A stretch of DNA of 18,567 nucleotides from contig CAYRFV010000092.1 of NCBI GenBank assembly GCA_964423545.1, positions 1 to 18,567 on the forward strand, in the 5' to 3' direction. A model generated the notes under the pieces. That model did no database searches, had not been told where the DNA came from, and saw nothing but the letters and a program-made list of their open reading frames with translations. The position numbers were made by a program, and so were the translations under genes. Positions 1 through 18,567 of this stretch are shown here, piece by piece. This DNA is from an uncultured Anaerolineales bacterium (GTDB lineage: Bacteria; Chloroflexota; Anaerolineae; CG2-30-64-16). Positions within the stretch are counted from its first letter, which is position 1; each line of letters begins with the position of its first letter.

Positions 1-270
1 GGCGGCCTGGTAGCCGGAGCCGGTGCCCACTTCCAGGACACGGCTGGCAGGGGTCAGCCGCAGCGCCTGAGTCATAAGCGCCACAATGTACGGCTGCGAG
101 ATCGTCTGTCCGCGGCCGATGGGCAGCGGCATGTCCTCGTAGGCCTGGCCGCGATACTCCGGTGGCACGAACAAGTGACGCGGCACGGCCGCAAGCGCCG
201 CTCGCACGACACGATCGGTGATGTCGGGCCAGTGCGGCGGCCAGTGCGCCGGGATCTTCATCTCGCTCAT
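1..270 (-). CDS. pcm: protein-L-isoaspartate O-methyltransferase, N-terminal part (gene runs off the window start)
   Basis: Reverse-complement translation from the ATG at 270 gives [90 protein letters not shown]. The 'TISQPY(I/M)VA' and 'LEVGTGSGY' (SAM-binding) motifs are hallmarks of PCMT. It is absent from the ORF track only because it is open at the window edge. Confidence 0.8.
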
Positions 271-324
271 GGCGCAGTGCTCCCCGCGACGTCCCGTCCA
301 CGATGCGGCACACCCCGCGGCACT

Positions 325-353
325 ATTCTAGCATCGGCCCCAACAGGTCGCAA
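325..353 (-). promoter_or_regulatory. candidate sigma70-like promoter for pcm: -35 TTGCGA (plus-strand 348..353), 17-bp spacer, -10 TAGAAT (plus-strand 325..330)
   Basis: The minus strand reads TTGCGAcctgttggggccgatgcTAGAAT, about 55 nt upstream of the pcm ATG. This is hexamer pattern matching only. Confidence 0.3.
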
Positions 354-388
354 ACTAAACGACGCACGCGCACCCATTGCCGTCGGGG

Positions 389-417
389 TTGTGACGCAAG
401 GGACATGGTGCTATACT
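389..417 (+). promoter_or_regulatory. candidate promoter for kbl: -35 TTGTGA (389..394), 17-bp spacer, extended -10 TGcTATACT (409..417)
   Basis: TTGTGAcgcaagggacatggTGcTATACT lies in the divergent pcm/kbl intergenic region, about 95 nt upstream of the kbl start. Confidence 0.35.
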
Positions 418-511
418 TTGCTCAAAGCGAACGCGTGGCCATGGCTTTTCCTTTCCTGCATTCGTGCGTCACATGGCGCCAGAGGCCCACTCGAAGAGGA
501 GTTGATCGACC

Positions 512-1696
512 ATGACACCCGACAAACTTGCCTTCATCCGCGCGGACATGGACGCGTTGGCTGCGAGCAACCTGCTCATCACTCCCCGAACCATGGAGTC
601 GCCGGCAGACGCATGGATGGTCGTCGACGGCAGACGCGTGCTCAACTTCTGCACCAACAACTACCTCGGACTGGCGAATCACCCGAAGATGAAAGCGTCT
701 GCCAAGGCTGCGGTGGAGGCCTGGGGGGTCGGTCCGGCCGCAGTGCGCAGCATTGCCGGCACGCAGGCGCTGCACGTCGAGCTGGAGCGCCGCCTGGCTG
801 CGTTCAAGGGAGTCGAGGATGCGCTCTATGTGCAGAGTGGCTTCTGCGCTAACCAGGCCGCAATCCCGCCGCTGGTCGGCAAAGAGGACGTGATCTTCAC
901 CGATCGCCTGAACCACGCTTCGATCATCGACGGCGCGCGACTGAGCAGCGCCAAGATCGTCGTGTACGAGCATTGCGATCCGGCTGACCTGGAAGCAAAG
1001 ATCAGGGAGCACCTGCCCAACTACCGCCGTGGACTGATGGTGACCGACGGTGTATTCAGCATGGACGGCGACATCGCACCATTGGACCGGCTGACCGAGG
1101 TTGCCGATCGCTACGGCGTGCTGACGATGGTCGATGATGCGCATGGCGAAGGTGTGCTTGGTCGCAGTGGCCGCGGCATTGTCGACCATTTCGGGCTGCA
1201 TGGCGTCTTCGATGTGGAGATCGGCACATTGAGCAAGGCGTTCGGCGTTGTCGGCGGCGTCATTGCAGGCAAGAAGACCATCGTGGACTATATCCGGCAG
1301 AAGGCGCGCCCATTCCTCTTCTCCAGCGCAACCACGCCGGCCGACACCGCAGCCTGCCTGGCCGCAGTCGATCTGCTAGAGGAATCAGAGGCGCTCGTGA
1401 AGAAGTTGTGGGACAATGCCTCCTACCTCCGCGGCGAGCTGCAGCGCCTCGGCTTCGATACGGGCAAGTCGCAGACGCCGATCGTGCCGGTGATGCTGGG
1501 CGATGCTGGTCTGGCGAAGCAGTTCAGTCGCGAGCTCTTCGAGGCGGACGTCTTTGCCATGTCCATCGGCTATCCTACGGTGCCTAGAGGTCTGGCGCGC
1601 ATTCGCGTGATGAACACAGCCGCCCATGAGCGCAGTGACCTGGAGCAGGGGCTGGAGGCATTCGCCGGCGTCGGAAGGAAACTTGCCGTCATCTGA
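512..1696 (+). CDS. kbl: glycine C-acetyltransferase / 2-amino-3-ketobutyrate CoA ligase (class II PLP-dependent alpha-oxoamine synthase)
   Basis: The 394-aa ORF has GAGGAG 10 nt upstream of its ATG. It carries 'NFCTNNYLGLANHP', 'LNHASIIDG', 'DDAHGEGVLG', the PLP-lysine context 'GTLSKAFG' and 'ARIRVMNTAAHE'. The length (Kbl is about 395-398 aa) and the NFCxNNYLGL motif favour Kbl over BioF (NFSSNDYLGL). Confidence 0.85.
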   Translation: MTPDKLAFIRADMDALAASNLLITPRTMESPADAWMVVDGRRVLNFCTNNYLGLANHPKMKASAKAAVEAWGVGPAAVRSIAGTQALHVELERRLAAFKGVEDALYVQSGFCANQAAIPPLVGKEDVIFTDRLNHASIIDGARLSSAKIVVYEHCDPADLEAKIREHLPNYRRGLMVTDGVFSMDGDIAPLDRLTEVADRYGVLTMVDDAHGEGVLGRSGRGIVDHFGLHGVFDVEIGTLSKAFGVVGGVIAGKKTIVDYIRQKARPFLFSSATTPADTAACLAAVDLLEESEALVKKLWDNASYLRGELQRLGFDTGKSQTPIVPVMLGDAGLAKQFSRELFEADVFAMSIGYPTVPRGLARIRVMNTAAHERSDLEQGLEAFAGVGRKLAVI

Positions 1697-1723
1697 GCGC
1701 GTTTTCAGGTTTGCACAATTCGG

Positions 1724-1752
1724 TTGACGCGTCACCCTTCCTGTGATATGAT
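1724..1752 (+). promoter_or_regulatory. candidate promoter: -35 TTGACG, 17-bp spacer, extended -10 TGaTATGAT
   Basis: ggTTGACGcgtcacccttcctgTGaTATGAT lies about 45 nt upstream of the LysM lipoprotein start. Confidence 0.4.
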
Positions 1753-1799
1753 GCTATTAAATCGCCGTGCCCGTTTCTCATCTGTCCGGAGGCTTGTCC

Positions 1800-2468
1800 A
1801 TGAAAAAGCGCACCCCACTCCTCGCACTGATTGTGCTCATGATCGTGTTGGCTGTTGCGCTGTCCGGCTGCAACCGGGAACGGCCCGCGCCGACGTCGAC
1901 CAGCTCAACTCCGACCCTCAAGCTTGGCACTGCAACCCCCGCTCCGCCGGGGGCCGCCGTGACCAGGGTCACGCTGCCTGGGCAGACCGGACAGCCGTCG
2001 GGAGCGGCCACGCCGGTGCCGCTGACGCCGGGCAGCTTTGCGCCGCCGACGGCAGCCGCCGGTGCGACCAGCAGGCCGCCAACTGCGGCCAGCCAGCCGC
2101 CGGCCGCAGCAACGACCGTGGTGCGCCTTGCCGGCGAGACAACCTACGTCATCCAGCGCGGCGACACCCTGGCGAAGATCGCCGCACGCTACGGCGTCAC
2201 GGTGAAGCAGATCACTGATCTCAACGGCATCAAGAATCCCAACATGATCGTTGTCGGCCAGAAGCTGCGCATTCCAGGCGCCGCGACGACGGCCCCGGCA
2301 GCCACCAGCGCGCCTGCTGGAGCCCAGAAGACCTACACCGTACAGGCAGGGGATAACCTTGCTGGCATTGCCGCCAAATTCGGCGTCACCATCCAGGCGC
2401 TACAACAGGCGAACAACTTGAGCAACCCGGATCAGATCTACTCCGGTCAGATTCTGAAGATCCCGTGA
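1800..2468 (+). CDS. lipoprotein with a Pro/Ala/Thr-rich linker and two LysM peptidoglycan-binding domains
   Basis: Start is reassigned from the track's 1767 to the ATG at 1800, which has GGAGG 8 nt upstream. MKKRTPLLALIVLMIVLAVALSGC is a type II signal peptide with an LSGC lipobox. A long P/A/T-rich low-complexity region follows. The two LysM repeats are 'YVIQRGDTLAKIAARYGVTVKQITDLNGIKNPNMIVVGQKLRIP' and 'YTVQAGDNLAGIAAKFGVTIQALQQANNLSNPDQIYSGQILKIP'. Confidence 0.8.
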   Translation: MKKRTPLLALIVLMIVLAVALSGCNRERPAPTSTSSTPTLKLGTATPAPPGAAVTRVTLPGQTGQPSGAATPVPLTPGSFAPPTAAAGATSRPPTAASQPPAAATTVVRLAGETTYVIQRGDTLAKIAARYGVTVKQITDLNGIKNPNMIVVGQKLRIPGAATTAPAATSAPAGAQKTYTVQAGDNLAGIAAKFGVTIQALQQANNLSNPDQIYSGQILKIP

Positions 2469-2493
2469 GCCCCCTCCGGCTCGCATAGTCAGG

Positions 2494-2531
2494 CAACAGC
2501 GCCATCCCTGAGTTCGGGGATGGCGTTGTTG
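2494..2531 (+). terminator. stem-loop downstream of the LysM gene (15-bp stem with one G:U, 8-nt loop), no U-tract
   Basis: caacagcgccatccc-tgagttcg-gggatggcgttgttg lies 26 nt after the stop codon. Lacking a U-tract is common in high-GC genomes. Confidence 0.4.
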
Positions 2532-2713
2532 CTGGGTGGGCCGTCAGCCCGGTGGTGGGTAAGTGTCAACAATCCATCGGACTCGTTGTGGCGGCGCTAT
2601 GATATGATAGAAGTGCGCCGTATCTATAGGGAGAACCGGCCGCCCTGGGAGACTGTGGGTGCGGATCGCGCTCCACAGCTCCTGCACACGGCAACAACAA
2701 AGGAGATGTTTCG

Positions 2714-3772
2714 ATGAACACCATGTTTGGCGCTTTCGTCATTGCACTGCTGCTGGGTGGGATGGTTGCGTTCTTGATCATTCTTGCCACCGGACGGAAC
2801 AACAAGCCCAACTACCAGTCGGCGACGCGTGTCGGACTGGTCGTGCTCCTGGTGGTTTTCGCGGCCAGCGCGCTGATGGATGCCTTCACGCAGGTGGAGG
2901 CCGGGTCGGTGGCCGTGGTCAAGCAGTTTGGTCAGGTGGTCGGCGTCTTCTACCCCGGCCTGAACCTGAAAATGCCGTTCATCCAGCAGACCGTGCCATA
3001 TCGAACGCAGGAGATCATCTACGAAACGAGCGAGGACCCCAAGACGAGCCAGGCCAACTACAAGGATATCGAGGTGGACACTGCCACGGCCGACGGCCAG
3101 CAGATCCGGGCGCGCTTCACGATCCGCTTCCGCATCGACCCTACTCGGGTGATTGAGATCGTCAACAACCTGGGCACCGAGCCTGAGGTGGTGGAAAAGG
3201 TGGTCAAAGCCACCAGCCGCGTCCACGTGCGCAACATTCTGAAGCAGCACTCGGCCACCGATCTCTATTCGGGCAACGTGGAGCGAGCCCAGGAGGAGAT
3301 CCGCCAGCGGCTGGATACCGAGTTCGGCCATGCCGGCCTGCAGCTCATCTTCTTCGGCCTGCGCTCGATTCACTTCGAGCCGGAGTATATCAAGGCCGTC
3401 GAACAGAAGCAGATCGAGAAAGAGAACATCACGACCAAGGAGAACCTGGCCAAGCAGGCCGAGTTCGAAAAGCAGCGCACGATCACGCAGGCGCAGGGCG
3501 ACGCAGAGCGCGAGAAGCTGCAGCGCATCGGCCAGGCCCAGGGTGAGGCGGAGGCCATTCGCGTGAAGGCCATCGCCGACGCCGAGGCGACCCGCATCAA
3601 GGCGCAGGCGCAGGCGGAAGCGAACAAGCTGATAGCCCAGAGCCTCGATCCCAACGTGATCAACTGGCAGGCGATCCAGCAGTGGAGCGGGCAATATCCG
3701 ACGGTGATGGGTGCGGGAGGGAGCTTCATCCTGCCCGGAGATCTGTTCAAAGCGCCGGCGCCAAGCAAGTAG
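2714..3772 (+). CDS. SPFH/band 7 domain membrane protein (HflC/flotillin-like) with a C-terminal Ala/Glu/Gln-rich coiled-coil repeat region
   Basis: AAGGAG lies 8 nt upstream of the ATG. The protein has an N-terminal transmembrane segment (FGAFVIALLLGGMVAFLIILA). The SPFH core includes 'AVVKQFGQVVGVFYPGLNLKMPFIQQ', 'YETSEDPKTSQANYKDIEVDTATADGQQIRARFTIRFRIDP' and 'FGLRSIHFEPEYIKAVEQKQ'. The C-terminus has repeats such as 'QAQGDAEREKLQRIGQAQGEAEAIRVKAIADAEATRIKAQAQAEA'. Confidence 0.85.
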   Translation: MNTMFGAFVIALLLGGMVAFLIILATGRNNKPNYQSATRVGLVVLLVVFAASALMDAFTQVEAGSVAVVKQFGQVVGVFYPGLNLKMPFIQQTVPYRTQEIIYETSEDPKTSQANYKDIEVDTATADGQQIRARFTIRFRIDPTRVIEIVNNLGTEPEVVEKVVKATSRVHVRNILKQHSATDLYSGNVERAQEEIRQRLDTEFGHAGLQLIFFGLRSIHFEPEYIKAVEQKQIEKENITTKENLAKQAEFEKQRTITQAQGDAEREKLQRIGQAQGEAEAIRVKAIADAEATRIKAQAQAEANKLIAQSLDPNVINWQAIQQWSGQYPTVMGAGGSFILPGDLFKAPAPSK

Positions 3773-3784
3773 TCTGCGAAACTC

Positions 3785-3813
3785 TTGACAATGACCTGCT
3801 AAAGTATTATACT
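3785..3813 (+). promoter_or_regulatory. near-consensus sigma70 promoter TTGACA-N17-TATACT upstream of the J-protein gene; the -10 overlaps the palindrome AGTATtATACT
   Basis: cTTGACAatgacctgctaaagtatTATACTcc is the best promoter match in the window and sits about 40 nt upstream of the start at 3857. Confidence 0.55.
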
Positions 3814-3856
3814 CCAGTCAGGCACGCGGAAGATCGATGCGGTTGGGGAGCGGTGT

Positions 3857-4804
3857 ATGGAGTATAAAGACTACTACAAGACGCTGGGCGTTGAGAAGAG
3901 TGCGGACGAGAAAGAGATCAAGAAAGCCTATCGGCGGCTTGCGCGCCAGTATCATCCTGATGTGAACCCTGGCGACAAAGCCGCCGAAGCCCGTTTTAAA
4001 GAGATCAACGAGGCCTACGAGGTGCTCAGCGATGCCGAGAAACGCCGCAAATACGACGAACTCGGGCAAAGCTATCAGCGCTGGCAGCAGATGGGTGGCG
4101 GATCGGGCGGCTTTGATTGGAACCAATGGGCGGCCAGGGGCGGAACGGGTGGCGCACGCGTCTCATACGGCGACATCAACGATCTCTTTGCGCAGGGGGG
4201 CTTCTCCGATTTCTTCGAAGCGATCTTCGGCGGAATGAGTGCGGCCGCACAGGGGCGGGAAGCTGAGACTGCCAGCAGGGTCCGCGGCCATGATCTCGAG
4301 CACGAGGTTGAGGTTTCCCTCGAAGAGGCATTTCGCGGTGCGCAGCGCCTGGTGGAAATGGACGGTCGCCGGCTGGAAGTCAAAATCCCTGCGGGCGTCA
4401 AGACGGGCTCACGCGTGCGCGTGGCGGGCGAAGGCCCGGCAACCGCAAGCCGGGGCGCGGCTCGCGGCGACCTTTACCTCCGCATCAAAGTGCTGCCGCA
4501 CCCTACATTCGAGCGCCGCGACGACGATCTGCACTGCGAAGCCCCTGTCGATCTTTTCGTCGCACTGTTAGGTGGTGAGGTGCGCGTGCCGACGCTGTCG
4601 GGATCCGTTGCGCTGCGCATCCCCGCCGGCACGCAGTCGGGGCGCACCTTTCGGCTTTCGGGACAAGGCATGCCCAGGCTGCGCTCGCCGCAGGAGCACG
4701 GCGATCTTTATGCCAGGGTACGCGTGATGCTGCCCGAAAAGCTGGACGACCACGAACAGAAACTTGTGCGTGAGTGGGCGGCGCTGCGGGGAAGGAACGC
4801 CTGA
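3857..4804 (+). CDS. cbpA: J-domain co-chaperone of the CbpA type (DnaJ-like, lacks the Cys-rich zinc-finger region)
   Basis: The J-domain '[36 protein letters not shown]' carries the HPD motif and is followed by '[19 protein letters not shown]'. A Gly/Phe-rich linker (GGGSGGFDW...[13 protein letters not shown]) comes next. The two DnaJ C-terminal beta-domains are present (e.g. '[19 protein letters not shown]', '[46 protein letters not shown]'). No CxxCxGxG repeats occur, so the architecture is CbpA rather than DnaJ. Confidence 0.85.
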
Positions 4805-5098
4805 ACTGAGCGCAGGACGAAACCTGCCTGGCCGGATGCCACCGTGTCATTCCAGCGCACGCGGGAATCCGGGCCCAGTTGCTAAACATTCGCATTCGCA
4901 TGTGCGACGCGCGATGAAAGCCGCGCACTGGCGGACATCGGGAGTCTGAGGTTTTCAAGCTGGAACCTGTTTGGTGCGCCCAGGTCGAGGCGACATCACC
5001 CTGCGTCGACCCACGGGCGGCCCGACTGGACGCATGCTCATTCCATCCAGCCCGTTCGCCTTCAAGCGCAGCACATTACCACTTCACCTAGGTGCGCC

Positions 5099-6655
5099 AT
5101 GTCGTCTACGCCAGACACCTGGAATGAGCCTCGCTACGCCATCGGCGCCGTCGCCGCGATGCTTGCGTTGCATCCGCAGACGCTGCGCCGCTACGAGGAG
5201 CTCGGCCTGTTGGTGCCCGCTCGCAAGGCGGGCCGCCGTCTCTATTCCCCGCGCGAGGTGGAACTCCTCCGCTCTATCTCCCGTCTGAGCAGCCAACTCG
5301 GTCTTAACATGGCCGGCGTAGAAGTGATTCTGCGCCTCAACCAGCGCATCAACGAGCTGCAGAGCGAAGTCGACATCCTCCAGGGTGCGCGCACCAGCCT
5401 CGAAGAGCAGATTGCCACCCTGAAGGAGGAGTTACGCCAGGCGCAAGTGCATTCCTCACTTCGATCGAGTATTCCGACGATCGAACAGCCCAAGGCGGCT
5501 CCCAGAGCCACCCTATCTTCGGGCGGATCGCCACGCCCGCTATTCAAGACAGGAGCGTCTACCATGATGCAAGAACGCGATTTGCAGGAACTGGCCGAAC
5601 TGAAGAGCGCCACTGCTCCCATCCTGAGCCTGTATCTGAATGCAGACCCGCATCGTCGCTCCAGTGAAGAGCACAAGCTCTCGCTGCGCAGACTGCTGTC
5701 CCAGGCAGCCAACCAGGGCGCAGCACAGGCCGATGTCGAGCGCATCGAACGCTTCTTTGAGCACGAATACAATCGGCAGGGACGCGGCGTTGCCTGCTTC
5801 AGCCAGCAGAAGCTGGGATTCTGGCGGGAATACGAGCTTCTGGTTCCCGTCGAAGATTTCGTGTTCCTCGGCCAGCGACCCTACATCTTTCCGTTAAGCG
5901 ACATCTGGGATAACTACGGCCGGTTCGGCGTGCTCATGGTCGACCGAGAGGGCGCCCGGGCCTTCATCTATCACCTCGGCGCGCTCGAAGATTCGGCCGG
6001 CACCCTGGGCGAGGAGGTCAAGCGGCACAAGCAGGGTGGCTGGGCCGCGCAGAAACTGCAACGGTATGAAGATCAGGCGGCTGCGCACAATCTCAAGGGA
6101 GCAGCGGCCTGGGCTGATGATTTCCTGCGCGAGCGCAACGTCGAGCGCGTGGTCCTTTCCGGCAGCGATGGCAACCTGGCCCTGTTTCGCGATCTCGCCC
6201 CCCGCGCGCTTCAGGACAAAGTCATCGGCCAGATCAACCTGGACATGAACACCACGCCCGTTGAGGTTTGGGAGCATGCTTTTCTGGTGGCGCAGGCCGC
6301 TCAGCGGCGAGCGGAAAGCGATCTGTTGCAGCAAGTGGTGACTGCGGCGCGCAAGGGCGGCGCCGGAGCGACAGGCCTGACCGACACGTTGGCTGCGATG
6401 CAGGCGAACCGAATCCACCAGTTGCTCGTGGATCGCAATTTGCACGCTGCGGGCAATCAATGCGCCAACTGCGGCGCACTGGTGGTCGATCCACTCAAAA
6501 CGTGCCCCTACTGCAACGGCAAACTAGCTGCCACTGCCGATGTCGTCAATCTGGTGCTCAGCCGGGCGACCGAAACCGGCGTCAAAGTGGCCGTCCTGGA
6601 GCCCAGCTCGCAGCTTACCGAGGTCGGCGGGATCGCGGCCGTGCTGCGATATTGA
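5099..6655 (+). CDS. hspR: fusion protein: N-terminal HspR-like MerR-family heat-shock repressor (aa 1 to ~115), Ser/Pro-rich linker, C-terminal eRF1/Pelota-superfamily three-domain module (aa ~156-518) with GGW in place of GGQ and a Cys4 zinc ribbon
   Basis: The N-terminus 'YAIGAVAAMLALHPQTLRRYEELGLLVPARKAGRRLYSPREVELLRSISRLSSQLGLNMAGVEVILRLNQRINELQ' follows the HspR HTH pattern (Streptomyces HspR has ...LHPQTLRQYDRLGLVSP...RRYS..DIELLR...). The C-terminal module is colinear with eukaryotic eRF1. Domain-1-like segment: 'LQELAELKSATAPILSLYLNADP...GVACFSQQ...VEDFVFLGQRPYIFPL'. Domain-2-like segment: 'GRFGVLMVDREGARAFIY...KRHKQGGWAAQKLQRY' (compare eRF1 'KKHGRGGQSALRFARLR') and 'VVLSGSDGNLALFRDLAPRALQDKVIGQINLD' (compare eRF1 '[31 protein letters not shown]'). 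Domain-3-like segment: 'TGLTDTLAAMQANRIHQLLVD' and the C-terminal 'EVGGIAAVLRY' (compare eRF1 'GGIGGILRY'). There are no in-frame stops across the junction. Confidence 0.75.
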   Translation: MSSTPDTWNEPRYAIGAVAAMLALHPQTLRRYEELGLLVPARKAGRRLYSPREVELLRSISRLSSQLGLNMAGVEVILRLNQRINELQSEVDILQGARTSLEEQIATLKEELRQAQVHSSLRSSIPTIEQPKAAPRATLSSGGSPRPLFKTGASTMMQERDLQELAELKSATAPILSLYLNADPHRRSSEEHKLSLRRLLSQAANQGAAQADVERIERFFEHEYNRQGRGVACFSQQKLGFWREYELLVPVEDFVFLGQRPYIFPLSDIWDNYGRFGVLMVDREGARAFIYHLGALEDSAGTLGEEVKRHKQGGWAAQKLQRYEDQAAAHNLKGAAAWADDFLRERNVERVVLSGSDGNLALFRDLAPRALQDKVIGQINLDMNTTPVEVWEHAFLVAQAAQRRAESDLLQQVVTAARKGGAGATGLTDTLAAMQANRIHQLLVDRNLHAAGNQCANCGALVVDPLKTCPYCNGKLAATADVVNLVLSRATETGVKVAVLEPSSQLTEVGGIAAVLRY

Positions 6656-6818
6656 GCCGTCGTGTGTTGTGTCGTGTCGAGGCGTTTGCATTGCGTTAGA
6701 GGATTGCGCTTTGTAGCCGCTCCTACACCGAGGGCTTTGGCCCGGTGATATGGTAAGATTGAGCGAGCGGACCGATGAAGAAGCTCGTACGATGCAACTC
6801 AGATGAGGTTGGGTGGAT

Positions 6819-9326
<2,508 letters not shown>

Positions 9327-9335
9327 GGCTGACGC

Positions 9336-9375
9336 CAGGAGCTGGACGCGACTATGAGCCGGCGTCCAGCTCCTG
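9336..9375. terminator. perfect 14-bp inverted repeat (CAGGAGCTGGACGC / GCGTCCAGCTCCTG, 12-nt loop) between convergent clpC and psuG; candidate bidirectional terminator overlapping the psuG stop codon
   Basis: The left arm is 9336..9349 and the right arm 9362..9375. The clpC stop is 9324..9326 and the psuG stop is 9352..9354 (minus). There is no U-tract. Confidence 0.45.
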
Positions 9376-10356
9376 CCTAGCAGCCAGCGCCAGCGCAATC
9401 TGCGCGCCGATGGCCGCGTTGTTCTCCAGCAACGCCAGGTTCGCACGCAGGCTGGTCTCCCCGGTCAGTTCGCTGATCCTGGCCAACAAGAACGGCGTCA
9501 GCGCCTTGCCCTTGACCTCTTGCGCTTCCGCCTCCTCCAGCGCCTGGTCGACCGCACTCTCCATCCGCTCTGCGGGCAGCTCGAACTGAGCGGGAACGGG
9601 CGCCGTCACCAACATGCCGCCTGGCAATCCTAACGCCCGCTGGGCCCGAAACAGCGCAACGACCTCGTCAGGCGTGTCGGCTCGCACGTCGACCGGCAAC
9701 CCGCTCGAACGATGATAGAACGCCGGAAAGTCATCGGTCCCATAGCCGACCACGGTCACACCGTATGTCTCCAGCCATTCCAGCGTTGCGGGCAGGTCAA
9801 GAATCGCCTTGGCGCCTGCGCATACGACGATGAGGGGGGTTTGCGCCAGCTCAGGGAGGTCGGCCGAGATATCGGTCGACAGAAAGCTGAATGTTGGTCG
9901 CTGAATGCTCGATGCCGGATGCCGGATGGCGGACGACGGGGCGGCATTGCCACGGCTCCTGCGACCCGCGGCCGACCCCATGCTGCCCCCCTCCAACTTC
10001 CAGCTTCCAGCCCTGTGCACCCCGCCGATGCCGCCGGTAGCGAACACCCGAATGCCGGCGCGGTGCGCAGCCCAGGCGGTCGTGGCGACGGTCGTGGCGC
10101 CGTCCAGCTTGCGCGCAACGACAATCGGCAGATCGCGGCGGCTGACCTTGCGCACGTCCGGCGCGGTCGCCAGATGCTCGATCTGGCCTCGACTCAGGCC
10201 GACCACGATCTCGCCGGCGATGATGCCGATCGTAGCAGGCGTCGCGCCGTGCTCAGCCACGATCTCCTCCAGCCGGAGCGCCAGCCGCAGGTTGTGCGGG
10301 TAAGGCAGGCCGTGGGAGATGACGGTGGATTCGAGGGCGACGACTGGTTGTACCAT
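9352..10356 (-). CDS. psuG: pseudouridine-5'-phosphate glycosidase (IndA/YeiN family) carrying a 38-aa in-frame low-complexity insertion
   Basis: The N-terminal 'VVALESTVISHGLPYPHN' matches the YeiN family. Other family motifs are 'KVSRRDLPIVVA', 'ATTVA', 'FATGGIGGVHR', 'DISADLPELAQTPLIVVCAGAKAILDL', 'TLEWLETYGVTVVGYGTD' and 'TPFLLARISELTGGETSL'. Between 'GGVHRAG' and 'STDISADL' an extra segment SWKLEGGSMGSAAGRRSRGNAAPSSAIRHPASSIQRPTFSFL occurs where E. coli YeiN has only 'AEHTF'. Confidence 0.85.
   Translation of the reverse strand: MVQPVVALESTVISHGLPYPHNLRLALRLEEIVAEHGATPATIGIIAGEIVVGLSRGQIEHLATAPDVRKVSRRDLPIVVARKLDGATTVATTAWAAHRAGIRVFATGGIGGVHRAGSWKLEGGSMGSAAGRRSRGNAAPSSAIRHPASSIQRPTFSFLSTDISADLPELAQTPLIVVCAGAKAILDLPATLEWLETYGVTVVGYGTDDFPAFYHRSSGLPVDVRADTPDEVVALFRAQRALGLPGGMLVTAPVPAQFELPAERMESAVDQALEEAEAQEVKGKALTPFLLARISELTGETSLRANLALLENNAAIGAQIALALAARQELDAGS
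9893..10006 (-). other. in-frame insertion of about 114 bp inside psuG containing short tandem repeats (gccggat x2 at 9914..9927; cttccag x2 at 9996..10009)
   Basis: The boundaries come from aligning the encoded protein against the PsuG family pattern by eye. The inserted DNA is low complexity with direct repeats. The edges are uncertain to about +/-10 bp. Confidence 0.5.
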
Positions 10357-10549
10357 CTCTCTCCTACACTTGTGTGAAGTCTCGGTTCTGGTGTGACCGG
10401 CTTGGCGAGCAGATGCTCAGTCAGGCCCGCAGACAAGCGATCTGGACTGAAAAAGGACGACCGGAGCCTTTCTGCACGATACGCACATAGAAAGCAAAGC
10501 GTAGCATCCTTGATTGCGCCACACAGCAAGCACGGGCTTCGGGTCCCGG

Positions 10550-11578
10550 TTATTCGCGATCTTTGCGGCGCACCCATGCGCGTTCTATCGCATTCGTGAC
10601 CTCTGGGTGTATCCGGATGCTGTCGATAGTGACATGGCGAATTTCGGTTCCCCAGTCTCCGGTCTTCTTGTTGGCCTCAACCCGGATCTGCTGCTCCAGA
10701 CCCTCATGATTGCGGGCAGCGGCGAGATCACAGACACCTTGCAGGTTGAGTTGCTGCCTGATCGCACGTTCAAGCGCTCGTCGCGTGGCGGTTTCCAGAT
10801 CAGGTTGGGCCTTTCCTAGCGCCAGGATTGAGTCTGGATCCAACAACAGCAGGACCTTGCCGGCAGCGTCTTTCACCGACTTTCGTCTGACGCCGTAAGA
10901 CGCCGATATCTGCGCTGAGCATACCATGCTCTCTTGGGTCAAGATATCATCCAGTCCTACGGTTAGCTGCTTGTCGCGGACGTCATACACAGCCTCCACT
11001 GACTCGTGTCCTCCGATCACCGCTGGTTGCATCAGCACCTTGGGCGTGCTGCCTGGTGCGCCCTTGACGATCACAGCACTACCGGTGTCAATCCGGAGCC
11101 GTCGAGGACCCTTGACCGGAATCGCGAGCGAGGCAGAAGCCAGTTTGCCATTGCTGACACGAACGTCCCCGCCAATCTTGCCCAGGGCGAGCTGCAAATG
11201 ATGCTCAAGCGCCGCGGAGGACTTTCCATCATAGAGATCGCGCTGAAGGTAGGCAGAGAACCAGAACACGACGATACTTGCCAGCAACACCCCAAGGGCG
11301 ACGGTCCATGGACCGATTACTACCATCAGCAGCAGGATCGCCAAGAGTAGCAGCAGGAACCCCAACCGCTTGTCCCCGCGCCTGGAAGCCAGAAGTATGA
11401 AGATGCTGGCAAGCAGAGGCGTACCGATGAGAAAGCCGGCGGGAGCCCATGATAGCTCCGGCTGGAGTTCAACCGAAATCTGCTTGAGTAGGAAATCCAC
11501 CCCGAGCAGTAGTATAGCTGTTCCTACAGTCAGAGCCACCAGCAGAACCGCGACCTCAGGTGCGTGGCGCGTGGCCAT
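10550..11578 (-). CDS. membrane protein with four N-terminal TM helices and a C-terminal divergent SPFH/band-7-like domain
   Basis: GAGGAG lies 6 nt upstream of the ATG at 11578. The hydrophobic N-terminus spans aa 9 to ~118. The C-terminal segment 'ETATRRALERAIRQQLNLQGVCDLAAARNHEGLEQQIRVEANKKTGDWGTEIRHVTIDSIRIHPEVTNAIE' resembles the SPFH C-terminal consensus (...WGI.V..V.I.DI.LP.EV..AM). Confidence 0.55.
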   Translation of the reverse strand: MATRHAPEVAVLLVALTVGTAILLLGVDFLLKQISVELQPELSWAPAGFLIGTPLLASIFILLASRRGDKRLGFLLLLLAILLLMVVIGPWTVALGVLLASIVVFWFSAYLQRDLYDGKSSAALEHHLQLALGKIGGDVRVSNGKLASASLAIPVKGPRRLRIDTGSAVIVKGAPGSTPKVLMQPAVIGGHESVEAVYDVRDKQLTVGLDDILTQESMVCSAQISASYGVRRKSVKDAAGKVLLLLDPDSILALGKAQPDLETATRRALERAIRQQLNLQGVCDLAAARNHEGLEQQIRVEANKKTGDWGTEIRHVTIDSIRIHPEVTNAIERAWVRRKDRE

Positions 11579-11627
11579 AGATCACTCCTCTGCCGCATGA
11601 TGCAGTACATCACTGGAGGGTTTGGAT

Positions 11628-12617
11628 TCAGACCGCAGAACCCATCCCCTCCACCACCGGCAGCCCAAAACCCTCGTACTCGCTCACGAAAACGCTCGCC
11701 AGCGCCAGCGAATAGAGCGCGGGCTTGTCGGCTTCATCCACCCAGCCAGTGAAATGCACGCGATCCGTGATCCCCAGCCGCGCCACCACTGGCCGCGGAT
11801 CGGGCGCGAAGGCGGTGTCAGCGGCCGGGAGCCGACCGGCAATGACGAACGCAGGCGGGCCTTGGACTTGAGACGGCGAGCGATCCCCTGCTCCGTATCG
11901 TCGTTCATCGTCCATCATCCATCGCTCGATCATGCGCGCATAGGCATCGATCGTCCGCACCACGTTCTTCCGCGCATCAAAACCACCGAGATAGAGCAGA
12001 AACGGCTCGTCGGGCAAGCTGTATTTCGCACGGACGCGCTGGAGCTCGGCCAGGTCTGTGACGGGACGATAGCGCGGATCAGCAGCCAGGTGGATGGCGT
12101 GGATGCGCTCGGCCGGCACACCCAGGTGCGCGATGATGTCGGTCTTGCTGGCCTCCGAGTCGGTCAGCACGGCGGCGGCGCGCTGCGCCGTGCGGCCGAC
12201 CAGCCAGGCATAGGCGCGCTGAAGCGGGCCGCCGCGGTACAGCGGCAGCAGCAGCGGGATCAAATCATGAATCGTGACAACGACCGGACAGGGCCGCCAC
12301 CACGGTGAGCCCCAGTAGGGTACGAAGGCTGCGTCCGCGCGCAGGCGCAGACAGTTCCACGGGAAGGCAATCTGCTCGAACCAGAGCTTGGCGAGATTGG
12401 ACGAAAAACGAGCAAGATGCAGCGAGAAACGTGATGCACGATACGTGATGCGCGGCGCGTCATCCGTCGTCCGTCGTCGGTCGTCGGTCGTCAGCCCGAC
12501 CACCATAAACTCGTACGCATCCCCTAGGCGCGGGAGCCACTCCAGCAGCGCCGCAAGGTACTGCCCGCTGCCGGTGGTCAACTGATCATGGAACCAACCA
12601 TTGATGACGATGCGCAT
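11628..12617 (-). CDS. GT4-family (GT-B fold) glycosyltransferase, apparently C-terminally truncated; the ORF stops inside the EX7E donor-binding motif
   Basis: It has the GT4 N-terminal acceptor-domain pattern (MRIVINGWF...GSGQY) and ends 'KPALYSLALASVFVSEYEGFGLPVVEGMGSAV*'. Canonical GT4 enzymes continue about 70-90 aa beyond E-G-F-G-L-P-x-x-E-A-M-A-x-G. Only 49 bp separate this stop from the next gene's start. No continuation exists in another frame. Confidence 0.65.
   Translation of the reverse strand: MRIVINGWFHDQLTTGSGQYLAALLEWLPRLGDAYEFMVVGLTTDDRRRTTDDAPRITYRASRFSLHLARFSSNLAKLWFEQIAFPWNCLRLRADAAFVPYWGSPWWRPCPVVVTIHDLIPLLLPLYRGGPLQRAYAWLVGRTAQRAAAVLTDSEASKTDIIAHLGVPAERIHAIHLAADPRYRPVTDLAELQRVRAKYSLPDEPFLLYLGGFDARKNVVRTIDAYARMIERWMMDDERRYGAGDRSPSQVQGPPAFVIAGRLPAADTAFAPDPRPVVARLGITDRVHFTGWVDEADKPALYSLALASVFVSEYEGFGLPVVEGMGSAV
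12464..12491. repeat. 7-bp tandem repeat (CCGTCGT x2, CGGTCGT x2) inside the GT4 gene
   Basis: tcatCCGTCGTCCGTCGTCGGTCGTCGGTCGTcag encodes TTDDRRRTTDD on the minus strand. A nearby 8-mer GTGATGC(A/G) is also duplicated (12429..12451). The 7-bp unit is not a multiple of 3. Confidence 0.6.
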
Positions 12618-12665
12618 AGGTGGATCGGCCGGCCCAAGAGCGCACGAGAGAAGGTGACAGGGGAA

Positions 12666-12694
12666 GAGTAGCGCAAGCCTAGAAATATGTCAAT
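12666..12694 (-). promoter_or_regulatory. candidate promoter for the GT4 gene: -35 TTGACA (plus 12689..12694), 17-bp spacer, -10 TACTCT (plus 12666..12671)
   Basis: The minus strand reads cccagaTTGACAtatttctaggcttgcgcTACTCTtcc. It lies in the 112-bp gap between the GH2 stop and the GT4 start. The -10 is weak. Confidence 0.3.
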
Positions 12695-12729
12695 CTGGGA
12701 TCGAAGCTGCCGCAGACACAGCCGCGTGG

Positions 12730-15090
12730 CTATCCGGCGACCAGTCGATCGGCCAGCCAGCGGATCAGCCGGCGGCGGAGCGGAGAAGGCCCGGTCAGAT
12801 GCGAGGCGAGCTGATAGCGGTTGGAGGCCAGAGCTGCGCCGTTGCAGCTCAGGCGGAGGGTGAGCTGCTGTGCGGGCTGTTCCAGAACGAACGCAAACTC
12901 GCCCACGCGCACGGCGGTGGCTGGTGGCAAGCCAAGGTCGTTCGCCGTCCACACCGTTGCGCCGTCAAGGGTGGCGCGCGCTCGGCAACTCGGATAACGT
13001 TGCAGCCCATCGTTGACCAGCCAAATCTCAGCCTCGAACTGGTCGCCCGCTGCATAACGACGCCAGGGGAAACGCGCTGCAATCAGCACCGGCTGAAAGC
13101 TGCGCCGAAGCATCTCGTACGCCGACTTCGGGCGTCCCGCTCGATCGATCACCGACCACGTGACGGCGGGCCACGGCTCGTTGAACTGCCAGAAAACCAC
13201 GCCGCCGCACTCGCCGCGCCGCAGTCGCGCTGCCTCGATGCCGACCTGCAGCGCCGTCATCTGCGCGCGCTGCGTGGCGGCGACTGTGAAGCGGAGATCA
13301 CCCTCCAGTGGAGGATTGGCATAGTGCTTCAGCTTATCGACCTGGGCCTTGCGTTCGCGCCAGCGCGGGTCGCGCAGCAGGCGGGGCGGGTGACCGGAGA
13401 ACATCTGCGACACCGTGGCCAGGTGCGGCAAGGCTTGCAGGCCGAATTCGCTCATGAAAGACGGCTTCTCATCGGCCAGCCTCGTCCACGGGGCGAAGCC
13501 GTGCCAGACGCGCCACTGGTGCACGTCGCCGTCGGAGGGCGAAGCGGGGATGAAGATGCGATCCGGATCCTCCTGCGCTAGCACCTGCTGGATGGCTGAA
13601 AGGGGCAGTCTCTCGCGCTCGGGATGGATTTCATTGCCGCCGCACCAGGCGATCAGGCTGGGATGGTTGCGCAAGAGGCGCGCCGTGCCACGCACCTCCT
13701 GGCTCAGCAGATCGAGGTACGCTGGTTCGCGCGGATAGTGATCCAGGAAGGCGCATGCGAGTGGAAACTCCTGCCATGCCATGATGCCCATACGGTCGCA
13801 CAGATCCCAGAACGCACGCTTCTCCCGCACCCCCCCGCCCCAGACGCGCAGGAAATTGATGCCTGCGGCGCGTGCCTGCCACAAGAGCGACGCGTAGTCG
13901 GTGTCAGTCACGCGGCCGGGCAACACGTCGGCGGGCGTCCAGTTCGCTCCGCGCAGGAAAACGGGCCGGCCGTTGACCACGAACCGCCACGGGGCGCCGC
14001 CGGGCAGCGCCTCGCGCCGCACCGAACGCACGCCAACCAACTGGCTGATCTGGTCCAGCAGGTCGTCGCCATCCAGGAGACGCACGGTGACGCAATACAG
14101 GTGTGGCTCGCCCTGATCCCACGGCCACCAGCGACGGACGGAAGCCAGGTCGAGACTGAAACTGAAGTTGACGCTCATACCACGATCCGGCGAACCCGCT
14201 GGCGGTGCGAGGGGCACGCGCTTGAGCGCAGACCAAGGCTGATCAGGCCTCTCGGTCTCCATCGATGCCGGAGGTCTCGAATACGCATCACCGTCGGCAT
14301 CGGCTGCAACGCGCTGCTCCTCAACCTCAATCTCTGCCGCAAGCCGCCGGTCACGCCACTGGCTGGTCGACAGCCACACCTGCAATCGCGCCGGCGTCGG
14401 ATCGTCGCGCTCGGTCAGCGGCTCGGCCAGCACGCGCAGATCCTCGATGTATACGCTACGGGCAATGACCAGCCTGAGATCGTCCCAGATGCCGGTGCTG
14501 AGCAGTTTCGGCGCGAAATCCCACCCAAAGCTGAACTGCGCCTTTGGCGTCGCCATGCGATCGGGGAAATACTCGACGCCGGGGCTGACGCGCTGCGCCA
14601 GCCACCGAATGGCGCGCCGATGCGGGGGATTGGCCAGCCTGGGCAGCGCACCGCCGCCCCAGATGCGGATGGCCAGCACGTGCGTGCAGTCGGTGGTGTT
14701 GATCCACGGCGACAGAGCAAGGGTCTGGCGGGAAAACATGCCGGAGTGCGTGGCGAGCAGCCTGTCGTCCAACCAGATGGCGCTGTGGTAGTCGATGCCG
14801 TCGGCTTCGAGGAAGACCTGCTCATCCGCGGAGAAGCCGCCTGGGATCACCGTGCGGCACCACCAATCGCTGTCATCGACCCAGTCGCCCGCTGCGATGC
14901 CTTCGGGCGTCTCCACCGGCGGGATGCAACCGGCCGCAATCAGATCGGCGCGCACGTCGCCAGGAATGCGCGCCGGAAACCATTCGCGCACAAGCGCGCG
15001 GTCATCCAAAGGCGACGCACAAAAAGACTGACGCGCAGCCCGACCGATCTGCCAATCAAGTGAGCCCAGATTGACGATGCGTCGAGACAT
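12730..15090 (-). CDS. glycoside hydrolase family 2 protein, beta-mannosidase-like
   Basis: The 786-aa protein has a GH2 sugar-binding N-terminus (LDWQIGRA...WFPARIPGDVRADLIAAGCIPP...W..DSDWWCRTVIP). The TIM-barrel motifs are 'FLRGANWTPAD', 'NHPSLIAWCGGNEIHPE' (acid/base Glu context) and 'MSEFGLQALP' (nucleophile Glu context, compare 'SEFGFQSFP' in beta-mannosidases). Confidence 0.85.
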   Translation of the reverse strand: MSRRIVNLGSLDWQIGRAARQSFCASPLDDRALVREWFPARIPGDVRADLIAAGCIPPVETPEGIAAGDWVDDSDWWCRTVIPGGFSADEQVFLEADGIDYHSAIWLDDRLLATHSGMFSRQTLALSPWINTTDCTHVLAIRIWGGGALPRLANPPHRRAIRWLAQRVSPGVEYFPDRMATPKAQFSFGWDFAPKLLSTGIWDDLRLVIARSVYIEDLRVLAEPLTERDDPTPARLQVWLSTSQWRDRRLAAEIEVEEQRVAADADGDAYSRPPASMETERPDQPWSALKRVPLAPPAGSPDRGMSVNFSFSLDLASVRRWWPWDQGEPHLYCVTVRLLDGDDLLDQISQLVGVRSVRREALPGGAPWRFVVNGRPVFLRGANWTPADVLPGRVTDTDYASLLWQARAAGINFLRVWGGGVREKRAFWDLCDRMGIMAWQEFPLACAFLDHYPREPAYLDLLSQEVRGTARLLRNHPSLIAWCGGNEIHPERERLPLSAIQQVLAQEDPDRIFIPASPSDGDVHQWRVWHGFAPWTRLADEKPSFMSEFGLQALPHLATVSQMFSGHPPRLLRDPRWRERKAQVDKLKHYANPPLEGDLRFTVAATQRAQMTALQVGIEAARLRRGECGGVVFWQFNEPWPAVTWSVIDRAGRPKSAYEMLRRSFQPVLIAARFPWRRYAAGDQFEAEIWLVNDGLQRYPSCRARATLDGATVWTANDLGLPPATAVRVGEFAFVLEQPAQQLTLRLSCNGAALASNRYQLASHLTGPSPLRRRLIRWLADRLVAG

Positions 15091-15128
15091 GAGACTGCAA
15101 GTATTGGTATTGCCTGGAACTGGGGTGT

Positions 15129-15156
15129 ATCATAGCATACTTTGCGCAAAAGACAA
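15129..15156 (-). promoter_or_regulatory. candidate promoter for the GH2 gene: -35 TTGTCT, 16-bp spacer containing the perfect palindrome TTTGCGCAAA, extended -10 TGcTATGAT
   Basis: The minus strand reads TTGTCTtttgcgcaaagtaTGcTATGATac, about 40 nt upstream of the GH2 ATG at 15090. Confidence 0.35.
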
Positions 15157-15162
15157 GTTGGC

Positions 15163-15191
15163 TTTGGAGAGCTGCGCACGTGTGCTATAAT
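15163..15191 (+). promoter_or_regulatory. candidate promoter for the M50 protease/HD operon: extended -10 TGcTATAAT (15183..15191) with a weak -35 (TTTGGA/TTGGAG)
   Basis: gTGcTATAAT is a textbook extended -10. It sits back-to-back with the GH2 promoter in the divergent intergenic region. Confidence 0.4.
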
Positions 15192-15200
15192 CCACCCAAG

Positions 15201-15245
15201 CCGCAGGCTGCGGGTCGCACGTTGCGAGTCGCACGTTGCGAGTCG
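15201..15245 (+). repeat. palindrome CCGCAGgCTGCGG (15201..15213) followed by two tandem copies of the 14-mer TCGCACGTTGCGAG (15215..15228, 15229..15242), each itself the 13-bp palindrome TCGCAcgtTGCGA
   Basis: It lies between the -10 (15186..15191) and the M50 start codon (15261). It is therefore either an operator array or a 5'UTR able to fold into three consecutive small hairpins. Confidence 0.6.
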
Positions 15246-15260
15246 TAATCGGAGATCTCT

Positions 15261-15905
15261 TTGCTGGATATCAACAGCCTGATTGATCCATCCACATTGC
15301 TTGCGCTGGCAATCATCCTGCTGGTGAGCTTCCCTGTGCATGAGTTCGCGCACGCATGGGTGGCCTACCGACTCGGAGACGACACGGCGGCGCAGCAAGG
15401 CCGGCTCTCCCTGAATCCGCTCCGCCACCTCGATCCGCTCGGCTCGATCCTGTTGATCGCCACGCAGGCGTTCGGCTGGGCGAAACCTGTGCCGGTGGCG
15501 CCCTGGCGCTTACGACATGGCCCCCGCGCCGGTCACGCCCTGGTGTCGCTTGCCGGGCCGATCAGCAACCTGCTGATGGCGGCCGGCGTGGCTGCGGTGT
15601 GGCGCACGGGTCTGCTGGAGCGCCTGCCGGTCGATCTGGATCTGACCGTATTCATCTTCGTTTCGATCAACATCACGCTGTTTCTGTTCAATCTGATCCC
15701 ACTGGGACCGCTGGACGGATTCAGCGTGCTGAACGGCATCGTCGATGCGCGCACGTCCCAGGTGCTGCAGCCGCTGTCCACCTATGGGCCGTTTATTCTG
15801 ATGGGCCTGCTCCTCTTGGGCAATGTAGCGCCGGGCTTCAACCTCGTGGGGCGTTTCCTGGCCGAGGGGACACAAGTCGCGATGCGGCTGTTGCTCGGAT
15901 ACTGA
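15261..15905 (+). CDS. site-2 protease family (peptidase M50) intramembrane zinc metalloprotease
   Basis: A TTG start follows an in-frame TAA at 15246, with GGAG 6 nt upstream. The HExxH motif is in the TM helix 'LLVSFPVHEFAHAWV'. The second metal-ligand motif is 'NLIPLGPLDGFSVL' (LDG). Confidence 0.8.
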   Translation: MLDINSLIDPSTLLALAIILLVSFPVHEFAHAWVAYRLGDDTAAQQGRLSLNPLRHLDPLGSILLIATQAFGWAKPVPVAPWRLRHGPRAGHALVSLAGPISNLLMAAGVAAVWRTGLLERLPVDLDLTVFIFVSINITLFLFNLIPLGPLDGFSVLNGIVDARTSQVLQPLSTYGPFILMGLLLLGNVAPGFNLVGRFLAEGTQVAMRLLLGY

Positions 15906-16462
15906 TGGGCGCCAACCGCCCACGGCGGGTCATCTACCGCGTTCGCCAGTTCTTCCGGGTCCTGACCGATGGCTTCAAACCGCTGACCCCGGAAGAGCGG
16001 CGCACTGCCTGGAAGCATCTGCCTGAGACGGCGCACCGCCTGTACGACGCCATGCCGTGCGCCGACCAGCGACACAGCCTGAGAGTGCTGCACACACTGA
16101 CGGCTGCCGGGCACGACGAGCCGGCCTTGTTGCAGGCGGCGCTGCTGCACGATTGCGCCAAGCGTGAAGCGGGCATCCGCATCTGGCATCGGGTCGCGCT
16201 GGTGTTGCTGAAGACATTCTGGCCGCGCATGGCCATGCGCTGGGAAGCCGATCCGGCCCCGGCGCGCATGGACTGGCGCTATCCTATGCGGGCGCAGCTA
16301 CATCACCCGGAACGCGGCGCCGCGCTCGCGGCCGCGGCGGGGTGCGATCCGCTGGCTGTCACGCTGATTCGGCGGCACCAGGATCCGCGTGCCTCATGCG
16401 CCTCCGATCCGATCACGGACCGGCTGGTAGCGGCCCTCCAGGCCGCTGACGACGACAACTAG
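15905..16462 (+). CDS. HD-domain protein (putative metal-dependent phosphohydrolase), translationally coupled to the M50 gene
   Basis: The ATG at 15905 overlaps the M50 TGA stop (cTGATGg). The 185-aa protein has 'HSLRVLHTL...' and 'AALLHDCAKRE' (His...His-Asp...Lys pattern of HD domains, compare 'ALLHDIGK'). The track's 368-aa ORF starting at 15356 is an out-of-frame upstream extension over the M50 gene. Confidence 0.55.
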   Translation: MGANRPRRVIYRVRQFFRVLTDGFKPLTPEERRTAWKHLPETAHRLYDAMPCADQRHSLRVLHTLTAAGHDEPALLQAALLHDCAKREAGIRIWHRVALVLLKTFWPRMAMRWEADPAPARMDWRYPMRAQLHHPERGAALAAAAGCDPLAVTLIRRHQDPRASCASDPITDRLVAALQAADDDN

Positions 16463-16478
16463 ACGAGGAATGCAGAGC

Positions 16479-17465
16479 ATGGCAGACAAGTTCACTATCA
16501 CCATCGTCGGCCTGGGACTGATCGGCGCATCGGCCGGGCTGGCCCTCCATCGCTACCAGGACAAGGTGACCATCGTCGGGCACGATCCCGACCCGGCATG
16601 GGCCGGCAAGGCCAAGCAGATGGGCGCCGTGGATCGCACGGAATGGAATCTCATCAACAGCGTGAGCAAGGCGGATCGCGTCATCCTGGCGCTGCCTGCC
16701 GGCACGCTGCGCGAGACGTTCGAGATTGTTGCGCAGGACCTTAAGCCGGGCTGCGTAGTGTTGGACCTGTCGAGCGTCAAGACGCCGGTGCTCCAATGGG
16801 CCGACGAGCTGCTGCCAGACAATGTGCACTTCATCGGTGGGCATCCGATCATCCTGGCCGAAAACATGGACACAGCCAGCGCCCGCGCCGATCTGTTCGA
16901 AAAGAAGCTCTTCTGCATCATCCCCGGCCGGCGCGCCAGCGAACAGGCAATGAACCTGGCGATCGACCTGGTGCAGGCGATGGGTGCGCAACCGTTCTTC
17001 CTCGACGCCGTGGAGCACGATGGCATGGCGGCCGCAGTGGATCAACTGCCGGTCGTGATCGCCGGGGCGCTGATGGCGATCACGAACGGCAGCCCCGGCT
17101 GGAAAGATATGCGCAAACTGGCCGGCAGCCAGTTTTACTCCAGCACGTGGGTGGCCGAGGGAGATCCGAAAGGGGCGGCCGGCACCTGTCTTGCCAACCG
17201 AGAGCACGTGTTGCGCTGGATCGACACCCTCATCGGCGAACTGGAGGCGTGGCAGCAGCTTCTCCAGGCCGGCGATCAAGAAGCGCTGGCAAGGAAATTC
17301 GATGGGGGCCTTCAGGCAACGGCTGCCTGGGTGCGCGCCCAGATGCAGGGCAACTGGGAGGAACAGCAGGGCTCGATGAGCGACATTCCGACCAGTGGCG
17401 TCTACATGCGCCAGATGATCGGCTTCGGGGGGATGACCCGCCGGCCGGGCAAGCCACCCAAGTAG
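16479..17465 (+). CDS. tyrA: prephenate/arogenate dehydrogenase (TyrA family)
   Basis: The ATG at 16479 (MADKFTITIVGLGLIGASAGLAL) has GAGGA 9 nt upstream. The track start at 16470 has no spacer. It carries the Rossmann 'IVGLGLIGAS' motif and 'VLDLSSVK', 'FIGGHPI', 'HDGMAAAVDQLP'. Confidence 0.85.
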   Translation: MADKFTITIVGLGLIGASAGLALHRYQDKVTIVGHDPDPAWAGKAKQMGAVDRTEWNLINSVSKADRVILALPAGTLRETFEIVAQDLKPGCVVLDLSSVKTPVLQWADELLPDNVHFIGGHPIILAENMDTASARADLFEKKLFCIIPGRRASEQAMNLAIDLVQAMGAQPFFLDAVEHDGMAAAVDQLPVVIAGALMAITNGSPGWKDMRKLAGSQFYSSTWVAEGDPKGAAGTCLANREHVLRWIDTLIGELEAWQQLLQAGDQEALARKFDGGLQATAAWVRAQMQGNWEEQQGSMSDIPTSGVYMRQMIGFGGMTRRPGKPPK

Positions 17466-17510
17466 ACACAGAGGCCGCCCTTCTCGCGGCAACCAGGCCG
17501 GGCTGTGAGC

Positions 17511-18567
17511 TCAACGGTCCATTGCGAACAGATGAACGCTTGCGCCCGGCAGCCTGAGCTGATCAGCGGCCGCGCCGTAGCGCGCCAGGTGCCGCAAGAT
17601 GAAGGCTTCTTCGTCGCCTTCGCTGCCCGTGTGCACGTGGGAGAACAACAGCCAGACGCGTCCTTTGCCGCGCAGCGTCTCGACATCCTCAAGATACCTC
17701 TGCGGATTTGATCGGCCATAGCGTCCCCTGACATAGTTGGATGAATCGAAACCGTACATGGGCGCGTAATATCGGAACGCGTGCTCGGCGCCGTAGTAGA
17801 CGTAGATGCTGTCATCGGGTTGGCGGTGGGCCTGCACATACGCCAGGGCCGGCCGGAGGTGCTCGCCCATCGGCGGCGCAAGGAACTTGTTGGCCGCGTT
17901 CATGCTCGGCTCCCAGAGCAGGATCACAGACAACAGCACCCAGACGCCCGTCGCGAAGGGGCCGGTCTGCCGCAACGCCAGGCGCACCCCCTCCAACCCG
18001 GCGCCGATCGCAATGAGCAGGCTGGGTACGGCGAACAGCAACAGACGTCCGCCAAACGGGTACATGCGCGCCGCCGATGCCGCGAGCGCCAGCAACAGGG
18101 GGAGGAACAACGCGACTGCCCAGGGCGGTCGCCGTCGCGCCAGCAAGACCGCACCCGAGAGCCCGAGGAGCAGCCCGAGCGACCCTGCTGAAAGCCCCGC
18201 AGGATTCACGAAGAGATTACGCAGTGCATCAAGCACCCATTGCAGATGAGCCCAGGGCGGCATCGGCATGAACGCCGGCTGCCAGAAAGCAAGCAGTCCC
18301 CTGCTCGCGGTCAGGTGGCGCAGCGAGGTAAGGTAAAGCAGACCGAAGCTGGCACTCCATACCAGTCCAGGCAGCATCAGCCGGCGGAGTCCGCGGCGAT
18401 CTTTGCGCGCGAAACTGGAGACAAACAGCGCAACGCCGATGCTGGCTAGCACGAACGCGGCTGGATGAGCGGCCCACAGCGCAAGCGCGCCGCCGAATGT
18501 CAAGAGCAGATAGCCCCTCGGCGCTCCACGCCCCTCCAGGTGAGGCGCGGCAGCCAGGTAGAGCAGC
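17511..18567 (-). CDS. polytopic membrane protein, C-terminal part (reading frame is open to the window end); possibly the ArnT/PMT-like glycosyltransferase (GT39/GT83) or a related family
   Basis: The minus-strand frame stays open through 18567 (LLYLAAAPHLEGRGAPRGYLLLTFGGALALWAA...). It has multiple hydrophobic helices followed by a soluble C-terminal domain (...YVYYGAEHAFRYYAPMYGF...). The family assignment is a guess. Confidence 0.5.
   Translation of the reverse strand, partial: LLYLAAAPHLEGRGAPRGYLLLTFGGALALWAAHPAAFVLASIGVALFVSSFARKDRRGLRRLMLPGLVWSASFGLLYLTSLRHLTASRGLLAFWQPAFMPMPPWAHLQWVLDALRNLFVNPAGLSAGSLGLLLGLSGAVLLARRRPPWAVALFLPLLLALAASAARMYPFGGRLLLFAVPSLLIAIGAGLEGVRLALRQTGPFATGVWVLLSVILLWEPSMNAANKFLAPPMGEHLRPALAYVQAHRQPDDSIYVYYGAEHAFRYYAPMYGFDSSNYVRGRYGRSNPQRYLEDVETLRGKGRVWLLFSHVHTGSEGDEEAFILRHLARYGAAADQLRLPGASVHLFAMDR

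Follow-up and report, generated by a model that had tools for sequence, protein, structure and literature searches.

Are the heat-shock repressor and the release-factor-like module that share one reading frame in an uncultured Anaerolineales bacterium truly a single protein and, if so, is their union a dedicated sensor or a tolerated by-product? The window, that is, the whole stretch of 18,567 nucleotides analysed here, contains on the + strand an ORF at 5099..6655 that runs from ATG to TGA and encodes 518 aa, exactly as an earlier note on this DNA had stated. The encoded protein comprises a MerR/HspR winged helix with its dimerisation helix (residues 1–122), a disordered linker of ~35 aa and a three-domain aeRF1-like module (residues 156–518).

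5099..5449, + strand: HspR part of the fused ORF, residues 1–117 (MerR winged HTH 13–79, dimerisation helix 71–122), from Pfam, NCBIfam and the AlphaFold model
5564..6655, + strand: Balon-type aeRF1-like module, residues 156–518, with N, M and C domains, Pfam baeRF_family10, from Pfam, NCBIfam, PDB and Foldseek

HspR proteins are defined as a class by operator binding and repression, with activity modulated by DnaK or temperature. The earlier note had assigned the N-terminal ~115 aa to an HspR/MerR HTH and dimerisation helix, and both profiles and model agree. Pfam MerR_1 matched residues 13–79 (E 1.1e-14, 54.7 bits against a cutoff of 21.6), MerR and MerR_2 likewise exceeded their cutoffs, and HspR (NF047375) was the best-scoring NCBIfam MerR subfamily, covering residues 11–95 with 88.5 bits (E 2.1e-25), below the curated equivalog cutoff of 105. 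A Cryptosporangium arvum homologue named HspR is 44% identical to this part. In the AlphaFold model, an HTH followed by a wing is visible, residues 71–122 form a continuous helix (pLDDT up to 87), residues 123–153 are disordered (pLDDT below 50) and the aeRF1-like module is modelled as three domains (pLDDT 70–90). The HspR domain of this model rests on only two sequences, because alignment A5, not A4, served as the input for structure prediction; A4 was discarded for misplacing short HspR sequences onto the Balon region. The MerR winged HTH and coiled-coil helix are shared with the HspR repressors of Streptomyces, Mycobacterium, Helicobacter and Campylobacter. Standalone HspR orthologues are mostly 112–123 aa long and end just past the dimerisation helix, and their tail length is labile, with 115–120 aa in most loci and 143 aa in L014, where the frame runs through most of the spacer. 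Compared with M. tuberculosis HspR, whose tail serves both as a binding site for DnaK and as a degron (PMC10415612), Anaerolineae HspRs almost lack a C-terminal tail; unlike the known HspR repressors, the fused protein bears a 40-kDa domain at its C-terminus.

That domain, the remaining ~360 aa, is a complete eRF1-superfamily module, as had been supposed, and the profile search proposed for this region recovered eRF1- and baeRF-family matches. Pfam baeRF_family10 matched residues 261–394 with 113.2 bits against a gathering cutoff of 27.1 (Msmeg1130 scores 124.5 bits against the same model), and eRF1_3 gave a weak match at 406–518. The NCBIfam model aRF1_eRF1 (TIGR03676) aligned end to end, pairing residues 162–518 with model positions 9–401 of 403 (E 5.5e-13), at 48.5 bits against an equivalog cutoff of 234.7. 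The MSMEG_1130-family hibernation-factor model spanned residues 159–518 (E 2e-25, 89.6 bits against a cutoff of 480), and the Rv2629 hibernation-factor model reached 67.1 bits against a cutoff of 320. Judged by these scores, the module is a homologue, not an equivalog, of characterised hibernation factors. The top PDB sequence match was Balon Msmeg1130 (8v9j_z, E 3.6e-16 over the full length, about 23% identity). Foldseek likewise ranked Msmeg1130/Balon first (8v9l_z, E 5.7e-24, TM 0.72 normalised to target), followed by aRF1, eRF1, P. urativorans Balon and Pelota, with 8v9l_z, 8v9j_z, 4af1, 8rdv_B and 8v9k_z as top matches. More than 100 standalone orthologues of 363 aa, starting MMQERDL or a close variant, are 61–80% identical to the module.

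The earlier note had called such proteins rare and poorly characterised, a view that needs revision: about 20% of representative bacteria have a Balon homologue, and ribosome-bound cryo-EM structures of these factors are available (Helena-Bueno et al. 2024, PMC10901736). Because the best sequence and fold matches of the module are to the ribosome-bound hibernation factor Balon (Msmeg1130), its family is no longer uncharacterised. A-site binding by Balon homologues does not depend on mRNA, and their genes lie in Hsp20/DnaK/DnaJ operons (PMC10901736). With the known Balons (P. urativorans Balon and mycobacterial Msmeg1130 and Rv2629; PDB 8rd8, 8v9j, 8v9k, 8v9l), the module shares the Pfam family of Msmeg1130, its best structural matches (TM 0.64–0.73 normalised to target), three aeRF1-like domains without GGQ or NIKS, and a chaperone/stress operon with DnaJ. 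It differs in being only about 23% identical, far below NCBIfam equivalog cutoffs, and in being translated within the fused clade as a C-terminal extension of HspR. Two further differences lie in short segments of the module.

6026..6043, + strand: loop HKQGGW, residues 310–315, at the position of the eRF1 GGQ loop, from an alignment of relatives
6461..6514, + strand: CxxC-N10-CxxC zinc ribbon (C455, C458, C469, C472), an insert in the C-terminal domain, from alignment A5

The strings GGQ and NIKS are absent from the fused protein, as is any YxCxxxF-type decoding motif. A GGQ loop had been claimed, but the loop at that position reads KRHKQGGWAAQK, and within KQGGWAAQ a Trp replaces the Gln. 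H310, G313 and G314 are invariant, K311, Q312 and W315 recur in most relatives, and residues of the downstream helix, including Q321-R322, are invariant among close relatives. The (K/R)H-KQGGW pattern is the consensus in most family-10 representatives and is absent in Msmeg1130. The four zinc-ribbon cysteines are all invariant in A5, with weak Pfam zinc-ribbon matches, whereas Msmeg1130 has no Cys within this stretch and Balon is described with an EF-Tu-binding beta-hairpin insert in its C-terminal domain. A zinc ribbon or a two-strand insert, the latter possibly a degenerate zinc ribbon, has been described at the corresponding C-domain site (PMC6514570), and we infer that ribbon and hairpin occupy the same site. 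Since the module keeps the HKQGGW loop and the zinc ribbon, both absent in Msmeg1130, 'hibernation factor' is here an extrapolation within Pfam family 10. Two strings quoted in the earlier note, 'VLAGSADFK...QSKVLKLVD' and 'GGIGGILRY', belong to eukaryotic eRF1 and do not occur in the fused protein, whose homologous stretches read 'VVLSGSDGNLALFRD...QDKVIGQINLD' and 'VGGIAAVLRY'.

The module also shares the three-domain fold and domain order of aRF1/eRF1 and Pelota/Dom34, a loop with GG where GGQ would stand, a basic helix after it, and the C-terminal 'G.AA.LRY' signature with aRF1/eRF1, and the C-domain zinc ribbon with aRF1; it departs from aRF1/eRF1 in having GGW for GGQ, neither NIKS nor YxCxxxF, and an N domain of only about 105 aa. 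What the module does is independent of how the fusion is read. That it is a catalytically active or rescue-type A-site factor, hydrolysing peptidyl-tRNA on heat-stalled ribosomes, is possible, if doubtful. Burroughs and Aravind singled out family 10 of baeRF-1, with its conserved Gln and length-constrained catalytic loop, as a possible hydrolase (PMC6514570), the invariant GG of HKQGGW in most family-10 representatives, the invariant Q321-R322 and the retained aRF1-type zinc ribbon point the same way, and NCBI names one orthologue 'Vms1/Ankzf1 family peptidyl-tRNA hydrolase'. However, Trp stands at the position of the GGQ glutamine, the decoding motifs are missing, and the nearest relatives in sequence and structure are the non-catalytic Balons Msmeg1130 and Rv2629, the former itself a family-10 member. 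The bacterial host presumably keeps its own RF1/RF2, whose genes are not visible in the window, because baeRF-1 proteins never displaced RF1/RF2 (PMC6514570).

The in-frame fusion itself proved genuine. At least nine distinct fused sequences of 517–520 aa were recovered from independent JGI and ENA metagenome assemblies, and the continuous ORF recurs in short-read assemblies of several independent samples with differing linker sequences and lengths. An assembly or sequencing error that removed a stop or shifted the frame, in an organism that really has two genes, is extremely improbable given this recurrence. The stop at the aligned position in close relatives and the listing of some 90%-cluster members as 363 aa might have suggested such an error, but the split-looking members examined are explained by truncation at a contig end or by homopolymer errors in long reads: a 1-nt indel in a C run separates L004/L005, in assemblies rich in broken genes, from L006, and L030/L031 keep an open frame as far as the contig reaches. 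The fused sequences form a single clade whose sister is the split locus L001, which is 77–80% identical and syntenic with separate genes. Between fused lineages dS is 0.6–0.8, and dN/dS is 0.09 for HspR and 0.13 for the Balon module, so neither half is decaying; pseudogenisation of either half was rejected on these values of about 0.1.

The earlier note had asked whether orthologues keep the fusion or have a stop between two genes. Conservation holds among the fused sequences, whereas in the sister lineage, as in each of the 23 reference genome loci (from Chloroflexota, mainly Anaerolineae), a stop separates the genes or hspR is missing, which goes half-way towards the refutation that the note had set. 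The split state consists of an HspR of 115–143 aa and a 363-aa factor; separate genes with synteny occur in L001 and seven reference genomes, and at least 13 more reference genomes have dnaJ–balon–clpB without hspR. Because the sister and the 23 reference loci have a stop or no hspR, two adjacent genes are, on comparative grounds, the ordinary state, and the fused clade is a recent stop-loss derivative, narrow and young.

No paper describing an HspR– or MerR–baeRF/Balon fusion was found, in line with the novelty that had been claimed. In a search of representative sequences, no MerR+baeRF10 protein was present among the best 150 matches, a result in which fused minorities elsewhere could be hidden, because a 363-aa member probably stands for the 50% cluster to which the window's protein belongs. 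An HspR-plus-linker query returned standalone HspRs only, mostly of 96–164 aa, with two weak matches of 217 and 267 aa; this search is not evidence against other fusions, because it failed to recover P0001/P0002, which contain the query. The 619-codon open frame in L029 was rejected as a fusion: its upstream part is a distinct, protease-like ORF, and the Balon homologue starts from an ATG of its own. Separately, P0135 (408 aa) combines the N-terminal part of baeRF10 with Sigma70 r2–r4 and looks like a chimera or frameshift product.

The junction lies upstream of the interval (5540–5570) to which the earlier note had assigned it.

5450..5452, + strand: stop-loss site, codon CAT (His118), aligned with the sister-lineage hspR stop TAG, from DNA alignments A1 and A2
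5450..5563, + strand: linker, residues 118–155, Ser/Pro/Ala-rich and predicted disordered, the former hspR–balon intergenic spacer, from pLDDT and dN/dS
5521..5538, + strand: stem-loop/palindrome GGGCG(G/T)-loop-ACGCCC within the linker, conserved and inherited from the spacer, from an alignment fold
5551..5569, + strand: internal translation start, SD AGGAG at 5551–5555, 8-nt spacer and ATG ATG at 5564–5569, invariant across split and fused loci

In A1 and A2, which are somewhat ambiguous here, TAG in L001/L002 stands opposite CAT in the window and CAA in L003. On this alignment, the linker is the old hspR–balon intergenic spacer, now translated in frame. Its evolution is nearly neutral (dN/dS 0.55–0.84, against about 0.1 in the flanking domains), and the fused proteins occur in three lengths (517, 518 and 520 aa), every linker length being in frame. 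The ancestral start has been preserved: AGGAGCGT-N5/6-ATGAT is invariant in 13/13 split and fused loci compared, and the 14-nt block CAAGACAGGAGCGT is identical in the window and L003, though the linker differs at about 35% of sites. The ATG at 5564 is the start of the ancestral 363-aa gene and is the one picked by gene callers on contigs truncated upstream. As the AGGAG-N8-ATG start is intact, the free 363-aa factor is probably still made. In the hspR-containing loci that were aligned, 25–45 nt separate the stem-loop from the Balon ATG downstream; the GGCG/CGCC core of the stem-loop is conserved and its outer pair covaries (GC 7, CG 2, AU 1), with two mismatched stem positions in the window copy. 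An RNA thermometer hiding the SD was considered and rejected, since the RNA fold of 5490–5600 gave a z of −1.74, which is not significant, and in the alignment fold nothing beyond the short GGCG/CGCC hairpin, with a single covarying pair, is supported. An Rfam search of the whole window at the gathering threshold gave no match.

The fused gene lies in a chaperone operon. The order dnaJ/cbpA–hspR–balon–clpB is shared by the window and the 11 related loci with hspR that extend far enough to include the flanks, and no terminator-like site was found between the operon genes.

3784..3813, + strand: sigma-70-type operon promoter TTGACA-17-TATACT (11/12 positions) overlapping a conserved HAIR-like motif CTTGACA-N7-GCTAAAGTA, candidate HspR operator
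3857..4804, + strand: dnaJ/cbpA-like co-chaperone gene (J domain and DnaJ_C, no zinc-finger domain), first gene of the operon, from Pfam and NCBIfam
6682..6727, + strand: conserved element upstream of clpB, GCGTTTGCATTGCGTTAGAGG followed by the hairpin TTTGTAG-N6-CTACA, from a comparison of related loci
6819..9326, + strand: clpB-type disaggregase gene, last gene of the cluster, from NCBIfam and Pfam

The dnaJ/cbpA-like gene (Pfam DnaJ 2.8e-29 and DnaJ_C 1.1e-45; NCBIfam curved-DNA-binding protein/CbpA 1e-65) holds the same position in all related loci. The downstream gene, named clpC in the earlier note, is of the clpB type: ClpB is the top NCBIfam match (1109.7 bits), and the Pfam domains are Clp_N, AAA, AAA_lid_9, AAA_2 and ClpB_D2-small. 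Its ORF opens at GTG 6813, with ATG 6819 the more likely start. Sequences similar to the 6682..6727 element occur upstream of clpB in many related loci, with or without hspR.

The promoter is the only strong match within 3600–9600, and the HAIR-like motif overlaps its −35 to −10 region at 3784–3806. The canonical HAIR (CTTGAGT-N7-ACTCAAG) gave no match with up to three mismatches allowed, and the empirically conserved promoter motif was substituted for it in the operator search. An inverted-repeat scan of the three intergenic regions returned nothing convincing. The substituted motif, CTTGACA-N7-RCTAAAGT, occurs once in the window and once in each of 11/11 related hspR-containing loci that cover the dnaJ upstream region (12/12 counting the window), against 0/15 hspR-lacking loci covering the same region; among the loci compared, it co-occurs perfectly with hspR. 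The site, CTTGACA-N7-GCTAAAG in the window, differs from the HAIR at 4/14 positions and is a candidate HspR operator, not a canonical HAIR. An inverted-repeat-like motif overlapping the promoter is also found with known HspR repressors, and in the H. pylori cbpA–hspR operon, as here, hspR follows a cbpA/dnaJ-type gene. Such cbpA–hspR operons are autoregulated through a HAIR-like promoter site (PMC6102357).

Other fusions offer partial parallels. Five family-10 proteins (P0164, P0170, P0214, P0215 and P0226) are zf-HC2 anti-sigma–baeRF_family10 fusions encoded directly downstream of ECF sigma genes, in chaperone neighbourhoods with HSP20/FtsH/DnaJ in L032 and DnaJ–MerR in L034; no description of this architecture was found in the searchable literature. 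There, as here, a transcription-controlling domain is attached at the N-terminus of the family-10 module, but the partner is a sigma-sequestering zinc finger in place of a DNA-binding repressor, and in the two examined the Balon module is only 32–33% identical. Chimeric HPF hibernation factors (SigE-HPF, Csp-HPF and CBS-HPF; bioRxiv 10.1101/2025.11.04.686544) are a precedent for joining a hibernation factor to a stress-response or transcription protein, although they involve an unrelated factor (HPF/RaiA fold), a different ribosomal site and different fusion partners.

With moderate confidence, we read the fusion as a real, lineage-specific translational joining of adjacent heat-shock operon genes, most likely a by-product that is tolerated and brings a slight benefit at best. 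Starting from the usual Anaerolineae order, dnaJ/cbpA–hspR–balon-type aeRF1 homologue–clpB under one promoter with a HAIR-like operator, the spacer of roughly 110 nt would by chance have been in frame and stop-free, so that ribosomes translating hspR would run on into the downstream gene. Two products would result, a 57-kDa HspR–linker–Balon protein and the original 40-kDa factor from AGGAG-N8-ATG at 5564; the HspR helix would let the former form dimers, with the aeRF1-like module in the place of a MerR effector domain. By analogy with the families concerned, HspR would repress the operon at the dnaJ promoter until proteotoxic stress lifted repression, DnaJ/CbpA, ClpB and the Balon-type factor would then increase together, and the factor would settle in the A site of ribosomes that are vacant or stalled, keeping these silent and protected as chaperones remove the damage. 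The fusion would stem from the labile HspR C-terminus and not be a purpose-built sensor; given the near-neutral linker and the preserved internal SD/ATG, no dedicated sensor role is required to explain it.

A selected sensor/effector, as the earlier note envisaged, would have the Balon module dock on vacant or stalled ribosomes, or on EF-Tu-GDP, and so pull HspR dimers off the dnaJ-promoter operator or, conversely, DNA-bound HspR retain a pool of the factor. We consider this unlikely. The frame is kept in every fused sequence, at three linker lengths and across a dS of about 0.7, with no verified revertant to the split state found; this hints at selection for the fusion itself over mere tolerance, in a test that is weak, as only 2–3 indel events are involved and roughly a third of random 37-codon frames at 63% GC stay open. 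The module follows the dimerisation helix, in exactly the place that effector domains take in MerR-family regulators. The idea of ribosome titration also gains some plausibility from the anti-sigma–baeRF10 fusions, an independent regulator–Balon architecture beside ECF sigma genes in other chaperone loci, and from the SigE-HPF fusions reported for another hibernation factor (bioRxiv 10.1101/2025.11.04.686544). Against it, the fusion is limited to one shallow clade while all other relatives use separate genes, the near-neutral linker shows no conserved protein motif apart from what the SD and hairpin explain at the RNA level, the preserved internal start probably leaves most of the factor free, and nothing indicates that the two domains have co-evolved. 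A broader form, quite improbable in our view, would make Balon-type modules translation-state sensors wired into heat-shock transcription, covalently to HspR here and elsewhere to a zf-HC2 anti-sigma paired with an ECF sigma, docking on vacant or stalled ribosomes or EF-Tu-GDP freeing the DNA or the sigma factor.

HspR repressors, Balon-type hibernation factors and Balon genes in chaperone operons were already known. New here are an Anaerolineae Balon-type gene inside an HspR-type heat-shock operon (dnaJ/cbpA–hspR–balon–clpB) and one clade in which the repressor and a predicted ribosome-binding-type factor form a single polypeptide, intact across a dS of about 0.7. Together, HspR–Balon and anti-sigma–Balon fusions suggest the hypothesis that hibernation or rescue and proteostasis transcription are physically linked in some bacteria; were the sensor reading true, ribosome occupancy itself would be the signal that switches on chaperone genes. 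If neutral, the fusion would instead be a clean, datable case of gene fusion by stop-codon loss with retention of an internal start. The fused lineage of the window and the split L001 form a ready-made natural comparison pair. Annotators should treat this protein with caution, since at present it appears under labels as different as 'MerR regulator', 'peptide chain release factor subunit 1' and 'Vms1/Ankzf1 hydrolase'.

The 518-aa ORF at 5099–6655 (+) runs uninterrupted from ATG to TGA and represents a well-supported gene fusion of two known protein kinds. Its N-terminus carries a MerR-family winged helix–turn–helix (Pfam MerR_1, residues 13–79, E 1.1e-14), for which HspR is the top NCBIfam subfamily (residues 11–95, E 2.1e-25, 88.5 bits, short of the curated cutoff, 105). 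A complete aeRF1-like protein makes up the C-terminal 363 residues: this part scores 113 bits against Pfam baeRF_family10 (cutoff 27), aligns end to end with the NCBIfam aRF1_eRF1 and ‘MSMEG_1130 family ribosome hibernation factor’ models and has the Balon protein Msmeg1130 as its closest solved relative by sequence (8v9j_z, E 3.6e-16, query 5–363 on chain 7–375), followed by aRF1 (4af1). The AlphaFold model (mean pLDDT 76) comprises the winged helix–turn–helix, a single long helix (71–122) and a three-domain module (156–518), with residues 123–153 predicted to be disordered (pLDDT < 50). Foldseek against the PDB ranked ribosome-bound Msmeg1130 first (8v9l_z, E 5.7e-24, TM 0.72 normalised to target), ahead of aRF1, eRF1, P. 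urativorans Balon, Rv2629 and Pelota/Dom34.

These profile, sequence and structural matches bear out the earlier note, which had read an HspR repressor and an eRF1/Pelota-like module in one ORF, and models of the eRF1/baeRF type were recovered for the C-terminal region when checked. Several of its details did not survive. The eRF1 strings quoted there are eukaryotic eRF1 text absent from the window protein, which reads KRHKQGGWAAQK where a GGQ loop had been placed; the downstream gene called clpC is clpB-type according to NCBIfam; and the baeRF families described there as poorly characterised include one, baeRF_family10, that is no longer obscure, Msmeg1130 itself being a member.

Binding of Balon homologues to the ribosomal A site does not depend on mRNA and occurs together with EF-Tu–GDP (PMC10901736), and the most economical reading is that the module would be a Balon-type factor induced together with chaperones. 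A role as rescue factor or hydrolase remains a live rival, because the module scores far below the NCBIfam equivalog cutoffs for hibernation factors, keeps an HKQGGW loop (the consensus in most family-10 representatives, absent from Msmeg1130), and contains an invariant CxxC-N10-CxxC zinc ribbon, whereas the Balon C domain is described with an EF-Tu-binding beta-hairpin insert at what, judging from PMC6514570, would be the same site. Burroughs and Aravind also picked out family 10 for possible catalytic activity (PMC6514570). Against catalysis, the position of the catalytic Gln is occupied by Trp.

In a collection of 5.8 billion proteins, homologues are nearly all standalone factors of 363 aa beginning with MMQERDL or a close variant, which corresponds to ORF residue 156. 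The only fused matches in that search were the window protein and P0002 (520 aa, 83% identical), whose 90% cluster includes further fused members of 517–520 aa from several JGI and ENA samples. With the window included, this brings the distinct fused sequences to at least nine, with variable linkers of three lengths. Some members of the P0002 cluster are listed at 363 aa, and those examined are not true split genes. Loci L004 and L005 lie in assemblies with many broken genes and differ by one base in a C-run from the fused locus L006, which comes from the same sample as L004; the contigs of L030 and L031 break off 115 and 35 nt ahead of the internal ATG, and their frame is open all the way to the break. 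This rules out an assembly artefact specific to the window. The fusion occurs solely in one shallow clade of Anaerolineae. Regarding the choice between one fused gene and two adjacent ones, the fusion is genuine and recurs in independent samples; the orthologues compared in the sister lineage and in 23 reference-genome loci are unfused, and the sister lineage has a stop codon.

That sister, L001, is a 94-kb JGI contig and the closest split relative (77–80% identity), and it shares the gene order of the window: band-7, dnaJ, hspR (117 aa), a 93-nt spacer, the 363-aa gene and clpB. Its TAG stop aligns at the DNA level with CAT in the window (5450–5452) and CAA in the fused locus L003. The remainder of the spacer is recognisably homologous to the linker, including a GGGCGT-loop-ACGCCC hairpin and a ACAGGAGCGT-N6-ATGATG block. 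Since this spacer lacks stops and is already in the frame of the downstream gene, one substitution in the stop codon would have sufficed for the fusion, which arose through loss of the stop between these adjacent heat-shock operon genes. Neighbour-joining of HspR and Balon sequences places the fused proteins in one clade sister to L001, which points to a single fusion event. None of the 23 loci taken from GTDB reference genomes (Chloroflexota MAGs, mostly Anaerolineae) carries the fusion; seven have distinct genes for HspR and the factor, whose relative frame varies from locus to locus, and at least 13 lack any hspR and read dnaJ–factor–clpB. The HspR ORF is 115–120 aa in most split loci, as opposed to 143 aa in the MAG locus L014 (3980–4411), where it extends through most of the spacer, hairpin included, and ends in a different frame, 17 nt short of the Balon ATG. 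L014 is an intermediate state and shows that the place at which hspR stops in the spacer is evolutionarily labile, with the window clade at the extreme.

Between the window lineage and L003/L006 (dS 0.6–0.8), dN/dS is 0.09 for the HspR part, 0.13–0.14 for the Balon part and 0.55–0.84 for the linker. Both domains are thus functional, and the linker is almost unconstrained as protein. Its conservation is at the nucleotide level and older than the fusion. All 13 loci compared, split or fused, share AGGAGCGT followed by ATG without variation, and the 14-nt block CAAGACAGGAGCGT is identical in both fused lineages within a linker that otherwise differs at about a third of sites. The GGGCGT-loop-ACGCCC palindrome (window 5521–5538) lies 25–45 nt upstream of the Balon-type ATG in split and fused loci alike, with counterparts in L001, L003, L006–L010, L012 and L014; its core is conserved, one outer pair covaries (GC/CG/AU), and it might act in mRNA processing or stability, or serve as a binding site for a protein. 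Because the start-site block is conserved across split and fused loci, we infer from sequence that initiation at 5564 is still used, yielding a free 363-aa factor beside the 518-aa read-through protein. Junction peptides expected of the fused protein include ATLSSGGSPRPLFK and TGASTMMQER; the free factor would begin MMQER or MQER.

We lean slightly towards a tolerated read-through fusion with two products. The earlier note had instead envisaged a dedicated ribosome-to-transcription sensor, in which engagement of ribosomes would titrate HspR, and this we consider improbable: the fusion is young and narrow, its linker neutral and its internal start retained, even though the reading frame is maintained and the module sits where MerR regulators have effector domains. 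Selection for the fusion itself is only suggestive. Every length variant observed (2–3 indel events) keeps the frame and no verified revertant to the split state was found; a random 37-codon frame at 63% GC is open about one time in three. An unexpected parallel also favours the sensor, namely a second, independent regulator–Balon architecture in which an N-terminal zf-HC2 anti-sigma domain is fused to a full baeRF_family10 module. The domain occurs on five family-10 representatives with N-terminal extensions (P0164, P0170, P0214, P0215 and P0226). In both loci examined, L032 and L034 (P0170, P0164), an ECF-type sigma gene immediately precedes the fusion gene, with chaperone genes nearby:

L032, fusion at 4001–5446: sigma, fusion, HSP20, DoxX, FtsH, DnaJ
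L034, fusion at 1977–3356: DnaJ, MerR/HspR-like, sigma, fusion

SigE–HPF chimeras have been reported for HPF, an unrelated hibernation factor (bioRxiv 10.1101/2025.11.04.686544). A further candidate from the representative search, P0135 (408 aa), joins 210 N-terminal residues that are 82% identical to the Balon-type module to Sigma70 regions 2–4, and probably reflects a chimeric contig or a frameshift in the gene call, not a genuine architecture. A text search of a limited library found no description of HspR–Balon or zf-HC2–Balon fusions. The recurrence of regulator–Balon architectures raises the interest of the fusion; its narrow distribution, neutral linker and no longer obscure family lower it.

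The cluster has a single strong sigma-70-type promoter within 3600–9600 (TTGACA-17-TATACT, 3785–3813), upstream of dnaJ, and no terminator-like site was found between its genes. The promoter spacer motif CTTGACA-N7-GCTAAAGTA is found a single time in the window, as it is in each of the 11 hspR-containing loci covering the region, and in none of the 15 covering loci that lack hspR, which keep the hexamers but not the motif. It is a candidate HspR operator. It resembles the HspR-associated inverted repeat HAIR (CTTGAGT-N7-ACTCAAG; PMC6102357), yet no HAIR match was found within three mismatches. The H. pylori cbpA–hspR operon offers a parallel arrangement, cbpA/dnaJ–hspR with the operator at the promoter (PMC6102357). 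Outside the cluster, the window encodes:

2714–3772 (+): Band-7/SPFH gene, flanking the chaperone cluster
9352–10356 (−): indigoidine-synthase-A-like (pseudouridine-5'-phosphate glycosidase family) gene, flanking the cluster
10550–11578 (−): second Band-7/SPFH gene, flanking the cluster
15356–16462 (+): ORF of 368 aa, no Pfam match at E ≤ 1e-5
17511–18503 (−): ORF of 330 aa, no Pfam match at E ≤ 1e-5

L001, L004 and L006 have these Band-7/SPFH and indigoidine-synthase-A-like neighbours too, which extends the synteny across the clade to the wider locus.

The dnaJ–hspR interval (4805–5098) spans 294 nt in the window and about 10–125 nt in relatives; in L001 and L004–L006 it consists of short AACGTT/AACGTG-type repeats (a related variant in L003), which the window lacks. 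Upstream of clpB (6682–6727), a conserved GCGTTTGCnTTGCGTTAGAGG precedes a TGTAGG-N4-6-CCTACA hairpin in many Anaerolineae loci with or without hspR; the element had no Rfam match and may be a promoter or operator specific to clpB, or a structure in its 5' UTR. In L004, L006, L010 and L030, short repeats of TGCGT type, such as GTATTGCGTGTTGCGTAGTGCGTG ... CGCACTACGCAATACGTG, occur in runs between the Balon-type gene and clpB and form long-range inverted repeats on either side of the clpB upstream region; the window carries only a degenerate version at 6655–6680.

What the first reader, a model, noticed from the sequence alone, without database searches (positions are those of the whole stretch)
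6035..6520. eRF1-like domain has GGW at the catalytic GGQ position and a Cys4 zinc ribbon replacing the eRF1 mini-domain
Aligned by eye to eRF1 'KKHGRGGQSALRF', this protein reads 'KRHKQGGWAAQKLQRY' (GGW codons at 6035..6043). The glutamine that positions water for peptidyl-tRNA hydrolysis is replaced by tryptophan, with a Gln three residues later. Where eRF1 domain 3 has its mini-domain, this protein has 'CANCGALVVDPLKTCPYCNG' (6461..6520), a classic CxxC-N11-CxxC zinc ribbon.

The protein may therefore bind the ribosomal A-site like Pelota/Dom34 without hydrolysing peptidyl-tRNA, or it may use a shifted Gln. Either way it differs from canonical release factors.
Basis: partly seen in the sequence, partly recalled or inferred. 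Interest (0 to 1): 0.6.

Follow-up and report, generated by a model that had tools for sequence, protein, structure and literature searches.

The report
Heat-shock-operon Balon-like ribosome factor (baeRF10)
This is a bacterial relative of the archaeal/eukaryotic release factor eRF1 from a known family (Pfam baeRF family 10, close to the ribosome hibernation factor Balon); its tryptophan-for-glutamine change and its zinc ribbon are typical of that family, and the gene sits in a heat-shock operon, so it probably parks ribosomes during heat stress and does not release proteins.

Summary
GGW is encoded at 6035-6043 and a Cys4 motif at 6461-6520, although the spacing is CxxC-N10-CxxC, not N11.

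Profile alignments place the Trp without gaps on the catalytic Gln of aRF1/eRF1. They place the zinc ribbon at the eRF1 mini-domain site.

Neither feature is peculiar to this protein. It is a clear member of Pfam baeRF_family10 (114 bits, cut-off 27). In 130 divergent representatives the two Gly are about 85% conserved, Trp 65% and each Cys 92-95%. Only one has GGQ, and no Gln position is universal.

The closest solved structures are the ribosome-bound hibernation factor Balon (MSMEG_1130, TM 0.76), then archaeal aRF1. The zinc ribbon is the ancestral aeRF1 insert, not a replacement.

In Chloroflexota the gene lies in a conserved dnaJ-(hspR)-baeRF10-clpB cluster. In this window, loss of one stop codon has fused hspR to it in frame; the internal ribosome-binding site and ATG are kept.

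Best reading: a heat-shock-induced, non-hydrolytic factor that occupies the ribosomal A site and peptidyl-transferase centre, like Balon. Hydrolase activity is not excluded.

It is a new member of a known kind, of moderate interest.

The parts
2714..3772 (+). SPFH/Band_7 gene, a recurrent upstream neighbour of the cluster
   Evidence: Pfam Band_7 E=1.6e-24. It lies upstream of dnaJ in L001, L005-L008, L010, L011, L018, L023 and L033.
3784..3813 (+). Promoter-like site upstream of dnaJ: TTGACA (3785-3790), 17-nt spacer, TATACT (3808-3813). It overlaps a HAIR-like inverted repeat CTTGACA-N7-GCTAAAG (3784-3804).
   Evidence: 11 of 12 consensus matches. The -35 and -10 boxes are conserved in more than 35 related loci. 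The TAAAGTA half-site is conserved only in loci that carry hspR. The repeat is four mismatches from the actinobacterial HAIR consensus, which is why the 3-mismatch search found nothing. Operator function is inferred.
3857..4804 (+). dnaJ/cbpA-type J-protein gene (J domain plus DnaJ_C, no zinc-finger domain detected)
   Evidence: Pfam DnaJ 2.8e-29 and DnaJ_C 1.1e-45. It lies upstream on the same strand in 33 of 33 close genome loci.
5099..5449 (+). HspR-like MerR helix-turn-helix moiety, residues 1-117 of the 518-aa ORF
   Evidence: Pfam MerR_1 1.1e-14. NCBIfam HspR 88.5 bits, best hit but below the 105-bit cut-off. It corresponds to the separate 117-aa gene in L001.
5450..5563 (+). Linker derived from the former hspR-baeRF10 intergenic spacer. 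It contains Shine-Dalgarno AGGAG (5551-5555) eight nt before the ATG at 5564.
   Evidence: The DNA alignment with L001 shows TAG in L001 where the window has CAT and L004 has CAA. The segment GACAGGAGCGT(C/A)(T/C)ACCATGATGCA is conserved in fused and unfused loci alike. Only the window and L004 are fused, out of 20 related loci with hspR next to baeRF10 plus the window.
5564..6655 (+). baeRF family 10 (aeRF1/Balon-like) protein moiety, 363 aa. N domain about 5564-5878, middle RNase-H-like domain about 5879-6280, C-terminal Pelota-like domain about 6314-6652, stop codon 6653-6655.
   Evidence: Pfam PF18854 at 114 bits (cut-off 27.1). 118 of the 120 closest homologues are stand-alone, nearly all 362-366 aa; most of those checked begin MMQE. 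AF2 model: pLDDT 89.1, pTM 0.80. Foldseek best hits are Balon 8v9l_z (TM 0.76) and aRF1 4af1.
6035..6043 (+). GGW codons at the position homologous to the catalytic GGQ, within the family motif H-K-Q-G-G-W-x-x-Q-K-L-Q-R
   Evidence: In the model the loop over residues 150-159 has pLDDT about 64, and the following helix starts at the Trp.
6461..6520 (+). Cys4 zinc ribbon (Cys codons at 6461, 6470, 6503, 6512) inserted in the C-terminal domain at the eRF1 mini-domain / Balon beta-hairpin site
   Evidence: each Cys is conserved in 120-124 of 130 representatives, and all 80 genome loci have the motif.
6813..9326 (+). clpB disaggregase gene immediately downstream
   Evidence: Pfam Clp_N, AAA, AAA_lid_9, AAA_2 and ClpB_D2-small. 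It lies downstream on the same strand in 31 of 33 close loci; the two exceptions are loci where little sequence is held downstream.

Best explanation
The 3' two-thirds of ORF 5099-6655 encode a member of bacterial aeRF1 family 10 (baeRF10). This is a three-domain mimic of tRNA and release factor that binds the ribosomal A site.

Its middle-domain loop keeps the Gly-Gly hinge and the rRNA-binding basic residues of aRF1 (K319 and R322, equivalent to eRF1 R189 and R192). A Trp sits where the water-positioning Gln would be. I propose that the loop docks at or next to the peptidyl-transferase centre and blocks it without hydrolysing peptidyl-tRNA, as shown for Balon.

The Cys4 zinc ribbon is the ancestral form of the C-domain element that forms Balon's EF-Tu-binding hairpin, so it probably contacts EF-Tu.

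The gene belongs to a conserved dnaJ-(hspR)-baeRF10-clpB heat-shock cluster. The factor would therefore be made on heat stress and would pause and protect ribosomes while DnaJ and ClpB deal with protein aggregates.

Shown here: family membership, residue equivalences, conservation, fold similarity and gene order. Inferred: ribosome binding, lack of hydrolysis, the EF-Tu contact and heat induction.

In this lineage, loss of one stop codon joined hspR to the gene. The conserved internal SD and ATG suggest that the 363-aa protein is still made on its own.
For: - Family: Pfam baeRF_family10 at 114 bits; all 96 divergent relatives tested hit it.
- Nearest solved relatives are ribosome-bound Balon proteins: MSMEG_1130 at E=3.6e-16 (single sequence) and 6.7e-37 (profile); Rv2629 at 1e-23; Foldseek TM 0.76 to 8v9l_z and 0.69 to P. 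urativorans Balon.
- Rv2629, which binds the A site and inhibits translation (PMC10901736), has G-W aligned with this GGW.
- The catalytic Gln is absent family-wide: 1 GGQ in 130. No neighbouring Gln is universal: Q before GG in 60 of 130 by alignment column (56 by motif search), Q one to three residues after the residue following GG in 45, neither in 38 of the 103 with GG.
- Loop length varies from 16 to 45 residues.
- In the same heat-shock context, sister lineages replace W with G/A-S plus a Gly/Arg-rich extension. This fits an rRNA-binding loop better than a catalytic one.
- The NIKS stop-codon motif is absent.
- Gene order: dnaJ upstream in 33 of 33 close loci and clpB downstream in 31 of 33; hspR immediately upstream in 17 of the 80 genome loci, down to 35% identity; GGW loci lie in heat-shock context in 37 of 42 cases.
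- A strong promoter with a HAIR-like repeat is conserved only in loci that carry hspR.
- Literature: Balon homologues lack GGQ and NIKS and sit in stress operons that include Hsp20, DnaK and DnaJ (PMC10901736).
Against: - The protein scores far below the NCBIfam equivalog cut-offs for the characterised Balon families: 91 vs 480, 69 vs 320, 30 vs 330.
- Balon's decoding-centre HP motif aligns with 'HRR' here, though that alignment is weak (E 0.1).
- The GGQ-like loop is much closer to aRF1 than that of any characterised Balon. The Gly-Gly pair, which is essential for release-factor catalysis, is about 85% conserved.
- Burroughs & Aravind singled out family 10 as a possibly active hydrolase.
- From memory and unverified here: bacterial RF variants with the Gln replaced by most residues other than Pro retain some hydrolytic activity in vitro. 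Absence of Gln is therefore not proof of inactivity.
- I could not superpose coordinates on a ribosome complex, and there are no expression or binding data.
Confidence: 0.58

Rival explanations
1. It is an active alternative release or rescue factor. The conserved Gly-Gly backbone, helped by Q312 (the QGG Gln) or Q318 (GGWAAQ, compare the GGxSQ motif of archaeal and actinobacterial VLRF-1), hydrolyses peptidyl-tRNA on heat-stalled ribosomes. DnaJ and ClpB then handle the released incomplete chains.
For: - The loop is nearly identical to that of aRF1 apart from Q to W, and both basic helix residues are retained.
- Q312 and Q318 are almost invariant within the close clade.
- Many family members read GGWSQ, which fits GGxSQ.
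- Burroughs & Aravind suggested that family 10 could be catalytic.
- NCBI names some members 'Vms1/Ankzf1 family peptidyl-tRNA hydrolase'.
- The neighbouring chaperone and disaggregase genes would suit nascent-chain clean-up.
Against: - No Gln position is conserved across the family. 38 of the 103 representatives with GG have no Gln nearby, and 27 of 130 lack GG altogether.
- Loop length is unconstrained.
- Q318 is homologous to the second, non-catalytic Gln of aRF1 (GGQSAQ).
- Lineages in the same operon context have lost both W and the flanking Gln.
- The closest solved relatives are non-hydrolytic (PMC10901736).
Confidence: 0.22
2. It is a Vms1-like factor acting on obstructed 50S subunits. 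It would cleave the tRNA CCA end or hydrolyse peptidyl-tRNA as part of a bacterial ribosome quality-control route.
For: Pfam acVLRF1 is just above threshold (30.3 vs 27.1) for this protein and is matched by 71 of 96 relatives. Foldseek gives a weak hit to yeast Vms1 6r84_R (E 2.8e-3).
Against: - The family 10 score is far higher (114 bits).
- The protein keeps the full N-M-C architecture of aRF1 and Balon, whereas acVLRF-1 lacks the N domain (PMC6514570).
- Whole-protein TM to Vms1 is 0.22, against 0.76 for Balon.
- No RqcH or other RQC genes are nearby.
Confidence: 0.06
3. The eRF1-like part works mainly as a regulatory or sensor module for transcription. When fused or coupled to HspR (and, in other lineages, to an anti-sigma zinc finger), engagement with idle or stalled ribosomes would titrate the regulator away from DNA or from its sigma factor.
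For: - In-frame HspR fusion in two independent samples, with the reading frame kept open despite a 6-nt indel and many substitutions in the linker.
- Independent N-terminal zf-HC2 anti-sigma fusions in distant family-10 members.
Against: - The HspR fusion is confined to one narrow lineage.
- 18 other hspR-adjacent loci keep a stop codon.
- The internal SD and ATG are conserved, so separate translation is likely.
- The fusion needs only one stop-codon loss in a spacer that was already in frame and free of stops (L001), so it could be neutral.
- Most family members are stand-alone.
Confidence: 0.08

Closest known systems
Pfam PF18854 baeRF_family10 (bacterial aeRF-1 clade, Burroughs & Aravind 2019, PMC6514570)
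   Same: Clear member: 114 bits against a cut-off of 27.1. It has the three-domain aeRF1 architecture with a zinc ribbon in the Pelota-like domain. The motif HKQGGW..Q..QR is the family consensus.
   Different: The paper describes family 10 as having a 'well-conserved glutamine' typical of active factors. Here the residue at the catalytic position is Trp, and the flanking Gln positions are conserved in only about half of 130 representatives. In this lineage the protein is fused in frame to HspR.
Balon ribosome hibernation factors: MSMEG_1130 (8v9j, 8v9l), Rv2629 (8v9k), P. urativorans Balon (8rd8, 8rdv, 8rdw); Helena-Bueno et al. 2024, PMC10901736
   Same: - Best sequence and fold matches.
- No GGQ and no NIKS.
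- Stress-operon context.
- The C-domain insert lies at the same site as Balon's EF-Tu-binding hairpin.
- Rv2629 shares the G-W.
   Different: - Only 15-23% identity, far below the NCBIfam equivalog cut-offs.
- It keeps an aRF1-like GG loop of standard length rather than a divergent loop.
- It keeps an intact Cys4 zinc ribbon instead of the degenerate hairpin.
- The HP motif is not conserved.
- Its neighbours are dnaJ, hspR and clpB, not raiA.
Archaeal aRF1 (4af1, 3agk) and eukaryotic eRF1
   Same: - Same three domains.
- The catalytic-loop region is collinear: GGWAAQKLQR against GGQSAQRFAR.
- The zinc-ribbon or mini-domain insert is at the same site.
- The C-terminal LRY is shared.
   Different: - Q to W at the catalytic position.
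- NIKS is absent.
- TIGR03676 scores 50 against a cut-off of 235.
- Bacterial host.
Pelota/Dom34
   Same: A non-catalytic A-site factor of the same superfamily. The middle and C-terminal domains align.
   Different: Only the M and C domains match (profile positions 160-299). TM is 0.38 or lower. Pelota's N domain and loop A have no match.
Vms1/ANKZF1 and acVLRF-1 (PF18859)
   Same: Marginal Pfam match. A GGxSQ-like motif occurs in many family members.
   Different: This protein has the N-terminal domain that acVLRF-1 lacks. Its score is much weaker than for family 10. Its fold is far closer to Balon and aRF1.

Membership tests
Pfam PF18854 baeRF_family10 | Score above the curated gathering threshold (27.1 bits) | tested here: met
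   113-114 bits, E about 1e-32. All 96 of 96 divergent relatives also match.
Pfam PF18854 baeRF_family10 | Three-domain aeRF1 architecture with an insert (zinc ribbon or two-strand remnant) in the Pelota-like C domain | tested here: met
   AF2 model with pLDDT 89. Full-length Foldseek matches to Balon and aRF1. Cys4 is present in 92-95% of representatives.
Pfam PF18854 baeRF_family10 | A 'well-conserved glutamine' in the catalytic loop (PMC6514570) | tested here: inconclusive
   The catalytic position is W in 84 of 130 representatives and Q in about 1. The Gln before GG occurs in 60 of 130 and a Gln after W in 45. This protein has Q312 and Q318. I could not see the paper's Figure 2G, so I do not know which Gln was meant.
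Balon ribosome hibernation factors (NCBIfam NF052288, NF052289, NF052287) | Equivalog score cut-off | tested here: not met
   91 vs 480, 69 vs 320 and 30 vs 330 bits.
Balon ribosome hibernation factors | aeRF1-like fold lacking the GGQ and NIKS motifs | tested here: met
   TM 0.76 to 8v9l_z. GGW stands in place of GGQ. The NIKS region aligns to a gapped, non-conserved segment.
Balon ribosome hibernation factors | HP motif in the N domain that contacts the decoding centre | tested here: inconclusive
   'EHP' of 8rd8_B aligns with 'HRR' (residues 30-32 of the 363-aa protein), but the N-domain alignment is weak (E 0.1).
Balon ribosome hibernation factors | Beta-hairpin insert in the C domain that binds EF-Tu | tested here: inconclusive
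   An insert of the same length lies at the same site but is an intact Cys4 zinc ribbon. EF-Tu binding cannot be tested here.
Balon ribosome hibernation factors | Binds the ribosomal A site and inhibits translation without releasing the nascent chain | not testable with these tools
   Needs biochemistry or cryo-EM.
Classical aRF1/eRF1 (TIGR03676) | Invariant GGQ, a NIKS-type stop-codon motif and the equivalog score | tested here: not met
   GGW, no NIKS, and 50 bits against a cut-off of 234.7.
Pelota/Dom34 | Pelota-type N domain with loop A | tested here: not met
   The profile matches Pelota only over the M and C domains. Foldseek TM is 0.38 or lower.
Vms1 / acVLRF-1 (PF18859) | GGxSQ or GxuQ loop with an invariant Gln, and (for acVLRF-1) no N-terminal codon-recognition domain | tested here: not met
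   The Pfam score is marginal (30.3 vs 27.1) and lies under the stronger family 10 hit. The loop here is GGWAAQ, the Gln is not invariant in the family, and the N domain is present.
HspR (MerR-family heat-shock repressor, NF047375) for residues 1-117 | Equivalog score; location in a dnaJ/clpB heat-shock cluster; HAIR operator | tested here: inconclusive
   Best NCBIfam hit, but 88.5 bits against a cut-off of 105. The context is met. Only a diverged HAIR-like repeat is present, four mismatches from the consensus.

The most novel reading that the evidence does not exclude
GGW family-10 proteins may form a distinct functional class between release factors and Balon. They would be heat-shock-regulated A-site factors whose Trp inserts into the peptidyl-transferase centre. 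Two outcomes are possible: the Trp acts as a plug that preserves the nascent chain, or it works as a Gln-less catalytic tip that releases the chain for DnaJ and ClpB. In lineages where the factor is fused to HspR or to an anti-sigma zinc finger, ribosome engagement would feed back directly on stress transcription.
Probability: 0.15. Interest if true: 0.72.

Novelty: new member of a known kind. Interest (0 to 1): 0.4.

Why it matters
Bacterial eRF1-like proteins were recognised in 2019, and one branch (Balon) was shown in 2024 to be a ribosome hibernation factor. Whether the most aRF1-like branch, family 10, hydrolyses peptidyl-tRNA remains open.

This locus adds two pieces of evidence to that question:
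- The catalytic Gln is replaced family-wide by Trp, while the Gly-Gly hinge and the rRNA-binding basic residues stay.
- Across Chloroflexota the gene is embedded between dnaJ/hspR and clpB.

Together these point to a link between translation arrest and protein disaggregation during heat shock, and they suggest clear experiments. For annotation, the public record calls this ORF only a 'MerR regulator', and relatives are variously named 'eRF1' or 'Vms1/Ankzf1 peptidyl-tRNA hydrolase'. None of these names is backed by a test.

Tried and rejected
- The canonical HAIR operator (CTTGAGT-N7-ACTCAAG, up to 3 mismatches) gave no match in the window. A four-mismatch version turned up only through comparison of promoters.
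- The search for related loci with the divergent alignment A3 failed because no stretch was conserved enough. The close alignment A2 was used instead, so the genome loci sampled are all Chloroflexota.
- Rfam at gathering thresholds and the tRNA scan found nothing in the window.
- The 294-nt dnaJ-hspR spacer (4805-5098) has no similarity in 84 related loci and no excess RNA structure (z = 0.04).
- Literature searches for 'baeRF1', 'GGW' with Balon, HspR with eRF1, and Balon with ClpB returned nothing relevant.
- An explicit 3D superposition on eRF1 or Balon ribosome complexes was not possible. Model and PDB coordinates are not exposed, and fold search gives no residue-level alignment. Residue equivalence therefore rests on HMM alignments and on the secondary structure of the model.
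- A pseudogene or sequencing artefact as the cause of the fusion was rejected. The same fused ORF occurs in an independent sample (cluster of 32 members), and both parts are well conserved.
- Pelota/Dom34 as the closest analogue was rejected in favour of Balon and aRF1.
Full report
**1. What is in the sequence**

ORF 5099-6655 on the + strand encodes 518 aa.
- Codons 6035-6043 read GGT GGC TGG (G313, G314, W315) inside KRHKQGGWAAQKLQRY.
- 6461-6520 encodes CANCGALVVDPLKTCPYCNG, with Cys at 455, 458, 469 and 472.

The ORF is composite.
- Residues 11-95 are a MerR-type helix-turn-helix whose best NCBIfam match is the heat-shock repressor HspR (88.5 bits, below the 105 cut-off).
- Residues 156-518 are the eRF1-like protein.
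- That part starts at an internal ATG (5564), preceded by AGGAG at 5551-5555.

**2. What family it belongs to**

The eRF1-like part matches Pfam PF18854, 'bacterial archaeo-eukaryotic release factor family 10', at 114 bits against a cut-off of 27.1. Overlapping hits to baeRF families 2 and 3, acVLRF1 and eRF1 domain 3 are much weaker.

NCBIfam places it nearest the three Balon hibernation-factor families and aRF1, but far under every equivalog cut-off: 91 vs 480, 69 vs 320, 30 vs 330 and 50 vs 235.

Against solved structures:
- The single sequence hits Balon MSMEG_1130 (E 3.6e-16) and Halobacterium aRF1 4af1 (5e-4).
- A profile of 96 divergent relatives hits MSMEG_1130 (6.7e-37), aRF1 4af1 (2.8e-32), Rv2629 (1e-23), many eRF1 chains (about 5e-21), P. 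urativorans Balon (1.4e-13) and Pelota (M and C domains only).
- An AlphaFold2 model built on 75 homologues is confident (pLDDT 89.1, pTM 0.80).
- Foldseek ranks ribosome-bound MSMEG_1130 Balon first (TM 0.76), then aRF1, then P. urativorans Balon (TM 0.69). Pelota/Dom34 and Vms1 come far behind.

**3. Does Trp sit at the GGQ position?**

Yes, as far as sequence homology can show. Three independent profile-to-sequence alignments are gapless and have top posterior probability through the motif:
- family 'krhkqGGwsqarlqrh' against 'gkqrkGGQsaqrfarl' (4af1);
- against 'gkhkmGGQsqrryeri' (A. pernix 3agk);
- against 'kkhgrGGQsalrfarl' (S. pombe eRF1).

In the model, the strand at residues 140-148 is followed by a lower-confidence loop (pLDDT about 64). 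A long helix then starts exactly at the Trp, which matches the loop-helix arrangement around GGQ.

The basic residues that follow, K319 and R322, align with eRF1 R189 and R192, the rRNA-contacting arginines noted by Burroughs & Aravind.

It is therefore an inherited non-catalytic position, not a relocated catalytic one.

I could not run a coordinate superposition because no coordinates are exposed.

**4. Are W and the four Cys conserved?**

A search of 1.84 billion cluster representatives found 3,042 relatives at E ≤ 1e-3.

Among the 120 closest homologues (at least 61% identity), the motif is K[RH]HKQGG[W, rarely L, I or R]A[AS]QKLQR, and the ribbon is CxxC-N10-CPYC.

In 130 full-length representatives at 25-45% identity:

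| Position | Count of 130 |
|---|---|
| G313 | 110 |
| G314 | 112 |
| W315 | 84 |
| R322 | 106 |
| four Cys | 124 / 120 / 123 / 123 |

The family consensus is H-K-Q-G-G-W-S-Q-A-R-[FY]-Q-R-H. Both features are therefore signatures of the family, not peculiarities of this protein.

No glutamine is universal:
- one sequence has GGQ;
- Q precedes GG in 60 by alignment column (56 by motif search);
- Q follows within three residues after the residue that follows GG in 45;
- 38 of the 103 sequences with GG have no Gln nearby;
- loop length ranges from 16 to 45 residues.

Within Chloroflexota, sister lineages in the same gene context replace W by G/A-S followed by a Gly/Arg-rich insert such as GRRGG or GMRGG.

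Rv2629, a Balon homologue shown to bind the A site, has G-W aligned with GGW.

**5. The zinc ribbon**

It aligns with the 'C-x4-H ... CxxC' insert of Halobacterium aRF1. It also aligns with the longer mini-domain of eRF1 and with the segment of MSMEG_1130 (VGADGSLYADGEIAPHSH) that forms Balon's beta-hairpin.

Burroughs & Aravind describe a zinc ribbon inserted in the Pelota domain as the classical aeRF-1 state, and the two-strand insert of many bacterial families as its probable degenerate form.

Helena-Bueno et al. show that this hairpin contacts EF-Tu.

The ribbon here is therefore ancestral and retained, not a replacement. Its likely partner is EF-Tu; that last step is inference.

**6. Genomic context**

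In the window the gene order on the + strand is Band_7 (2714-3772), dnaJ (3857-4804), hspR-baeRF10 (5099-6655), clpB (6813-9326).

The same order recurs in metagenomic contigs and in 80 Chloroflexota genome loci:
- all 33 loci with at least 58% identity have dnaJ upstream;
- 31 of those 33 have clpB directly downstream; for the other two, little sequence is held downstream of the gene;
- hspR lies immediately upstream in 8 close and 9 distant genome loci, down to 35% identity;
- 37 of 42 GGW loci have a heat-shock neighbour.

A strong promoter-like site, TTGACA-17-TATACT (3785-3813), precedes dnaJ. Comparison of 52 dnaJ upstream regions shows both boxes conserved. A CTTGACA-N7-GCTAAAG repeat (3784-3804) resembles the actinobacterial HspR operator and is conserved only where hspR is present. 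The canonical operator itself is absent.

Heat-shock control by HspR is thus plausible but inferred.

The Balon paper lists Hsp20, DnaK and DnaJ among the neighbours of 'Balon homologues', which it defined broadly as all three-domain bacterial aeRF1 homologues. I found no paper that describes the hspR/clpB arrangement or the GGW motif.

**7. The fusion**

118 of the 120 closest homologues are stand-alone (nearly all 362-366 aa). Only this window and one cluster from another sample (P0002, 85% identity, 32 members) carry the MerR part.

The DNA alignment shows that the nearest unfused relative (L001) has hspR in the same frame. A single TAG and a stop-free 93-nt spacer separate it from the next gene. 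The fused loci read CAT or CAA at that codon. The ribosome-binding site and ATGATG start are conserved in all three.

Eighteen other hspR-adjacent loci keep a stop codon.

The fusion is real but recent, and it needed only one substitution. The 363-aa protein is probably still translated separately.

Some distant family-10 members carry an N-terminal anti-sigma zinc finger, zf-HC2. That is a second link between this fold and transcription control, and I did not follow it further.

**8. Interpretation**

The best-supported model is a Balon-like, non-hydrolytic factor that occupies the A site and the peptidyl-transferase centre and is expressed with the heat-shock chaperones (confidence about 0.58). 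Four lines of evidence support it:
- the nearest characterised relatives;
- the family-wide absence of a catalytic Gln;
- the plasticity of the loop;
- the operon context.

The main rival is an active hydrolase that uses the conserved Gly-Gly backbone and a neighbouring Gln (about 0.22). The loop is strikingly aRF1-like, and family 10 was flagged as potentially active in 2019. It is not excluded.

Two further readings are minor: Vms1-like activity on 50S subunits, and a primarily regulatory role of the fused protein.

**9. Verdict**

- The object is a new member of a known family whose biochemical activity is untested.
- Interest is moderate, at 0.4. It comes from the family-wide Q-to-W replacement in an otherwise aRF1-like loop, from the conserved dnaJ-hspR-clpB embedding, and from the lineage-specific HspR fusion.

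Noticed in passing
window 5099-6655 (junction 5450-5563); L004 169-1731; L001 2370-3908: hspR and the baeRF10 gene form one ORF here and in one other sample, through loss of a single stop codon (TAG in L001; CAT or CAA in the fused loci). The internal AGGAG and ATG are conserved. Eighteen other hspR-adjacent loci remain unfused. The public record names the ORF only as a MerR regulator.
   Followed up: yes
window 3784-3813: The dnaJ promoter (TTGACA-17-TATACT) overlaps a diverged HAIR-like repeat, CTTGACA-N7-GCTAAAG. The right half-site is conserved in loci that carry hspR and replaced in loci without it. It is a candidate HspR operator in Chloroflexota.
   Followed up: partly
proteins P0151, P0156, P0200, P0201, P0214 (distant family-10 representatives): These carry an N-terminal zf-HC2 anti-sigma-factor zinc finger fused to the baeRF10 body. 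This is a second, independent fusion of a transcription-control module to this ribosome-factor fold. Their genomic context could not be looked up with the tools allowed.
   Followed up: no
loci L039, L040, L046-L052, L054-L056, L058-L060, L062, L064, L066, L067, L069, L070, L072, L077; proteins P0125, P0141, P0144, P0145, P0147, P0148: A family-10 subgroup has GG[GA]S in place of GGW, followed by a Gly/Arg-rich insert (GRRGG or GMRGG). The GRRGG type often keeps the dnaJ/clpB context; the GMRGG type mostly does not.
   Followed up: partly
window 4805-5098: The dnaJ-hspR spacer is 294 nt here but 67 nt in L001. It has no similarity in 84 related loci, no Rfam match and no excess RNA structure (z = 0.04). 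Its origin is unexplained.
   Followed up: yes
window 2714-3772 (+) and 10550-11578 (-): Two SPFH/Band_7 genes flank the cluster. An indigoidine-synthase-A-like (pseudouridine-5'-phosphate glycosidase-type) gene lies at 9352-10356 (-) just after clpB. This wider synteny (aminotransferase, Band_7, dnaJ ... clpB, IndA) recurs in many Anaerolineae loci.
   Followed up: partly
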